A stretch of 59,787 nt of DNA from the NCBI GenBank assembly GCA_028691985.1, contig JAQUYG010000004.1:1-59787 (forward strand), in the 5' to 3' direction. Made by a program: the position numbers and the translations under genes. The notes under the pieces were generated by a model, which was not told the origin of the DNA, made no database searches, and worked only from the letters and a program-made list of their open reading frames with translations. The stretch is from Minisyncoccota bacterium (GTDB lineage Bacteria > Patescibacteriota > Minisyncoccia > JAHIHE01 > JAGLIN01). Positions 1-59,787 of this stretch are shown here, piece by piece; within the stretch, counting starts at the first letter, position 1, and each line of letters starts with the position of its first letter.

Positions 1-9
1 AATTGACTG

Positions 10-81
10 CTCCGCGAGAGGGACTCGAACCCCCGACCAATTGGTTAACAGCCAACTGCTCTACCACTGAGCTATCGCGGA
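10..81 (-). tRNA. tRNA-Asn (anticodon GTT), CCA not encoded
   Basis: The reverse complement folds as a cloverleaf: acceptor TCCGCGA/TCGCGGA, D-arm GCTC-AGTGGTA-GAGC, anticodon stem GTTGG/CCAAT with loop CTGTTAA, T-arm GGGGG-TTCGAGT-CCCTC. Discriminator G is followed by CAG, not CCA. Confidence 0.9.
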
Positions 82-272
82 ATATGTATTTTTCAGACTA
101 CAAACTTAAGTATAATGTTTTTTTGATTTTCGTCAAGGTAAAAAATAAATTCGATACACAAGCCAGAAATAAGCAAAATATGCCACAAAAACACGCAGGA
201 AACGGCTTAAAAACCGTTCCCTGTAAAACAATAGGCCAAACAAAGATCAAACTGAGCTAAAAACGAAAATGT

Positions 273-1757
273 CTAATAATCCATTAACTTCTTGACGCTG
301 CGATGTTTACGGATGCGCTCGAGGGCTTTTGCCTCAATCTGACGGATTCGCTCTCTGGTAACCCCGAATTCCTGCCCGATCTCCTCTAAAGTATGAGTCA
401 CTCCATCTTCCAGCCCGAAACGCATTTTTAGGATTTTTTGCTCTCGAGGCGACAATTCAACCAGTATCTCACGAACATATTCTTTTAGAAGCTGTCTTCC
501 TGCCATCTGCGAAGGAAGAACGGTCTCTGTGTCCTCGATAAAATCCCGAAGTGTACTTTCGTCGTCATCTTCACCGATTGAAGTTTCCAAAGAAATCGTA
601 TCCTGTGAAATTTTCATGATGTGACGAACTTTCTCCACCTCAATGTCCATTTCCGAAGCGATTTCCTCCGGCAACGGCTCGCGCCCCAAATCCTGCACCA
701 GTCGCCTTACCACCTGAGAAAACTTATTAATTGTCTCCACCATATGCACTGGAATCCTGATCGTTCTTGATTGATCAGCAATGGCACGCGTGATTGCCTG
801 ACGAATCCACCATGTCGCATAAGTCGAAAATTTATATCCTTTCTTATAATCAAATTTTTCTACCGCACGGAAAAGCCCGATATTCCCCTCTTGTATCAGA
901 TCCAAAAGGCTCAAGTTAGAGCTTCGACCGACATATTTTTTGGCGATACTTACAACCAAACGCAAATTCGCCTCTGCCAGCTGCTGTCTTGCCGCGACAT
1001 CTCCCTTTTCCTTTCTCTTGGCAAGCATAATCTCTTCATCTCCCGACAAAAGAGGGACCCTTCCGATTTCTCGAAGATACATCTGTACCGAATCGTTTGA
1101 GATGTTATCCAAGGAGAGATTTTTCATCTCATTTTCAACTTCCTTCTTTGTCTTTTTGCTCTCGTCAGCAGCCTCTTCTGATAAATCGATTATGTCCACC
1201 GATTCCTCTATTTTTATGTTCTGCTTCTCCAATTCATCATAGATTTCCTCGAGTCTTTCAATATCTTCTTCAATGTCAGGAAATATATGGATTATCTCCT
1301 GCTCTGTCACAAAACCTTTAGATTTACCACGATTCATAAGTTCTGCCAGCTTCTTATCTTCATCCGTAAGAACGACATTGCCCATTTCGTTTTCTTTGAG
1401 TTCAACTTTTTTTGTCACTTCAAGTGCCTTATTGATCTTCACAGAGGGCTTTATTTTGGCAGACAGTTTCTTCGCCGCAATCGGTTTTTTTACAATCTTC
1501 TCCGCCTTCGTTTTCGAGATAGGAGTTTTTTTCACTTTCTTAGCCGGTACAACCTTCTCCGCTTTTTTTACTACCATCCCTTCCTTTTTCATCACTTTTT
1601 TCTTATATATTACTTGCCCTGACACCTTCGCTGTTTTTTTCACCACCACTTTCTTGCCCATAAGCTTTACGGCCTTACTTTCTTTAGCAGAAGACTTTTT
1701 CACCACCTTTTTCAAGACTTTACTGCCTTGGCTTTTTTTGTTTTTATCTGACCTCAT
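273..1757 (-). CDS. rpoD: RNA polymerase sigma-70 factor RpoD with a lysine-rich N-terminal extension
   Basis: 494-aa ORF. Region 2 is [40 protein letters not shown]; region 4 is [24 protein letters not shown]. It lies directly downstream of dnaG. The first ~125 aa are K/V/A-rich. Confidence 0.95.
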
Positions 1758-1793
1758 AATTATTCTAGATAAAAATTAAAATCAAAATAACGA

Positions 1794-3605
1794 TCAAAAA
1801 CCTATCGTTCCTAATTCATCCATCAGTCGGGATTGTTCTTTGAAAAGTTTTTCAAGAAGCGCACCGTCATTTTCTTTTTCGGCTTTTTTTATGCGTAATT
1901 CAGTGTCCCTGAGTCCCCTTTTGATGAAAATCTCTTTAAGACTAGAAACGCATTTTTCTGCTTCTTTGGAAAGATCAAACCCTTCCTCGTCCAGATGAGA
2001 TTCAATACTAAAAACGGCAGCATCAAATACAAAGCCGGGATTTATGGAACCTTTCGGACAAGAATCCTTATCCGCTATCTTTTTTCTTATTTGTTCCAAA
2101 TCCTCTTTTGTAAGCGACCCTTTCTGCTTATAGTACCCTTTTATTTCATTATATATATTCAAAAAAATCTCATCTTCTAAAATTTGGTCCAGCTCCCCGA
2201 AAAGTATGCTGAACTTTTCCGGGCTAGCAATCACAAGCCCGAGCAAGCTCTCCTGAAGTTTGAATTCTCTGCTTACCTTTACCGGAGAGGCTTCTGTTTT
2301 CTTTCTTTCCGTTCCGCCTGTTTTTTGTCTTTTGTTCGTTTCCCGCAGCACCTCTTCTAAAACATTTTCTTCGATTCCGATTTCTGATGACAATTTCTGT
2401 AAATAAAAGCTCTGTTCAATCCTGTTGGAAATTCTGGCAATCATCGTAAGCAGTTCCTGTGCAATCTTTTTCTTACCTTCTATATCCCCTTTATCGTATT
2501 TATCAAAAACACTCTCAAAATAAAAATCCATCACCTTGATTGTTTTTTCTGCCGCGCTGCGCCACAACTCCGGATCGCTCTTAACACAATCGGCCGGGTC
2601 CTTGTCTCCAGGAACTCTTATGACGCTGACATTCATCCCTTCCGCCAGGGCCATATCTATCCCCCGACCTGAAGCTTTCACTCCCGCCGCATCCATATCG
2701 AAAGAAAAAACTATGTTGTTTGTGTACCTTTTTATGATTCGAAGCTGCTCCTCCGTGAGCGCCGTCCCTGAAGTCGCCGTCACATTCTCAACTCCCGCCT
2801 GAAAGGAAGCAATTACATCCACATTCCCTTCTACCATAATACACTGATCTTTCTGCCTTATCGGGATTTTTGACTTATCCAGACCATAAAGAACCCTGCC
2901 CTTGTTATAAATCGGAGTCTCCGGCGTATTGATGTACTTGGCGCTCGACTCGTCCCCTCCTGGCATCACGCGAGAACTGAAACCTATCGTCTGTCCGGAA
3001 ATATTATTTATCGGGAACATAATTCTTCCCCGGAATCGATCATAAACTTTTCCCTTTTCGTTTTTTACCGCCATTCCGGCAAGCAAAATATCCTTTTCTT
3101 TAAAACCTTTCTTAATCAGATATTCGCTCAACAGATGCCACGAATCTGGAGCGAACCCCAACTCAAACTTCGTGATTATCTCTCCTGAAATACCTCGCCC
3201 TTCTAAATATTCATACGCCTTTTTGCCCCCTTTTATTTTAAGACATTCTCTATAAAATCTTTTAGAAAGATCAACTATCTCCAGCAAGACACCTTTTTCA
3301 CTAACACCCCTGTATTCTGTTTTTTGTAGTTGAACTCCGGCTTTTTCTGCGAGCAGTTTTAACGAATCTATAAACTCGACGCCCTCTATTTTCATAACGA
3401 ACGAAAAAATATCTCCACCCTCGCCGCAGCCGAAACAATGCCAGGTTTGCCTTTCTGGACTCACTATAAAAGAAGGTGATTTTTCGTTATGAAACGGACA
3501 ACAAGCTTTCAGATTTCTTCCGGCACGCTGAAGTTGCAAATAACCACCCACCACATCTTCAATACTTAGTTTTGATTTTATCTCGTCGACGGATGAATCC
3601 TGCAT
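1794..3605 (-). CDS. dnaG: DNA primase DnaG
   Basis: 603-aa ORF with the CHC2 zinc finger CPFHNEKSPSF...WHCFGCGEGGD and TOPRIM motifs (MVEGNVDV, FDMDAAG). Conserved dnaG-rpoD pairing. Confidence 0.93.
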   Translation of the reverse strand: MQDSSVDEIKSKLSIEDVVGGYLQLQRAGRNLKACCPFHNEKSPSFIVSPERQTWHCFGCGEGGDIFSFVMKIEGVEFIDSLKLLAEKAGVQLQKTEYRGVSEKGVLLEIVDLSKRFYRECLKIKGGKKAYEYLEGRGISGEIITKFELGFAPDSWHLLSEYLIKKGFKEKDILLAGMAVKNEKGKVYDRFRGRIMFPINNISGQTIGFSSRVMPGGDESSAKYINTPETPIYNKGRVLYGLDKSKIPIRQKDQCIMVEGNVDVIASFQAGVENVTATSGTALTEEQLRIIKRYTNNIVFSFDMDAAGVKASGRGIDMALAEGMNVSVIRVPGDKDPADCVKSDPELWRSAAEKTIKVMDFYFESVFDKYDKGDIEGKKKIAQELLTMIARISNRIEQSFYLQKLSSEIGIEENVLEEVLRETNKRQKTGGTERKKTEASPVKVSREFKLQESLLGLVIASPEKFSILFGELDQILEDEIFLNIYNEIKGYYKQKGSLTKEDLEQIRKKIADKDSCPKGSINPGFVFDAAVFSIESHLDEEGFDLSKEAEKCVSSLKEIFIKRGLRDTELRIKKAEKENDGALLEKLFKEQSRLMDELGTIGF

Positions 3606-3690
3606 AAAATAAATATAACTTCTCTATGTTGAAGATTAGCATTTTCTCTGCCACAGGTCAAACAAAATACTGTCTACCCTGAATCAGTCC

Positions 3691-4098
3691 CTATTTTCTT
3701 ATCCAACTCTTTCCAGAATCTTTCTTGTACGCTCTAATCCTAGGATCCCTCGTAAAAGAAACCGACTGCTTGAATTCGCCGATATCTTCACTTCCACAGA
3801 AAGGACAAATATAACACCCTCCCTTATTCCTATCCAATCTCCGGAATTTAAGTGCATACGAAACACTCAAAACTACACGCCTCCAGAAATGCCGCTTGGC
3901 GAAATAATAATAAGCCTCGTGTTCGCTGATCGGCATCTGCTCCCGAGGACACTCCGGATTCCGGCATATGAGCGCATCAGACCCATAACGCACTGAGTAC
4001 TTCCAGTCCGAAGACGGATTAAAATCATCCCAATCTTTATAAGACTTGAAGTGATTCTTGAAAAGATATTTTTGATACCAAATCTTTCTTCTCTTCAT
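3691..4098 (-). CDS. Hypothetical protein with two Cys pairs (zinc-ribbon-like)
   Basis: 135-aa ORF with CRNPEC and CYICPFCG motifs. I recognise no family. Confidence 0.5.
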   Translation of the reverse strand: MKRRKIWYQKYLFKNHFKSYKDWDDFNPSSDWKYSVRYGSDALICRNPECPREQMPISEHEAYYYFAKRHFWRRVVLSVSYALKFRRLDRNKGGCYICPFCGSEDIGEFKQSVSFTRDPRIRAYKKDSGKSWIRK

Positions 4099-4116
4099 TT
4101 TTCAGAGTTTATTCTC

Positions 4117-4150
4117 TACAAAATAAAAGCATACCACGAAGGTATGCTTT
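4117..4150 (-). terminator. Rho-independent terminator downstream of fusA (symmetric, could act in both directions)
   Basis: 10-bp stem AAAGCATACC / GGTATGCTTT (4126-4135 / 4141-4150) with loop ACGAA. A T-rich run (TTTTATTTTG) follows on the minus strand. Confidence 0.75.
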
Positions 4151-4173
4151 TTGCAAAATATCTGAAAAAATAT

Positions 4174-6249
4174 TTATTTGTTCTTCTCCATAAGTTCAAG
4201 AGCGAGATTCTTTGGAAGTTCTTCGTACTTCTCAAATTCCATTGAGTAACTTGCTCTTCCCTGACTCATAGAACGGATCTGGGTTGAATAGCCAAACATA
4301 GAATTCAAAGGCACATGAGCAGTAATGACTTTAATGCCATTTCCGCGGTCACCCATATTCTCGATCTGTCCACGCTTGGAGCTCAAATCACCAACAATGT
4401 CACCCATAAACTGCTCTGGAGTAACGACCTCGACCTTCATTATAGGTTCAAGAATCATAGGATCAGCCTTTTTAAAAGCCGACTGAAAAGCGAGGGATCC
4501 GGCAATCTTGAAAGCAGCTTCAGAAGAGTCAACTTCGTGGTAAGATCCATCGTAAACGGTTGCCTTGATGTCGATAACAGGATAGCCGGCGAGAACACCT
4601 CTTGCCATTGCTTCTTCAATTCCCTTCTGAATAGGTTTGATATATTCCTGAGGAATAACACCTCCCTTGATTTCATTGACAAACTCGAATCCCTTGCCCT
4701 CTTCAAGCGGTTCGATGCGAATCCAACAATGTCCGTATTGTCCACGTCCACCTGACTGACGTACATATTTTCCTTCAGCTTCAGAATTTCCTTTGATAGC
4801 TTCACGATATGCTACCCTAGGCTTTCCGACATTGGCTTCTACCTTCATCTCACGCATAAGCCTGTCCACGAGAACTTCCAAGTGAAGCTCTCCCATTCCA
4901 GCAATGATAGTCTGTCCAGTTTCTTCATCAGTATGAACCTTAAATGTAGGATCTTCATCAGCAAGTTTCTTGAGTCCGAAGCCCATCTTTTCCTGGTCAG
5001 CTTTAGTCTTTGGCTCGATAGCCACCTGCATAACTGGATCAGGAAAAGTCATTTGTTCTAAGATAACCGGGAATTTTTCGTCGCACAAAGTATTTCCAGT
5101 CGTGGTATTTTTAAGTCCGACGGTAGCCGCGATTCCTCCGGCATAAACCTCTGTAATCTCCTCGCGGTGATTAGCGTGCATTCGAAGGATACGACTGATT
5201 CTTTCTCTTTCCCCGGTACTAGAATTCAAGACATAGGTTCCAGTCTTCAAAACCCCAGAGTATACCCTGAAAAAAGTCAGCTGTCCAACAAAGGGATCAG
5301 TAGCGACCTTGAAAGCCAAAATAGAAAGAGGCTCATTGTCATCAGTTTTTCTCTCAACTTCTTGCTCAGTTTTGGGATCAATCCCTTTGATAGCAGGCAC
5401 ATCAATTGGAGACGGAAGATAAGCAATGACTCCGTCCAGTACTGGCTGAACTCCTTTATTCTTAAGAGCAGTTCCGCAATATACAGGAAAAAGCTGAGTG
5501 TTGATGGTTGCTTTTCTTATACCCTTTACCAGTTCCTCTTCCGTAATTTCTTCGCTGGCAAGATATTTTTCCATAAGATCGTCGTTGAACTCGGCAACTT
5601 TTTCCACCAAAAGAGATCTCCATTCTTCAACTTTTTCCTTCATATCTTCAGGAACTTCTCCTTCTACCACAGCCTCTCCATTTGCTCCCTCAAAACGATA
5701 GGCCTTTCTCCTGACTAAGTCCACGGCTCCTTCAAAATTTTCTTCGATTCCAATTGGGAGTTGAACTGCAACCGCATTCCTGTTGAGCCTTTCCAAAATA
5801 GAATCAAAACTTCGATAAAAATCAGCCCCTATGCGATCCATCTTATTTATAAAGCAAATTCTTGGCACGACATATTTGTCCGCCTGATGCCACACAGTCT
5901 CACTCTGAGATTCTACACCAGCGACTCCATCAAAAACTACAACTCCACCATCAAGCACACGCAAACTTCGCTCCACCTCCACAGTGAAATCTACATGCCC
6001 CGGAGTATCAATCAAGTTGAATTGATGATCCTTCCAAATACAAGTAGTAGCAGCAGAAGTGATTGTAATCCCTCTTTCCTGCTCCTGTTCCATCCAGTCC
6101 ATAGTTGCTTCACCGTTGTGTACTTCTCCGATTTTGTGGCTCACTCCGGTAAAAAACAAAATTCTCTCAGAGGTAGTCGTCTTTCCGGCATCGATATGAG
6201 CGATGATTCCGAAGTTTCGTACCTTATCCATGGGGTATTGTCTTGGCAT
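4174..6249 (-). CDS. fusA: Translation elongation factor G
   Basis: 691-aa ORF with G-domain motifs [17 protein letters not shown] and NKMD. Full EF-G domain order through the C-terminal GRASYSMEF. Confidence 0.95.
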
Positions 6250-6347
6250 ATTTTTTCTTAACTTAAATTAATTTTAAAGCTTATTGGATAGACATAAACC
6301 ACCAGCCTTCGAGGCTGGCGAATTTTTCCTTTTCCTTTCACTCGGCT

Positions 6348-6376
6348 ATTATATTATAAAAAGTTATGGGTGTCAA
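6348..6376 (-). promoter_or_regulatory. Consensus sigma-70 promoter for fusA
   Basis: On the minus strand: TTGACA (6376-6371), 17-nt spacer, TATAAT (6353-6348). It sits about 95 nt upstream of the fusA ATG and overlaps the stop codon of the upstream ORF. Confidence 0.7.
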
Positions 6377-7830
6377 TTTTGCAGATTATATTGCCGATAT
6401 TCCATAAAAGCCTCATTGGCGGCGCTTTCCGAGGAACAATCGGATTTTTCATTCCATTTTGATTGATCAAGTACTGCATATTTTATTTTAGTGTCATCAA
6501 CCCAATGAACATCAAAAGAACAACCGAGATAACACATAGGCCCGAATGTCTCATTGCCAGATAAATTCAAGACATTTTCAGTCTTTTCTTCTGAAAGGCT
6601 TACCAACTGCAGAGATTGCATCTTCCAACTGCACATTTCTTGCTCTGAGAAGGGGTTATCATCCGGAATCCATAAAGCCTTTTCATTATTCGGAGATGTT
6701 TCATAATATCCCTGAAAATTATCAAATACCTCGTTTAATTTCGATTTTGTAAAACTGCAGCCATTCACATCAAAAACATATATGTACCCACTACCATTAT
6801 CAGTCTCAGAATAAACCGAACGAAAAAAGACCTTATCCGAATCATTCGGCTGAGCAAAATCCACAAGGATTAAGTTGAATTGTTCCTTAAGCTCCGGCAA
6901 GGACTCTTTTATGCTCTTCACAATAATGGTTTCTTCCCCAGTATCCCGATTTTTACGGACAAGCTTCTGCTCGTAATTCTCGATAGAATACGGTTCATAA
7001 AAAACCAGCTTATATTCGTAATATTTCGTACTAAGGTCTTCTTCTTTATCATTTGCACATAAATTATATTCTTCTACCTGCACTTCACTCCCATCTTCCT
7101 CTCCTGTCGCAAATATTCCACTCCCATCTCCCGCCACGAAATGACTGACAAGAAAAGACTTGATTGCTGGATATTCCCCTTCGGCAAGATTTTCAGAATA
7201 TTCCGTCTTCTCGTTAGTCACAGTTTCCTCATCGACAATTTTAAGGTCCTTCTTATCCACGCGATAAAACCATTCATCATATTTAGGAGAATATAAATAT
7301 AGGTATAAATCGCTACCCGAAATCGACCACCCGCGCTCTCCATAGACAATCTCTTCCAAACCATCCTCGTCTATATCCACAACATCAATATTCTCAAAAT
7401 TCTTTTGTCTCTGATGCTCAACGGAGTCTTCCTTTTTTGTCATAACGGCATATTCCCCTTCCTGCTTATCCAAAACGAACAGCAGTCCCTCTCTATCATA
7501 GTTATCCCCCTCCCAGCACACCCCCGCAACCTCACTATCCTCGTCATCGTCGGCATTCAAAAAAAGAGGCTGATCCACATTATATCCCTCCTTAAGACAA
7601 AAATACCCTGCAATTTCGAGCGCAGTCTTGCCGTCTTCTCTGATTTCTTCTTCATCACTAAGTACTATTTTCTGCGCGTTTATGAAACCTCCATCATCCT
7701 CTGGAAACAATCTGACCAAACAGCTTCGAATTATAATCACAGAAAGAATAGCAAAAAACAAAATGACCAATATACTTTTCAAATCGAATTTAGAAGACTT
7801 AGAAGATTTTTTATTTTGAAATCCATCCAT
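6373..7830 (-). CDS. Hypothetical membrane-anchored protein
   Basis: Long ORF. I prefer the internal ATG at 7830 (MDGFQNKK...), which is followed by a single TM segment ILVILFFAILSVIIIRSCLV. I recognise no family. Confidence 0.6.
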   Translation of the reverse strand: MDGFQNKKSSKSSKFDLKSILVILFFAILSVIIIRSCLVRLFPEDDGGFINAQKIVLSDEEEIREDGKTALEIAGYFCLKEGYNVDQPLFLNADDDEDSEVAGVCWEGDNYDREGLLFVLDKQEGEYAVMTKKEDSVEHQRQKNFENIDVVDIDEDGLEEIVYGERGWSISGSDLYLYLYSPKYDEWFYRVDKKDLKIVDEETVTNEKTEYSENLAEGEYPAIKSFLVSHFVAGDGSGIFATGEEDGSEVQVEEYNLCANDKEEDLSTKYYEYKLVFYEPYSIENYEQKLVRKNRDTGEETIIVKSIKESLPELKEQFNLILVDFAQPNDSDKVFFRSVYSETDNGSGYIYVFDVNGCSFTKSKLNEVFDNFQGYYETSPNNEKALWIPDDNPFSEQEMCSWKMQSLQLVSLSEEKTENVLNLSGNETFGPMCYLGCSFDVHWVDDTKIKYAVLDQSKWNEKSDCSSESAANEAFMEYRQYNLQN

Positions 7831-8090
7831 GTTTTTGTTTTTATAAGAAATTTGCACAAAACGGATTAAGCAACCTGCAAGAATAAATCTTAAATTCATT
7901 CTATAACACTTTATAAAATATACAAAATAAAATACCACACGCCGACTAAACCCCTTAGATGTAAAAACAAATCCAATCCCGATTCCGCATCATTTTGATA
8001 AATTTTTAAGTGATGCGGAATAAAAAAGACATGCTCAAAGACATATCGATTTATCAAATAATCTAAATTACCATGACCCCACGGAACAAG

Positions 8091-8164
8091 TGGTCGCTGG
8101 TGGACTCGAACCACCGACCTTACGAATGTGAATCGTATGCTCTAACCAACTGAGCCAAGCGACC
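8091..8164 (-). tRNA. tRNA-Val (anticodon CAC), CCA not encoded
   Basis: The reverse complement is GGTCGCT-TG-GCTC-AGTTGGTTAG-AGC-A-TACGA-TTCACAT-TCGTA-AGGTC-GGTGG-TTCGAGT-CCACC-AGCGACC-A, a canonical cloverleaf. Confidence 0.9.
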
Positions 8165-8186
8165 TTGAACAAAGTCTATGATAAAC

Positions 8187-8618
8187 CTATTTCTTCAAAA
8201 AGACAAGCCAACTACTTTCTCTGCTTTTTCCCGATCCGAAGCCGCGAGTCTTTATAAGCTCATAATTCCCCTTGAAGATTTCTCCATGAAGCACAACAGA
8301 AATTTTATTGATCTTATTATCCTTATTTTTCCCAATTTCCAGAAATTCATATTCACCGCTATCAAATATCTTAACCTCTCCTGCGCCATAACCTTCCTCA
8401 ATTACGCCCTCAAAATCGATATAATCAACTGGATGATCCTCGACCGCGATGGCCAGTCTTTTTACTCCGACCTCATGTGAAAGGTTCTTAGGCACCGCCC
8501 AAGACCTGAGCACCCACTCACCTCCATCATCTTGCATCTCCAAGCGAAAATCAAAATGAAGATGCGAGGCATGATGCTCATGCACGACAAAGCGAAATTT
8601 TTTATTTTTATCTGCCAT
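8187..8618 (-). CDS. Stand-alone LigD 3'-phosphoesterase (PE) domain-like protein
   Basis: FRFVVHEHHASHLHFDFRLE ... WAVPKNLS ... AIAVEDHPVDYIDFEGVI matches the histidine-rich core I recall for the LigD PE domain. Start chosen at ATG 8618 (MADKNKK). Confidence 0.65.
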   Translation of the reverse strand: MADKNKKFRFVVHEHHASHLHFDFRLEMQDDGGEWVLRSWAVPKNLSHEVGVKRLAIAVEDHPVDYIDFEGVIEEGYGAGEVKIFDSGEYEFLEIGKNKDNKINKISVVLHGEIFKGNYELIKTRGFGSGKSRESSWLVFLKK

Positions 8619-8671
8619 TCGCTTATATGCTATTTTTACAGAATTAGCCCCCCCCAAGAAACAGCCTTAAC

Positions 8672-8694
8672 GCGGGAGCAGGTTTAAACCTGCT
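8672..8694. repeat. REP hairpin, left flank of the RAYT
   Basis: Contains the 18-nt palindrome AGCAGGTTTAAACCTGCT. It is followed by ACTT, resembling the CTGCTACTCC end of the dispersed doublets. Confidence 0.8.
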
Positions 8695-8705
8695 ACTTAA
8701 AAATT

Positions 8706-9206
8706 CTAAAACTCGGTATTTTCAACTTCTATCACACTTGTCGGATTCGCAGAAGACCAGAACCAATGCTCGGGAACTTGTATGTATTGCTTCCTTACTG
8801 GATTGTTATGAATATAATTTATCTTTTGCTTAAAATAATCTTCCGATTCTATAATTTTCGGCATATTAGTCTTTTGCCAGAATTCCCATTTTTCATTAGC
8901 TTGAAATAATTTTATTACATCCGGCTCGGTTGCAATAATATTTTTGATAATTTCACTAGCAGTATATCTCTTAAAATCCCTTACAAAAGCAATCATATCA
9001 GGTGCCGACACTATCATATGAACATGATTTACCATAAAAACATAAGCGTACAACTTCAGACTTTTGTGCTTCTGACAATATTTTATAGAATCGGCAAGAA
9101 TTTTAAAGCGATTATGTCTGTCAAAGATGTAGTACCAGTTCTTCACCGTAAAAGTTATAAAGTATATTTCGGAATTTAACTCTTTGGATATTCTTATGGA
9201 TGGCAT
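8706..9206 (-). CDS. REP-associated tyrosine transposase (RAYT) / IS200-like HUH-Y1 transposase
   Basis: 166-aa ORF with the HUH motif VNHVHMIV and the catalytic-Tyr region YIHNNPVRKQY. Size and motif order match the Y1_Tnp family. Confidence 0.8.
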   Translation of the reverse strand: MPSIRISKELNSEIYFITFTVKNWYYIFDRHNRFKILADSIKYCQKHKSLKLYAYVFMVNHVHMIVSAPDMIAFVRDFKRYTASEIIKNIIATEPDVIKLFQANEKWEFWQKTNMPKIIESEDYFKQKINYIHNNPVRKQYIQVPEHWFWSSANPTSVIEVENTEF

Positions 9207-9254
9207 AAGATTTTAGAATTAAATAGTATTTTATTTCAAAAAAGAACCTAGGAG

Positions 9255-9277
9255 AGCAGGTTTAAACCTGCTCCCGC
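9255..9277. repeat. REP hairpin, right flank of the RAYT (inverted copy of 8672-8694)
   Basis: AGCAGGTTTAAACCTGCTCCCGC is the exact reverse complement of the left REP. Confidence 0.8.
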
Positions 9278-9306
9278 AAATAAGGACTTCCACAAGAGAG
9301 ATGAAG

Positions 9307-11211
9307 CTATTCTAAAACCGCCTTGATTCTTCTTACTCCGGCAGAAGAAGATTCTTCTTTCGCGATACGAAAGCGTCCCAATTCGGAAGTGTTCTCGACA
9401 TGCGGACCGCCACAGATTTCTTTAGAAAACACGCCTTTCTCGTCATCGCCCATCACATAGACCTTCACTTTCTCGCCATATTTAGACTCAAAGACCCCCA
9501 TCGCGCCCAAACGCTTGGCATCTTCCAAACCCATCTCTTCGCACCTAACCGGAAGAGCTTTCTTGATTTGTTCATTCACAATCGCCTCAACTTTTTTCTT
9601 TTCTTCATCAGTCATCTTCTCCGGATGTGAAAAATCGAACCTCAGCCTTTCCGCAGTTATATTACTTCCCTTTTGAAAGACATGGTCACCCAAAACCAAA
9701 CGAAGCGCCTGCAGGAGAAGATGCGCTGCAGTATGAAGTCGTGTCGTCTCTTCGCTGTTATCAGCAAGTCCACCTTTGAACTTTCCAGCCGAAGCCGTAC
9801 GAGAAAGATCCTGATGATTATGAAAACTCTCATCAAATTCGTCCTTGAGTTTTATGCTATCAAATTCCATTCCACGCTTCTCGATTTCCTCGATTATCAT
9901 CTCATAAGGAAAACCGTAAGTTTGAAATATATTAAAAGCCTTCTCTCCATTAATATCTTCCAATTTTTCCAATTCTCTCAGCCCCATTTCCAAAGTCTTC
10001 CCAAATTTCTCTTCTTCTTTCTCCAATTCATCAATAATCTTTGTTTTATTCTCAATAAGTGCCGGATATTCTTCGCCATAAATTCCTAAGATGACATCTA
10101 CCAATTCAATCAAGAATTTCTCCTGTGTCTGTAAATTCCTCGCGCTCCTTATTGCCCGGCGGATAAGCCGTCTCAGAATATATCCGCGATCCAGATTGGA
10201 CGGCACGACCCCATCGGAAATCATAAAGACCGAAGTGCGGATATGGTCGGCAACGATGCGCGCTGCTTTATTTTTTTCAGCATCCTGCAGCTCCCCATCT
10301 CCCTTCGCAGTGTTTTGTATTTCTCCCTCGCTCTTCGGGGAGAGGGTTGGAGTGAGGGGCGTATTAGAAAGTTCCTTCACCTTATCTACGATCGGCTTCA
10401 AAACATCGCTCTCATAAATATTATCAAAACCGTTGAGCATTGCGAGTGTCCTCTCTAACCCCATCCCTGTGTCCACATTCTGCTGAGAAAGCGGCTCGAA
10501 CCCCCCTTCCGCATTCTTGTTATATTGCATAAAAACATTATTCCAGATTTCCACATATCTGCCGCAGTGACATCCCGGTTTACAATCGCTTCCATTCGGA
10601 CAAGTATCATAATTCGTCGATTTCCCGAGATCGATAAAAATTTCCGTATCCGGACCGCACGGACCGGTAATGCCCGCCGGACCCCACCAGTTATCATCTT
10701 TCGGAAGCGGAAAGATTTTTGCCTCCTCGTTATTCTTTCCATCCCAGACTTTCGCCTCGATACCCACGCTCGCAAAACATTCCTGCCAAATCTTTATCGA
10801 CTCTTCGTCTTTTGGCGCATCTTCGTCACCCTCGAATACCGTAACTTTCAAACGCTTAGGATCTATTCCTAGATATTTTTCGTCCGTCAGGAATTCAAAG
10901 CTCCAGCGAATGGACTCGTCCTTGAAATAATCCCCGAGCGACCAATTGCCGAGCATCTCGAAAAAAGTGTTATGAGTACTGTCACCAACATCCTCGATAT
11001 CCCCCGTCCTGACACATTTCTGCACGCTAGTTAATCGCGCCCCCTCTGGATGTTTCTCCCCCAAAAGATACGGCACCAGCGGATGCATACCCGCTGTCGT
11101 AAAAAGCACCGTCGGATCATTCTCCGGCACCACCGAAGCCGACGGAATCCTCTTATGCCCCTTTGATATGAAAAAATTGATATACCTCTCTCTCAGTTCT
11201 CTTGAATTCAT
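9307..11211 (-). CDS. alaS: Alanyl-tRNA synthetase, short form without a C-Ala domain
   Basis: 634-aa ORF. N-terminus FFISKGHKRIPSASVVPENDPTVLFTTAGMHP; motifs CVRTGDIEDVGDSTHNTFFEMLGNWS; editing-domain motifs HTAAHLL and CGGPHV. Confidence 0.92.
   Translation of the reverse strand: MNSRELRERYINFFISKGHKRIPSASVVPENDPTVLFTTAGMHPLVPYLLGEKHPEGARLTSVQKCVRTGDIEDVGDSTHNTFFEMLGNWSLGDYFKDESIRWSFEFLTDEKYLGIDPKRLKVTVFEGDEDAPKDEESIKIWQECFASVGIEAKVWDGKNNEEAKIFPLPKDDNWWGPAGITGPCGPDTEIFIDLGKSTNYDTCPNGSDCKPGCHCGRYVEIWNNVFMQYNKNAEGGFEPLSQQNVDTGMGLERTLAMLNGFDNIYESDVLKPIVDKVKELSNTPLTPTLSPKSEGEIQNTAKGDGELQDAEKNKAARIVADHIRTSVFMISDGVVPSNLDRGYILRRLIRRAIRSARNLQTQEKFLIELVDVILGIYGEEYPALIENKTKIIDELEKEEEKFGKTLEMGLRELEKLEDINGEKAFNIFQTYGFPYEMIIEEIEKRGMEFDSIKLKDEFDESFHNHQDLSRTASAGKFKGGLADNSEETTRLHTAAHLLLQALRLVLGDHVFQKGSNITAERLRFDFSHPEKMTDEEKKKVEAIVNEQIKKALPVRCEEMGLEDAKRLGAMGVFESKYGEKVKVYVMGDDEKGVFSKEICGGPHVENTSELGRFRIAKEESSSAGVRRIKAVLE
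10323..10359. repeat. Family-3 short repeat (GGGAGAGGGTTnGnGTGAGG) embedded in frame in alaS
   Basis: GGGAGAGGGTTGGAGTGAGG matches 38741-38760 (GGGAGAGGGTTAGGGTGAGG) at 18 of 20 positions. The minus-strand translation is PLTPTLSPKSEGE. Confidence 0.65.
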
Positions 11212-11273
11212 TTCCTTTATTTAACTGATAAATAGATTTTAGACTGTTTCTAGTATAGTTTAAAAGATGAAAA

Positions 11274-11286
11274 AAATAAAGATTAT
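11274..11286. repeat. 13-bp inverted repeat, arm just 3' of the RT stop codon
   Basis: AAATAAAGATTAT is the exact reverse complement of 12882-12894. Confidence 0.7.
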
Positions 11287-11287
11287 T

Positions 11288-12877
11288 CTAAAGTTTATCT
11301 AAAATAATAACATTTAGAAAAGATACACCATCCTTAGCCATCTTTTCGTAAAAATCAAAATAATTTACATTTCCATCTGCCAGTGCTTTTCTAAATGATT
11401 TTCTAAATTTTTTTTGATCAGAACGAAAAACTTCATAAATATAAATCCACCATTCTGACTGAACATCATCTTTAATTAACTCTCTTATTATCTTATAATA
11501 ATAGTTTTTGTAATCGTTCCCTTTACATTTATCATAAGCGAAAAACATAAGAGTGGGTACACAGTCTCTAGAAAGAATAATCGCATTCCTTTTTTTAGTA
11601 AGATTTTTAATAGCAAGGTCATATTTTATCGCCAAGAACAAAGTCCATGCCATAATATCAGACTTTCTAGAATAGATATGTTCATTTAGAAGAAGTTCGA
11701 TTATATCTTCGGCATCTTTCTTGAATTTTTTTTCGTCCAAAGCGTTTCCTATAGAAAATAATTTATCAAAAGAATCTATATTATATGGATATAAAAATGT
11801 TAAATTCCCAAAATATTTAAGAACTATTCTATAAGAATCATAATCAAGATAATACTTACAAGAAAGCATCTTCATTGCATACTTAATTGAATGGGTATTG
11901 TTCCCATTCTTAAAAAGGGTAGTTGCTAAGTCAAGAAAGCTAATAATCTTGTTTTTTTGAGAAATATCCAGAATCTTATTCAAATTAGCTTCACTGAATT
12001 CTTGTAGGAGATTAATCCAGTCTGTACTTTGAGCTAAAGGCAGTTCTAGAATTTCTGTTTTTTGAGAGTTTAGACCTAAACAATAAGTATCCAAATTACC
12101 ACTTAAATCTTTTATAAAACTATTTGCTTTCTCTAATGATTCGCAATAACAGATGTAATCATCAATATAACGAACATAACTATAAGAGGATAATTCTTTA
12201 TCAACGGCCGAAAGTATTATTTCTGAAATTACATTAGAAGTATCCGGACCAATAAGAATACCGGAAGTTTCATCATTTTTCATCCTTCTTACATAATAAT
12301 CTAGCTCATTATACCATTTCTTTTTATCATTACGATTCTTTTTTGCTTCTTTCTTCCCAGCTAATGCCCAACTAATAGAATGAGAATAAATAGAAGAAAA
12401 ACAATTTGAGATATCAGCGAAAACCACATATTTTTTTCCCGATTGTTTCTGCAATTTAATAAAGTTTTCTTGCTTATTTTTTCCATACGACCCAAAAGAA
12501 ACTAGTCTACCGTTCTTATTATTTAGCTTTGGCACTATAATACTCGTATCTGGATAGTTGGACACTTTGCCGATTGTTTTATTAATATTATTCCAATTAT
12601 CTTTTATGCAAAAACAGAGTTCGGTATAAGCGACAGGATGAGGAATGGACAAGACCCTCGGAATATTATTATTCCTGGTTAATTTAAAAGCAACAGGAGA
12701 AAAACTCTGTTTCTTTTTATAGAGATACTTTTTTATCTTATTATTTATAACCCATTGACCATATTGTTCAGAGGTCAGGATATCTTTGATTTTTTCTGGA
12801 AAAAGACCAAAACAAATCAATTTTTCAAAGACAACTATATCATCTAAATCTTTATAAGCTTTAACAATCCTAGACAT
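11288..12877 (-). CDS. Stand-alone reverse transcriptase, UG/Abi-like (defence-associated type), with a long helical C-terminal region
   Basis: 529-aa ORF with an ordered RT motif series: FKLTRNNNIPRVLSIPHPVAY (1/2), YVVFADISNCFSSIYSH (A), GILIGPDTSNVISEIIL (B), YVRYIDDYICYC (C, YxDD), LGLNSQKTEIL (E). About 230 aa follow the palm domain. No maturase X, endonuclease or Cas domain is visible. Confidence 0.8.
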   Translation of the reverse strand: MSRIVKAYKDLDDIVVFEKLICFGLFPEKIKDILTSEQYGQWVINNKIKKYLYKKKQSFSPVAFKLTRNNNIPRVLSIPHPVAYTELCFCIKDNWNNINKTIGKVSNYPDTSIIVPKLNNKNGRLVSFGSYGKNKQENFIKLQKQSGKKYVVFADISNCFSSIYSHSISWALAGKKEAKKNRNDKKKWYNELDYYVRRMKNDETSGILIGPDTSNVISEIILSAVDKELSSYSYVRYIDDYICYCESLEKANSFIKDLSGNLDTYCLGLNSQKTEILELPLAQSTDWINLLQEFSEANLNKILDISQKNKIISFLDLATTLFKNGNNTHSIKYAMKMLSCKYYLDYDSYRIVLKYFGNLTFLYPYNIDSFDKLFSIGNALDEKKFKKDAEDIIELLLNEHIYSRKSDIMAWTLFLAIKYDLAIKNLTKKRNAIILSRDCVPTLMFFAYDKCKGNDYKNYYYKIIRELIKDDVQSEWWIYIYEVFRSDQKKFRKSFRKALADGNVNYFDFYEKMAKDGVSFLNVIILDKL

Positions 12878-12881
12878 TTTT

Positions 12882-12894
12882 ATAATCTTTATTT
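12882..12894. repeat. 13-bp inverted repeat, arm just 5' of the RT start, overlapping the murG stop codon
   Basis: ATAATCTTTATTT pairs with 11274-11286. Confidence 0.7.
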
Positions 12895-13983
12895 AAACTT
12901 CAAAATCTCCTCCGCGATGATTTCCGATGGTTTTTTATTTCCGAGAGAAGCATTGTGTTTCTGAAGACTATCTTTAGTCTCGTTTTCTTTCCCTTTCAAC
13001 TCTTCCATCTTCTCCAAAAACTTGCCGCTACTCAGATCTTTTTCTTCCGCAAGCATTATCATCCCCTGATCGGCAAAATATTTTGCGTTGTGATACTGGT
13101 GATTATTTGCCGCCGACGGAAGAGGAATAATAAGACTCGGTTTTTCAAGCGCGATGATTTCCGAAAGAGAACTCGCACCCGCACGAGAAACGACAAAATC
13201 GGCAAGCGCAAACGCGTCCTTCATTTCCTCACCGAGATAAGGATATGCCCTATAACGATCCCTATATTTTAAATCAAGCGCATCCGTCCGTTCTTTTATC
13301 TCCTTGAAATTCCTATTTCCACATATATGGATGACCTGAAATTCAAAAAGTATCTCATCCAAAGACCCGAGTAATAGTTCATTGATTTTTTGTGCGCCTT
13401 GGCTGCCACCAAAAACTAAAACAACCGGCAGATTTTCCAATAATCCGAAAAATCTTCGCGCGTAAGGCTTATCGCCCTCCAAAATGTCTTCTCGAATCGG
13501 ATTTCCAGAAACGATGATCTTACTATCCAAGAAATAATTGCGGCTCTGGGGAAAAGAAATGAACACTTTTTTCGCCAAGCGTCCGATAATCTTGTTTGAA
13601 AGTCCCGGCACGGTGTCGGACTCGTGCGTGAGAATCGGAATGCGAAGATACGAAGCCGCCACGACTGCCGGCACAGACGCAAATCCGCCTTTGCTAAAAA
13701 CGACATCAGGCTTGAATTTCAATATATGGAAAAATGCCTCGTCGATTCCGACCAGCACTTTGAATATGTCCGAAAAATTCTGCAAAGAGAAATACCTACG
13801 CAACTTGCCTGCTTTTACTTCTTTGACCTCAATCCCCGCTTCTCTGAGACTCTCATTAAAATCGCTCTTCGGCCCCACGAACAAGAACTCGGCATCCGCA
13901 TCGCGCTTCTTGATTTCCGAAACCACCGACAAAAGCGGAATCAGATGTCCGCCCGTTCCTCCGCCTGTTAGAAGTATTTTCAT
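12889..13983 (-). CDS. murG: MurG, lipid II-forming undecaprenyl-PP-MurNAc-pentapeptide GlcNAc transferase
   Basis: 364-aa ORF: MKILLTGGGTGGHLIPLL, GGFASVPAV, GGSQGA, SRAGASSLSEI. Confidence 0.9.
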   Translation of the reverse strand: MKILLTGGGTGGHLIPLLSVVSEIKKRDADAEFLFVGPKSDFNESLREAGIEVKEVKAGKLRRYFSLQNFSDIFKVLVGIDEAFFHILKFKPDVVFSKGGFASVPAVVAASYLRIPILTHESDTVPGLSNKIIGRLAKKVFISFPQSRNYFLDSKIIVSGNPIREDILEGDKPYARRFFGLLENLPVVLVFGGSQGAQKINELLLGSLDEILFEFQVIHICGNRNFKEIKERTDALDLKYRDRYRAYPYLGEEMKDAFALADFVVSRAGASSLSEIIALEKPSLIIPLPSAANNHQYHNAKYFADQGMIMLAEEKDLSSGKFLEKMEELKGKENETKDSLQKHNASLGNKKPSEIIAEEILKFK

Positions 13984-14008
13984 TTTATATTTTACTTAAA
14001 TTGATATT

Positions 14009-14048
14009 TGTCATCCTGAGCGGAGTGATAGCGCAGTTAAAGTACCTC
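14009..14048. repeat. Family-2 repeat copy (GTCATCCTGAGCG...), partial
   Basis: TGTCATCCTGAGCGGAGTGATAGCGCAG resembles 32153, 43493 and 57919. Confidence 0.6.
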
Positions 14049-14112
14049 TTCACTGCCACCTGCCCTATATTTTAGGGTTTAGATATAATAAAGCGATTTT
14101 TCGACAAGCCTG

Positions 14113-14158
14113 AAATGAAAGCGATAAATGACCGAAAATGAAAGCGATAAATGACCGA
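14113..14158. repeat. Perfect tandem duplication, 2 x 23 bp (AAATGAAAGCGATAAATGACCGA)
   Basis: 14113-14135 is identical to 14136-14158. It lies between the yvcK-like stop codon and the murG start. Confidence 0.85.
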
Positions 14159-14168
14159 GAATAACCTA

Positions 14169-15137
14169 TCAATTCATCAATTTCCAAATCGCCCTACCTG
14201 TCTTCGCCGGATCGTGAGAAACCGTATCTCTTTTTACAAGATTAGCACCGATAAATCTTTCCCTGTCCAGATTGCCACTAAATTCCACGGAGTCGAGAAT
14301 AGAAGCGTCTTCTTTCCTCTTTTTTTGCACCAAAGTATTGTCGGGAATATCCTTGTTATACAACACAAAATCCAGCTCAGTGCCGATATATTTCTCCGTC
14401 TCTCTTGCAAACTCTTCCACAGAAAATCCTCCTGTCTCCCCTTTTTTATTCATGATATTCGAAACAAGAATCTTTTGCGCCCGTGATGATGCAATCGCCT
14501 TCTTTATTCCCAACGGCAAAAAGCACGGCAAAATAGATGAATAGAGATCGCCCGGACCGAATACAAGAAAATCCGCTTTTTTGATTTCCGAAAGAACCTC
14601 GGGATAGGCCTTGGCCTGCGACTTCAAGAATATTTTCTTGATTTTCAAGTTTGCATCCCGATCTTTTGGAACATCAATAGCGCTCTCGCCTTCCACAATT
14701 TGCCCATCTTCTAATTCCGCACAAAGAGTTATGTTTCCCATCGTTGCCGGAAGCGCCTTATATTTTTTTGAGATCTCCATAAACTGACGACACTTTTCCA
14801 AAACATCGCCATAGTTTTTTATATTTCTCGAAAGTCCCACAATAAAAACATTCCCAAAACTGTGCCCCTTGTGTCCGCCCTCAAATTCTTCGTTCCCGAA
14901 ACGGAAACCCCATAGATCTTTCTTCCACTTAGGTGCATCGGAGAAAGCCAAGATATGTCTACGGATATCCCCCGGCGCCGCCACACCAAAATCACGCCTG
15001 AGCTGCCCGGTTGAGCCGCCATCGTCCGCCATCGAAGTTACGGAAGTGATCTCAGCAGGATATTTTTTAAGCGTTTCCAGAATGACTTGCGGCATCGCGC
15101 TTCCACCCCCGAAACAAACGATTTTTTTATTTCTCAT
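14169..15137 (-). CDS. YvcK/CofD-family protein (gluconeogenesis factor-like, UPF0052)
   Basis: 322-aa ORF: KIVCFGGGSAMPQV ... TSMADDGGSTGQLRRDFGVAAPGDIRR. Confidence 0.75.
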   Translation of the reverse strand: MRNKKIVCFGGGSAMPQVILETLKKYPAEITSVTSMADDGGSTGQLRRDFGVAAPGDIRRHILAFSDAPKWKKDLWGFRFGNEEFEGGHKGHSFGNVFIVGLSRNIKNYGDVLEKCRQFMEISKKYKALPATMGNITLCAELEDGQIVEGESAIDVPKDRDANLKIKKIFLKSQAKAYPEVLSEIKKADFLVFGPGDLYSSILPCFLPLGIKKAIASSRAQKILVSNIMNKKGETGGFSVEEFARETEKYIGTELDFVLYNKDIPDNTLVQKKRKEDASILDSVEFSGNLDRERFIGANLVKRDTVSHDPAKTGRAIWKLMN

Positions 15138-15249
15138 AATTTATTCTAGTTTATTTACTCCCGTGTAAGCTATAAAATACTACTATTTTATTCCTTGTCA
15201 ATTCATCCTTTATATTATACCATTAAACCGTAAACCATAAAAACAGCTG

Positions 15250-16515
15250 ATGGAAAAATTTATCATAAACGGAGGAAAATCGCTAAAGGGAGAAATTGAA
15301 GTCCGAGGCTCCAAAAATGCCACCACACCGATCCTCTCCGCCTGTTTGCTTACCAAAGATGAATGTATTATCGATAATGTACCACTCATCACCGATGTGA
15401 TGAAGATGCTTGAAATTTTGCAAAGCATGGGGGTCGAAGTGGAACGCGTCGGAGAACGGACAGTACGCGTGAAGGCCGGCGACAATGTTGACCCAGAAAA
15501 AATGGATTTTGCCATAGTGGGACACATGAGATCTTCGATTCTTCTTCTAGGAAGCCTCTTGGCAAGATTTAAAAAATTCAAGATCAAACAACCGGGTGGA
15601 TGTATTATCGGTGCCAGACCGATCGGAACACATTTCGAGGCTTTGGAAGCTTTAGGTGCTACCATAACTCAAGATGAACACTTTTATTATCTCGAAGCCG
15701 ACAGATTGATCGGCAAAAAAATCGTACTCAAAGAATTCTCTGTGACTGCCACTGAAAATCTGATGATGGCCGCCACCCTGGCAGAAGGAACTACCACGAT
15801 TCGCACTGCCGCCATCGAACCACATGTACAAGACTTGGGCAGGTTCCTCCGCAAGATGGGTGCTAACATCAAAGGTTGCGGTTTTCATACCATCCAGATA
15901 GAAGGAGTTGAAAAACTCCATGGGGCAAAACACTCCATCCAACCCGATCCGATCGAGGCCGGAACTTTTGCCATCGCCGCCGGAGCAACCAGAGGAGATG
16001 TGCTTATAAAAAATGTCGCCCCAAATGATTTGGATTTAGTCCTTGAAAAAATCAAAGAAGCAGGAATCGTTTTTGATGTAGGAGAAGATAGCCTCCATAT
16101 AAGACCGGCCTCAAAACTCGGGACTCTTTCCAAGATAGAGGCTCGCACTTATCCTGGCGTGCCGACTGACCTGCAGGCGCCTTTCGCCGTTCTGGCAACT
16201 CAGACTGAAGGGAATACTCTTATCCACGATACGCTTTATGAAGGCAGAATGAACTATATCAACGAGCTATCTAAAATGGGCGCCAACGCCGTCATCTGTG
16301 ATCCACACCGCGCCATCATCACCGGACCAACGCCTCTCTATGGAAAAGATATTACCAGTTTTGACCTGCGCGCCGGGGCCACAATGATTATCGCCGCCCT
16401 CCTCGCACAAGGACAGAGCAATATTTCTGGCATTGAACAAGTAGACCGCGGCTACGAAAAGATTGAAGAACGACTAGAAAAAATCGGCGCGGATATCAGA
16501 AGAGAAAAAATCTAG
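15250..16515 (+). CDS. murA: UDP-N-acetylglucosamine 1-carboxyvinyltransferase
   Basis: 421-aa ORF: FIINGGKSLKGEIEVRGSKNA, the catalytic-loop region PGGCIIGARPI, and C-terminal IEQVDRGYEKIEERL. Confidence 0.95.
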   Translation: MEKFIINGGKSLKGEIEVRGSKNATTPILSACLLTKDECIIDNVPLITDVMKMLEILQSMGVEVERVGERTVRVKAGDNVDPEKMDFAIVGHMRSSILLLGSLLARFKKFKIKQPGGCIIGARPIGTHFEALEALGATITQDEHFYYLEADRLIGKKIVLKEFSVTATENLMMAATLAEGTTTIRTAAIEPHVQDLGRFLRKMGANIKGCGFHTIQIEGVEKLHGAKHSIQPDPIEAGTFAIAAGATRGDVLIKNVAPNDLDLVLEKIKEAGIVFDVGEDSLHIRPASKLGTLSKIEARTYPGVPTDLQAPFAVLATQTEGNTLIHDTLYEGRMNYINELSKMGANAVICDPHRAIITGPTPLYGKDITSFDLRAGATMIIAALLAQGQSNISGIEQVDRGYEKIEERLEKIGADIRREKI

Positions 16516-16543
16516 TTTTATGTAATAATATTATACTCTAAAA

Positions 16544-16567
16544 CCCGCAGAAGCGGGCTTTATTTTG
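16544..16567 (+). terminator. Rho-independent terminator after murA
   Basis: CCCGC-AGAA-GCGGG followed by CTTTATTTTG. Confidence 0.7.
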
Positions 16568-16589
16568 TGATCTTAATTATGCAATTATA

Positions 16590-17006
16590 TCAACAATACA
16601 TCTTTATGTAATTATAAAAAGCAACATCAACCCCAGTCCACGATCCAAACAGCAAGATACCAGATAAAAAAATAAGGGATAAAGACAAAATGATCTGATA
16701 TGAATTGCAACTAATATATTTACTTTTAAAAAAATAAGATAGCAAAAGCACAAAAAGCAAAAAAACAGAAATTTCTATCAGTATAAAGCTAATTGAAAAA
16801 ATATTAATGTAAAGATTAAAACCACCTAGAGGTTCGTAAAAATTTGAACACAATTCTATTGAGCTCGAATCATTTAAAACCTCATAATTATATCCTTCAT
16901 ATTTAAAATTATAATATTCAACATAACCAAACAAAAAGATATTAAACAGAAAAATAATAAGAAAGAAAAATGTAAAAATCTTGCCCCCTAGAAAGTTTTT
17001 TATCAT
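16590..17006 (-). CDS. Hypothetical multi-pass membrane protein (very AT-rich)
   Basis: 138-aa ORF with about four hydrophobic segments. No family recognised. Confidence 0.45.
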   Translation of the reverse strand: MIKNFLGGKIFTFFFLIIFLFNIFLFGYVEYYNFKYEGYNYEVLNDSSSIELCSNFYEPLGGFNLYINIFSISFILIEISVFLLFVLLLSYFFKSKYISCNSYQIILSLSLIFLSGILLFGSWTGVDVAFYNYIKMYC

Positions 17007-17083
17007 ATCTTTAAGATTTTAATTTTAAAAAATGAAGCGGGAAAGACTTTTAATTCTTTCCCAATAATCCATAGACATCCAAT

Positions 17084-17512
17084 TTATAAACTATTATAGG
17101 GTACCTCCCAAGACTTTAAGTCTCTATAATAATATTCAATGTCTACTACCATTCGGTTTGGCCATGTAGCATGTTGATATATCTCGCACCTTACAGAAGC
17201 TACAGATCTATCATCGCTCCATTCAGGAGCCGACATAACTGCATTAGTTACAGCATCTAAGACGCCAGGTCTAAGATAACGAATACAATTTTTACCGTAA
17301 CTTGTAAAATACAGTCTTGCACCTACTCCCGGAGCTGAAGCCAAATCATACTCAACATGATCAATATAGGGCTGCAGAGATGGAGAGATATCACTATGCT
17401 CGTATCTTACAGCATCATGCCCAGCAAATTGATAATATATCTTAGCTTCTGCCGAAACACATGCTATACACAGAAATATTAAAGCTGCTAATATGATTAT
17501 TTTCTTCTTCAA
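17084..17512 (-). CDS. Hypothetical secreted protein
   Basis: 142-aa ORF with the signal peptide MKKKIIILAALIFLCIACVSAEA. Confidence 0.55.
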   Translation of the reverse strand: MKKKIIILAALIFLCIACVSAEAKIYYQFAGHDAVRYEHSDISPSLQPYIDHVEYDLASAPGVGARLYFTSYGKNCIRYLRPGVLDAVTNAVMSAPEWSDDRSVASVRCEIYQHATWPNRMVVDIEYYYRDLKSWEVPYNSL

Positions 17513-17660
17513 TTTATCAACTCGCTATTTTTTTGTTTTAGATTGTGCCTTTGTTTTTTTTCTTTATATGTTTATACTTATTTTTCTATCACCCCCATGC
17601 CTGCAATATAACAAAAAAAAACAAATTTGTGTCAATACTTCTTAAACGACTCTTATCTTC

Positions 17661-19496
17661 TTATTCCACTGTTACACTCTTTGCCAAATTCCTCGGTTTA
17701 TCGATGTCGAGTCCGCGTTCGATTCCGACATAGGCGGCAAATAGATATAGCGGAATACAGGCAAGCACCGGCGTCAACATTTCCAGCGTTTTTGGAATAT
17801 AAATCGTATCAGAAACAATATCGTTCAAATCTTCATTGCCTTTAGTAGTAATTGCAATTATTTTTCCACCACGCGCTTTCACCTCTTCCATATTGCTACA
17901 CATCTTTTCATAGACACTGTCTTTCGGAGCAATAAAAACACATGGGAAATTTTCATCAATCATCGCAATCGGACCGTGCTTCATCTCCCCGCCTGCATAC
18001 CCCTCGGCATGAATATAAGAAATCTCCTTGATCTTGAGCGCGCCTTCATAAGCAATCGGACAATTATATTTTCTTCCGAGATACAAAAAATTTTCATAAG
18101 CGGAATATTTTTTTGCCAAAGTCCGTATATTTTCGCTATCTTGCAAAACATCTTCAACCAATTTCGGAAGATTTGAAATCTCTTCTAGAATTCTCTTTCC
18201 CATTATCATCGACATACCGCGCATTCTGCCCATATAAACGGTAATAAGAGCCAGAACCACTATCTGTGAGATAAACGCTTTTGTAGAGGCGACCGCAATT
18301 TCCGGACCGGCGTGATTATAAACTCCCGCCTCCGTTTCCCGCGCGACCGTACTCCCGACTACATTCACGATTCCTAGCGTGAGTGCGCCCTTTCGCTTGG
18401 CTTCCATCAACGACGCCAAACTGTCCGCCGTCTCTCCTGACTGACTGACAACCAAAACCGCCGTCCTCTCATCTATAATAGGTTTTCTATAGCGAAACTC
18501 ACTTCCCAGCTCCACTTCAACCGGTATTCCTGCGTATTCTTCCAACATATATTCCCCCACCATCGCCGCATAGCTGGCACTTCCACAACCGATAATGATG
18601 ATGCGCTCGATGTCACGCAAGCGCTTCTGGTCCAAAACTTCCAGCCCGCCCAACTTCGCCAAGCCTTCTTCGATTATCATCCTGCCCCGCGTAGAGTTTT
18701 TGATCACCTCAGGGCATTCAAAAATTTCCTTAAGCAAAAAATATTCGAAACCGTTCTTCTGAATATCTGAAAGATCCAACTCAATCACATTCGGTTTTTT
18801 ATTAACCTCAGAATTGTTCTCAATAGAAATAATTTTGTAATCATCTGTTGTAATAACCCCCAACTCCCCATCATCCATATAAATGACTCTATCAGTAAAA
18901 CCCACCAACGCCGACGGGTCAGAAGCGATAAAAGTCTCCCCCTCGGAAAATCCCAAAACCAGTGGACTCGACTTCTTTGCCACCACAAGCTTATCAGGAT
19001 CTTCTCTAGCGATGACCGCCAACGCATAAGCCCCCTCAACCTCTTTGAGCGCGTTCAAAACCGCCTCTTCCAGATTGCCTGCAAAATGCTTCTCGACTAA
19101 ATGCGCCAAAACTTCCGTATCCGTATTAGACTTAAAAATATGTCCGGCCCTTTCCAAATCCGCCTTAAGGCTCTTATAATTTTCTATAATACCGTTATGC
19201 ACGAGATAGATATTACTATCGCAATCTGAATGCGGATGTGCGTTTTTCTCGGACGGAATTCCATGTGTCGCCCATCTAGTATGCGCAATACCAACCGTCT
19301 CGCCCCACTTCTCATTCTTAATATTATCTTCCAGTTCTTTTATTCTACCGACTTTCTTCACGCATCGTACTTCATTTCCTTTCTCAACTACCGCGATCCC
19401 CGCACTGTCATAACCCCGATATTCCAACCTCTTCAGCGCATTGATAAGAAAATCCTTAGCACCATCCTTACCGATATATCCCGCAATTCCACACAT
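17661..19496 (-). CDS. glmS: Glutamine--fructose-6-phosphate aminotransferase
   Basis: 611-aa ORF: MCGIAGYIG N-terminal nucleophile, two SIS domains, C-terminal NLAKSVTVE. Confidence 0.95.
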   Translation of the reverse strand: MCGIAGYIGKDGAKDFLINALKRLEYRGYDSAGIAVVEKGNEVRCVKKVGRIKELEDNIKNEKWGETVGIAHTRWATHGIPSEKNAHPHSDCDSNIYLVHNGIIENYKSLKADLERAGHIFKSNTDTEVLAHLVEKHFAGNLEEAVLNALKEVEGAYALAVIAREDPDKLVVAKKSSPLVLGFSEGETFIASDPSALVGFTDRVIYMDDGELGVITTDDYKIISIENNSEVNKKPNVIELDLSDIQKNGFEYFLLKEIFECPEVIKNSTRGRMIIEEGLAKLGGLEVLDQKRLRDIERIIIIGCGSASYAAMVGEYMLEEYAGIPVEVELGSEFRYRKPIIDERTAVLVVSQSGETADSLASLMEAKRKGALTLGIVNVVGSTVARETEAGVYNHAGPEIAVASTKAFISQIVVLALITVYMGRMRGMSMIMGKRILEEISNLPKLVEDVLQDSENIRTLAKKYSAYENFLYLGRKYNCPIAYEGALKIKEISYIHAEGYAGGEMKHGPIAMIDENFPCVFIAPKDSVYEKMCSNMEEVKARGGKIIAITTKGNEDLNDIVSDTIYIPKTLEMLTPVLACIPLYLFAAYVGIERGLDIDKPRNLAKSVTVE

Positions 19497-19524
19497 ATTT
19501 TTATGCGTTATATTTAACCCTATA

Positions 19525-19553
19525 ATTATAGTTTAGATGATTTTCAAGGTCAA
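19525..19553 (-). promoter_or_regulatory. Sigma-70 promoter for glmS
   Basis: On the minus strand: TTGACC (19553-19548), 17 nt, TATAAT (19530-19525). This leaves only a ~22-nt 5' UTR. Confidence 0.6.
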
Positions 19554-19580
19554 TTTTATAGGAATGATAAAAAATCAAAT

Positions 19581-19613
19581 AAAAAACAGAAAAAGTAGGC
19601 ATTTGGGCCTACT
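19581..19613 (-). terminator. Rho-independent terminator after the 69-aa ORF
   Basis: 7-bp stem AGTAGGC/GCCTACT (19594-19600 / 19607-19613), followed by TTTTCTGTTTTTT on the minus strand. Confidence 0.7.
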
Positions 19614-19636
19614 CAATTTTTAAGGATAACACCTCC

Positions 19637-19846
19637 TTATTTCAGTTCCTCATCTATTAGAAGATTGGCGCCAACCAAAACATTATCTTCTCCTCTTTCC
19701 TTACATTCTTTCACAAGAGTTAAGTCTGGAATAAACTCTTCGGAAAGAGAAGCTAAATAAGATGTTCCCTGTGCAATTCCTCTAAGGTAAGCAAGCTGCC
19801 GAAGAGCCATTAATGCGTCTATGGGTAAAATACTTTGATTTTGCAT
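19637..19846 (-). CDS. Hypothetical small protein (69 aa)
   Basis: The ORF has its own TTGACT promoter-like box upstream (19909-19904 on the minus strand) and its own terminator. Confidence 0.5.
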   Translation of the reverse strand: MQNQSILPIDALMALRQLAYLRGIAQGTSYLASLSEEFIPDLTLVKECKERGEDNVLVGANLLIDEELK

Positions 19847-19920
19847 TTATACACGACCCTTTATTTTTGTTACCTATAAAATAACATAAAATCACAAAAA
19901 GTCAAGCAAAAAATAGACCA

Positions 19921-19943
19921 ACAAAAAAGAAGCCCTAAGCTTC
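19921..19943 (-). terminator. Terminator hairpin overlapping the rnc stop codon
   Basis: The minus strand reads GAAGC-TTAGG-GCTTC followed by TTTTTTG. Confidence 0.55.
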
Positions 19944-20642
19944 TTTTTCTTCACCCCATCCTTTTGCCTTAAGCCCGTTTTCCGCTGCGCGCCGCTGCGC
20001 CGATTGCTTGCTCGTCCCCTCTCCCTCGGCGATTTTTTCATCGCCAACATAGACTCCTATTACAAAGTGTTTGTCATGATCTGGTCCCCAGTCTTTCTCC
20101 ACGCGATATGACGGCGTAATACCGATTTTTTCCTGTGCTTCTTCCTGAAATTTACTCTTCGGATCTTGATAAAGTTTGTCACTCAAAACATCGTCCATAT
20201 GAGAAAGAATCCTTTCTGTTATGAATTTCTTCGCCGGTATATACCCTTGATCCAGATAAATCGCCCCGATAACCGCTTCCACGGCATTGGCAAGAAGATA
20301 TTGTCTCGCCTTTCCCGTATCCTTCTCTTCCCCCTTACTCATCATCAGATGTTCTTCCAGCCCAACTTCCTGCGCCACCTGAGCAAGCATTTTTCCGTTC
20401 ACCAAAGCCGATCTGAAATTCGTCAGCTCGCCTTCAGGGTTAGAAAAGTTGTTATAGAGATATTCGGTCGACACCAGTTCCAACACGGCATCTCCCAAAA
20501 ATTCCAGTCTCTCATTATGATCGAGTTCAAAATCTCTGTGTTCGTTGAGATAAGAACGGTGAACCATAGATTGCCTCAAAAGATTTTTATCATTTGCGAC
20601 AAAATCGATTTTCCCTTCCAGTTTTGAAATGTCACTGTCCAT
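19935..20642 (-). CDS. rnc: Ribonuclease III
   Basis: 235-aa ORF with the signature NERLEFLGDAVLE and a C-terminal dsRBD (SKQSAQRRAAENGL). Confidence 0.92.
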   Translation of the reverse strand: MDSDISKLEGKIDFVANDKNLLRQSMVHRSYLNEHRDFELDHNERLEFLGDAVLELVSTEYLYNNFSNPEGELTNFRSALVNGKMLAQVAQEVGLEEHLMMSKGEEKDTGKARQYLLANAVEAVIGAIYLDQGYIPAKKFITERILSHMDDVLSDKLYQDPKSKFQEEAQEKIGITPSYRVEKDWGPDHDKHFVIGVYVGDEKIAEGEGTSKQSAQRRAAENGLKAKGWGEEKEA

Positions 20643-20687
20643 TTTATTGATTTATTTGATAAACAAATAAACGAGCCTCAGGCCCGA

Positions 20688-21218
20688 TTATTCTTCCTTA
20701 TTCGAATTTTCCGAAACATCGGGCACCACGGTTTCATCTTCTTCAGCTACAACCTCCTGACCACCGCCGAGTTCCTTGTATAAGGCCCCCAGTACACCGT
20801 TGATGAATTTACCCGACGACTGTCCGCCGAAAGTCTTTGCAAGCTCAATCGCTTCATTTATAGCAACCTTAGGGGGAACATCTTCCCCTTTGCCAAATTT
20901 TAACTCAAAAATTCCGATTCGAAGCACATTCCTATTGATGATAGTCACCTGCTCAATCGGCCATTCTGGAGCAAACTTTTTAATCACAAGATCTATATCT
21001 TCCAGATTGTCAAAAACCCCTTCGGCAAGCTCATACGAAAAACCACAATCTTCGAGACCTTCTGCATATTCTTCGATATCGGTTTTCAAAATCGCCGTCA
21101 ATCTTTCCTTGTCGAATTTTTTGAAATCATTGTCAGGCTTCTCGATTAAAGAGCTTTCAAAATCCCACTCGTATAAGCTTTGCATCGCGATCGACCTGCA
21201 CAAGTGTCTGTTAGACAT
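20688..21218 (-). CDS. nusB: Transcription antitermination factor NusB
   Basis: 176-aa ORF: [13 protein letters not shown] ... [13 protein letters not shown] ... [13 protein letters not shown]. Confidence 0.85.
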
Positions 21219-21253
21219 ACAAACGGTATTTAAGTTATTAACGACGGCTATTC

Positions 21254-21517
21254 CTACTTTTCTTTTTCTTCTTTTACAGGTTCTTCTTTCTTGGATTTAG
21301 TTTCTTTCTTCGCCTTAGGCGCTACTTTCTTTTCAACCTTCACTTCTTTTTTTGAGAAATCCTTGCCATTATAAAAACCGCAAGCTGTGCACGCGTGATG
21401 AGGCTTGATAGCGCCTCCACATTTCTCGCAAACAGCAATAAATATCTCTTTCAAACTGTGATGTGACCTTCTCTCGTTCTTCGCAGATTTGGATGTTCTC
21501 TTCTTTGGATGTGGCAT
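21254..21517 (-). CDS. rpmF: Ribosomal protein L32 with a lysine-rich C-terminal tail
   Basis: Start chosen at ATG 21517: [23 protein letters not shown] ... CEKCGG...[10 protein letters not shown]. It is followed by a [24 protein letters not shown] tail. Confidence 0.85.
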
Positions 21518-21637
21518 AAAATTATAAAATTTACTTGTTATCTCGATAAAAAACTGAGCAAAATTGTCAGTTACCAAATACCAAATTATACTACACCATT
21601 TCAAGAAAAAAAGCAATACTTGGAGGAGTTTCCACCC

Positions 21638-22285
21638 CTATTCCACTCCCATCAAGCCTAAAAGCTCTTTTATCGGGGAAAAGGATCTGCGATGTATCTC
21701 GCAAGGACCTTTTTCCTTCAATACTTCCATATGAAATTTAGTTCCATAGCCCTTATGTTCAGAAAAACCATATCCGGGATATTTTTCGTCCATTTCAAGC
21801 AGAATCCGGTCCCGAGTCACTTTTGCAATAATAGAAGCCGCACTCACCGAAAATACATATTGGTCTGCGCGCGGAATGGCAAGTTGCGAAACCGGAAAGT
21901 CCTCAAGCGTAGCATTCCCGTCAATCAAGATAAAATCCGGTCTTACCCCCAGTTTTTCCAGCGCCCCTCTCATTGCCAGTTTGGTTGCATTCAAGATATT
22001 GATTTTGTCTATGACTTTTTCAGAAACGACTTCTGCCGCCCAACTTCTGGAATTATCCACTATAAAATCATACAGGCTTTCCCGCTTTTTTGGAGAAACC
22101 ATTTTGGAATCCCTAACTCCCATTCTAGCCAGATCTTTGGCCAACTCCTTACTATTCTCAAATACCACCGCTGCTGCCACTACTGGACCTGCCAGCGGAC
22201 CACGGCCAGCCTCATCAACCCCAGCCACCATCTTATAGCCTTTTCTTGCAAGACTCTCCTCTCTTGAAAAATCTGGAAGAATCAT
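21638..22285 (-). CDS. rnhB: Ribonuclease HII
   Basis: 215-aa ORF: VAGVDEAGRGPLAGPVV, DSKMVSPKKRE, ASIIAKVTRD. Confidence 0.92.
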   Translation of the reverse strand: MILPDFSREESLARKGYKMVAGVDEAGRGPLAGPVVAAAVVFENSKELAKDLARMGVRDSKMVSPKKRESLYDFIVDNSRSWAAEVVSEKVIDKINILNATKLAMRGALEKLGVRPDFILIDGNATLEDFPVSQLAIPRADQYVFSVSAASIIAKVTRDRILLEMDEKYPGYGFSEHKGYGTKFHMEVLKEKGPCEIHRRSFSPIKELLGLMGVE

Positions 22286-22315
22286 ATTGATAAACTTATA
22301 TTAATCATTCCTAGT

Positions 22316-22343
22316 ATTATAAACCTAAAAATCGTAGTGTCAA
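22316..22343 (-). promoter_or_regulatory. Sigma-70 promoter for rnhB
   Basis: On the minus strand: TTGACA (22343-22338), 16 nt, TATAAT (22321-22316). Confidence 0.6.
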
Positions 22344-22382
22344 AAAAGAGGAGCGGATCTTTATAATAAACCCAAGCTCCTC
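22342..22382 (-). terminator. Terminator after the 450-aa secreted-protein gene
   Basis: Stem GAGGAGC (22348-22354) / GCTCCTC (22376-22382), followed by TTTTTTG on the minus strand. Confidence 0.55.
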
Positions 22383-22422
22383 GTGCAAAATGCAAAAGAT
22401 TTTCTTAATTTCTTCGTCCTCC

Positions 22423-23775
22423 TTATTTTTCGACAAGAGCTATAGCACTACACCCCCCTGCAACATTAGACCAAAGGAAACCATACTCGTTAGAAGTCAT
22501 AGTGACTGTACAAGGAAATTCTAGATCACTAAATTCACCTCTAGATAAAAAGTTTCCTTTTTTGTCATATATTTCTATGACGACTCTTTTCGCTATAGGA
22601 CTATTGCCCTCTAAGCTGATGTAAATAGTGGCCTCTTGTGCTATACCTTTTTTGGTATCTACGCCACTAACGCTTGCACAAGTAGCAGGCGCCATCACAG
22701 CGAAGGTTTCTTTATTGTCCCCTGGGTTAGGGTCAAATAAAGGCGACCAGTCAACATACGAAATCTCAACTGTAACCTTATTATCTCCCGGATTCAGATA
22801 ACTCGAGAAATCTTCAATAACACATCCTCCTTGTGAAAGATCGAAATCCGCACTAAGAATCTCTTCTCCTTCAATATTAATTTTTACATGGAATAATCTC
22901 GGTACATATGGATCTTCCTCAGAAATTGGGACAGGACAAACAGTCAGAATGTCTGATATTTTATCATAAGAAGTACTTATGCCAATGTCCTGCGGAGTAT
23001 TGTTTTTTACTATATTTAATGACGCCTCTTTCACATTGTTTTCCAAATCGGGATCGAAGACACCGTCTTTGGTTACCATGACTGAGTAAGTATTGAATCC
23101 TATGAAGGTTCTGTCTCTTATATCAATAAGAAGTCTATAATCAGACAGTTCCTCTTTTTCGTAGATCTCTTCTCCGTTAAAATAAACTGTGTAAATAAAT
23201 GGACCTTCAGGACAATATTCTCCAGGAAGAGAAGCACCTACATATAAGCTTTTCCCATAATTAAATATTCCAGCCCCTGCTTTAATGTCCAAAACCGATT
23301 CATCAGACCGAATAAATATCATTTCTGTATCTTCGTTATTCGAAAGGTCTGGGTCATAATATATGGAAGTACTCATATCAGACACTTTCACAACAACGGT
23401 ATTCTCTCCAGGAACCAAGAATTCGGAAAAGGTTGGGATAAATTCCCATTCTATATTATCACGAACCTCCTCTTTCCAAACGGGATCTCCATTAACTGTC
23501 AATCCTAATTCATAGGGAGCTTCTGCATATGTCCCATCATGATTAGTTACCTCTATAATTAACCGGTCATCAGCCCCACCAAGATAATCTATATTTATGG
23601 ACACATCTCGAGGGACAGAATTGGGTTCTTCAGCCAATACGGCCTGCGGTAAGCAAGCAAGTAGTAACAAGAATGCTACTACTAGAGGAAATATTTTCCT
23701 TGTTGTTTCCATTGCGTTCACCTGTTTTACCCCTCCATTTTTTCTCCCATTTTGTTTTTTAACGCCCATATACAC
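22423..23775 (-). CDS. Secreted repeat protein, CARDB-like beta-sandwich repeats
   Basis: Signal/TM segment KIFPLVVAFLLLLACLPQAVLA; the true start may be ATG 23712 (METTRK). There are three repeats, each ending in DPDLSNNEDTE, DPDLENNVKEA or DPNPGDNKETF. Confidence 0.55.
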   Translation of the reverse strand: MYMGVKKQNGRKNGGVKQVNAMETTRKIFPLVVAFLLLLACLPQAVLAEEPNSVPRDVSINIDYLGGADDRLIIEVTNHDGTYAEAPYELGLTVNGDPVWKEEVRDNIEWEFIPTFSEFLVPGENTVVVKVSDMSTSIYYDPDLSNNEDTEMIFIRSDESVLDIKAGAGIFNYGKSLYVGASLPGEYCPEGPFIYTVYFNGEEIYEKEELSDYRLLIDIRDRTFIGFNTYSVMVTKDGVFDPDLENNVKEASLNIVKNNTPQDIGISTSYDKISDILTVCPVPISEEDPYVPRLFHVKINIEGEEILSADFDLSQGGCVIEDFSSYLNPGDNKVTVEISYVDWSPLFDPNPGDNKETFAVMAPATCASVSGVDTKKGIAQEATIYISLEGNSPIAKRVVIEIYDKKGNFLSRGEFSDLEFPCTVTMTSNEYGFLWSNVAGGCSAIALVEK

Positions 23776-23925
23776 AATAAGCGCGTAGTTAGAAACTTAG
23801 CAGATAAACATCTTTTGTCAAGTTTCTTGTTCTAAAAAGGAAAACATTCAAAATTGCCTTTTTTCCGCTTAGATAATATAATAAATTAAGCCAGAGGCGT
23901 AAATATTAATTATCACAATAAAAAT

Positions 23926-24546
23926 ATGCAAGAAGATCAAAAACAAAAAAGTGCCTACGCTCCGCTTTGGGAGATTGTTGAAAAGGAACTGGAAAAAAAC
24001 GATATTTCCGCCAACAAAGTAGCAGTTATGGAAACTGAAAAGATTTTCAAAAAAGTGCTGGAAGAGAAAAATATTCCGGGCAAAGACACGGAAGACCGCA
24101 TAAAAAACTACAAAGAACTCTTTCAAAATCCCGACAAATTGAAATATGCCAGAGCGATGTATAAAAAAATCGTTTCCGAATCGGGCTTTGATATCTCGGC
24201 AGATGACACCAGGGAAATTATCAAAGGCTATCACGAAGCCATCGAGAATCTTGAAGAAGTAGATTTTAACGATTTTTCAATAAAAGAAAAGCTCAATTTG
24301 TTTCTCGGAAGATATTTTTATAGCTTCCCGCAGAAGAGTAAAAAGATCATAGCCGCAATACTTGCACTTTGTCTTATAACCTTTGTCCTCACCGAAACGG
24401 AAACCGGACAAAATGCCGCATTACGCTGGGTCACAATCAATAATTACCTCTTTTATAAAATTATACCGACCGTATTGATGCTGATAGCGGCAGTGCTTCT
24501 TGTTGTCGCCGCACTATTTTTCTACAAGAATAGAAAAAAGAAATAA
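23926..24546 (+). CDS. Hypothetical membrane protein
   Basis: 206-aa ORF with two C-terminal TM segments and an upstream TTGCCT-17-TATAAT box. Confidence 0.5.
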   Translation: MQEDQKQKSAYAPLWEIVEKELEKNDISANKVAVMETEKIFKKVLEEKNIPGKDTEDRIKNYKELFQNPDKLKYARAMYKKIVSESGFDISADDTREIIKGYHEAIENLEEVDFNDFSIKEKLNLFLGRYFYSFPQKSKKIIAAILALCLITFVLTETETGQNAALRWVTINNYLFYKIIPTVLMLIAAVLLVVAALFFYKNRKKK

Positions 24547-24565
24547 ACCGATAAGTTTTTCCATA

Positions 24566-27500
24566 ATGAAATTTACTCACCTGCATAACCATAGTCACTA
24601 CAGTCTTCTGGACGGACTGGCAAAAATTGACGACCTCGTCAACCGCACCGCAGAGCTCGGCATGGATTCGTTGGCAATCACCGACCACGGAGTGATGTTC
24701 GGCGCGCTTGAATTCTATCAGAAAGCGAAAGCGAAAGGCATCAAACCTATTATCGGGACAGAGGCCTATGTCGCCTCCAAGTCCCGTTTTGATAAAACGC
24801 CGAGTATTGATAATCGCAGAAACCATTTAATCCTCCTCGCCAAAAACGAGGAAGGTTATAAAAATTTGGTAAAGCTCACGACCCTAGCCCATCTAGAAGG
24901 TTTTTACTATAAACCACGAATGGACAAAGAGATTCTCCGGCAACACTCCAAGGGCATTATCGCCTCCTCTGCGTGCATCGCCGGAGAAGTTTCGCAAGCA
25001 ATTCTGCAGAAGGATATGAAAAAGGCAGAAAATATAATATACGAATTCCAAGAAATTTTCGGCAAAGAGAATTACTATCTTGAACTCCAAGACCACCCCA
25101 AGCTCGAGGGACAGAACATGGTCAACAACGGACTCATCGAACTCTCAAAAAAAACCGGCGCGCCTCTCATTGCTGCCAATGATATCCACTATGTCTATAA
25201 AGAAGACGACAAGGTTCAGGACATCCTTCTCTGTATACAGATGAACAAAACCGTGCAAGATACGGATCGAATGAGTATGCTTGATGAGAATTATTCGATG
25301 AAAAGTCCAGAAGAAATGATTGAGCACTTCAGTCACATTCCCGAAGCGATTGAAAACACCCAACGCATCGTAGAGGCCTGTAATGTGGAATTCGATTTGG
25401 GAAAAATTCTCATCCCCTATTTTGATGTGCCAGGCGGAATGACCGACAACGATTATCTGGAAAAAATGTGCCACGAAGGAATTGAAAAACGCTACGGCAA
25501 AACCACCGAGGAGATCGAAAAGCGCCTCCGCTTCGAGCTTGATGTCATCAAACAGATGGGATTTCCTTCCTACTTTTTGATTGTGCAGGATTTTGTCAAC
25601 TGGGCCAAAGACCACAAAATTGTCGTTGGGCCGGGAAGAGGCAGCGCTGCCGGCTCCATTGTGTCCTATCTGACAGGAATCACCGAAATGGATCCGCTCA
25701 AATATAATCTGCTTTTTGAGAGGTTTCTAAATCCCGACCGAATCAGTATGCCCGACATCGATATGGATTTTGCGGACACCAGACGCGACGAAGTCCTTGC
25801 CTATGTCGCACAGAAATACGGACAAGACCATGTGGCACAAATCATCACCTTCGGAACTATGGCGTCCAAAGCGGCAGTCCGCGATTGCGGCAGAGCGCTC
25901 GCGCTCCCCTATTCCTATTGCGACAAAATTTCCAAAATGATTCCGATGTTCACCAAGCTCAAGGATGCAATAGAAAACACCAAAGAGCTCAAAGACATAT
26001 ATGAAAACGACCCGGACGCGAAAAAGCTGCTCGATTATTCCCTGAAACTAGAAGGCGTTGTCAGACATAATTCAACACACGCCTGCGGAGTCGTCATCAG
26101 CAAAGACCCGATTAACGACTACACTCCAACCCAGCATCCGCCACAGGACGATACCGCCATCACTACGCAATACCCTGCCGGCGACATCGAAAAACTAGGG
26201 CTTCTAAAGATGGATTTTTTGGGACTTAAAAACCTTACGATTATTGAGCGTGCACTCAAAATCATTTCCAAAATACATAACATCGACATAGACATTGCCG
26301 AAGTTCCGTTGGGAGATGCAGAAACACTGAAGCTTTTTCAGAAAGGGATGACTACCGGAGTATTCCAATTTGAGTCCAACGGTATGAAAAAATATCTCAA
26401 AAGATTAGCGCCGACAGATTTTGAAGACATCATCGCTATGGTTGCCCTCTATCGACCGGGACCGCTAAACTCGGGAATGGTAGACGAATTTATTGACCGC
26501 AAACACGGCAGAAAAGAAATTGTCTATAAGCATCCTGTGATGAAAGACGCGCTGGAAAATACTTACGGCGTCATCGTCTACCAAGAACAAGTGATGAGAC
26601 TCTCCAAAGATATGGCGAGCTTTACCGGCGGACAGGCGGACACACTGCGAAAAGCGATGGGAAAGAAAATCGCCGAGCTTATGGCAAAAATGAAAGATGA
26701 CTTTATCAACGGATGCGTCAAGAACGGACTGGATAAGAAACTTGCGGAACAAACTTTCGCTGACTGCGAAGCTTTCGCAGAATATGGCTTCAACCGTTCC
26801 CACGCAGTCTGTTATGCTTTCATCGGCTACCAGACAGCATATCTCAAGGCCCATTACCCCGCTGAATTTATGGCGGCGCTTTTAACGAGTGATCGAGAAA
26901 ATATCGACCGCGTCGCCATTGAAGTCGAAGAGTGTCGACTCATAGACATCGAGGTCCTCCCGCCGGATGTAAATGAAAGCTTCGTGGACTTCGGTGTGAT
27001 TCCCCAAGAAGATAGCAGCAAAAAAATCCGTTTCGGGCTCTCCGCTATCAAAAATGTTGGCGAACAGCTTATTAAAACCATCGTTGAAGAAAGAAAACAA
27101 AACGGCAAATTCAAAGACATTGAAGACTTTGTACTTCGCGTCAAATCCAATGCACTCAATAAAAAATCAATGGAAAGTCTTGCTAAGGCCGGAGCATTCG
27201 ATAGTATTACAGAAAGAAACAATATTTTGGGAAATCTGGAAAAGATTCTGCTTTTTGCCAAAGAGGAACAGAAGGCGGCTGCCAACGGTCAATTCAGTTT
27301 GTTCGCCTCCGCAACCACCGATGATTCCATCAACACACTAAAACTTGATCCACAGAAACCTGCAAGCAAAACGGAACGGATGACTTGGGAAAAAGAACTG
27401 CTCGGGCTCTATGTCAGCGACCACCCCCTCAAAGAATACGCGGCTTACTTTTCCGACAAGTGCACATCGATCGGACATCTTAAACACGCGGATGTCAATC

Positions 27501-28027
27501 AGATGGCACAACTCGCGGGCATCATCACCAAGGTCCAAAAAATTATAACCAAAAGAGGCTCCTCGATGCTCTTCGTTAATTTGGAAGACCTGACAGGTAA
27601 AATAGAAATCTTAGTATTTCCCAAAGTCCTCGGCGACAATCCTGATATATGGGAAGACGGCAGTATCGTTCTTGTCAAAGGAAAACTAAGCGACAAAGAC
27701 GGGGTATTTAAATTATTAGGCGAAGAGGCCCGCCGCATCGACCTTGTGGAAGCGCGAGAATATTCAAATAAACACAAATCGAAATCGCTGGAAGAAGCTG
27801 AAACGATCAATATATCAATCCCCCAACAAAACGCCAAACAAATGATGCTAAAACTTTCAGAATTCCTTAAAAATCAAAGCGAAGGGAAATTTAGTGTACT
27901 TATCTCCATCCCAACCGACGGCAACGGCTATCAGAAGATTAAAGCAAATAAGAATATAACTTGTGATGAGAAGGTGCTGGACGGTATTAGAAATATTGTT
28001 ACGGGGCAGAATGTGATTTTGAAATAA
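24566..28027 (+). CDS. dnaE: DNA polymerase III alpha subunit
   Basis: Start chosen at ATG 24566: MKFTHLHNHSHYSLLDG (PHP domain). Also the palm PDIDMDF, the fingers GLLKMDFLGL, and an OB fold. Confidence 0.95.
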   Translation: MKFTHLHNHSHYSLLDGLAKIDDLVNRTAELGMDSLAITDHGVMFGALEFYQKAKAKGIKPIIGTEAYVASKSRFDKTPSIDNRRNHLILLAKNEEGYKNLVKLTTLAHLEGFYYKPRMDKEILRQHSKGIIASSACIAGEVSQAILQKDMKKAENIIYEFQEIFGKENYYLELQDHPKLEGQNMVNNGLIELSKKTGAPLIAANDIHYVYKEDDKVQDILLCIQMNKTVQDTDRMSMLDENYSMKSPEEMIEHFSHIPEAIENTQRIVEACNVEFDLGKILIPYFDVPGGMTDNDYLEKMCHEGIEKRYGKTTEEIEKRLRFELDVIKQMGFPSYFLIVQDFVNWAKDHKIVVGPGRGSAAGSIVSYLTGITEMDPLKYNLLFERFLNPDRISMPDIDMDFADTRRDEVLAYVAQKYGQDHVAQIITFGTMASKAAVRDCGRALALPYSYCDKISKMIPMFTKLKDAIENTKELKDIYENDPDAKKLLDYSLKLEGVVRHNSTHACGVVISKDPINDYTPTQHPPQDDTAITTQYPAGDIEKLGLLKMDFLGLKNLTIIERALKIISKIHNIDIDIAEVPLGDAETLKLFQKGMTTGVFQFESNGMKKYLKRLAPTDFEDIIAMVALYRPGPLNSGMVDEFIDRKHGRKEIVYKHPVMKDALENTYGVIVYQEQVMRLSKDMASFTGGQADTLRKAMGKKIAELMAKMKDDFINGCVKNGLDKKLAEQTFADCEAFAEYGFNRSHAVCYAFIGYQTAYLKAHYPAEFMAALLTSDRENIDRVAIEVEECRLIDIEVLPPDVNESFVDFGVIPQEDSSKKIRFGLSAIKNVGEQLIKTIVEERKQNGKFKDIEDFVLRVKSNALNKKSMESLAKAGAFDSITERNNILGNLEKILLFAKEEQKAAANGQFSLFASATTDDSINTLKLDPQKPASKTERMTWEKELLGLYVSDHPLKEYAAYFSDKCTSIGHLKHADVNQMAQLAGIITKVQKIITKRGSSMLFVNLEDLTGKIEILVFPKVLGDNPDIWEDGSIVLVKGKLSDKDGVFKLLGEEARRIDLVEAREYSNKHKSKSLEEAETINISIPQQNAKQMMLKLSEFLKNQSEGKFSVLISIPTDGNGYQKIKANKNITCDEKVLDGIRNIVTGQNVILK

Positions 28028-28037
28028 ATTTTATATA

Positions 28038-28065
28038 TTGACATATTTGTTTAGATGTTTATTAT
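28038..28065 (+). promoter_or_regulatory. Promoter for the 79-aa ORF
   Basis: TTGACA (28038-28043), 16 nt, TATTAT (28060-28065). GGAG lies 9 nt before the ATG. Confidence 0.5.
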
Positions 28066-28088
28066 TACAATCAGTGGAGATATAAATC

Positions 28089-28328
28089 ATGGATACAGAA
28101 CTAAAACTACCTACAGGCGTGATGCTGGGAGACTCAGTGAGGCTATCCCCAAAAAAAATCAATGAACTCAAAGAAAGAGATGCGTACAAAAACCTTTCTT
28201 GTATAGAGGACGGTGAACCTATAATAGAAGGAACCCTAAAGAAAGAGTTTGATGACGGTTTTGTCATAGAATTCCCAAAATCAAAATTGTTATTTGTAAG
28301 AAAAGGAGACTTTGAGAAAATACAATAA
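28089..28328 (+). CDS. Hypothetical small protein (79 aa)
   Basis: The ORF has a promoter-like box and one of the few SD-like motifs in the window. Confidence 0.5.
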   Translation: MDTELKLPTGVMLGDSVRLSPKKINELKERDAYKNLSCIEDGEPIIEGTLKKEFDDGFVIEFPKSKLLFVRKGDFEKIQ

Positions 28329-28396
28329 AACGATTTCTCGAATTCTAGTTTTCTTCTTTTTTTATTTATTCTAAATTTAATATATTAGAATACAGT

Positions 28397-28424
28397 TTGA
28401 CACATCCACAAAAAAGCCTATAAT
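28397..28424 (+). promoter_or_regulatory. Consensus sigma-70 promoter for the thrS leader
   Basis: TTGACA (28397-28402), 16 nt, TATAAT (28419-28424). Confidence 0.7.
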
Positions 28425-28430
28425 CAATCT

Positions 28431-28602
28431 TAGAAGTAATCGGAATGTCCACCAAACATTCTGGAGCAATCCACCGCAAGGCCAAGCTTCGAAACAATTA
28501 GAAAGATGCCGAGATTTATTTTTCGGAATTTGGGTGGAACCGCCTGAAGAAGGATTTATCCTCAAAGGGTCCCAAAGCACAAGTATTTCTTGGGCTTTTT
28601 TT
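28431..28602 (+). promoter_or_regulatory. T-box riboswitch leader (candidate Thr specifier ACC)
   Basis: The T-box core is AATTTGGGTGGAACCGCC (28526-28544). The canonical antiterminator can be drawn: helix A1 TTTGGG (28529-34) / CCCAAA (28571-76), 7-nt bulge TGGAACC, helix A2 GCC/GGT. An alternative weak terminator is CCCAA/TTGGG plus a T7 run (28596-28602). ACC lies in the loop of GAATG/CATTC at 28451-53. The element is upstream of thrS. Confidence 0.7.
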
Positions 28603-28630
28603 GTTATTTAAAAACAAAATCGTATTCATA

Positions 28631-28741
28631 CGCGGAGTAGCAGGTTTTAACCTGCGCGGTTATCTCAAGCCAATAAACACACTACATATTTTGTTATCCC
28701 CATATTAGATAGCAGTGCAGACTAAAGTCTGCTACTCCGCG
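28631..28741. repeat. REPIN-like doublet, copy a
   Basis: CGCGGAGTAGCAGGTTTTAACCTGCGCGG ... GCAGTGCAGACTAAAGTCTGCTACTCCGCG. The termini are a 14-bp inverted repeat and each arm carries its own hairpin. Confidence 0.75.
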
Positions 28742-28779
28742 TAATATAAAGTTTTAAAAAATTAATTAACAACAAACCT

Positions 28780-30510
28780 ATGAACGAACAAGAAAAACTG
28801 GAAATCAAAAGACACTCCCTCGCCCACATCTTGGCGACTGCTGTCTTGGAAATGTTTCCAGAGGCAAAATTCGGTGTCGGCCCCGCCATCGAAAACGGAT
28901 TTTACTATGACTTCGACCTGCCAAGGACTCTGATTCCAGAAGACCTGCCAATTCTCGAAAAGAAGATGAAGGAGATTATCAAGCAAAATCTGCCTTTCGA
29001 AAGAGAGGAAATCAAAAGAGAAAAAGCTCTGGAGCTTTTTGAGAAAGCCGGACAAATTTATAAAGTGGAAATTCTGGGCGAAGAAGCTAATGAAGAAAAA
29101 GTTACTGTCTACCGTACCGGCAGCTTTGTCGATCTCTGCCGCGGTCCGCACATCGACTCGACCGGCGAAATTGATTTTACTTCTTTCAAACTCACCAAAA
29201 CTTCCGCGGCATATTGGCGGGGCGACGAGAAAAATAAGATGCTGCAAAGGATTTACGCTGTTGCTTTTGAGAATAAAACACAGTTAAAAGAATATGAAGC
29301 GCAGTTAATCGAAGCCGAGAAACGGGATCATAAAAAATTGGGGCGCGAACTCGATCTTTTCTCCTTTCACCCCGAAGCTCCAGGTTCAGCTTTCTGGCAT
29401 CCCAGAGGAATGATTATCTGGAATGAATTGGAAAAATTCGGCAAAAGCATACGCAAGAAATATGGCTCCGTAGAAATCCAAACACCACAACTTGCCAAGA
29501 AGGTCCTATGGGAAACTTCCGGGCACTGGGATCATTATCAAGAGGATATGTTTTCGTTCAAAGTGGAAAACGAAACCTACTGCCTTAAGCCTATGGACTG
29601 TCCTTTTAACATCAAAATCTATCAGACCAAGCAACGCTCCTACAAAGAACTGCCCATCCGCTACACTGAAATCGGACGGGTGATGCGAAACGAAAAGTCC
29701 GGACAACTCAATGGTCTCTTCCGCGTGCGTGCCATCACCCAGGACGATTCCCATATACTTCTTATGGAAAATCAGATAGAAGAAGAGATCAGAACCCTGC
29801 TCAAGATGGTAAAGGAATATTTCAATGTATTCGACATCAAACCGGAATTCTTCCTCTCTACCCGCCCCGACGATTTCATGGGAGAAACCTCTACATGGGA
29901 AAAAGCGGAGAAAGATCTCCGCGATGCGCTCGCAAAAGAAAATATCGAATACGGCCTCAAAGATAAGGATGGCGCATTCTACGGTCCTAAGATAGACATC
30001 AATATCAAGGATGCTATCGGACGCAGCTGGCAGCTGGCCACCATCCAACTCGATTTCCAGCTTCCGGGCAGATTCGATATGGAATATATCGACGCAGACG
30101 GCGGCAAGAAAACCCCGGTGATGATCCATGCCGCTATCTTTGGCTCGCTAGAAAGATTTATCGGCATCCTTATAGAACACACCGGCGGCAACTTCCCACT
30201 CTGGATCTCCCCTGTCCAAGTAAAACTCTTGCCTGTTTCCTCGGAAAAGCATATTGGATATACGCAGAAAATTTTTGATATACTTGCCAACGAAGACATC
30301 CGTGTGGAAATCGACGATAGCAACGAGAGTATCGGCAAGAAAATCCGCGAGGCGGAAAAAGAAAAGATTCCATATATGCTGGTGCTGGGCGACAAAGAAA
30401 TCGAAGACGGTGCCGTAGCTGTCCGCTCCAAAGGCTCACGCGACATCGTGGCAATGAAAGTAGAAGAGTTCTTGCAGAAAATCAAGGGAGAAGTTAAAAA
30501 CAAGAAGTAA
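28780..30510 (+). CDS. thrS: Threonyl-tRNA synthetase, short N-terminus (no TGS domain)
   Basis: 576-aa ORF. It starts in the second additional domain (RHSLAHILA). Class II motifs are FRVRAITQDDSHI and PVMIHAAIFGSLERF, followed by an anticodon-binding domain. Confidence 0.93.
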   Translation: MNEQEKLEIKRHSLAHILATAVLEMFPEAKFGVGPAIENGFYYDFDLPRTLIPEDLPILEKKMKEIIKQNLPFEREEIKREKALELFEKAGQIYKVEILGEEANEEKVTVYRTGSFVDLCRGPHIDSTGEIDFTSFKLTKTSAAYWRGDEKNKMLQRIYAVAFENKTQLKEYEAQLIEAEKRDHKKLGRELDLFSFHPEAPGSAFWHPRGMIIWNELEKFGKSIRKKYGSVEIQTPQLAKKVLWETSGHWDHYQEDMFSFKVENETYCLKPMDCPFNIKIYQTKQRSYKELPIRYTEIGRVMRNEKSGQLNGLFRVRAITQDDSHILLMENQIEEEIRTLLKMVKEYFNVFDIKPEFFLSTRPDDFMGETSTWEKAEKDLRDALAKENIEYGLKDKDGAFYGPKIDINIKDAIGRSWQLATIQLDFQLPGRFDMEYIDADGGKKTPVMIHAAIFGSLERFIGILIEHTGGNFPLWISPVQVKLLPVSSEKHIGYTQKIFDILANEDIRVEIDDSNESIGKKIREAEKEKIPYMLVLGDKEIEDGAVAVRSKGSRDIVAMKVEEFLQKIKGEVKNKK

Positions 30511-30535
30511 AAAAAATTCAATTTTAAGTTAGAAT

Positions 30536-30562
30536 AAAGCCTTTTTCGAGGCTTTATTTTTT
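30536..30562 (+). terminator. Rho-independent terminator after thrS
   Basis: AAAGCC-TTTTTCGA-GGCTTT followed by ATTTTTT. Confidence 0.7.
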
Positions 30563-30871
30563 GTTATTGACAAGATAATTTAAAGTAGTATTTTAGGAAT
30601 ATATATAATAGAAAACAAAAAAAATGGAGCGATAAAAAGTGCCAAGACCCTCGTATGATTCACTTACTTTTGGAGTAGAGACTGGACTTGAAGATGAACC
30701 AGAAACAAAAGACCAAAGTAAACCGGATGAAGTAAATTAATTATATTTTAATTACTTCTTTTTTTTATTTCATAATATAGCATACATCAAAACGCATAAT
30801 ACCTATAGAAGCAAATTCTTGCTCAAAACATCTTTTTTTGTTACTGTTCTAGGGTAATATCAAGCTAGATT

Positions 30872-32143
30872 ATGAAATATTTTATACAAATTTACGGTTG
30901 CCAGATGAATTATGCCGATGCTGAGCGGGTTTCTGGCGTACTGGAAAGCCTCGGATACGATAAAACCTCCAAGGAAAGCGAGGCGGATTTGGTCGTATTC
31001 GTAGCCTGCGCGGTAAGAGAATCAGCCGTCAATCGACTCTATGGCAACGGCAAGAAATTTAAAAGATACCGCCTGCACAATCCTAATTTCAAAGCAGTCC
31101 TGACCGGATGCGTGGTCAAAAAAGACAGAGAAAAACTAGAGAAAATTTTTGATATTATTATAGACATCAAAAATATAAATGAGCTTCCAGAAAAATTAGG
31201 AATAAAGAATACTGATAATGAGAAAAGCCTTGATTATTTCCAAATCAAGCCAGAACACGAAAGCCCTTTCACTGCCTATGTGCCGATCATGACTGGTTGC
31301 AATAATTTCTGCTCCTACTGCATAGTCCCCTACACGCGCGGAAGAGAATATTCGAGGCCGGCGCAAGAGGTTCTCAATGAAATCACCGAGCTTGTCCGAA
31401 AAGGATATAAAGAAATAATCTTATTGGGCCAAAATGTAAATTCATATCGCCCCGACGAAACAACCGACTTCCCTGCTCTTCTTGGAAAAATTAACGAGAT
31501 CGAAGGAGACTTCTGGGTCAGGTTCCTGACCAGCCACCCTAAAGATATGAGCATCAGATTGATCGAATCGGTAAAGAGTCTACCAAAATGCGCCAACCAC
31601 ATCCATCTGGCTTTACAATCAGGAAACGATGAAATCCTTGAAAAGATGAATCGAAAATATACGAAAGAACATTTTTTAGGACTGGTAAAAAATATACGGG
31701 AAGCTATTCCAGATATAATGCTGACTACTGACATTATTGTCGGTTTTCCAGGAGAGACGGAAAAACAATTTTTGGAAACAGGCAAACTTATGCGACTGGC
31801 AAAATTCGACATAGCCTATATCAATCAATATTCCCCGCGCGCCGGCACAGCCTCATTCGAAATGCCGGATGATGTGAGCGCCGGAGAGAAGAAACAACGC
31901 GAAAAAGCTCTTAACGACCTCCTCCGAGAAACGGCACTCGAAAATAATAAGCGATATATGGGAAGAAAAATCGAAGTATTAATAGAGAAAGAAAATGAAA
32001 AATATTATTTCGGCAAAACTAGAAGCTTCAAAGACATAAAGATCAGAAAAGGCGAAATCGACACATGCGCTATCGGCAAATTCACAAAAGCACAAGTCAC
32101 CAAAGTCACACCATGGGCGCTGGAAGGAACACTTGTAGAATAA
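30872..32143 (+). CDS. miaB: Radical-SAM methylthiotransferase, MiaB-like
   Basis: 423-aa ORF: N-terminal IQIYGCQMNYAD, radical-SAM motif CNNFCSYCIVP, C-terminal TRAM. Adjacency to miaA supports the MiaB assignment. Confidence 0.8.
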   Translation: MKYFIQIYGCQMNYADAERVSGVLESLGYDKTSKESEADLVVFVACAVRESAVNRLYGNGKKFKRYRLHNPNFKAVLTGCVVKKDREKLEKIFDIIIDIKNINELPEKLGIKNTDNEKSLDYFQIKPEHESPFTAYVPIMTGCNNFCSYCIVPYTRGREYSRPAQEVLNEITELVRKGYKEIILLGQNVNSYRPDETTDFPALLGKINEIEGDFWVRFLTSHPKDMSIRLIESVKSLPKCANHIHLALQSGNDEILEKMNRKYTKEHFLGLVKNIREAIPDIMLTTDIIVGFPGETEKQFLETGKLMRLAKFDIAYINQYSPRAGTASFEMPDDVSAGEKKQREKALNDLLRETALENNKRYMGRKIEVLIEKENEKYYFGKTRSFKDIKIRKGEIDTCAIGKFTKAQVTKVTPWALEGTLVE

Positions 32144-32152
32144 TTTTTAGCC

Positions 32153-32238
32153 GTCATCCTGAGTGCAGCGGAGCGAAACGAAGGATCCCGTTGCTACGCG
32201 GGATAAAACGGGATCCTTCGGAGTACCTCAGGATGACA
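32153..32238. repeat. Family-2 repeat, complete palindromic form
   Basis: Outer arms GTCATCCTGAG / CTCAGGATGAC and inner arms CGAAGGATCCCG / CGGGATCCTTCG. It fills most of the miaB-miaA spacer. Confidence 0.8.
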
Positions 32239-32257
32239 GCCAATATAAGATTTAAAT

Positions 32258-33187
32258 ATGCCAAACCTCAAACCTCTTGTCGTCATCCTCGGCCCCACTG
32301 CTTCCGGCAAAACCGGACTAGCTTTGAAATTAGCAAAGGAATTCTATGGAGAGCTCATAAATGCCGATTCCAGACAGATTTATAAAGAAATGGATATTGC
32401 TACCAATAAGCTCGAAAAAAACGCCACAAGAGATACCGTGGAGGATGAGATAGTCTATATTATCGACAAAATATCTCTCCATCTGCTCGACCTAATAAAT
32501 CCAAACGAAAATTTTTCGCTTGCTGATTACAAAAGACTGGCGCTTCAAAAAATAGAAGAGGTGCAAAATCATGGCAAGCTTCCAATTTTAGTCGGCGGCA
32601 CAGGACTCTATATCAGTTCAATCGTAGATAATCTGGATATACCGGAAGCTCCTCCTGATAAAAAGTTACGGGCAGAGCTTGGAGATAAAAGCACGAAAGA
32701 ACTTTTTAACGAACTACAAAATGTAGACCCCTTATCAGCAAAAACTATCGGTCCGGATAATAAACGGAAAATAATCAGAGCATTAGAAGTCTATAAAATC
32801 ACTGGAAAGCCTTTTTCCGCCCAACAAAAAAAAGGCAAACCGCTTTTCGATATTCTTCAAATCGGCATCGAAATAGAACGAAAAGAATTGTATGCAAAAA
32901 TCGATAAAAGAGTAGATAAGATGATAGAGGCAGGACTCATAGATGAAACAAAAAGACTTACAAAGAGATATAATCCCGATCTACCCGCTATGAGCGGCAT
33001 CGGTTATAAAGAAATCAATTCATATCTGCGACAAGAAATTACACTTGAAGAAGCGATCCAACAGATAAAATGGCGCACTCATCAATACGCCCGTAGACAA
33101 ATTACATGGTTCAAAAGAGATGAGAGAATTCATTGGGTAAAAAATTATAAAGAAGCAGAAGAATTAATCAAAAACTTTATAAAATAA
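32258..33187 (+). CDS. miaA: tRNA dimethylallyltransferase
   Basis: 309-aa ORF: P-loop GPTASGKT, INADSRQIYKEMDI, VGGTGLY. Confidence 0.92.
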   Translation: MPNLKPLVVILGPTASGKTGLALKLAKEFYGELINADSRQIYKEMDIATNKLEKNATRDTVEDEIVYIIDKISLHLLDLINPNENFSLADYKRLALQKIEEVQNHGKLPILVGGTGLYISSIVDNLDIPEAPPDKKLRAELGDKSTKELFNELQNVDPLSAKTIGPDNKRKIIRALEVYKITGKPFSAQQKKGKPLFDILQIGIEIERKELYAKIDKRVDKMIEAGLIDETKRLTKRYNPDLPAMSGIGYKEINSYLRQEITLEEAIQQIKWRTHQYARRQITWFKRDERIHWVKNYKEAEELIKNFIK

Positions 33188-33232
33188 AACAGCTGATTGC
33201 TGTTTCTTATTCTTTCATTCTGAGTATTTTTT

Positions 33233-33316
33233 GGAGTAGCCAACTTCAGTCTGCGCGCATTTATGGGAATATTATTATTACATAAGACAGCAGCGCAGGT
33301 TGAAACCTGCTACTCC
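33233..33316. repeat. REPIN-like doublet, copy b (shortened spacer)
   Basis: GGAGTAGCCAACTTCAGTCTGCGCGC ... CAGCAGCGCAGGTTGAAACCTGCTACTCC. Confidence 0.7.
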
Positions 33317-33357
33317 GTGATCAAAAAAGGACTATCTTTTTTGTTTTTTCTGAAAAA

Positions 33358-36081
33358 TTAATTCATCGCCTCATAACTATCCTGCTCGGGTTTGTTGATT
33401 TCATAAACGGAATCGGGGTCGTAAGTTGTTGAAGTGCCTAACGGCTTTCTCTTTCCTGCATCGCCATCTGAAAATAGTTGATAGATGATAGAATCAAAGG
33501 CTTCTTTGATAAGATTGGAAGTGATGAATTGATCTAATTGTGATTGAGATATTGTTTTAATGTTATCCCATTTAAGATGTCCATAGAGATTGAAAATATA
33601 GGGAGCTAAAATTAATCTTTTGTATTGTTTGTTATTTTTGTATTTGATGATATAAACATCGGGAGAATTGATGGTTTTGACAAGGTCGCCATCGTTCAAG
33701 GCTTGAGTGCTACTTCCTTGGTTGTTATTGTCTATTGTGTCGCTCGTATCTGTCCCCTCTCCTATGGTGCCGATTTTGTCTCCTTCACAAGTAATCACAT
33801 CCGAAACGGCTCCTTGATTGGTACGGAATTTGATGTAGAGCTTATCGGCACCGGCATATCTTTGGAGCAGTTCTTCTTTTTTGGATATATCTTCCCAAGA
33901 AGCATTGCCAAAATCAGGGATAGCAGAGATGGCTATCTGGGTAACGGTATCCGGAAGGTTGTCGAAAGAGAGGGTGCCATTATCAAGGAAGGTAATAGCG
34001 AGATCGGAAAGGGTGGGTTTGGCAGGAGGAAGAGAGAGACCACCACAATCTATTATAAATCCGAAAGCGCTGGAATCAATAAAATCGCCATTATTGTTCA
34101 CAGCTCTTACATACCAACTATGGCCTCCACAAGAAAGATAGTGAGAAGAAATAGCAGAAGTACTATCGACAGATATGTTATCCTGATTTAACACCCCATC
34201 GATATATAGCTGGTATTTGGCAAGACCAGATCCGCTATCAAAAGATGGATTCCAAAAAAAAGCTGGAGTAGAATTTTGTATATGGACATTATTTTGCGGA
34301 ATATTTAATCCGAATTCTTCTGGCGTCAAATCAAAACTGTCAATCAAAGTCCCATCATTTTTATAAATCACAACATTTGCTTGAGAAGGAGAAACAGAAA
34401 CCTCGGTAAAACCAGCAAAATCCCCCCTCGCGTTATCAATCGTTCCCAAGTCACCTCCATTATTTGCATAACTATCATTCCCGAACCTTCCATTTAAGAT
34501 ACAAGAACCAGTCGCAGCGGTAGGATTGGAAATATAGAAAACCCCATCTTTGACATATCTGTTATAAACATGACGATGCCCGTTGAAAAAGGCCAGAACT
34601 CCATTATTTTTTAAAATGTCGTGAAGTTCATTATAATTTGACAGCCTCCAAATGTCGGTCATGTCGGTACCTTCATCAACTCCGTAAACTAGAAAGTGAT
34701 CAAATACGAACTTATATTTTTTGTCCGTAGATTGTAAATCATCTTGAAGCCAATTTAGCTGAGCATTATCTATAGTTCCTCCATTACTATCGGCACGCGT
34801 TCCGTTTAGAACAACGAAATGAGCGTCGCCATAATCGAATGAATAGTATCTTTCTCCTCCACTTTCCGAAGCCGGCATCCCTAATTCCTGTTCATATGCA
34901 AGCATTCCGTTATCATAATAGCTCGAAGGTCCCCCATCATGATTACCCAAGACTACGAATAAAGGGATGTGATTGGTAATATCTTGCATATAATCAAAAA
35001 CGGTAGACGACCATAGCGTCTTAAAACTGTTAACCGTACCAGCAGTCTGACCATCGATGTTATCACCTACTGCCAAAATTATATCGGGACTCCTATTTTC
35101 GATTTTGGATATCGTATCAGAAAAATCACACCCCTGCATGTCGTTTATTATTCCAAAAGTAAAATCGCTACCGGATTGTAATTGAGTTTTAAAAGTAGAA
35201 TCATTGGTCGAAACCATATTTTGTGCATCATCATTTCTAGATGCAGTAATTTTATAATGATAGAGTAAAGAAGGATTCAGATCGGAGATCAATATTTCAT
35301 GATTGGCGGCACTGCTAGAAGTCACAGTATTCCCATAACTGTTATCAGGCCCATAATCTACCACAACATTGGTATATATATTTGTTTTAACCATCAAAGA
35401 AATCGAAGTCGGAGTTGGCTTTGCCAACATAACGTTCTGAATGGTGATTAGCAAATGGATGGTCGGCGGAATGCTGCTTACCAAGACATCATCCATGGAC
35501 ATCGTGGGATTGGCAGTCGATCTTGAAGTAAAACCGACTTTGAGATTACTCTCACTAGAATTAGAAGACTCGTATAGAAGAGTCCAGCTATCGCTTCCAA
35601 AAATCCCATAAACTCCACCTTGAATATAATATTTGGCCCCCGTTGTTTTTAAAACTATCGCTATTTTATAATCGGTATCCAACGACCAGCCAGAACCGAC
35701 CTCTCCTGTATTGACTCCGTTCTCAAAAATCAAAACTTTATTTCTTCCATCTTCTTCATAAAAATAAAGTCCGTATACCATGTTAGTATAGTTATAAGCA
35801 GCATCTCCGTCTTTGAATCCAAACATTACATTAGGAGAAGAATGATTAACTACCGCAGAAAAAGTAAGATTCTCAGCTCGCGTAAAATTTGTTTGACTTA
35901 CTAAGGCAGTAGTCCCCCAGCTCCCACCTCCTATTAGATTTATTTTTTCTCCGCTTTCCTGAATATTGTCACCACCTGAAGTGTCCTGTTTTATCCATTT
36001 CGAAGCGTCAAGAGAATTATCTGAAAAATCATCGCTTAGTAATGTAGCCGCCTTTGCCTCATTCCCTTTCGGCACGAACAA
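33358..36081 (-). CDS. Large secreted calcineurin-like metallophosphoesterase with additional beta-rich domains
   Basis: 907-aa ORF as tracked, starting at TTG 36081. Phosphoesterase motifs are ILAVGDNIDGQ, VVLGNHDGG and FFNGHRHVYN. The reading frame stays open upstream to 36228 and there encodes a hydrophobic h-region; see the findings for the likely true start at 36188. Confidence 0.75.
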   Translation of the reverse strand: MFVPKGNEAKAATLLSDDFSDNSLDASKWIKQDTSGGDNIQESGEKINLIGGGSWGTTALVSQTNFTRAENLTFSAVVNHSSPNVMFGFKDGDAAYNYTNMVYGLYFYEEDGRNKVLIFENGVNTGEVGSGWSLDTDYKIAIVLKTTGAKYYIQGGVYGIFGSDSWTLLYESSNSSESNLKVGFTSRSTANPTMSMDDVLVSSIPPTIHLLITIQNVMLAKPTPTSISLMVKTNIYTNVVVDYGPDNSYGNTVTSSSAANHEILISDLNPSLLYHYKITASRNDDAQNMVSTNDSTFKTQLQSGSDFTFGIINDMQGCDFSDTISKIENRSPDIILAVGDNIDGQTAGTVNSFKTLWSSTVFDYMQDITNHIPLFVVLGNHDGGPSSYYDNGMLAYEQELGMPASESGGERYYSFDYGDAHFVVLNGTRADSNGGTIDNAQLNWLQDDLQSTDKKYKFVFDHFLVYGVDEGTDMTDIWRLSNYNELHDILKNNGVLAFFNGHRHVYNRYVKDGVFYISNPTAATGSCILNGRFGNDSYANNGGDLGTIDNARGDFAGFTEVSVSPSQANVVIYKNDGTLIDSFDLTPEEFGLNIPQNNVHIQNSTPAFFWNPSFDSGSGLAKYQLYIDGVLNQDNISVDSTSAISSHYLSCGGHSWYVRAVNNNGDFIDSSAFGFIIDCGGLSLPPAKPTLSDLAITFLDNGTLSFDNLPDTVTQIAISAIPDFGNASWEDISKKEELLQRYAGADKLYIKFRTNQGAVSDVITCEGDKIGTIGEGTDTSDTIDNNNQGSSTQALNDGDLVKTINSPDVYIIKYKNNKQYKRLILAPYIFNLYGHLKWDNIKTISQSQLDQFITSNLIKEAFDSIIYQLFSDGDAGKRKPLGTSTTYDPDSVYEINKPEQDSYEAMN

Positions 36082-36134
36082 AAAAATCCCCGCTATCGAC
36101 TGGAAGAGGATAGAAAGGACGAGAAAAGAAGAAG

Positions 36135-36188
36135 TCAGTTTTTTGTAGAATGATTTTTTGAGATGGATTTTTGGGACTGAGATTTCAT
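36135..36188 (-). other. 17-codon ORF (MKSQSQKSISKNHSTKN) that would supply the start codon and n-region of the metallophosphoesterase signal peptide after a -1 shift
   Basis: ATG at 36188. The ORF ends in ACA AAA AAC TGA. The -1 frame continues KKLTSSFLVLSILFQSIAGIFLFVPKGNEAKA into the 907-aa ORF. Confidence 0.45.
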
Positions 36189-36350
36189 CGCCCCCCCCGC
36201 TGGCAATCTTTTTATACGCACAATAGAATCAACGGTATTGATTTTAGACATAATTGATGTTTTATTTTTTATATAACAAAGCTTGTTTGCATTATATATC
36301 TTTTTGAAATGTGGGGCAAATTGCCTTATACACATAAAAACACTATTTAA

Positions 36351-36454
36351 CGCGGAGTAGCGGGATTTATCTCGTGCGGCTTTCACAATCCATGCGACAT
36401 ATGCATTTGTTGTTCCTGCGTGGGACAGCAGCGCAGACTGAAGTCTGCTACTCC
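36351..36454. repeat. REPIN-like doublet, copy c
   Basis: CGCGGAGTAGCGGGATTTATCTCGTGCGG ... CAGCAGCGCAGACTGAAGTCTGCTACTCC. The reverse complement of its spacer aligns with the spacer of copy d. Confidence 0.7.
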
Positions 36455-36506
36455 ATATCAAAAAAAGAACTGTCCTCTTGATTCTATAAGTACAGTCCTT
36501 CTCGTA

Positions 36507-37982
36507 TTATCCCAATTTTTTCTTCAACAATTCCTCCGCCACTTTCGGATTAGCCTGTCCCTTACTCTCTTTCATCACCTGTCCGATCAAGAATTGGAGC
36601 GCGTTGCCTTTCCCGTTCTTATAGTCATCAATGGACTTCTGATTGTTCACGATGATCGCATCCACAATCTTTTCGATCTCACCCTCGTCTGTCATTTGCG
36701 TCAGTCCTTTAGCATCCAGAATATCGGAAGGATCTCCGCCGGTATCGAACATCTCTTTAAGTAGCGCCTGCGCGCCGGAACTAGAAACTCTACCTTCGTA
36801 AATAAGAGTAATAAACTCCGCAAAATTTTCTTTTGTAATTCTACAGTCACACACTGCGGTTCCACTTAAATATAGAAGTTTTTGAAGCTCGGTGAGAACA
36901 TAATTAGCAGTCAGTTTAGTAAGTTTTTGGATCGCATTATTATCGATATTCTTAGCTTCCACCCACGCCTCAAGCTCAGAAATAACTTCTTCAAACCCGT
37001 TGGCCAAATCAAAATCTTCCGAAAATATCCTGGCATTCTCCTCCGAGAGTCCATATTGATCCATCAATCGATATTTTTTCTGTAGCGGCAATTCTGGGAG
37101 AGAATTTCTGAGCGCCTCGACATCGAACACGCCCGCCTCTTTTGTAAGATCCATCGGCGGCAAGTCCGGCTCTGGGAAATAACGATAATCATGTGCGGAT
37201 TCCTTTTTACGCTGAGTAAAAGTGATCTGTTTATCCGCATTCCAACCGCGAGTCTCCTGCACAATCTCTCCGCCATCATTCAAAACTTCTGTCTGCCTCT
37301 TGATTTCATACTCGATTGCCCGCTCCACTGCACGGAAAGAGTTCAAATTTTTTACCTCCACTTTAGTCCCGAATTCTTCCCTGCCCACGGGACGAAGACT
37401 GATATTTGCCTCGCATCTCATATGTCCCTTTTCCATATCCCCATCAGCAACGCCAATTGCTCGAATAATCTGCTGAAGTTGTTTACAAAAATCCTTAGCA
37501 TCCGCCGAAGACCGCAAATCCGCTTCCGTAACTAACTCAGCCAAGGGCACACTCGAACGGTTCAGATCCACGAGAGAATATCCCGCACCAGCCGGATGAA
37601 CCAGCTTGCCAGTATCTTCCTCCATATGGATACGGTTGACTCGGATTTTTTTGCCATTCACTTCCAAAAATCCATTCTTGCAAAGAGGCAAATCGTATTG
37701 CGTCACCTGATAACCCTTCGGCAAATCAGGATAAAAATAGTTCTTACGATCAAATTTAGAAAAGGTGGCGATTTCACAATTGACTGCCAGTCCCGCCTTG
37801 ATCACACTCTCGATTGCCCGCTTATTGATAGTCGGCAGTGTCCCCGGATGCCCCATACAAATCGGACAGACATTTTTATTGGGAATTACTTCCTCCGGAT
37901 TGTTCGTACAGCTACAGAACATCTTTGATGCCGTATTGATTTCGAAATGAATTTCCATCCCGATTACCACTTCATATTCCAT
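36507..37982 (-). CDS. gatB: Asp/Glu-tRNA(Asn/Gln) amidotransferase subunit B
   Basis: 491-aa ORF: MEYEVVIGMEIHFEI, DRKNYFYPDLPKGYQVTQ, C-terminal YqeY-like domain. Confidence 0.93.
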   Translation of the reverse strand: MEYEVVIGMEIHFEINTASKMFCSCTNNPEEVIPNKNVCPICMGHPGTLPTINKRAIESVIKAGLAVNCEIATFSKFDRKNYFYPDLPKGYQVTQYDLPLCKNGFLEVNGKKIRVNRIHMEEDTGKLVHPAGAGYSLVDLNRSSVPLAELVTEADLRSSADAKDFCKQLQQIIRAIGVADGDMEKGHMRCEANISLRPVGREEFGTKVEVKNLNSFRAVERAIEYEIKRQTEVLNDGGEIVQETRGWNADKQITFTQRKKESAHDYRYFPEPDLPPMDLTKEAGVFDVEALRNSLPELPLQKKYRLMDQYGLSEENARIFSEDFDLANGFEEVISELEAWVEAKNIDNNAIQKLTKLTANYVLTELQKLLYLSGTAVCDCRITKENFAEFITLIYEGRVSSSGAQALLKEMFDTGGDPSDILDAKGLTQMTDEGEIEKIVDAIIVNNQKSIDDYKNGKGNALQFLIGQVMKESKGQANPKVAEELLKKKLG

Positions 37983-38049
37983 ATTTTTAATCCTACCTGA
38001 TTAAATTTTTCCAACTTTTCTTATAATATTCAAATTTCTCATTAAACTC

Positions 38050-38532
38050 TTATTTAGAGGTTATTTTCGCTATACCGAATTCACTCATCTCATCAACAAG
38101 TAACCCGTGTACCCCAAGCTCCTCTCCCTCTTCCGCCATTTTCTCTATTTTCAATATCTTACCGTAACCTTTCGTGTAATTCAGTAGAATTTTCACATCA
38201 TCATTTTTATATTCCAGACGATTTCTCTGCCATTCTATTTCAATTTCATATCCGAGACCTCGAAAAAACTCTATCATATTATCAAAATCCCCTCTTCCAA
38301 TCTTAATCTCAAACTCTTTACGAGAATCATCGTGAATTTTACCTTCTTTCAAAATAACAAATGCCTCCGTTTCATTCTTGCGCATTCGCAGGTCTTTCTC
38401 TCCTGAAAAATAGACAGTGACTTCTTTCAACTCTTTAACAAATTTATAACTCTTATCTAGAATATTTTTAATATTTTCGAACTGCTTATCATCTACAAAG
38501 CTCCGCACCTCGACTTCAATATTTTTGCTCAT
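38050..38532 (-). CDS. CYTH-domain protein (CyaB / triphosphate tunnel metalloenzyme-like)
   Basis: 160-aa ORF starting NIEVEVRSF (the ExExK-type motif) with alternating charged beta strands (EFEIKIG, YEIEIEWQR). Confidence 0.6.
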   Translation of the reverse strand: MSKNIEVEVRSFVDDKQFENIKNILDKSYKFVKELKEVTVYFSGEKDLRMRKNETEAFVILKEGKIHDDSRKEFEIKIGRGDFDNMIEFFRGLGYEIEIEWQRNRLEYKNDDVKILLNYTKGYGKILKIEKMAEEGEELGVHGLLVDEMSEFGIAKITSK

Positions 38533-38728
38533 AAATGACTATCACTATTCTACAAATATTTTAGCATTTTTTGCCTTGATTGTCATACCTCTCTCCGCGT
38601 ATTTCATTCCGAAATCCGTGTAACAGATACCCAGTACACAAAAATTCCAGATATTCCACCATAACGAAATTCCGAAATGATAAATAAAAACTTAAACGAA
38701 TTTTAAATCAAAAAACTATATGCCTCGT

Positions 38729-38760
38729 CCACTCTCCTGTGGGAGAGGGTTAGGGTGAGG
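38729..38760. repeat. Family-3 short repeat, intergenic copy
   Basis: CCACTCTCCTGTGGGAGAGGGTTAGGGTGAGG: the hairpin CTCTCC-TGTG-GGAGAG plus a GGTTAGGGTGAGG tail. Confidence 0.65.
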
Positions 38761-38809
38761 AAAAATAAACGCCGTATTCTAACCTTATATCTAATACCTA
38801 TCGGCTTTT

Positions 38810-40618
38810 TTAAGCCTTTCTTAATTTGATATGCACCTCCCTGAGTTGCATCTCGTCAACCTCTGCCGGACTGTCCATCATCAGGTCCTTGCCTTTTCCG
38901 TCTTTCGGGAAGGCATAAATATCACGGATAGAATCCATATCATTAAGTACCATAAAAAATCTATCCACTCCGATGGCACAACCTCCATGTGGTGGCGCGC
39001 CATACTGAAAAGCCTTGATCATTCCACCAAACCGCGCTTCCACCGTTTCCTTGCCATATCCTGCAATCTCAAACGCCTTATACATTGTCTCCGGTTCATG
39101 ATTTCGTATAGCGCCGCTCAACGACTCAAAACCATTAAACACAATATCATATTGAAAACCAAAAATATCCAGAGGCTTCTCAGTATTAAGCGCGTCAAGT
39201 CCTCCTTGCGGCATCGAGAAAGGATTATGTTCAAAATCGATTCTCCCCTTCTCAATTTCAGACTCGGAGAACATCGGGAAATCAACAATCCAACAAAAAG
39301 CGCCTTTCGTCTTATCTTTAAGCCCGAGCCTCAGTCCACATTCGTTTCGCACCGCGCCCAAAGCGTCACAGACAGTTCTCCATTCATCAGCACCGAAGAA
39401 AATAATATCCCCAAACCTTGCATCAACTGCTCCGACAATGTTTCTTGCCAGATCTTCTCCCAAAAATTTCACGATCGGCGATTGCATTTCCCCCTCTTCC
39501 TTAAGTACAATATATGCCAAGCCCTTGGCACCCTTGCCTTTTGCAATTTCTGTCAACTCATCGATTTCCTTACGCGAAAACTTCGCCCCGCCGTCAACTT
39601 TAAGAGCATGCACGACTCCGCCTTTTGCCGCCACATCTGCAAATACACCGAAACCACAACCAGAAATCATCTCTGTTATCGGTTTTATTTCCATATCAAA
39701 ACGAAGGTCAGGCTTATCAATTCCATATTTGTTCATTGAATCCTTCCAAGAGATTCTCCTGAACCTTCCGTTCTCGTCCAACCCCACCAATTTTTTGTCA
39801 CTGAATTTTTCTACCAACTCCAAAAAAAGCGGCTCCATTACATCAAAGACATCTTCCTGCTCAACAAAACTCATCTCCATATCAAGTTGATAAAATTCTC
39901 CATAAGCCCGATCCATACGCGGATCCTCATCACGAAAACAAGGCGCAATCTGGAAATATTTATCAGTCCCCCCCACCATTAAAAGCTGCTTGAACTGCTG
40001 CGGAGCTTGTGGCAAGGCATAAAATTTTCCAGGATAAAGTCGCGAAGGAATCAAAAAATCCCGTGCCCCTTCCGGAGAAGAGTTGGCCAAAATCGGAGTC
40101 TGAACCTCCACAAAATCTTTTTCCTGGAAATATTTACGGATAGTTTGAAAATATAAATCTTTGGCGCGAAGCATTTCCTGCATTTTTTTTCTGCGAAGAT
40201 CAACGAAGCGGTATTCCAAACGGAGTTCTTCTTTCACATCTTTTGCTTTGTCCACACCTTCAATTTCCGCCACTTCAAAAGGAGGCACTTTCGATCGAGA
40301 AAGTATGTCGATTTTTTCCGCCTCAACTTCAATCTCGCCAGTCACAAGCTTCTCGTTTTTCATATCCGCCGGACGAAGAACAACTTTTCCCTCGACCCTC
40401 ACAACAAACTCGCTACGGATTTCATCAGCCATTTTCCAAGCCTCTTCTGAAATTTTGGGATCAAAAGTGACCTGAGTCAAACCATAACAATCTCGAAGAT
40501 CAATAAATATAACACCTCCATGGTCACGCCTAGTATTCACCCAGCCCGAAAGGGTTACGCGCTTATTTTCATCTTCCTTACGCAATTCACTACAATGATG
40601 AGTCCTGTATTTTTGCAT
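38810..40618 (-). CDS. aspS: Aspartyl-tRNA synthetase
   Basis: 602-aa ORF: OB-fold N-terminus (VTLSGWVNTRRDHGGVIFIDLRD) and class II motifs FRDEDPR and GGCAIGVDR. Confidence 0.95.
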   Translation of the reverse strand: MQKYRTHHCSELRKEDENKRVTLSGWVNTRRDHGGVIFIDLRDCYGLTQVTFDPKISEEAWKMADEIRSEFVVRVEGKVVLRPADMKNEKLVTGEIEVEAEKIDILSRSKVPPFEVAEIEGVDKAKDVKEELRLEYRFVDLRRKKMQEMLRAKDLYFQTIRKYFQEKDFVEVQTPILANSSPEGARDFLIPSRLYPGKFYALPQAPQQFKQLLMVGGTDKYFQIAPCFRDEDPRMDRAYGEFYQLDMEMSFVEQEDVFDVMEPLFLELVEKFSDKKLVGLDENGRFRRISWKDSMNKYGIDKPDLRFDMEIKPITEMISGCGFGVFADVAAKGGVVHALKVDGGAKFSRKEIDELTEIAKGKGAKGLAYIVLKEEGEMQSPIVKFLGEDLARNIVGAVDARFGDIIFFGADEWRTVCDALGAVRNECGLRLGLKDKTKGAFCWIVDFPMFSESEIEKGRIDFEHNPFSMPQGGLDALNTEKPLDIFGFQYDIVFNGFESLSGAIRNHEPETMYKAFEIAGYGKETVEARFGGMIKAFQYGAPPHGGCAIGVDRFFMVLNDMDSIRDIYAFPKDGKGKDLMMDSPAEVDEMQLREVHIKLRKA

Positions 40619-40778
40619 AAAATTCGTTTATTTCTTAGGTTTTTTAGTATATAAAAACTCCACTTTTATCTAATAAGTATTTACAAAATAACCTATTAAA
40701 TAAAAATAGAGTTTAAAATCGATTATTACTATCTCTTGAAAATTCCACAAAATTCCTTCATAAACTGATTACTTTTCC

Positions 40779-40807
40779 ATAATAACGCCAAAATAAGGGA
40801 AAGTCAA
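40779..40807 (-). promoter_or_regulatory. Promoter P1 for aspS
   Basis: On the minus strand: TTGACT (40807-40802), 17 nt, TATTAT (40784-40779). Confidence 0.55.
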
Positions 40808-40819
40808 CAAAAAACAGCC
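40803..40819. repeat. 17-bp direct repeat, copy 1 (GTCAACAAAAAACAGCC)
   Basis: Identical to 40923-40939. On the minus strand it reads GGCTGTTTTTTGTTGAC, i.e. a mini-hairpin tail, a T-run and a -35 box. Confidence 0.8.
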
Positions 40820-40845
40820 GTCAGGCCAATTTGAAAAAATTTTTA

Positions 40846-40877
40846 GGAAGTTGATCTTTTTTAACAAATCAACTTCC
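40846..40877 (-). other. 10-bp perfect hairpin between the two repeated promoter modules
   Basis: GGAAGTTGAT (40846-55) pairs with ATCAACTTCC (40868-77), with a 12-nt loop. Confidence 0.6.
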
Positions 40878-40922
40878 AAAAGAAAATAGGGGCAGCCTTA
40901 CTTTATCATAAAAAAATAATTT

Positions 40923-40939
40923 GTCAACAAAAAACAGCC
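40923..40939. repeat. 17-bp direct repeat, copy 2
   Basis: Identical to 40803-40819. It carries the -35 box TTGACA of a second promoter-like module (P2). Confidence 0.8.
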
Positions 40940-41039
40940 TAAGCTGAAGAAATTAAACGCAATACCGCTTATTTTAGACATCAAAGATTCTCCTCGTACA
41001 ACCTTATACATGATATATAAAAATCACACTTAACACTTA

Positions 41040-41132
41040 TCCAGAAAATATGGTGTGATAGGAGCTTTTCCTGTTCCGCCCATTCTTTTCCGTTTTTTAG
41101 GTAGAGAATAGCAGAATCAGCCCCTATCACAC
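41040..41132 (-). ncRNA. Long rod-like hairpin downstream of argS: terminator or candidate small RNA
   Basis: 14-bp closing stem GUGUGAUAGGGGCU / AGCUCCUAUCACAC. One pair is G-U only on the minus-strand transcript. Inner helices are UUCUG/CAGGA and CUAUUCU/AGAAUGG. A U-rich tail CAUAUUUUCU follows. TTGACT-17-TAAGAT lies immediately upstream (41165-41137). Confidence 0.35.
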
Positions 41133-41171
41133 TGATATCTTATCTTTAAACAAGCCCGTAGTCAATATCGT

Positions 41172-42917
41172 TTACATTCTCTCCAATACATCGATCCCAA
41201 GAATTTCCAAACCGTTTTTGATGACGATGCCGACCGCATCCGAAAGAGCGATTCTGGCACGCCCCAAATCTTTGTCTGCCTTCAAAATCGGAAGTGAATT
41301 ATAAAAAACATTATAACCTGATGCCAGATTGTAGACATAAAGCGCGACCAAATGAGGACTGTTTTCCGAAGCGGCGTTTTCAATCGCCTCTGAATATTTA
41401 ATAAGTTGCCTCAAGACATCTCTTTCCGCCTCCTCTTTCAAAAGTTCCATATTCGGTCTTTTGAAAGGAATCAGAAAATCTAGCTTATTCTCTTTCTTAT
41501 ATTTTTCTCTCAAAGAGTTGATTCGAGCATAAGTATATTGTAGATAGGGTGCGCTATTCCCATCAAAAGAAAGCATCTTTTCCCAATTGAAAGCGATATC
41601 GGTCATCCTGTTTTGCGAAAGATCATTATATTTTACAGCCCCGACCCCCACCGTCCTGGCAATCTTCTTCTTCTCCTTCTGGCTCAAGCTTGGATTTTTC
41701 TCCTCAACGACCCTTTTTGCAATCTCCACCGCCCTAGATATAAGCTCCTCAAGTCGCACCGTGTCCCCTTTTCTTGTCGAGAATTTCTTGCCAGCCTCTC
41801 CCAACACCATACCGAATTTTATATGTTTCATTTCCACATCATCACAATATCCCAGAAGCTCGACTGTCTTAATAAGCTGCTCGAAATGGAGAGCTTGCTC
41901 ATTTGAAACTACATACAAAATTTTATCCGCTTTAAATTTTTCCTTGCGATATTTTGCCGCCGCCAAATCGGTAGTGGTATAAAGATAAGCTCCATCACTT
42001 TTCTGAATCAAAAAAGGTGGCAGTCTGAATTTATCAAGGTTCACGATGACCGCGCCTTCACTTTTCTGTGCAATATTTTTTTCCATCGCCTCCTCAACAA
42101 TCCCCTTGAGATTATCGTTATAAAAACTCTCGCCCAAAGTATAATCAAATTTCACATTCAACATTTTATAAGTCTTGCCAGCGTCTTTGAGGCTTTCTCT
42201 CACTAAAAATTTCCATATTTTAGTGTTTTCGTCGTCTCCATTCTGCAATTTCTTCGTTTCCTCACGCGCCAAATCTTCCAAAATCTTATTTTCTTCCGCT
42301 TCCTTATGAAAACGGACATAAAGCTTGGTCATCTCTTCAATCGGATCCCTGGCAATAATTTTCTTATTCCCCCAATTTTTATAAGCATAAATCATCTTGC
42401 CGAATTGTGTCCCCCAGTCTCCGATGTGATTATCGCCGATGACTTTATACCCCAAACTTTCATAGATATTATAAAGCGCTTGTCCTATAATCGTAGAACG
42501 CAAATGCCCGACATGCATCGGCTTAGCGATATTGATTGAGGAATAATCCACTATTACTGTCTTGCCCTCGCCAACCTTTTCCTTACCGAACTTTTCTTTT
42601 TTATCCAAAACCTCCAACACATTTTCAAAAAGCTTCTCATCGCTGATATAAAAATTAACGAATCCCGGTCCAGCGATTTCCACTTTACTGAAAATTTTCA
42701 TATATTCCGCATCTTTCGATACTTCTGCGACGATTTCCTCAGCAATCTCACGCGGATTCTTACTTAATCTCTTCGAAAGCACCATCGCCGCATTCGAGGA
42801 ATAATCCCCATTATCCTTCTGTTTCGGATTTTCCACCTCCAAATTCATCTCCTTTAAATCACCCCATTTCTGAAGCACAATATTATAGATTATCATCTCT
42901 ATCTCTCTTTTTATCAT
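41172..42917 (-). CDS. argS: Arginyl-tRNA synthetase
   Basis: 581-aa ORF: HIGH-type SINIAKPMHVGHLRS, an MSTR-like FSTRKG, and a C-terminal DALR anticodon-binding domain. Confidence 0.93.
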   Translation of the reverse strand: MIKREIEMIIYNIVLQKWGDLKEMNLEVENPKQKDNGDYSSNAAMVLSKRLSKNPREIAEEIVAEVSKDAEYMKIFSKVEIAGPGFVNFYISDEKLFENVLEVLDKKEKFGKEKVGEGKTVIVDYSSINIAKPMHVGHLRSTIIGQALYNIYESLGYKVIGDNHIGDWGTQFGKMIYAYKNWGNKKIIARDPIEEMTKLYVRFHKEAEENKILEDLAREETKKLQNGDDENTKIWKFLVRESLKDAGKTYKMLNVKFDYTLGESFYNDNLKGIVEEAMEKNIAQKSEGAVIVNLDKFRLPPFLIQKSDGAYLYTTTDLAAAKYRKEKFKADKILYVVSNEQALHFEQLIKTVELLGYCDDVEMKHIKFGMVLGEAGKKFSTRKGDTVRLEELISRAVEIAKRVVEEKNPSLSQKEKKKIARTVGVGAVKYNDLSQNRMTDIAFNWEKMLSFDGNSAPYLQYTYARINSLREKYKKENKLDFLIPFKRPNMELLKEEAERDVLRQLIKYSEAIENAASENSPHLVALYVYNLASGYNVFYNSLPILKADKDLGRARIALSDAVGIVIKNGLEILGIDVLERM

Positions 42918-43057
42918 ATCAATTTAACATTTACTTCTTACATATTCAGCCTAACACAAAACCAATTTTTGCTCAATAAAAAAGGAAGCTCTAATGAACC
43001 TCCGCGCGGCAAGCTGTTGCGGTATCAAAGGTCAGAAATCAAAGAGCTTAAGTTGTT

Positions 43058-43105
43058 TTACATCTTCGCGCCGCCCTTGATTGACAACATATTTCCGTAT
43101 AACAT
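43058..43105 (-). other. 15-codon mini-ORF (MLYGNMLSIKGGAKM) behind the strongest Shine-Dalgarno motif in the window
   Basis: On the minus strand: AAGGAGGT (43120-43113), 7 nt, ATG (43105). It lies about 140 nt upstream of argS. Confidence 0.3.
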
Positions 43106-43128
43106 CTCGATTACCTCCTTTTTTTCGT

Positions 43129-43323
43129 TTAATGTCTCTCCTGATTACGACTCGGCGGAAGTCTCCTTTTCAAAAAGATTACTTCTCTATTCCCTTTAAA
43201 TTCAAAAATTCCTTTCAACCCTTCTTCTCCAGATTTTTTCCCGATTTCAACTTCTCTTTCTTCCAGACTCATCTGGCTAAATCTGATTCTCTCAGCAGCC
43301 TCCTGTTCTGCCAATCTGGACAA
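43129..43323 (-). CDS. Hypothetical small charged protein (64 aa from TTG, or 47 aa from the internal ATG)
   Basis: The ORF is preceded by a G8 tract and a TTGACA box at 43415-43410 (minus strand). No family recognised. Confidence 0.3.
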   Translation of the reverse strand: MSRLAEQEAAERIRFSQMSLEEREVEIGKKSGEEGLKGIFEFKGNREVIFLKRRLPPSRNQERH

Positions 43324-43492
43324 TTACCCCCCCCACCTCACTATCCTCTACTACAAGAGAATCACAATATGTTCTATATTATACGCAAAAAGTCTAATTC
43401 TGGATTATTTTTTTGTCAAAAATGCTAAACTGGATCTCGCCTCTATCGTCCTAGCCTTACCAAACATTATTTTCACTATAAATCACCTCTTT

Positions 43493-43533
43493 GTCATTCT
43501 GAGCGAAGCGACAGCGGAGTCGAAGAATTCCTC
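43493..43533. repeat. Family-2 repeat copy, half element
   Basis: GTCATTCTGAGCGAAGCGACAGCGGAGTCGAAGAATTCCTC. Confidence 0.7.
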
Positions 43534-43694
43534 CACTACCACTCGGACTCATATCATACAATTTTAATAGAATAAAGAGATTCCTAGACAAGCTCAAAAT
43601 GACAAAAAATATTGCTAAGAGAAATAACTTCCAGAACATTGGCATTATTTAATTCCGACATTCAAATTACCAGCGCGCAAAAAAATATCATCAA

Positions 43695-43722
43695 TCAAAA
43701 AACCGCAGACAAATCCGCGGCC
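43695..43722 (-). terminator. Possible terminator after tRNA-Lys
   Basis: Imperfect GC-rich hairpin CCGCGG-ATTTGT-CTGCGG followed by TTTTTT on the minus strand. Confidence 0.45.
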
Positions 43723-43731
43723 TTTCTTGGG

Positions 43732-43804
43732 TGGGACGTACAGGGCTCGAACCTGTGACCCTCAGCTTAAAAGGCTGCTGCTCTACCAACTGAGCTAACG
43801 TCCC
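43732..43804 (-). tRNA. tRNA-Lys (anticodon TTT), CCA not encoded
   Basis: The reverse complement is GGGACGT-TA-GCTC-AGTTGGTA-GAGC-A-GCAGC-CTTTTAA-GCTGA-GGGTC-ACAGG-TTCGAGC-CCTGT-ACGTCCC-A. It closely parallels E. coli tRNA-Lys. Confidence 0.9.
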
Positions 43805-43895
43805 AAAGGTTTGACTGCTTTTTGAAATTTTCGCAGTCAAAACACCTACTCTTTATATCACAACATAAAAAACTTGGCAATACTTTTAGACAAGA

Positions 43896-44654
43896 CTATT
43901 CTTTCCCCTTACCGAAACCTTCAAAAGCTCTCAGAATCTCAAGCGGAACCGCAAAAATGACCGTATTGGATTGATCCGAACTTAAATCATTAATAGACTG
44001 CAAAGTCCTAAGATGAAGGGCGCCGGGAGCACTAGCGAGCATATTTGCAGCTTTGGACATATTTTCCGCCGCACACACTTCTCCTTCCGCCTTAATAATA
44101 ACCGCTCTTTTTTCCCTTTCCGCCTCCGCCTGTTTAGCAATCGTTCTTTTCATATCCTCAGGAAGTTCAATGTGCTTCAAATCAACCGAAACAATCTTAA
44201 TCCCCCATGGATCGGTGGCTTTATCAACGATTTCCTGGATACGATCAGAAATGACATCTCTTTTCGAAAGAAGTTCGTCCAAAGTTACCTCTCCGACGAC
44301 ATCTCTCATGGTGGTCTGCGCCAGCTGAGAAACTGCATAATTAAAATTCTCCACTTTTATAATAGCAATTTCTGCCGCTTGCACCTTGTAATACAAAACA
44401 GCGTTAACATTGACAGAAACATTATCTCTGGTTATCGCATCCTGATCCGGAACATCAACCGCTTTGACTCTGATATCCACTTTCTGATAAGACTGGATCA
44501 CCGGCAAAACAATTCTCCATCCCGGCTCCATTATCCCGTCGTATTTTCCCAAAAGAAACCTAACCCCTCTTTCGTACTCATTTATCTGTTTAATGCTGTA
44601 CGCGAGCAGAAAGCCCAAAACGATAAAAAGATTAAAGAACAAGATTTCAAACAT
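43896..44654 (-). CDS. SPFH/band-7 (stomatin-like, slipin) membrane protein
   Basis: 252-aa ORF: N-terminal TM segment, EYERGVRFLLGKY, and the coiled-coil AEAEREKRAVIIKAEGE. Confidence 0.85.
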   Translation of the reverse strand: MFEILFFNLFIVLGFLLAYSIKQINEYERGVRFLLGKYDGIMEPGWRIVLPVIQSYQKVDIRVKAVDVPDQDAITRDNVSVNVNAVLYYKVQAAEIAIIKVENFNYAVSQLAQTTMRDVVGEVTLDELLSKRDVISDRIQEIVDKATDPWGIKIVSVDLKHIELPEDMKRTIAKQAEAEREKRAVIIKAEGEVCAAENMSKAANMLASAPGALHLRTLQSINDLSSDQSNTVIFAVPLEILRAFEGFGKGKE

Positions 44655-44686
44655 ATTTTTATGTTAAAAAATAAATGATATCCTAT

Positions 44687-46315
44687 CTATATAGAATCCA
44701 ATAAATCAGAATAGTCGAGCCTAGCACTTCCAGGAAGCGTAGGGTCATAACCATTCTCAACCTCTTCCCCGTCCTTATAGCCATCACCGTCAGTATCAAC
44801 ATTATTTATATCACTGCCAAAATAGAGTTCCGCCGCATCTACCAATCCATCACCGTCAGTATCAGTAGAATCTTCTTCAGCCGCCTGATCATTAATCACA
44901 GCTCCCAATAAACCCTCCACTGCCTTCTTAAAATCTTTCGATTCTTCCGGGGCTGTGATTTTGGCAGATCCAAAATCGGAAAAAGTATAATCGACATCAA
45001 AAACTATATTCAAATCCATATCAATATCTTCTTCTGAGCTAGCAATATTCTTATTGTCATAAACTTCAGTATATTTTTTTACCAAGTCTTTGACAAATTC
45101 CTCGTCAAAGCTGCCATTCATCCTGAATCTATGAACATACCTGTCATCCTTACCGATCCATATCTCCATATTAACCTCATTCATCACAAAATCCACAATT
45201 TCCTTGAAACGATTCACATCCTCAGTTTTTTCCTTAAGGTCATCAAGAAAATCTTGTACATCCGCTTCCGATCCGTTTTGTCTAATCCCTTCCTCGACAA
45301 GACCAACAACCATTTCAAAGGCTTCTTTGGTATCAACCTTTACCTCATAATGATAAGTATCAATGCCTTTAACTTTTTCTTCTCCCAAATCTTCGGAAAA
45401 ATCAACTAAACTATAGCTATTGAATATTTCCTCGATTTTATCAAGGCTTTCTTGGGAACTCTTAAATGAAGACTCTGTCAGGTCAGTTCCTTCAACTCCA
45501 TTATAAAAAGCAATAAGATCTTCAACTGTTATAAAATACCAGCTGCCTCTCATTATTTCCACAAGGCTATCAAAGGCTTCCATTTCCTCAGAAGTCTCAC
45601 CAGTGCCATCCCCAATCTGTAGGGCATTAAGTTTTAGATAGATAACATCGCCTATAGAAGATAATTCCAAATCAAAATTAGCAAAGGCATCCTTCAGGTC
45701 CAATTCCTCATTACTTATTTGCAAATCGGTATCCACCAAAAGATAGTAGCTGGGATTATTAGGATCAGAAACATCAACAACCCCATTATTTGCAAAAGTA
45801 TAATTAGAAGATACACCTGATTTCTCAGCGGCGTATAAAGAGTCCTCTTTCAAGTCGAGACCAAAAGATATCTTGCCATCAAAAGAATAAGACTCTGCCC
45901 CTTTCATCTTTTCCAAAGAATCTTTGACCAGAGCTTCCTTATTAACAGAAGACCCTGTCCCCTCTTTCTCTTCATCGCGATTTGCAATATAATAAGCCCC
46001 GACCGAAATAACCAGCAGAAGAATAACTACAAACGCCGCAAATATCATCGCTTTTTTACTACTCTTTCTGGCGACAAAAAGATCATCCGAACTGCCAAAG
46101 CGAGAAGTTTTCTCTTTGTTCTCAAAGTCTTCCGACAAACCGGTTCCTTTTTCCGAATCTTCAACAAAATCTTCGTATTTTTCCGACGACGAAAGTTCAC
46201 CCGCAGATGCAGCCTGTCCTTCTGCACTACTCGCATCAAATTGTTGACCAAAATCTACCCTGTCCATATTTACCGAGTCATCGGCGACATTTTTTTTCTC
46301 TTCTTCGTTCTCCAT
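44687..46315 (-). CDS. Hypothetical membrane-anchored protein with C-terminal thrombospondin type-3-like Ca-binding repeats
   Basis: 542-aa ORF: acidic N-terminus, TM segment AMIFAAFVVILLLVISVGAYYIA, and C-terminal DTDGDGLVD ... DTDGDGYKDGEE. Confidence 0.6.
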   Translation of the reverse strand: MENEEEKKNVADDSVNMDRVDFGQQFDASSAEGQAASAGELSSSEKYEDFVEDSEKGTGLSEDFENKEKTSRFGSSDDLFVARKSSKKAMIFAAFVVILLLVISVGAYYIANRDEEKEGTGSSVNKEALVKDSLEKMKGAESYSFDGKISFGLDLKEDSLYAAEKSGVSSNYTFANNGVVDVSDPNNPSYYLLVDTDLQISNEELDLKDAFANFDLELSSIGDVIYLKLNALQIGDGTGETSEEMEAFDSLVEIMRGSWYFITVEDLIAFYNGVEGTDLTESSFKSSQESLDKIEEIFNSYSLVDFSEDLGEEKVKGIDTYHYEVKVDTKEAFEMVVGLVEEGIRQNGSEADVQDFLDDLKEKTEDVNRFKEIVDFVMNEVNMEIWIGKDDRYVHRFRMNGSFDEEFVKDLVKKYTEVYDNKNIASSEEDIDMDLNIVFDVDYTFSDFGSAKITAPEESKDFKKAVEGLLGAVINDQAAEEDSTDTDGDGLVDAAELYFGSDINNVDTDGDGYKDGEEVENGYDPTLPGSARLDYSDLLDSI

Positions 46316-46336
46316 ATTATTTTTTAATTATAAATT

Positions 46337-46846
46337 TTACTTCTCCTTGAGAAGAAATATCGCCAAAAGAGGAGATATTAGCCAGAAAAGCCGGGCCTTT
46401 TCCTCCACGAAAGACGACCGTAGGAATATAGAAAGATTATTGATTTCATTGACAGAAAGAAATGATAGTACCATGCTCACAAAAAGACCTATGCCCAAGA
46501 AACTTATTACCAAAGACTGAAACCAGCTTCCTGCTTGGCCACGATTAAATACAGAAGTAAAAGGCGATCTGGACAAAAAGAAGAAGGAAATAAAAACCGC
46601 TACTAAAAAAAACATCGCCATACCAGAAAAAGAACCACTGATACCCAACCCAGATATATTTTCAAAAAGTTCGACACGATCGGCGAGTGCAAGAGAGATA
46701 TATACCCCTAAAAGAGCAATAAAAGAACGGTCTCGCCCGAATCGCAATACACAAAAACCCGTGCCAATAATAAAAAACACAAAAACAAAGAGATCCCAAC
46801 CGGAAGCCGTAAAATTCAAACTTCCAACGAAATTTTGAATATCCAT
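46337..46846 (-). CDS. Multi-pass membrane protein (possibly CvpA-like)
   Basis: 169-aa ORF with four hydrophobic segments. The family assignment is tentative. Confidence 0.5.
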   Translation of the reverse strand: MDIQNFVGSLNFTASGWDLFVFVFFIIGTGFCVLRFGRDRSFIALLGVYISLALADRVELFENISGLGISGSFSGMAMFFLVAVFISFFFLSRSPFTSVFNRGQAGSWFQSLVISFLGIGLFVSMVLSFLSVNEINNLSIFLRSSFVEEKARLFWLISPLLAIFLLKEK

Positions 46847-46890
46847 TTTTGTTTTTTTATTTTTATATATTATAACACAAATTTTTTTTT

Positions 46891-47991
46891 CTACAAACCT
46901 TCTTTTTGGAGATCCTCCAAAAGACTTTTTTGTTTCCGGGAAAGTTTATCCGGAGTCTTTATTTGTACGACAACATACATATCCCCCTCTCCTCTTCCTT
47001 GAAGGTGCACGAAACCGCCGCTTTTGATTTTTATAATTTTACCGGATTGTATGCCGGAAGGAATCTTGAGTTTTATTTTTTTCTTAAGTGTCGGGATAGT
47101 GACACTATCTCCCAAAGCTGCCTGTGTAAAATTTATATCAAGCTTATAGACAAGATCATCGCCCCGTCTCTCGAAAAGTGGATGCTTTCTTATATGTGCC
47201 GTAATATAAAGATCTCCCGCCACAGATTTGCCGCTTCCAGGACGCAATCCCGCCTCCCCCTGTTCAGAAACCCTAATCGTCTGACCATCAGCGATTCCTG
47301 CCGGAATTTTGACCTTAATAGTTCTTTCTTCTTTGATTCTGCCATCCCCGCCACACTTAGAGCACCTTTTCTCCGGTTTTTCCCCCGCGCCTTGGCAATC
47401 AGGGCAAATTTCGTTTTGCATAAAAGCACCGAGCATAGTCCGTCTTTGCTTTTGAATATACCCCGAACCGCCACAAGTCTTACATTTTTCCATCTTACTA
47501 CCTGCCTCAGCCCCCGTCCCGCCACATTTAGAGCAAGATACTGCAGAATACAATCTTATATCCTTTTCAACCCCATCCAAGACATCCTCCAGCTCAAGTT
47601 CAATATCGATAGAAATGTCCTGTCCTTTCTCTTGCCGTGCGCGCTGACTTTTTCCACCACCAAAAATATCGCCAAAAATATCGCCTAAATCACCTTCGAA
47701 GTTGAAACCATTCGCGCCACCGCCAAAACCGGAAAAATCGAACCCGCCGAATCCTCCTGCGCCTTGCCCTGCGCCCGCGCCATCAAAAGTCGAACCGAAC
47801 CGATCGTATTGTGCGCGCTTCTGCTTGTCCGAAAGCACCTGATAAGCCTCGTTAATCTCTTTAAATTTCGCCTCATCTCCTCCCTGCTTGTCAGGATGGT
47901 ACTGATGCGCCAGCTTGCGATAAGCCTTCTTAATTTCCTCATCATTAGCGCCTTTTTCCACGCCCAAAATTTCATAATAATTCTTTGCCAT
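46891..47991 (-). CDS. dnaJ: Chaperone DnaJ
   Basis: 366-aa ORF: J domain with HPD (AHQYHPDKQ), a G/F region, and four CxxCxGxG zinc motifs. Confidence 0.95.
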
Positions 47992-48107
47992 GTCTGATAT
48001 ATCAAAATAATTTAATTGCTAGAAACTATTAACGATTTTAGCACCTTTAAAAGGTTTTATCAACTGCACTTTCTTGACGAATATTAAAAAACGATTATCC
48101 TGCCGGC

Positions 48108-48455
48108 ATGACAACAAAAAGACAAGGAAAAAACACCAGAAAAGCAAACGGGCGAGAATTTTTACTTATAAAAATTATAGAAGAAACAGAAGAGGAAAAA
48201 TGTTTTCAGCCAGAAAAAGTCAAAATAGATCCCGAGCTTCTACAAAGGCTTGAAGTAATCCAAGAAAAACGATTGATTCTTTTATACGAAGATGCTCAAA
48301 AAAGAAATAAAAAGGCAAAAGTCACTAAAGTGAGTTTGTTTAGGGGGAGTACGATACATATAAAGCTTATCTCTAATTATAGATATACTCACAGAGCTAT
48401 AGTTCATAAATCAGAGATATGGTTTAAAGAACTGACAATACCAATAAACTATTAG
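48108..48455 (+). CDS. Hypothetical protein (115 aa)
   Basis: ORF only. No family recognised. Confidence 0.4.
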   Translation: MTTKRQGKNTRKANGREFLLIKIIEETEEEKCFQPEKVKIDPELLQRLEVIQEKRLILLYEDAQKRNKKAKVTKVSLFRGSTIHIKLISNYRYTHRAIVHKSEIWFKELTIPINY

Positions 48456-48680
48456 TTATTTTTTTATTGACATAATAAAAAATAAGAATTATTCTTAATC
48501 AAACTGAGAAATTCTCGGCTGTGTGAAATGAAAAAAGAAAAAGAAAAACAGGTAAAAAATCTGCGGAGGTGATGAAATCCATAGCAAAACCGATAATATA
48601 ACATGGGCAGGAATCGCAGTTCTTGCTTTGTTAATAATTCTGATGGGAGCAACTTCTCCTTAAAAAAGATAACAATATAT

Positions 48681-48705
48681 ACCCTAAACAGGGTTCTATT
48701 TTTTT
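48681..48705. terminator. Hairpin terminator between the convergent units (uvrB side and plus-strand side)
   Basis: ACCCT-AAAC-AGGGT followed by TCTATTTTTTT on the plus strand. The T-rich sequence on the minus strand is further away. Confidence 0.5.
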
Positions 48706-48781
48706 ATAAATCTTCTGCCACTTCTTTTACCCAAAAAGAACTGTCCTTACAGAATCAGAAAAGCAGTCCTTTGCTATATAA

Positions 48782-50740
48782 TTATTTTTTTATAAGCCTC
48801 TTTAGTTGCGTCACCTCATCCCGCAACAACGCTGCTTCTTCAAATTTCAGCTCGCGGGCAAAAATCTTCATTTCCTGCTCTTTTTCTTTGATAATTTTCG
48901 GAATATCCTCAATGTCTTGCGCAATCAGATATTCCTCTGCCAATTGCGGCGAAAGCTCGTGATCGACAATGCTGCTGATTTTTTTCTGAATAGTAGTCGG
49001 TGTGATATGATGCTTTTTATTATATGTCCCTTGAAGCTCTCTCCTGCGATTCGTTTCCGAAATTGCCCTCTGCATTGAGCCGGTCATATTATCGGCATAA
49101 AGTATTACCTTTCCAAAAACATTTCGCGCGGCACGACCCATTGTTTGGATGAGCGAAGTCTCGCTGCGCAAAAAACCCTCCTTGTCCGCGTCCAAGATTC
49201 CCACCAAAGTCACCTCCGGCAAGTCCAAGCCTTCACGAAGAAGATTAACTCCGACGAGACAATCAATCTTACCCTGACGCAATTCTTTCAAGATCTGAAT
49301 GCGATCCAGCGTGTCCACATCACTATGTAAATATTTCGACTTGATGCCCATATCCCGCAAATAATCATCCAAATCTTCCGCCATTTTCTTCGTAAGCGTC
49401 GTAACTAAAGTTCTTTCTTTTTTCTGCTCGCGGATTTTTATCTCATTTGCCAAATCCTCCACCTGATTTTCCAACGGCCTGACTTCGATTTCCGGATCCA
49501 AAAGTCCCGTCGGTCGCACGATTTGTTCAACAATCCGCGCAGAAATATCTTTCTCGTAATCAGCCGGAGTCGCTGAAACATAAATCACCTGATTTATCTT
49601 TTCAGAAAACTCGTCGAACTTGAGTGGCCGATTATCCATCGCCGAAGGCAAACGAAAACCATATTCCACCAAATTACTTTTGCGAGAGCGGTCGCCCGCA
49701 TACATCGCACGAATCTGTGGCACCGTCACATGGGATTCATCGATAAACATCAGAAAATCTTTCGGAAAATAATCAATCAGCGTATATGGCGCCTCCCCCG
49801 CCTTGCGACCGGTGAGATAGCGCGAGTAATTTTCAATACCGTTGCAATATCCGATTTCACGAATCATCTCTAAGTCATATTTTGTCCGCCGTTCCAATCT
49901 CTCCGCTTCCAAAAGCTTTCCTTCTTCATTCAAAACTCTCAGCCTGTTTTTCAGTTCCTTTTCAATTTTCACGAGTGCGTTTTCCAAGCTCCCGTCCTCC
50001 ACCACGAAATGTTTGGCGGGAAAAATCATCAGGTCTTTGTGTTCCGCCACTTTTTTTCGACTTACTTCCTCAAACTCAACAATCTTACCGATTCTATCAT
50101 TCTCAATTTCGATGCGATATATCGAATCCATTCCCGGCGGAATGATTTCCAACACATCCCCCACTGCACGGAATTTCCCCTGAGAGAGGACCTCGCTTCG
50201 AGCATAATACATTCCGACAAAATGTTTGATAAGCTCATCACGATTAGTAGGATTACCCACCTTCAAAAACGCCACTTCTTTACGATAGGCTTCCGGCGAT
50301 CCCAAACCATAGATGCAAGAAACCGAAGAAACGATAATCACATCCTGCCGACTCATCAATTCTGCCGTCGCCCGATGACGCAACTTCTCAATTTCTGCAT
50401 TAACCTGGGTTTCCTTCTCGATATAAGTATCAGTCGTCGCCAAATATGCCTCCGGCTGATAGTAGTCGTAATAGGAAACAAAATATTCCACCGCACTATC
50501 TGGGAAAAACTCGCGAAACTCACTCACCAGCTGCGCCGCCAGCGTCTTATTGTGAGCAATCACCAGCGTCGGCTTCTGCACCTTCTCTATCACACCCGCC
50601 ATTGTAAAGGTCTTCCCTGACCCGGTAACGCCCAAAAGCGCCTGGTGCCTCTCCCCCTTCCTAATCCCCTCACAAAGTCCCTCAATCGCCTGTGGCTGAT
50701 CCCCCGCCGGCTTAAATTTTGATTTTATTTTAAATTTCAT
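48782..50740 (-). CDS. uvrB: Excinuclease ABC subunit B
   Basis: 652-aa ORF: GVTGSGKT, helicase motifs, and the C-terminal UVR domain ([14 protein letters not shown]). Confidence 0.95.
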
Positions 50741-50851
50741 TCTATGCGGCTTAACTTAATATTTAAATTATCTCACTTTCAAAACAAAAGGCAATAAAAA
50801 AAGAAGATTATACGATTTATTATTTAAACCATCATATCTCCTTAAAAAAAA

Positions 50852-51904
50852 TTAAGTCTCTTTCGTCAATATTTCAGGGATAACGCCTATAAGACATCTT
50901 ATTCCAGCCTTAGCAAGTAGAGGAAAATATTTTATAGGAGTTTCCGTTCTAAAAACTTTTTCCTCTCCCACTATGCTAGAAACCATTTTATAAACAATAT
51001 CGTCTCCGCCCGTCATTAATATCTTACCATCAAAAAATTGAATCATATTTAACGCATATGGGACAGAGATATCGTCCAGACAATGCAAGGTAATATCCAA
51101 ATCGCCACACATTTCTTTTATTTTGGCCAAAGACCTTTCAGGATCAACAATTAAAAGATCCTTTTTCTTTTTTTCACCAATAAACTCTCCTGAGAGAATA
51201 TTTTTTTCTATTAACAGGTGTGGTTTATCGTCTTTTCCTAAAATGAGGCAAGCCACCCTGTCTAAGTGATCATTGGTACTCATTTTTCCACAATCATCGC
51301 CCTGAAAAGACAACATGCCAACAAGAGGCATTGGAAAAAGACCAACTTTTATTCCTAACTGTTCTATACCGTTTAATACAGGCGGAGAACTTTTACCGTT
51401 TGACACAATAATATTTTCAGCGACAATCATTTTATTTGTAACACAAAGAACTCTACCCCCTTCTCCATAAGGTGAACTTCTTATTTTAATTCCTCCTTTT
51501 TCTCTCGAACCTACTTTTCCTAGTTTAGAATTTAAAAAGACTACACCAGAAAAACAGGTTACAAGATCTCTAGGATAGGAAGAAAGCGTAGGTGGCCACT
51601 TCTCAGGGAATCCAAACAAATTCAGACCAGAATTCAAAATATATTGCATTACTTTCGAATCAAAATCCTCTTCATGGGCATATGCTACCCTGAATACTAT
51701 TTTCATTTCTTTTAATGCACAAACGATAGAAAAATATTCTTCCCTAAGTTTATTGGTTAAATCCTCTTCCGTAAGCCCTTTTTTAAGTAAATTCTGAAAT
51801 AATTCTATCTGATTAGCAGGAACGATAACATCTTTCCCGAAAGTCTCTCTTAGAAGCTTTCCAAAAACAGGCCCTCCTAAGACATAAAGCCCATCACAAA
51901 CCAT
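50852..51904 (-). CDS. Hypothetical protein, tentatively pentein/amidinotransferase-fold (arginine deiminase/DDAH-like)
   Basis: 350-aa ORF with the ordered motifs YPRD, SPYGEGG, NDHLDR, LMTGGDD and a near-C-terminal AGIRCL (a GGxxxC-like catalytic-Cys position). GC is lower than in the flanking core genes. Confidence 0.35.
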   Translation of the reverse strand: MVCDGLYVLGGPVFGKLLRETFGKDVIVPANQIELFQNLLKKGLTEEDLTNKLREEYFSIVCALKEMKIVFRVAYAHEEDFDSKVMQYILNSGLNLFGFPEKWPPTLSSYPRDLVTCFSGVVFLNSKLGKVGSREKGGIKIRSSPYGEGGRVLCVTNKMIVAENIIVSNGKSSPPVLNGIEQLGIKVGLFPMPLVGMLSFQGDDCGKMSTNDHLDRVACLILGKDDKPHLLIEKNILSGEFIGEKKKKDLLIVDPERSLAKIKEMCGDLDITLHCLDDISVPYALNMIQFFDGKILMTGGDDIVYKMVSSIVGEEKVFRTETPIKYFPLLAKAGIRCLIGVIPEILTKET

Positions 51905-52078
51905 AAAATCACCTCGTATTTTTTTCTAAAGAACTTTTTATTTCTGCCTAAAAACTAACAGAGCTAAGCCATAATGTCAAATATATACCAATAGGCAGAA
52001 TAAGACTAAAATCAAATCCGTTTTTAATTTTTATATAAAAAAATAAGAATAATTATGATAAATTATCCCGTTTTCATG

Positions 52079-52693
52079 TTAATTATACCAGCCTTTCCCC
52101 CCTTTTTTTATATCGGTTTCCTTCCTTTCTCCAGAAATACCGTCAATCTCGATAACCAAAATCGCCTTATGGGTATCTTTGTTAAGAATGACATAAAGCA
52201 GTATAATCTTTTCAATGCCTGGATATTTCTCCTTAATAATATTTCCTGCTTTTATTAGGCTATTAATATGGGCAGCTTTTTCTTCTTCAGCATTTACAAA
52301 TTTCTTCCAAAAGCCACAGAAGTTATGGTTGGCAATGACGCATACTTTAGCACCATGGTGATAGTACGCTCCGAAATCAATCCACAACGACCATATTTTA
52401 CATAAAATTTTACAATATTCAATGAAAATATGTATTATATTTACTATCGAGAAGTCGTCCCATATTGAACAAGAAATGGTTTTTGACCCGCCAGCCGTAG
52501 TTAAAATATCCATTTCAGTATAGAAATATATCCTTTTTAAATATTTTCTAACGAAAGACGCGAGCCGATAATCCCCACAAGCTATTAATATAACCTGGGA
52601 AGTAAAATCTGGTTTCAAAAAACCATTCTCATTTTTTTCAGTATTTCCATAAAGTACCGATAAAAATTTAAGGACAAAAAAACGACGGACCAA
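52079..52693 (-). CDS. Hypothetical protein with beta-carbonic-anhydrase-like CxDxR and HxxC motifs
   Basis: ILIACGDYRL (CxDxR) ... TTAGGS ... IANHNFCG (HxxCG), in the order typical of the beta-CA fold. The start is uncertain (TTG at 52693). Confidence 0.35.
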   Translation of the reverse strand: MVRRFFVLKFLSVLYGNTEKNENGFLKPDFTSQVILIACGDYRLASFVRKYLKRIYFYTEMDILTTAGGSKTISCSIWDDFSIVNIIHIFIEYCKILCKIWSLWIDFGAYYHHGAKVCVIANHNFCGFWKKFVNAEEEKAAHINSLIKAGNIIKEKYPGIEKIILLYVILNKDTHKAILVIEIDGISGERKETDIKKGGKGWYN

Positions 52694-52756
52694 ATCCTTT
52701 TTTGTTTATAAAACCCCTCCTTCTTTTTTTTCTTTAACTATCTTTTTAACAAATAA

Positions 52757-52784
52757 ATTATAATCAAAAATCAACAGAAGTCAA
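52757..52784 (-). promoter_or_regulatory. Promoter for the beta-CA-like / pentein-like gene pair
   Basis: On the minus strand: TTGACT (52784-52779), 16 nt, TATAAT (52762-52757). Confidence 0.55.
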
Positions 52785-52895
52785 CGGCCGATTAATTTTA
52801 TTTCAAAAAAAGTCGCCTCAATATCCAATTTTATACTTTTCCCTGAACAGCTCGACAGACTACATCTCCATAAAAGTCATATTTTAGTATTTTTT

Positions 52896-53213
52896 TCATT
52901 TCCCCTTCCTCTTCAAGAAATTCTTCCTTTTTTCGCTCCCGATAAAAGGCTCGAGGAGATAATAGATATCGTAAAGAGATACAATAATTGAAAGTCCCAA
53001 TCCTAAAATCACAAAAATATATTTCGTTCCAAAGACTTGATCAAGATATATCCCCGACAAAACAAAAGTTGCGGCAATGATTGCTACAGAAATGCCGAGT
53101 TTAGAAACCAACTCCAGTGCCATAAAAACCTCACGATTGGTGCGCCGCGTTTTTTCCTGCTGAGTTTCCACCGTTTTTATTTCTTTTGGATTATTATTCT
53201 CTATATTTTTCAT
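52896..53213 (-). CDS. Small two-TM membrane protein
   Basis: 105-aa ORF with two hydrophobic helices after a basic N-terminus. Confidence 0.5.
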   Translation of the reverse strand: MKNIENNNPKEIKTVETQQEKTRRTNREVFMALELVSKLGISVAIIAATFVLSGIYLDQVFGTKYIFVILGLGLSIIVSLYDIYYLLEPFIGSEKRKNFLKRKGK

Positions 53214-53241
53214 AATTATCTCTGAATTTGTTAAATAAACA

Positions 53242-53350
53242 GGCGGAGTAGCAGACTTCAGTCTGCACGGCTACCCCACGCAAAATAACAAATGTATATA
53301 TCGCATTTATCAAATCGTAACGACATCGCGGACTAAGACCCGTTACTTCA
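53242..53350. repeat. REPIN-like doublet, copy d (right arm degenerate)
   Basis: GGCGGAGTAGCAGACTTCAGTCTGCACGG ... CATCGCGGACTAAGACCCGTTACTTCA. Confidence 0.65.
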
Positions 53351-53373
53351 TAAAAATCATTATCATATTTCCC

Positions 53374-54654
53374 TTAAACCGCCCCAGCTGCAACATTTTC
53401 CCCTGCACTCTTTCCTGCCAGATGCCCCGTACTCCACGCCTCCTGCAGATTATATCCTCCAGTCGGCGCATCCAAATCCAACACCTCACCCGCGAAATAT
53501 AAATTATCAACAACCTTCGACCGCATCGTTTTCGGATCGACTTCGCGGAGACTCACGCCGCCGGAAGTTATAACCGCCTTATCAAAACCCAAAAGTTTCG
53601 CCACTTCCAAATCCATTTCCTTCAAAAGATGAACCAGCTTTTTTCGCTCTTCCCTCGTCACCAAGTTTATCTTCTTTTGCGGATCAATCCCCGACAGACT
53701 TATAACCACCGGAATCATTTTTTGCGGCAAAAGCTCATCCAGTGAATTTTTAAATATCTTATTCTGATTTTCTCCGAAGTCCCTTTGAATCCTCAAATCA
53801 AGCTCGGCGAACTCCAGCGCCGGCTTAAAATCGATAATGATCTTAACGCTGCCAGATTCCAAAAGTTCCCCGATTTTCTTGCTCATATCCAAAACTACCG
53901 GACCGCTTATGCCCCGCTCAGTAAAAATCGCCTCGCCAAATCTCTCATCCTGTTTTTTAGCATCTTGATACACTCCGACTTTAACATTTTTAAGGCTCAA
54001 ACCCTCCAATTCCTCTACCCATCTTTCCTTAAGAAGCACAGCCGTAAGCGCCGGTTTCGGCGAAATGACTCTGTGCCCCAACTTTTCTGCCCACAAAAAT
54101 CCATCCCCTGACGAACCGGAAGAAGGATATGAAAGACCACCAGTCGCAATAACTATATTTTTAAATCCTATCTCATTTATATCTACACTTTCAATCCTAG
54201 CTTTCACAATTTTACTATCTCGCGCAACTAAATCCAAGACTTTTGCGCCTCTCAAAACTAAGATTTTATTTCTCCTAAGTTCATCCATAAGCACACCCCG
54301 CACATCTTCTGCCTTGTCACTCATAGGAAATATGCGATTTCCCCTCTCAACCTTAGTTGTAAGTCCGCGCTCCGTGAAAAACCGCACAGTCTCCTCTGGA
54401 CCAAAATCATTAAAAGCGGAATATAAAAACTTCCCGTTCCTGCCAAACACTTCCAAGAATTTTCTTTTATCAGTTTCAGCATTGGTTATATTACACCGCC
54501 CCTTTCCGGTCATCATCAGCTTGATTCCCAACTCCGCATTCTTTTCCAAAAGCACCACTTTTGCCCCACTCTCGCTCGCCGAAATCGCCGCCATCATTCC
54601 TGCCGCACCGCCGCCAATCACCAAAACATCGCATTTTAAACTATTTTTCTGCAT
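53374..54654 (-). CDS. HI0933/BaiN-family FAD-dependent oxidoreductase
   Basis: 426-aa ORF: DVLVIGGGAAGMMAA, TGKGRCNITN, and C-terminal YFAGEVLDLDAPTGGYNLQ. Confidence 0.82.
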   Translation of the reverse strand: MQKNSLKCDVLVIGGGAAGMMAAISASESGAKVVLLEKNAELGIKLMMTGKGRCNITNAETDKRKFLEVFGRNGKFLYSAFNDFGPEETVRFFTERGLTTKVERGNRIFPMSDKAEDVRGVLMDELRRNKILVLRGAKVLDLVARDSKIVKARIESVDINEIGFKNIVIATGGLSYPSSGSSGDGFLWAEKLGHRVISPKPALTAVLLKERWVEELEGLSLKNVKVGVYQDAKKQDERFGEAIFTERGISGPVVLDMSKKIGELLESGSVKIIIDFKPALEFAELDLRIQRDFGENQNKIFKNSLDELLPQKMIPVVISLSGIDPQKKINLVTREERKKLVHLLKEMDLEVAKLLGFDKAVITSGGVSLREVDPKTMRSKVVDNLYFAGEVLDLDAPTGGYNLQEAWSTGHLAGKSAGENVAAGAV

Positions 54655-54693
54655 TTCATTCTCAAATATATTATGCGATAAGTATAACCGTTT

Positions 54694-55224
54694 TTGTCAA
54701 ACCTGCAAATAAATTATTTGACAATTATTGCGGAAATACTAGGATTGTATCTATGCATATATCAAAAGAGAATAAAGGCGGTGAAAGAATTTATAACCAA
54801 AATCTTGAATCTGGATGAATTTAAAACAAAATATTTAGAGCTTCTAAAAGAAGAAAGAAGCTCAACCAACGAAGCGACTCAGACTGAGATTAAAAAACAA
54901 AGAATAGGACTAATCGAAAGCATCTCCATATAGGATGCGGATAGAATCAAAAAACTCCTTTTCGTTTTATACCATTCCATCAAACCCGATGTACTTAATG
55001 CAATAATAGATAAGTTATTCTTCTTAGATATAGAAGAATTCAGACGGATATATGACCTATTATCGCTGAAAAGAACAGAATCGGGCAAAAAAAGATGGCT
55101 CAAGGAAGCTAAAATAAGGGCCATAAAAAAAGCTGTGAAAAACAGCTTAGAAAAAAACAGAATAATAACTATCATAAAAAACGACAAAGACTTCGAAGAG
55201 ATAAAAAAAGAAATCAAATTATAA
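54694..55224 (+). pseudogene. K/E-rich ORF interrupted by one in-frame TAG (54931-54933)
   Basis: The 79-codon ORF ends ...LIESISI-TAG. The same frame then stays open for 96 further codons (DADRIKKLLF...EIKKEIKL) with no ATG, GTG or TTG near its beginning. Confidence 0.35.
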
Positions 55225-55321
55225 CTCATTAAAAAATGTTTAAAAAAACCGTTTTATTTTTTTGTCATAAAATAAAAAACGCACCTGCGATTTCCCGCTG
55301 GCACATTTCATATATAAAGCT

Positions 55322-57121
55322 CTATTCCATTTTTCCCTCTCTCTTCGCTCTCGTTCTTTCGATCTCCGTCAGATACTTTTTACGAAGCCGCACACTTTTC
55401 GGCGTAACCTCCATAAATTCGTCATTTTTCATAATTTCCAGACCTCTTTCCAAAGTCACTCGCATCGGCGGAGTGAGCTTGATAGACTCTTCTGAACCGG
55501 AAGCACGCATGTTAGTCAGGTGCTTACCTTTAATGACATTAACGCTCATATCGTTACCCTTCGCTACATCCCCCACTACCATACCCTCATATACATCCGT
55601 GTTGGCATCAATATACAAGGTCCCTCTATCTTGCATATTATAAAGAGTATAAGCCAAAGCTTTTCCGGTTAGCATCGAAACCATTGAACCGACATCGTGC
55701 TTCTCGATTTCACCCACATGTGGCCTGAAACCGATCACCTGACTACACAAGATTCCTTCACCTTTCGTATCGATTATAAACTCTCCTCGATAACCCAAAA
55801 GTCCGCGAGTAGGAATTTCAAATATAAGCCGCACCTGGCTTCCGTCCTGCTTCATATTCGTCATGACACCCTTGCGCTTGGCAAGTTTTTCAATCACTGC
55901 CCCCGAAGACTCGCTTGGTACATCGATTGTCACTTCTTCAAAAGGTTCCAATTTATGCCCGCCTTCCTCCTTGATAATCACATGAGGCTGCGACACCTGC
56001 AGTTCGAAACCTTCGCGACGCATATTCTCCAAAAGTATAGCGACATGAAGTTCACCACGACCATAAACCTTGAAAGAATCGTTCTGCGAAAAATCAACTC
56101 GAAGCCCGACATTAATTTCCAGCTCCTTTTCCAGACGGTCACGAATCTGACGAATAGTCACAAATTTTCCTTCTTTTCCAGCAAAAGGAGAATCGTTTAC
56201 CAAAAAATTCAAACAAATAGTCGGTTCGTCGACATTGATCGCCGGCAGACTTTTCTGTGATTCTTCCTTACAGATTGTGTCTCCGATATAAATATCCGCA
56301 AGCCCCGCAATCATAACGATGTCACCCGTCGTTGCTTCTTTGACTTCCTTGCGGCTCACACCCTCAAAAGTGAAGAGTTTGACGATCCTACCTTTCTGAA
56401 TTTCTCCCGAAGTTTTCTTAATCAGAACATCTTCTCCTGTCTGAATTTGGCCTTCATAAATTCTACCGATTGCCAATCGACCCAAAAAATTATCATAAGC
56501 TAGATTGAAAGGCTGCAAACTGAGAAGATTTTGCTCTTTTTCAAGGGATGATGCCGGCGCCACTTCCTCCAAAATCACATCCAAAAGCGGGCTTAAATCT
56601 TTCGACTCATCCTCAAGTTTTCGTTTAGCGATACCATCCCGCCCGATAGCATAAAGTACTGTGAAATCGAGCTGCTCCTCATTGGCACCTAAATCCATAA
56701 AAAGCTCAAAAACCATTTCTTCAACTTCCTCCGGTCTTGCTGCCGGCTTGTCGATTTTGTTGAGAACCACAATCGGCTTCAATCCCAGTTCCAAAGACTT
56801 CTTAAGCACAAACTTGGTCTGCGGCATCGGGCCTTCCTGTGCGTCCACCAAAAGAACCACCGAATCAATCGATCGCAAAACCCGCTCCACCTCACTCCCG
56901 AAATCGGAGTGACCAGGGGTGTCCACGATATTAATCTTGGTGTCCTTATAAAAAACCGAAGTATTCTTGGAATAGATAGTAATTCCTCTTTCCAGCTCTA
57001 GCGCGTTGCTGTCCATGCTCACACTATCGTCCGACATTCCGGTTTGCCTCATCAACGCATCGGTAAGAGTCGTCTTCCCGTGATCGACATGAGCGATAAT
57101 TGCAATGTTTCTTATTTCCAT
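55322..57121 (-). CDS. typA: Translational GTPase TypA/BipA
   Basis: 599-aa ORF: AHVDHGKTT, DTPGHSDF, NKIDK, and the BipA-type C-terminal domain. Confidence 0.93.
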   Translation of the reverse strand: MEIRNIAIIAHVDHGKTTLTDALMRQTGMSDDSVSMDSNALELERGITIYSKNTSVFYKDTKINIVDTPGHSDFGSEVERVLRSIDSVVLLVDAQEGPMPQTKFVLKKSLELGLKPIVVLNKIDKPAARPEEVEEMVFELFMDLGANEEQLDFTVLYAIGRDGIAKRKLEDESKDLSPLLDVILEEVAPASSLEKEQNLLSLQPFNLAYDNFLGRLAIGRIYEGQIQTGEDVLIKKTSGEIQKGRIVKLFTFEGVSRKEVKEATTGDIVMIAGLADIYIGDTICKEESQKSLPAINVDEPTICLNFLVNDSPFAGKEGKFVTIRQIRDRLEKELEINVGLRVDFSQNDSFKVYGRGELHVAILLENMRREGFELQVSQPHVIIKEEGGHKLEPFEEVTIDVPSESSGAVIEKLAKRKGVMTNMKQDGSQVRLIFEIPTRGLLGYRGEFIIDTKGEGILCSQVIGFRPHVGEIEKHDVGSMVSMLTGKALAYTLYNMQDRGTLYIDANTDVYEGMVVGDVAKGNDMSVNVIKGKHLTNMRASGSEESIKLTPPMRVTLERGLEIMKNDEFMEVTPKSVRLRKKYLTEIERTRAKREGKME

Positions 57122-57202
57122 ATTTATATAAATTTAAACTAAAAAAATCAGCCGAGTTTTCACTGACGACTTATTTTGGCACAATTTTTGATTTGTGTCA
57201 AT

Positions 57203-57232
57203 AAAAAAATAGAAAGGGCGGTTTACCACCCT
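57203..57232 (-). terminator. Terminator after the 175-aa secreted-protein gene
   Basis: The minus strand reads AGGGTGG-TAAA-CCGCCCT followed by TTCTATTTTTTT. Confidence 0.65.
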
Positions 57233-57759
57233 TAGGAGAGAATTTCTAATTCCAGAGAATCTAGCAAAATTAAAAGCTTATTTCCATCGTCGTACCAATA
57301 TAAATCCAGATAGACATGCTCGCAATCCAATACACTCTTTATATCTTCAAAGCCTTCTGGTAGTACATAGCCAGAAAAATCTCCTGGTAGAGGACTTATT
57401 GATATTTTACAGCTTTCTCCAGGATCTATACTTTGGTTTGCAAATACTAAAGGAAAAAGCACATATTCTTGCTTCACATCAGTATGGATAACTAAAGCAA
57501 GATATTTTCCCGTACAATTCACCAGTGACAGACCATTGTTCACTAGGTTCAAATCAAAACTTCCTTTTTCTTCAGAAGCATTGATAGCAGAAACTGGATC
57601 TCCTTGCGAAGTATAATAAGTCATGTTTTCGACTGCCAGTACTCCAAGCTCCGATATTCTAGGAACCTGCACATCGCTTGCAGAAACAGTTGAGCATAAT
57701 GTGCCACAAAATAAAAGGGCCAAAATTAAAGGAATAAAGGTTCTTTTTGTTCTTTTCAT
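57232..57759 (-). CDS. Hypothetical secreted protein
   Basis: 175-aa ORF with the signal peptide FIPLILALLFCGTLCSTVSA. Confidence 0.55.
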   Translation of the reverse strand: MKRTKRTFIPLILALLFCGTLCSTVSASDVQVPRISELGVLAVENMTYYTSQGDPVSAINASEEKGSFDLNLVNNGLSLVNCTGKYLALVIHTDVKQEYVLFPLVFANQSIDPGESCKISISPLPGDFSGYVLPEGFEDIKSVLDCEHVYLDLYWYDDGNKLLILLDSLELEILS

Positions 57760-57918
57760 ATTTATCTTTCCTAGGTCATATTTTTTGACCTAAAACTAAA
57801 GTATAGTAAAAAGGTGTAAATGTCAAGCCAAAAAATACTCCACCATCAAACTACGCCCAATATTGTCAGTACGAATGAATAGAATTTTAAACATAAGCAA
57901 ATATCAATATTTTTTAGT

Positions 57919-57969
57919 TGTCATTCTGAGCGCAGCGATAGCGGAGTCGAAGGATCCCTTCGTTACGCC
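57919..57969. repeat. Family-2 repeat copy, half element
   Basis: GTCATTCTGAGCGCAGCGATAGCGGAGTCGAAGGATCCCTTCGTTACGCC. Confidence 0.7.
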
Positions 57970-58072
57970 TAAACTTTGCAATAAATATTTTTACCCTAAT
58001 ACAATATTCAAGCGATTCCTCAATCGCATTAGTGCATTTCGAAATGACAAGAAGAAAAAGATCCTAATATGT

Positions 58073-58996
58073 TTACGACAACACCCCCTTAATAATCAAG
58101 TCCTCCGCCTGCGTTTTTGACAGCCCGCGTGCCATCAAAGTCTCCAGCTGACGATTGTCCACGCCTCCCAAATTTGCTTCATGCGTAACGCGTGCCAATG
58201 GATGCAGCACCTCGACTTCAGGGTAGGCTTTCACTCTGCCGTTTCCTTGCAGAATTTCCGTACAATCGACATGCCCGAAAGAACCGGCTGCCTTGGCTGT
58301 GATTTTATTATAGACTTCCGCTCTGGTTTCATCCCGCGCCGCGATGCGTGACCTCAAGACCGCCTTCGCATTTTCCCCCAAAAGCATGGCGCTTTCTCGA
58401 ATATCTATAATATCCTTGCCCTTGCCGGAAATTTTGGAAATGAAATCACTAGAACTATCTGCCTCACAGAAAAGGTCATAATCAATGTCGATAAGCCCAA
58501 CCCTCCCACCGATAAGCTCAAAATCCGTACGGAACCTTGCGCCTTTACCGATTTTAACCGTCGCGTGCGGATAGACTTTGCTCGTTCCCTTTGCGCTATG
58601 GATATGCTTTTCAAAGTATCTGAAAGTTGACCCCTCTTCCAATCTGATTTTACCTTCCATCAGATGTTTGCTCGGATCGTTTTTAGGAAATATACAATGA
58701 CTGAACACATTTATCACTGCGCCCTTGCCTACGACGATATTCATATTGATTTTTTGCACTTTGCTCTTATGCAAAATCCCGAAACAAAAATGTACCGGCT
58801 TCTTGATAACCACGCCGGGCAAAACTTTCACACTGATGTCAACACCGTCTTTTTGCTCTTTGAGTTTCAAAACCAACCCCTCCACACCGTTAGATGAGAG
58901 AATCTTATTATTGTCGATAAAAAGGCTAGCAGTTTCAAAATCTCCCAAAATGCCTTCGGCCTGCGCCAATTTTATAAGTTCGTTTAATTCTTTCAT
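58073..58996 (-). CDS. sufD: Fe-S cluster assembly protein, SufB/SufD family (SufD-like)
   Basis: 307-aa ORF with beta-helix-type repeats and the C-terminal THEANLGGVDNRQLETLMARGLS. It overlaps the sufC stop by 4 nt. Confidence 0.75.
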   Translation of the reverse strand: MKELNELIKLAQAEGILGDFETASLFIDNNKILSSNGVEGLVLKLKEQKDGVDISVKVLPGVVIKKPVHFCFGILHKSKVQKINMNIVVGKGAVINVFSHCIFPKNDPSKHLMEGKIRLEEGSTFRYFEKHIHSAKGTSKVYPHATVKIGKGARFRTDFELIGGRVGLIDIDYDLFCEADSSSDFISKISGKGKDIIDIRESAMLLGENAKAVLRSRIAARDETRAEVYNKITAKAAGSFGHVDCTEILQGNGRVKAYPEVEVLHPLARVTHEANLGGVDNRQLETLMARGLSKTQAEDLIIKGVLS

Positions 58997-59730
58997 ATTT
59001 TTTTAATCTTATCCTCATCCGGCTTATTTTTGCGTGAACACTTGAGGCACCGATTCTTAAAGTATTCCGCCACATCGCCGCCCTTGCTCTCGTCGATAAG
59101 TTTGCCGTCACAAAGCAAAAACGCCGAATCGGTCCGTTTCAAAACCTGCACATTGTGTGTAATAACGATCACAGTCGTACCGATTTTCTTCAAATATTCC
59201 ATCACCTCGAAAACTTTTTTAAGCGCCTCGATATCCACACCAGAATCCGGCTCATCCAGAATCACCAGCTTCGGTTTCATGCAGATGATAGATGCCAACT
59301 CGATTCTCTTTCTCTCTCCCCCCGAAAGCGTCTTATCGACTGCGCGCGAAAGATATTTTTCACTTTTAAGCCCGACTCGCTGGAGCGCATCAAGAATACA
59401 TTCCTCATCGCCACCGACTGAAGCGCCGAGATAATCCCCGACTTTGAGCCCCTGGAATCGTGCTGGCTCCTGCCACGCGAGCGTCAGTCCCGCCTCCGCC
59501 CTCTGCGAAATCGAAAGCTTCTTAATCGATTTACCCTCAAAGAGAATATCTCCAGAAATTTCCCGATATTCACCCAATCCCATCAGGATATAAGCTAAAG
59601 TCGACTTACCCGAACCGTTCGGACCCACCAATGCACAAGTCTTTCCCGCTTCTATTTCCAGAGAGACACCATCTATGATTTTTCTCCCAGCCTTTTCCAG
59701 GCTGAGATTTTTTATTGAAAGTATAGCCAT
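58993..59730 (-). CDS. sufC: Fe-S cluster assembly ATPase SufC
   Basis: 245-aa ORF: Walker A GPNGSGKST, signature LSGGERKR, Walker B LVILDEPDSG. Confidence 0.9.
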   Translation of the reverse strand: MAILSIKNLSLEKAGRKIIDGVSLEIEAGKTCALVGPNGSGKSTLAYILMGLGEYREISGDILFEGKSIKKLSISQRAEAGLTLAWQEPARFQGLKVGDYLGASVGGDEECILDALQRVGLKSEKYLSRAVDKTLSGGERKRIELASIICMKPKLVILDEPDSGVDIEALKKVFEVMEYLKKIGTTVIVITHNVQVLKRTDSAFLLCDGKLIDESKGGDVAEYFKNRCLKCSRKNKPDEDKIKKI

Positions 59731-59787
59731 TTATAAAGTTTAACTGATATGATTTTATCTTAACTTTTCCAACCCAAAAAGTCAAAA

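What the first reader, a model, noticed from the sequence alone, without database searches (positions are those of the whole stretch)
11274..12894. Orphan UG/Abi-type reverse transcriptase cassette in a low-GC islet between alaS and murG, bracketed by a perfect 13-bp inverted repeat
The 529-aa ORF carries a complete, ordered RT motif series (RVLSIPHP, FADISNCF, IGPDTSN, YIDD, NSQKTEI). About 230 further residues follow that look helical and repeat-like. It has no maturase X or endonuclease domain, and there is no room for an intron RNA. Upstream space for a retron msr/msd is only 11 bp from the murG stop, and no Cas1, TR/VR pair or C-type-lectin target lies nearby. That architecture fits the single-gene Abi/UG defence-associated RTs (AbiK, Abi-P2, DRT-like). 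Hand counts of individual 60-nt lines give about 27-37% GC inside the gene, against about 50-57% in the adjacent murG and alaS lines, which argues for foreign origin. AAATAAAGATTAT (11274-11286, one nt after the RT stop) is the exact reverse complement of 12882-12894 (four nt before the RT ATG, overlapping the murG stop). The ORF therefore sits exactly in the loop of what would otherwise be a hairpin plus T-run after murG. The 76-bp 3' spacer is the only non-coding space available for a partner RNA. A defence-type RT embedded among essential genes of a reduced genome is unusual.
Basis: partly seen in the sequence, partly recalled or inferred. Interest (0 to 1): 0.75.

Follow-up and report, generated by a model that had tools for sequence, protein, structure and literature searches.

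The report
DRT4-type defence reverse transcriptase in a CPR genome
The gene is a divergent but intact member of the already characterised DRT4 (UG15) family of anti-phage reverse transcriptases, sitting in a variable slot between two housekeeping genes of a tiny-genome (Paceibacterota) bacterium; the flanking 13-bp inverted repeat is real but is not a conserved part of it.

Summary
A 529-aa ORF (11288-12877, minus strand) lies between murG and alaS. It has 28.8% GC against 44-46% in its neighbours. An exact 13-bp inverted repeat flanks it.

The protein is a DRT4/UG15 family member: PADLOC Drt4 E 3.5e-137 over the full length, PDB DRT4/UG15 E 3e-56, and an AlphaFold model with TM 0.77-0.82 to DRT4. 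The catalytic residues and the priming tyrosine (Y131) are conserved. The DRT4 mechanism was published in 2025: protein-primed, template-independent synthesis of random ssDNA, leading to abortive infection.

No partner RNA is expected, and there is no room for one. The 76-bp spacer is the host alaS upstream region, which RT-less relatives share.

The murG|alaS interval is a variable slot in related Paceibacterota. It holds the RT, YdjC, a LigT-like gene, unknown ORFs, or only non-coding sequence with REP-like repeats or a ydjC remnant. Between two genomes the RT is 89% identical in DNA, while the flanking murG is 66% and alaS 81%. The RT therefore moved horizontally into the same slot.

The inverted repeat is degraded in one RT-bearing relative and absent in another. 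Most of each arm matches sequence that is also present at the same junctions in RT-less relatives.

Verdict: a new member of a known kind, of modest interest.

The parts
11288..12877 (-). DRT4/UG15-family reverse transcriptase gene, 529 aa. The RT fingers and palm occupy roughly residues 1-280 and the all-helical alpha-Rep domain roughly 286-529. Key residues are R74, Y131 (putative priming Tyr), D155, Y237-I-D239-D240, N270, K273 and Y333.
   Evidence: Pfam RVT_1. PADLOC Drt4 E 3.5e-137, covering residues 5-522. NCBIfam Drt4 395.5 bits, below the 450 cut-off. PDB UG15/DRT4 chains E 3e-56. Residue mapping. AF2 pLDDT 92 and pTM 0.90. Foldseek TM 0.77-0.82 to 9vdo and 9l9s. dN/dS 0.12 against the L002 orthologue.
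12878..12888 (-). 11-nt gap between the murG stop and the RT ATG. There is no room for a promoter or an ncRNA, so the RT is probably co-transcribed with murG.
   Evidence: No minus-strand promoter-like site was found here.
12882..12894 (.). Arm of the 13-bp inverted repeat proximal to the RT start. On the RT strand it reads AAATAAAGATTAT and contains the last Lys codon and the TAA stop of murG.
   Evidence: A similar string follows murG in L003 and in RT-less L023.
11274..11286 (.). Arm of the 13-bp inverted repeat distal to the RT stop. On the RT strand it reads ATAATCTTTATTT. The CTTTATTT part begins a block conserved upstream of alaS in RT-less relatives.
   Evidence: alignment A1.
11212..11281 (-). 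Host alaS upstream region (T-run, promoter-like TTTAAA-17-TAAAAT, leader). It is shared with relatives that lack the RT and is not cassette sequence.
   Evidence: Alignment A1; promoter scan; fold z = +0.8; no Rfam match.
12889..13983 (-). murG, the conserved upstream border of the variable slot.
   Evidence: The synteny glmS-murA-cofD-murG-[slot]-alaS appears.
9307..11211 (-). alaS, the conserved downstream border of the variable slot.

Best explanation
The ORF encodes an intact, divergent member of the DRT4 (UG15) family of class 1 UG/Abi defence reverse transcriptases. By homology with the characterised E. coli DRT4, it most likely needs no RNA template and no partner gene. In that model the enzyme forms an oligomer, primes DNA synthesis on its own tyrosine (here Y131), and continuously makes short random-sequence ssDNA that host 3'-5' exonucleases remove. 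A phage ssDNA-binding protein then protects that ssDNA, which accumulates and kills or arrests the infected cell (abortive infection).

The gene is cargo in a variable slot between the conserved murG and alaS genes of a Paceibacterota (CPR) lineage. It entered that slot by horizontal transfer and is kept under purifying selection. It is probably transcribed by read-through from murG.

Shown here: family assignment, conserved catalytic and priming residues, fold, foreign composition, slot variability, horizontal arrival and purifying selection. Inferred from the family: enzymology, trigger and defence phenotype.
For: Family assignment:
- PADLOC Drt4 E 3.5e-137 over the full length. The next-best families are Drt6 at 1e-87 and AbiK at 4e-42.
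- NCBIfam's best hit is Drt4 at E 4e-118.
- phmmer to PDB UG15/DRT4 gives E 3e-56 over residues 56-488.
- The AF2 model (pLDDT 92) matches UG15/DRT4 with TM 0.77-0.82, DRT6 with 0.82-0.87 and AbiK with 0.76-0.79.

Residues equivalent to E. coli DRT4 are conserved: R75, Y125 (priming), D149, Y238, D240, D241, N271, K274 and Y337. The mechanism is described in PMC12783706.

Selection: dN/dS is 0.12 against the 88%-identical orthologue, 0.08 in the RT domain and 0.17 in the C-terminal domain.

No partner RNA or gene:
- The gaps are 11 nt and 76 nt, and the 76-nt spacer is host sequence.
- Rfam finds only tRNAs in the window.
- Neighbours in relatives differ from locus to locus.

Foreign origin and horizontal arrival:
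- GC3 is 0.238, the lowest of 47 ORFs.
- Window versus L002: the RT is 0.889 identical in DNA (third positions 0.80). The flanking murG is 0.66 (third positions 0.45; 62% aa) and alaS 0.81 (third positions 0.51).
- The window's murG and alaS are closer to RT-less L008 than to RT-bearing L002.

Slot variability: the murG|alaS interval holds the RT (window, L002, L003), YdjC (L008), a 359-aa ORF plus YdjC (L004, L009), a ydjC remnant (L020), two unknown ORFs (L021), only REP-like repeats (L022), or a LigT-like gene (L023).
Against: - The NCBIfam Drt4 equivalog score of 395.5 is below the curated cut-off of 450. Identity to the characterised E. coli enzyme is only about 35%.
- Three residues that were functionally tested in E. 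coli DRT4 differ here: N124 is S130, the trimer-interface F140 is S146, and H204 is S205. Oligomerisation and activity could therefore differ.
- Nothing here shows expression, enzymatic activity or phage defence.
- Whether this host has the 3'-5' exonuclease that the model requires is unknown.
- The neighbours are housekeeping genes rather than defence genes.
Confidence: 0.82

Rival explanations
1. The 13-bp inverted repeat marks the ends of a mobile cassette, or is a terminator hairpin that was split by insertion. On this reading the RT is a hairpin-targeted or TIR-bounded mobile unit.
For: - The repeat is exact, unique in the window and positioned symmetrically at the ORF ends. The shuffle probability is about 8e-4.
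- RT-less relatives have a real terminator hairpin ending in ...GGGCTTTATTTTTT at the homologous alaS-side position.
- The RT reached the same slot in diverged hosts.
Against: - The repeat is not conserved among RT-bearing loci. The longest exact flank repeat is 7 nt in L002 and 6 nt in L003.
- No compensatory changes are seen.
- The left arm consists of the murG Lys-stop plus a string that is also seen after murG in RT-less L023. The right arm contains the conserved alaS-upstream block that is present whatever the cargo.
- No transposase or integrase lies in the cassette.
- With arms 1.6 kb apart it cannot act as an intrinsic terminator.
Confidence: 0.07
2. The protein belongs to a neighbouring class 1 UG/Abi group (DRT6/UG12, UG30/31 or AbiK-like) rather than DRT4, with possibly different product or trigger specificity.
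For: - It also scores strongly against Drt6 (1e-87) and RT_UG30 (2e-60).
- The fold TM to DRT6 (0.82-0.87) is as high as to DRT4.
- It falls below the NCBIfam Drt4 cut-off.
Against: - The Drt4 profiles beat Drt6 by about 160 bits.
- Sequence identity to DRT4 structures is 30-35%, against 22% to DRT6.
- The DRT4-specific priming Tyr in the palm is conserved.
- DRT6 is in any case reported to share the DRT4 mechanism and trigger.
Confidence: 0.08
3. The RT is a long-resident, vertically inherited gene that has been domesticated for a housekeeping role. It would be co-transcribed with the cell-wall gene murG and would not be a defence gene.
For: - It sits 11 nt after murG with no promoter of its own.
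- It is under strong purifying selection.
- It occupies the same position in three genomes.
Against: - Its distribution is patchy. The closest host relatives lack it.
- The RT is far more similar between genomes than its flanks.
- Its GC3 has not ameliorated.
- Homologues elsewhere sit beside SIR2-HerA-like and UvrD-type helicase genes.
Confidence: 0.03

Closest known systems
DRT4 (UG15) of E. coli 12-c8-a. Structures 9vdo, 9vdv, 9l9s and 21ou; mechanism in PMC12783706.
   Same: - Single-gene architecture.
- RT fingers and palm plus a C-terminal alpha-Rep domain, with no thumb, maturase or endonuclease domain.
- YIDD motif, metal-binding Asp residues, dNTP-binding Arg/Asn/Lys, stacking Tyr and the palm priming Tyr all conserved.
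- Full-length profile and fold match.
   Different: - About 35% identity, and below the NCBIfam equivalog cut-off.
- F140 (trimer interface), N124 and H204 are replaced by Ser.
- The host is a CPR bacterium.
- The gene is wedged between housekeeping genes with 11-nt and 76-nt gaps.
- Activity and phage trigger are untested.
DRT6 (UG12), structure 9wy8
   Same: Same domain organisation and fold (TM 0.82-0.87). It is reported to perform the same template-independent, protein-primed synthesis and to respond to the same ORF55 trigger.
   Different: Only 22% identity. The PADLOC score is about 160 bits lower than for Drt4.
AbiK and Abi-P2 (structures 7r06, 7r08)
   Same: Class 1 UG/Abi RT with an alpha-Rep domain. 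These are hexameric, protein-primed, untemplated polymerases. TM to AbiK is 0.76-0.79.
   Different: 17-19% identity. According to PMC12783706, the priming Tyr of AbiK and Abi-P2 lies in a fingers loop (Tyr44 and Tyr61), not in the palm.
Defence or cargo hotspots flanked by conserved core genes. This is a general concept from my own knowledge; no paper was read on it here.
   Same: The conserved flanks (murG, alaS) enclose different cargo in close relatives, and one cargo is a defence gene that arrived horizontally.
   Different: The slot is very small, holding 0-2 genes. The other cargos (YdjC, LigT-like, unknown ORFs) are not recognised defence genes. No integrase is present, and the transfer mechanism is unknown.

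Membership tests
DRT4 / UG15 | Best, full-length match to DRT4 profile HMMs | tested here: met
   PADLOC PDLC02178 Drt4 scores E 3.5e-137, covering residues 5-522 of 529 and profile positions 6-501 of 506. Five Drt4 models rank above or alongside all others except one Drt6 model.
DRT4 / UG15 | Score above the curated NCBIfam equivalog cut-off (NF041749, 450 bits) | tested here: not met
   395.5 bits, below 450. Drt4 is still the top hit by about 270 bits. This indicates a divergent member, not a different family.
DRT4 / UG15 | RT palm catalytic residues (metal Asp, YIDD) and dNTP-binding Arg/Asn/Lys | tested here: met
   D155, Y237-I-D239-D240, R74, N270 and K273 align to D149, YIDD238-241, R75, N271 and K274. 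These positions are invariant across 56 homologues.
DRT4 / UG15 | Priming tyrosine in the palm subdomain (Tyr125 of E. coli DRT4) | tested here: met
   Y131 aligns to Y125. The position is Tyr in 47 of 56 homologues, including all close ones. That it actually primes is inferred.
DRT4 / UG15 | C-terminal alpha-Rep domain in place of the thumb, with no other domains | tested here: met
   The AF2 model is all-helical from about residue 286 to the end. Full-length structural alignment of 493-511 columns to 9vdo and 9l9s gives TM 0.77-0.82. Pfam finds only RVT_1.
DRT4 / UG15 | Single-gene system with no ncRNA and no conserved partner gene | tested here: met
   - The flanks are murG and alaS.
- The gaps are 11 nt and 76 nt, and the spacer is host sequence that is unstructured.
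- Rfam finds nothing.
- Neighbours of homologues differ between loci.
DRT4 / UG15 | Hexamer (dimer of trimers) | not testable with these tools
   The interface residue F140 is Ser here. No multimer prediction was available.
DRT4 / UG15 | Template-independent, protein-primed ssDNA synthesis and abortive-infection phage defence | not testable with these tools
   Requires biochemistry and phage challenge. Inferred from PMC12783706.
Retron RT | Adjacent msr/msd ncRNA and an effector gene | tested here: not met
   - No Rfam match.
- There are only 11 nt upstream.
- The downstream spacer is the conserved alaS leader.
- Fold matches to retron RTs reach only TM 0.3-0.35.
Group II intron RT | Maturase X/thumb and En domains, plus intron RNA domains | tested here: not met
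   TIGR04416 scores 50.8 bits against a cut-off of 300. Rfam finds no intron. TM to GsI-IIC RT is below 0.4.
Diversity-generating retroelement | TR/VR repeat pair and a target gene | tested here: not met
   No direct repeat longer than 15 nt occurs in 10900-13300. TM to the DGR RT is 0.32-0.33.
TIR-bounded mobile cassette | Terminal inverted repeats conserved among copies of the element | tested here: not met
   The perfect 13-nt repeat is found only in the window. L002 has at most 7 nt exact and L003 at most 6 nt. The arms overlap host sequence shared with RT-less loci.

The most novel reading that the evidence does not exclude
The murG|alaS interval of this Paceibacterota clade may be a dedicated cargo-exchange site. 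An essentially ORF-only DRT4 gene, with 11 nt of 5' and about 6 nt of 3' non-host sequence, would be moved between diverged lineages by an unrecognised precise mechanism. One candidate is recombination promoted by the REP-like palindromes and the REP-associated tyrosine transposase that sits next to alaS. The alternative is ordinary homologous recombination in the flanks.
Probability: 0.1. Interest if true: 0.55.

Novelty: new member of a known kind. Interest (0 to 1): 0.27.

Why it matters
The finding extends the characterised DRT4 family to a divergent (about 35% identical) lineage in CPR/Paceibacterota, organisms with very small genomes and an episymbiotic lifestyle. It also shows that even such genomes keep a small variable slot between essential genes where a defence gene can arrive horizontally and be retained under selection. 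The divergent interface residues (F140 to S, H204 to S) make the protein a useful natural variant for testing which DRT4 features are essential. It does not reveal a new kind of system.

Tried and rejected
1. A T-box or other riboswitch upstream of alaS in RT-less relatives that the RT might have displaced. A GGGACAACCGCG string in L008 prompted this. Rfam at gathering and at E<=5 found nothing credible, and the sequence is simply a long hairpin. Rejected.

2. A partner ncRNA in the 76-bp spacer. The spacer aligns to RT-less loci and folds no better than shuffles. Rejected.

3. The inverted repeat as a motif common in the genome. Only two exact copies exist in the window, so it is not common. 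However, comparison with L002, L003 and six RT-less loci shows it is not conserved either.

4. A phage origin or vector for the RT. Searching the protein against 50,697 phage records gave only distant Abi-P2-like and other RT hits at 34% identity or less. The IMG/VR scan found nothing.

5. The other cargos of the slot as defence genes. The 359-aa ORF and the L004 YdjC gave no PADLOC hits. The L008 YdjC gave one marginal CARF hit at E 0.004.

6. Co-transfer of flanking DNA as a sign of homologous recombination. The first 381 nt of alaS are not more similar between the window and L002 (0.806) than between the window and RT-less L008 (0.866). No extended co-transferred tract is visible, and the mechanism is left open.
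Full report
**1. Observation**

The window holds a 529-aa ORF on the minus strand at 11288-12877.

Upstream, 11 nt away, lies murG (Glyco_transf_28 N and C domains). Downstream, 76 nt away, lies alaS (tRNA-synt_2c plus tRNA_SAD).

AAATAAAGATTAT at 11274-11286 is the exact reverse complement of 12882-12894. These are the only two exact copies in the window.

The computed GC values are 0.288 for the RT (GC3 0.238), 0.440 for murG, 0.456 for alaS and 0.403 for the window. The RT has the lowest GC3 of the 47 ORFs I delimited.

The flanking inverted repeat is the longest of any of those 47 ORFs; the next longest are 11, 10 and 10 nt. Shuffled flanks reach 13 nt in 16 of 20,000 trials.

**2. What the protein is**

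- Pfam sees only RVT_1.
- PADLOC gives Drt4 at E 3.5e-137, aligned end to end (residues 5-522; profile positions 6-501 of 506). Drt6 follows at 1e-87, UG30 at 2e-60 and AbiK at 4e-42.
- NCBIfam's top hit is the 'antiviral reverse transcriptase Drt4' equivalog at E 4e-118. The score of 395.5 bits is below its strict cut-off of 450, so this is a divergent member.
- Against PDB sequences, the best matches are the UG15/DRT4 chains 21ou, 9vdo and 9ltm at E 3e-56, spanning residues 56-488.
- An AlphaFold2 model built on 56 homologues is confident (pLDDT 92, pTM 0.90). It has an alpha/beta N-terminal half and an all-helical C-terminal half.
- Foldseek against the PDB ranks UG15/DRT4 first (TM 0.77-0.82, about 500 aligned columns). 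DRT6 (0.82-0.87) and AbiK (0.76-0.79) follow. Group II intron, retron, DGR, DRT2 and DRT9 RTs match only at TM of about 0.3-0.4.

They form the alpha-Rep domain that replaces the thumb in class 1 UG/Abi RTs.

**3. Functional residues**

I mapped the phmmer alignment onto the numbering of the characterised E. coli enzyme.

| E. coli DRT4 residue | Role | Window protein |
|---|---|---|
| R75 | dNTP binding | R74 |
| Y125 | priming tyrosine | Y131 |
| D149 | metal binding | D155 |
| Y238-I-D240-D241 | YIDD motif | Y237-I-D239-D240 |
| N271, K274 | dNTP binding | N270, K273 |
| Y337 | stacking | Y333 |
| N124 | DNA contact | S130 (differs) |
| F140 | trimer interface | S146 (differs) |
| H204 | interface 2 | S205 (differs) |

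The catalytic positions are invariant in 56 homologues. The priming Tyr is present in 47 of 56. Overall identity to the E. coli enzyme is 35%.

**4. How it most likely works**

The mechanism of DRT4 was published in 2025 (PMC12783706).

- It is a single-gene system that needs no ncRNA or partner.
- It forms a hexamer.
- It primes on Tyr125 and makes random-sequence ssDNA without a template.
- Host 3'-5' exonuclease normally degrades this ssDNA.
- The ssDNA then accumulates and the cell dies (abortive infection).

By homology I assign this mechanism to the window protein. The enzymology and the phenotype are inferences, and nothing here tests them.

It contains a promoter-like site for alaS. 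It is no more structured than shuffled sequence (z = +0.8). Rfam finds only three tRNAs in the whole window.

**5. Host and genomic context**

The closest murG and alaS relatives come from Candidatus Paceibacterota / Patescibacteria MAGs. The synteny glmS - murA (EPSP_synthase family) - cofD - murG - [slot] - alaS is conserved across this clade. The content of the murG|alaS slot differs between genomes.

| Locus | Slot content |
|---|---|
| window, L001, L002, L003 | DRT4-like RT |
| L008 (murG 82% identical to the window's) | YdjC |
| L004, L009 | 359-aa unknown ORF plus YdjC |
| L020 | a ydjC 5' remnant plus REP-like repeats |
| L021 | two unknown ORFs |
| L022 | only REP-like repeats |
| L023 | LigT-like 2'-5' RNA ligase |

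The 'islet' is thus a small variable slot between conserved core genes. The RT is one of at least six alternative contents.

**6. Horizontal arrival**

L002 carries an RT that is 88% identical in protein and 88.9% in DNA, at the same position.

| Gene (window vs L002) | DNA identity | Third-codon identity | Other |
|---|---|---|---|
| RT | 0.889 | 0.80 | 88% aa |
| murG | 0.66 | 0.45 | 62% aa over 261 residues |
| alaS | 0.81 | 0.51 | Nei-Gojobori pS 0.80 |

A 90-nt sliding identity steps up at the murG stop and down again after the RT stop.

The window's murG and alaS are closer to RT-less L008 (0.75 and 0.87) than to RT-bearing L002 (0.66 and 0.81). Even allowing for the AT bias of the RT, its synonymous divergence is several-fold lower than that of its flanks. 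The RT gene is therefore younger in these genomes than the split between the hosts.

It reached the same slot by horizontal transfer or by recombination between lineages. The unameliorated GC3 agrees with this. I saw no extended co-transferred flank, so the mechanism is open.

The gene is under purifying selection: dN/dS is 0.12 overall, 0.08 in the RT half and 0.17 in the alpha-Rep half.

Homologues at 45-49% identity come mostly from unnamed metagenome contigs; the named ones are mostly Bacteroidota. Two that I inspected sit beside SIR2 plus HerA-like genes and beside a UvrD-type helicase. No phage relative was found.

**7. The inverted repeat**

The repeat is perfect only in the window.

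- In L002 the murG-side arm reads AAATAGATATTA. By eye this gives 10 of 12 matches at the homologous positions. The longest exact flanking repeat there is 7 nt.
- In L003 (RT 63% identical, same slot) the alaS-side arm is absent.
- None of the six RT-less loci has a comparable flank repeat.

Most of each arm matches sequence that is not specific to the RT locus.

- The murG-side arm consists of the last Lys codon and the stop of murG, plus AGATTAT. A near-identical string follows murG in L003 and in RT-less L023.
- The alaS-side arm is ATAAT plus CTTTATTT. The CTTTATTT begins a block (CTTTATTTTTT..TTTTAAAyTATACT) that is conserved upstream of alaS in L004, L008, L009, L020, L021 and L023 whatever the cargo.
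- In L008 that block is the descending arm plus T-run of a true terminator hairpin, AAAGCCC...GGGCTTT.

But the 13-bp complementarity is lineage-specific. No compensatory change supports it. It is best read as a fortuitous match between two AT-rich host elements, not as cassette ends.

**8. Comparison with what is known, and novelty**

This is a member of the DRT4/UG15 family, with the caveat that it falls below the NCBIfam equivalog cut-off. DRT6 and AbiK are close structural relatives that work the same way.

Defence systems in CPR have been catalogued. A groundwater survey reports a high defence density per Mb in CPR and a high diversity of defence families in Paceibacteria (PMC12259885). 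A 38%-identical homologue is already annotated in Candidatus Gracilibacteria. Finding such a gene in a reduced genome is therefore not very surprising.

The one mildly new element is a tiny variable slot between murG and alaS into which an almost ORF-only DRT4 gene was transferred between diverged lineages.

**9. Verdict**

This is a new member of a known kind. Interest is about 0.27. The most novel reading still open is a precise cargo-exchange mechanism at this slot, perhaps linked to REP and RAYT elements. I give it a probability of about 0.1.

Noticed in passing
window 8706-9206 (-): A low-GC (0.325) 166-aa ORF immediately downstream of alaS. It is a REP-associated tyrosine transposase (NCBIfam NF047646, 87.2 bits against a cut-off of 80; Pfam Y1_Tnp is weak). 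A 217-aa homologue sits in the same place after alaS in L004 and L020.
   Followed up: partly
window 14009-14021, 32152-32238, 43492-43604, 57919-57931: A REP-like motif, TGTCATCCTGAGC, occurs 7 times at up to 2 mismatches, against 0.9 expected. Several copies form inverted pairs that make long palindromes; for example, 32151-32240 is a palindromic element of about 90 nt. Similar repeats fill the murG|alaS slot in L020, L022 and L008. Together with the RAYT gene, they might contribute to the variability of the slot.
   Followed up: partly
window 8187-8657 (-): A 156-aa ORF with a LigD_N 3'-phosphoesterase domain (E 1.3e-32). With the RAYT gene it lies between alaS and tRNA-Val. In L008, tRNA-Val follows alaS after about 200 nt, so this is a second variable spot.
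   Followed up: no
L008 7030-7119; homologous stretch in L004 and L009 just upstream of the alaS terminator: A long imperfect hairpin of about 90 nt (GAGTAGTAG...GGGACAACCGCGCAGG...CTGCTACTC), conserved between L008 and L004/L009. It has no Rfam family; the only hit was a chance-level miRNA match at E = 1. It is absent from the window.
   Followed up: partly
window 16590-17006 (-): A 138-aa ORF in a second sharp low-GC islet (GC 0.249) next to the murA-like gene. It has no Pfam or PADLOC match. An ORF of the same length sits at the corresponding place in L008 (1801-2217), which suggests it is conserved rather than a recent import.
   Followed up: no
L004 7161-8240 / L009 6161-7240: A 359-aa ORF occupies the murG|alaS slot in two related genomes. 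It has no Pfam or PADLOC match, and its function is unknown.
   Followed up: partly
L021 1318-1608 and 4584-4880: Two small GIY-YIG domain ORFs (96 and 98 aa) are inserted between core genes (glmS/murA and cofD/murG) in one relative. This is another sign of small mobile or selfish cargo between these conserved genes.
   Followed up: no
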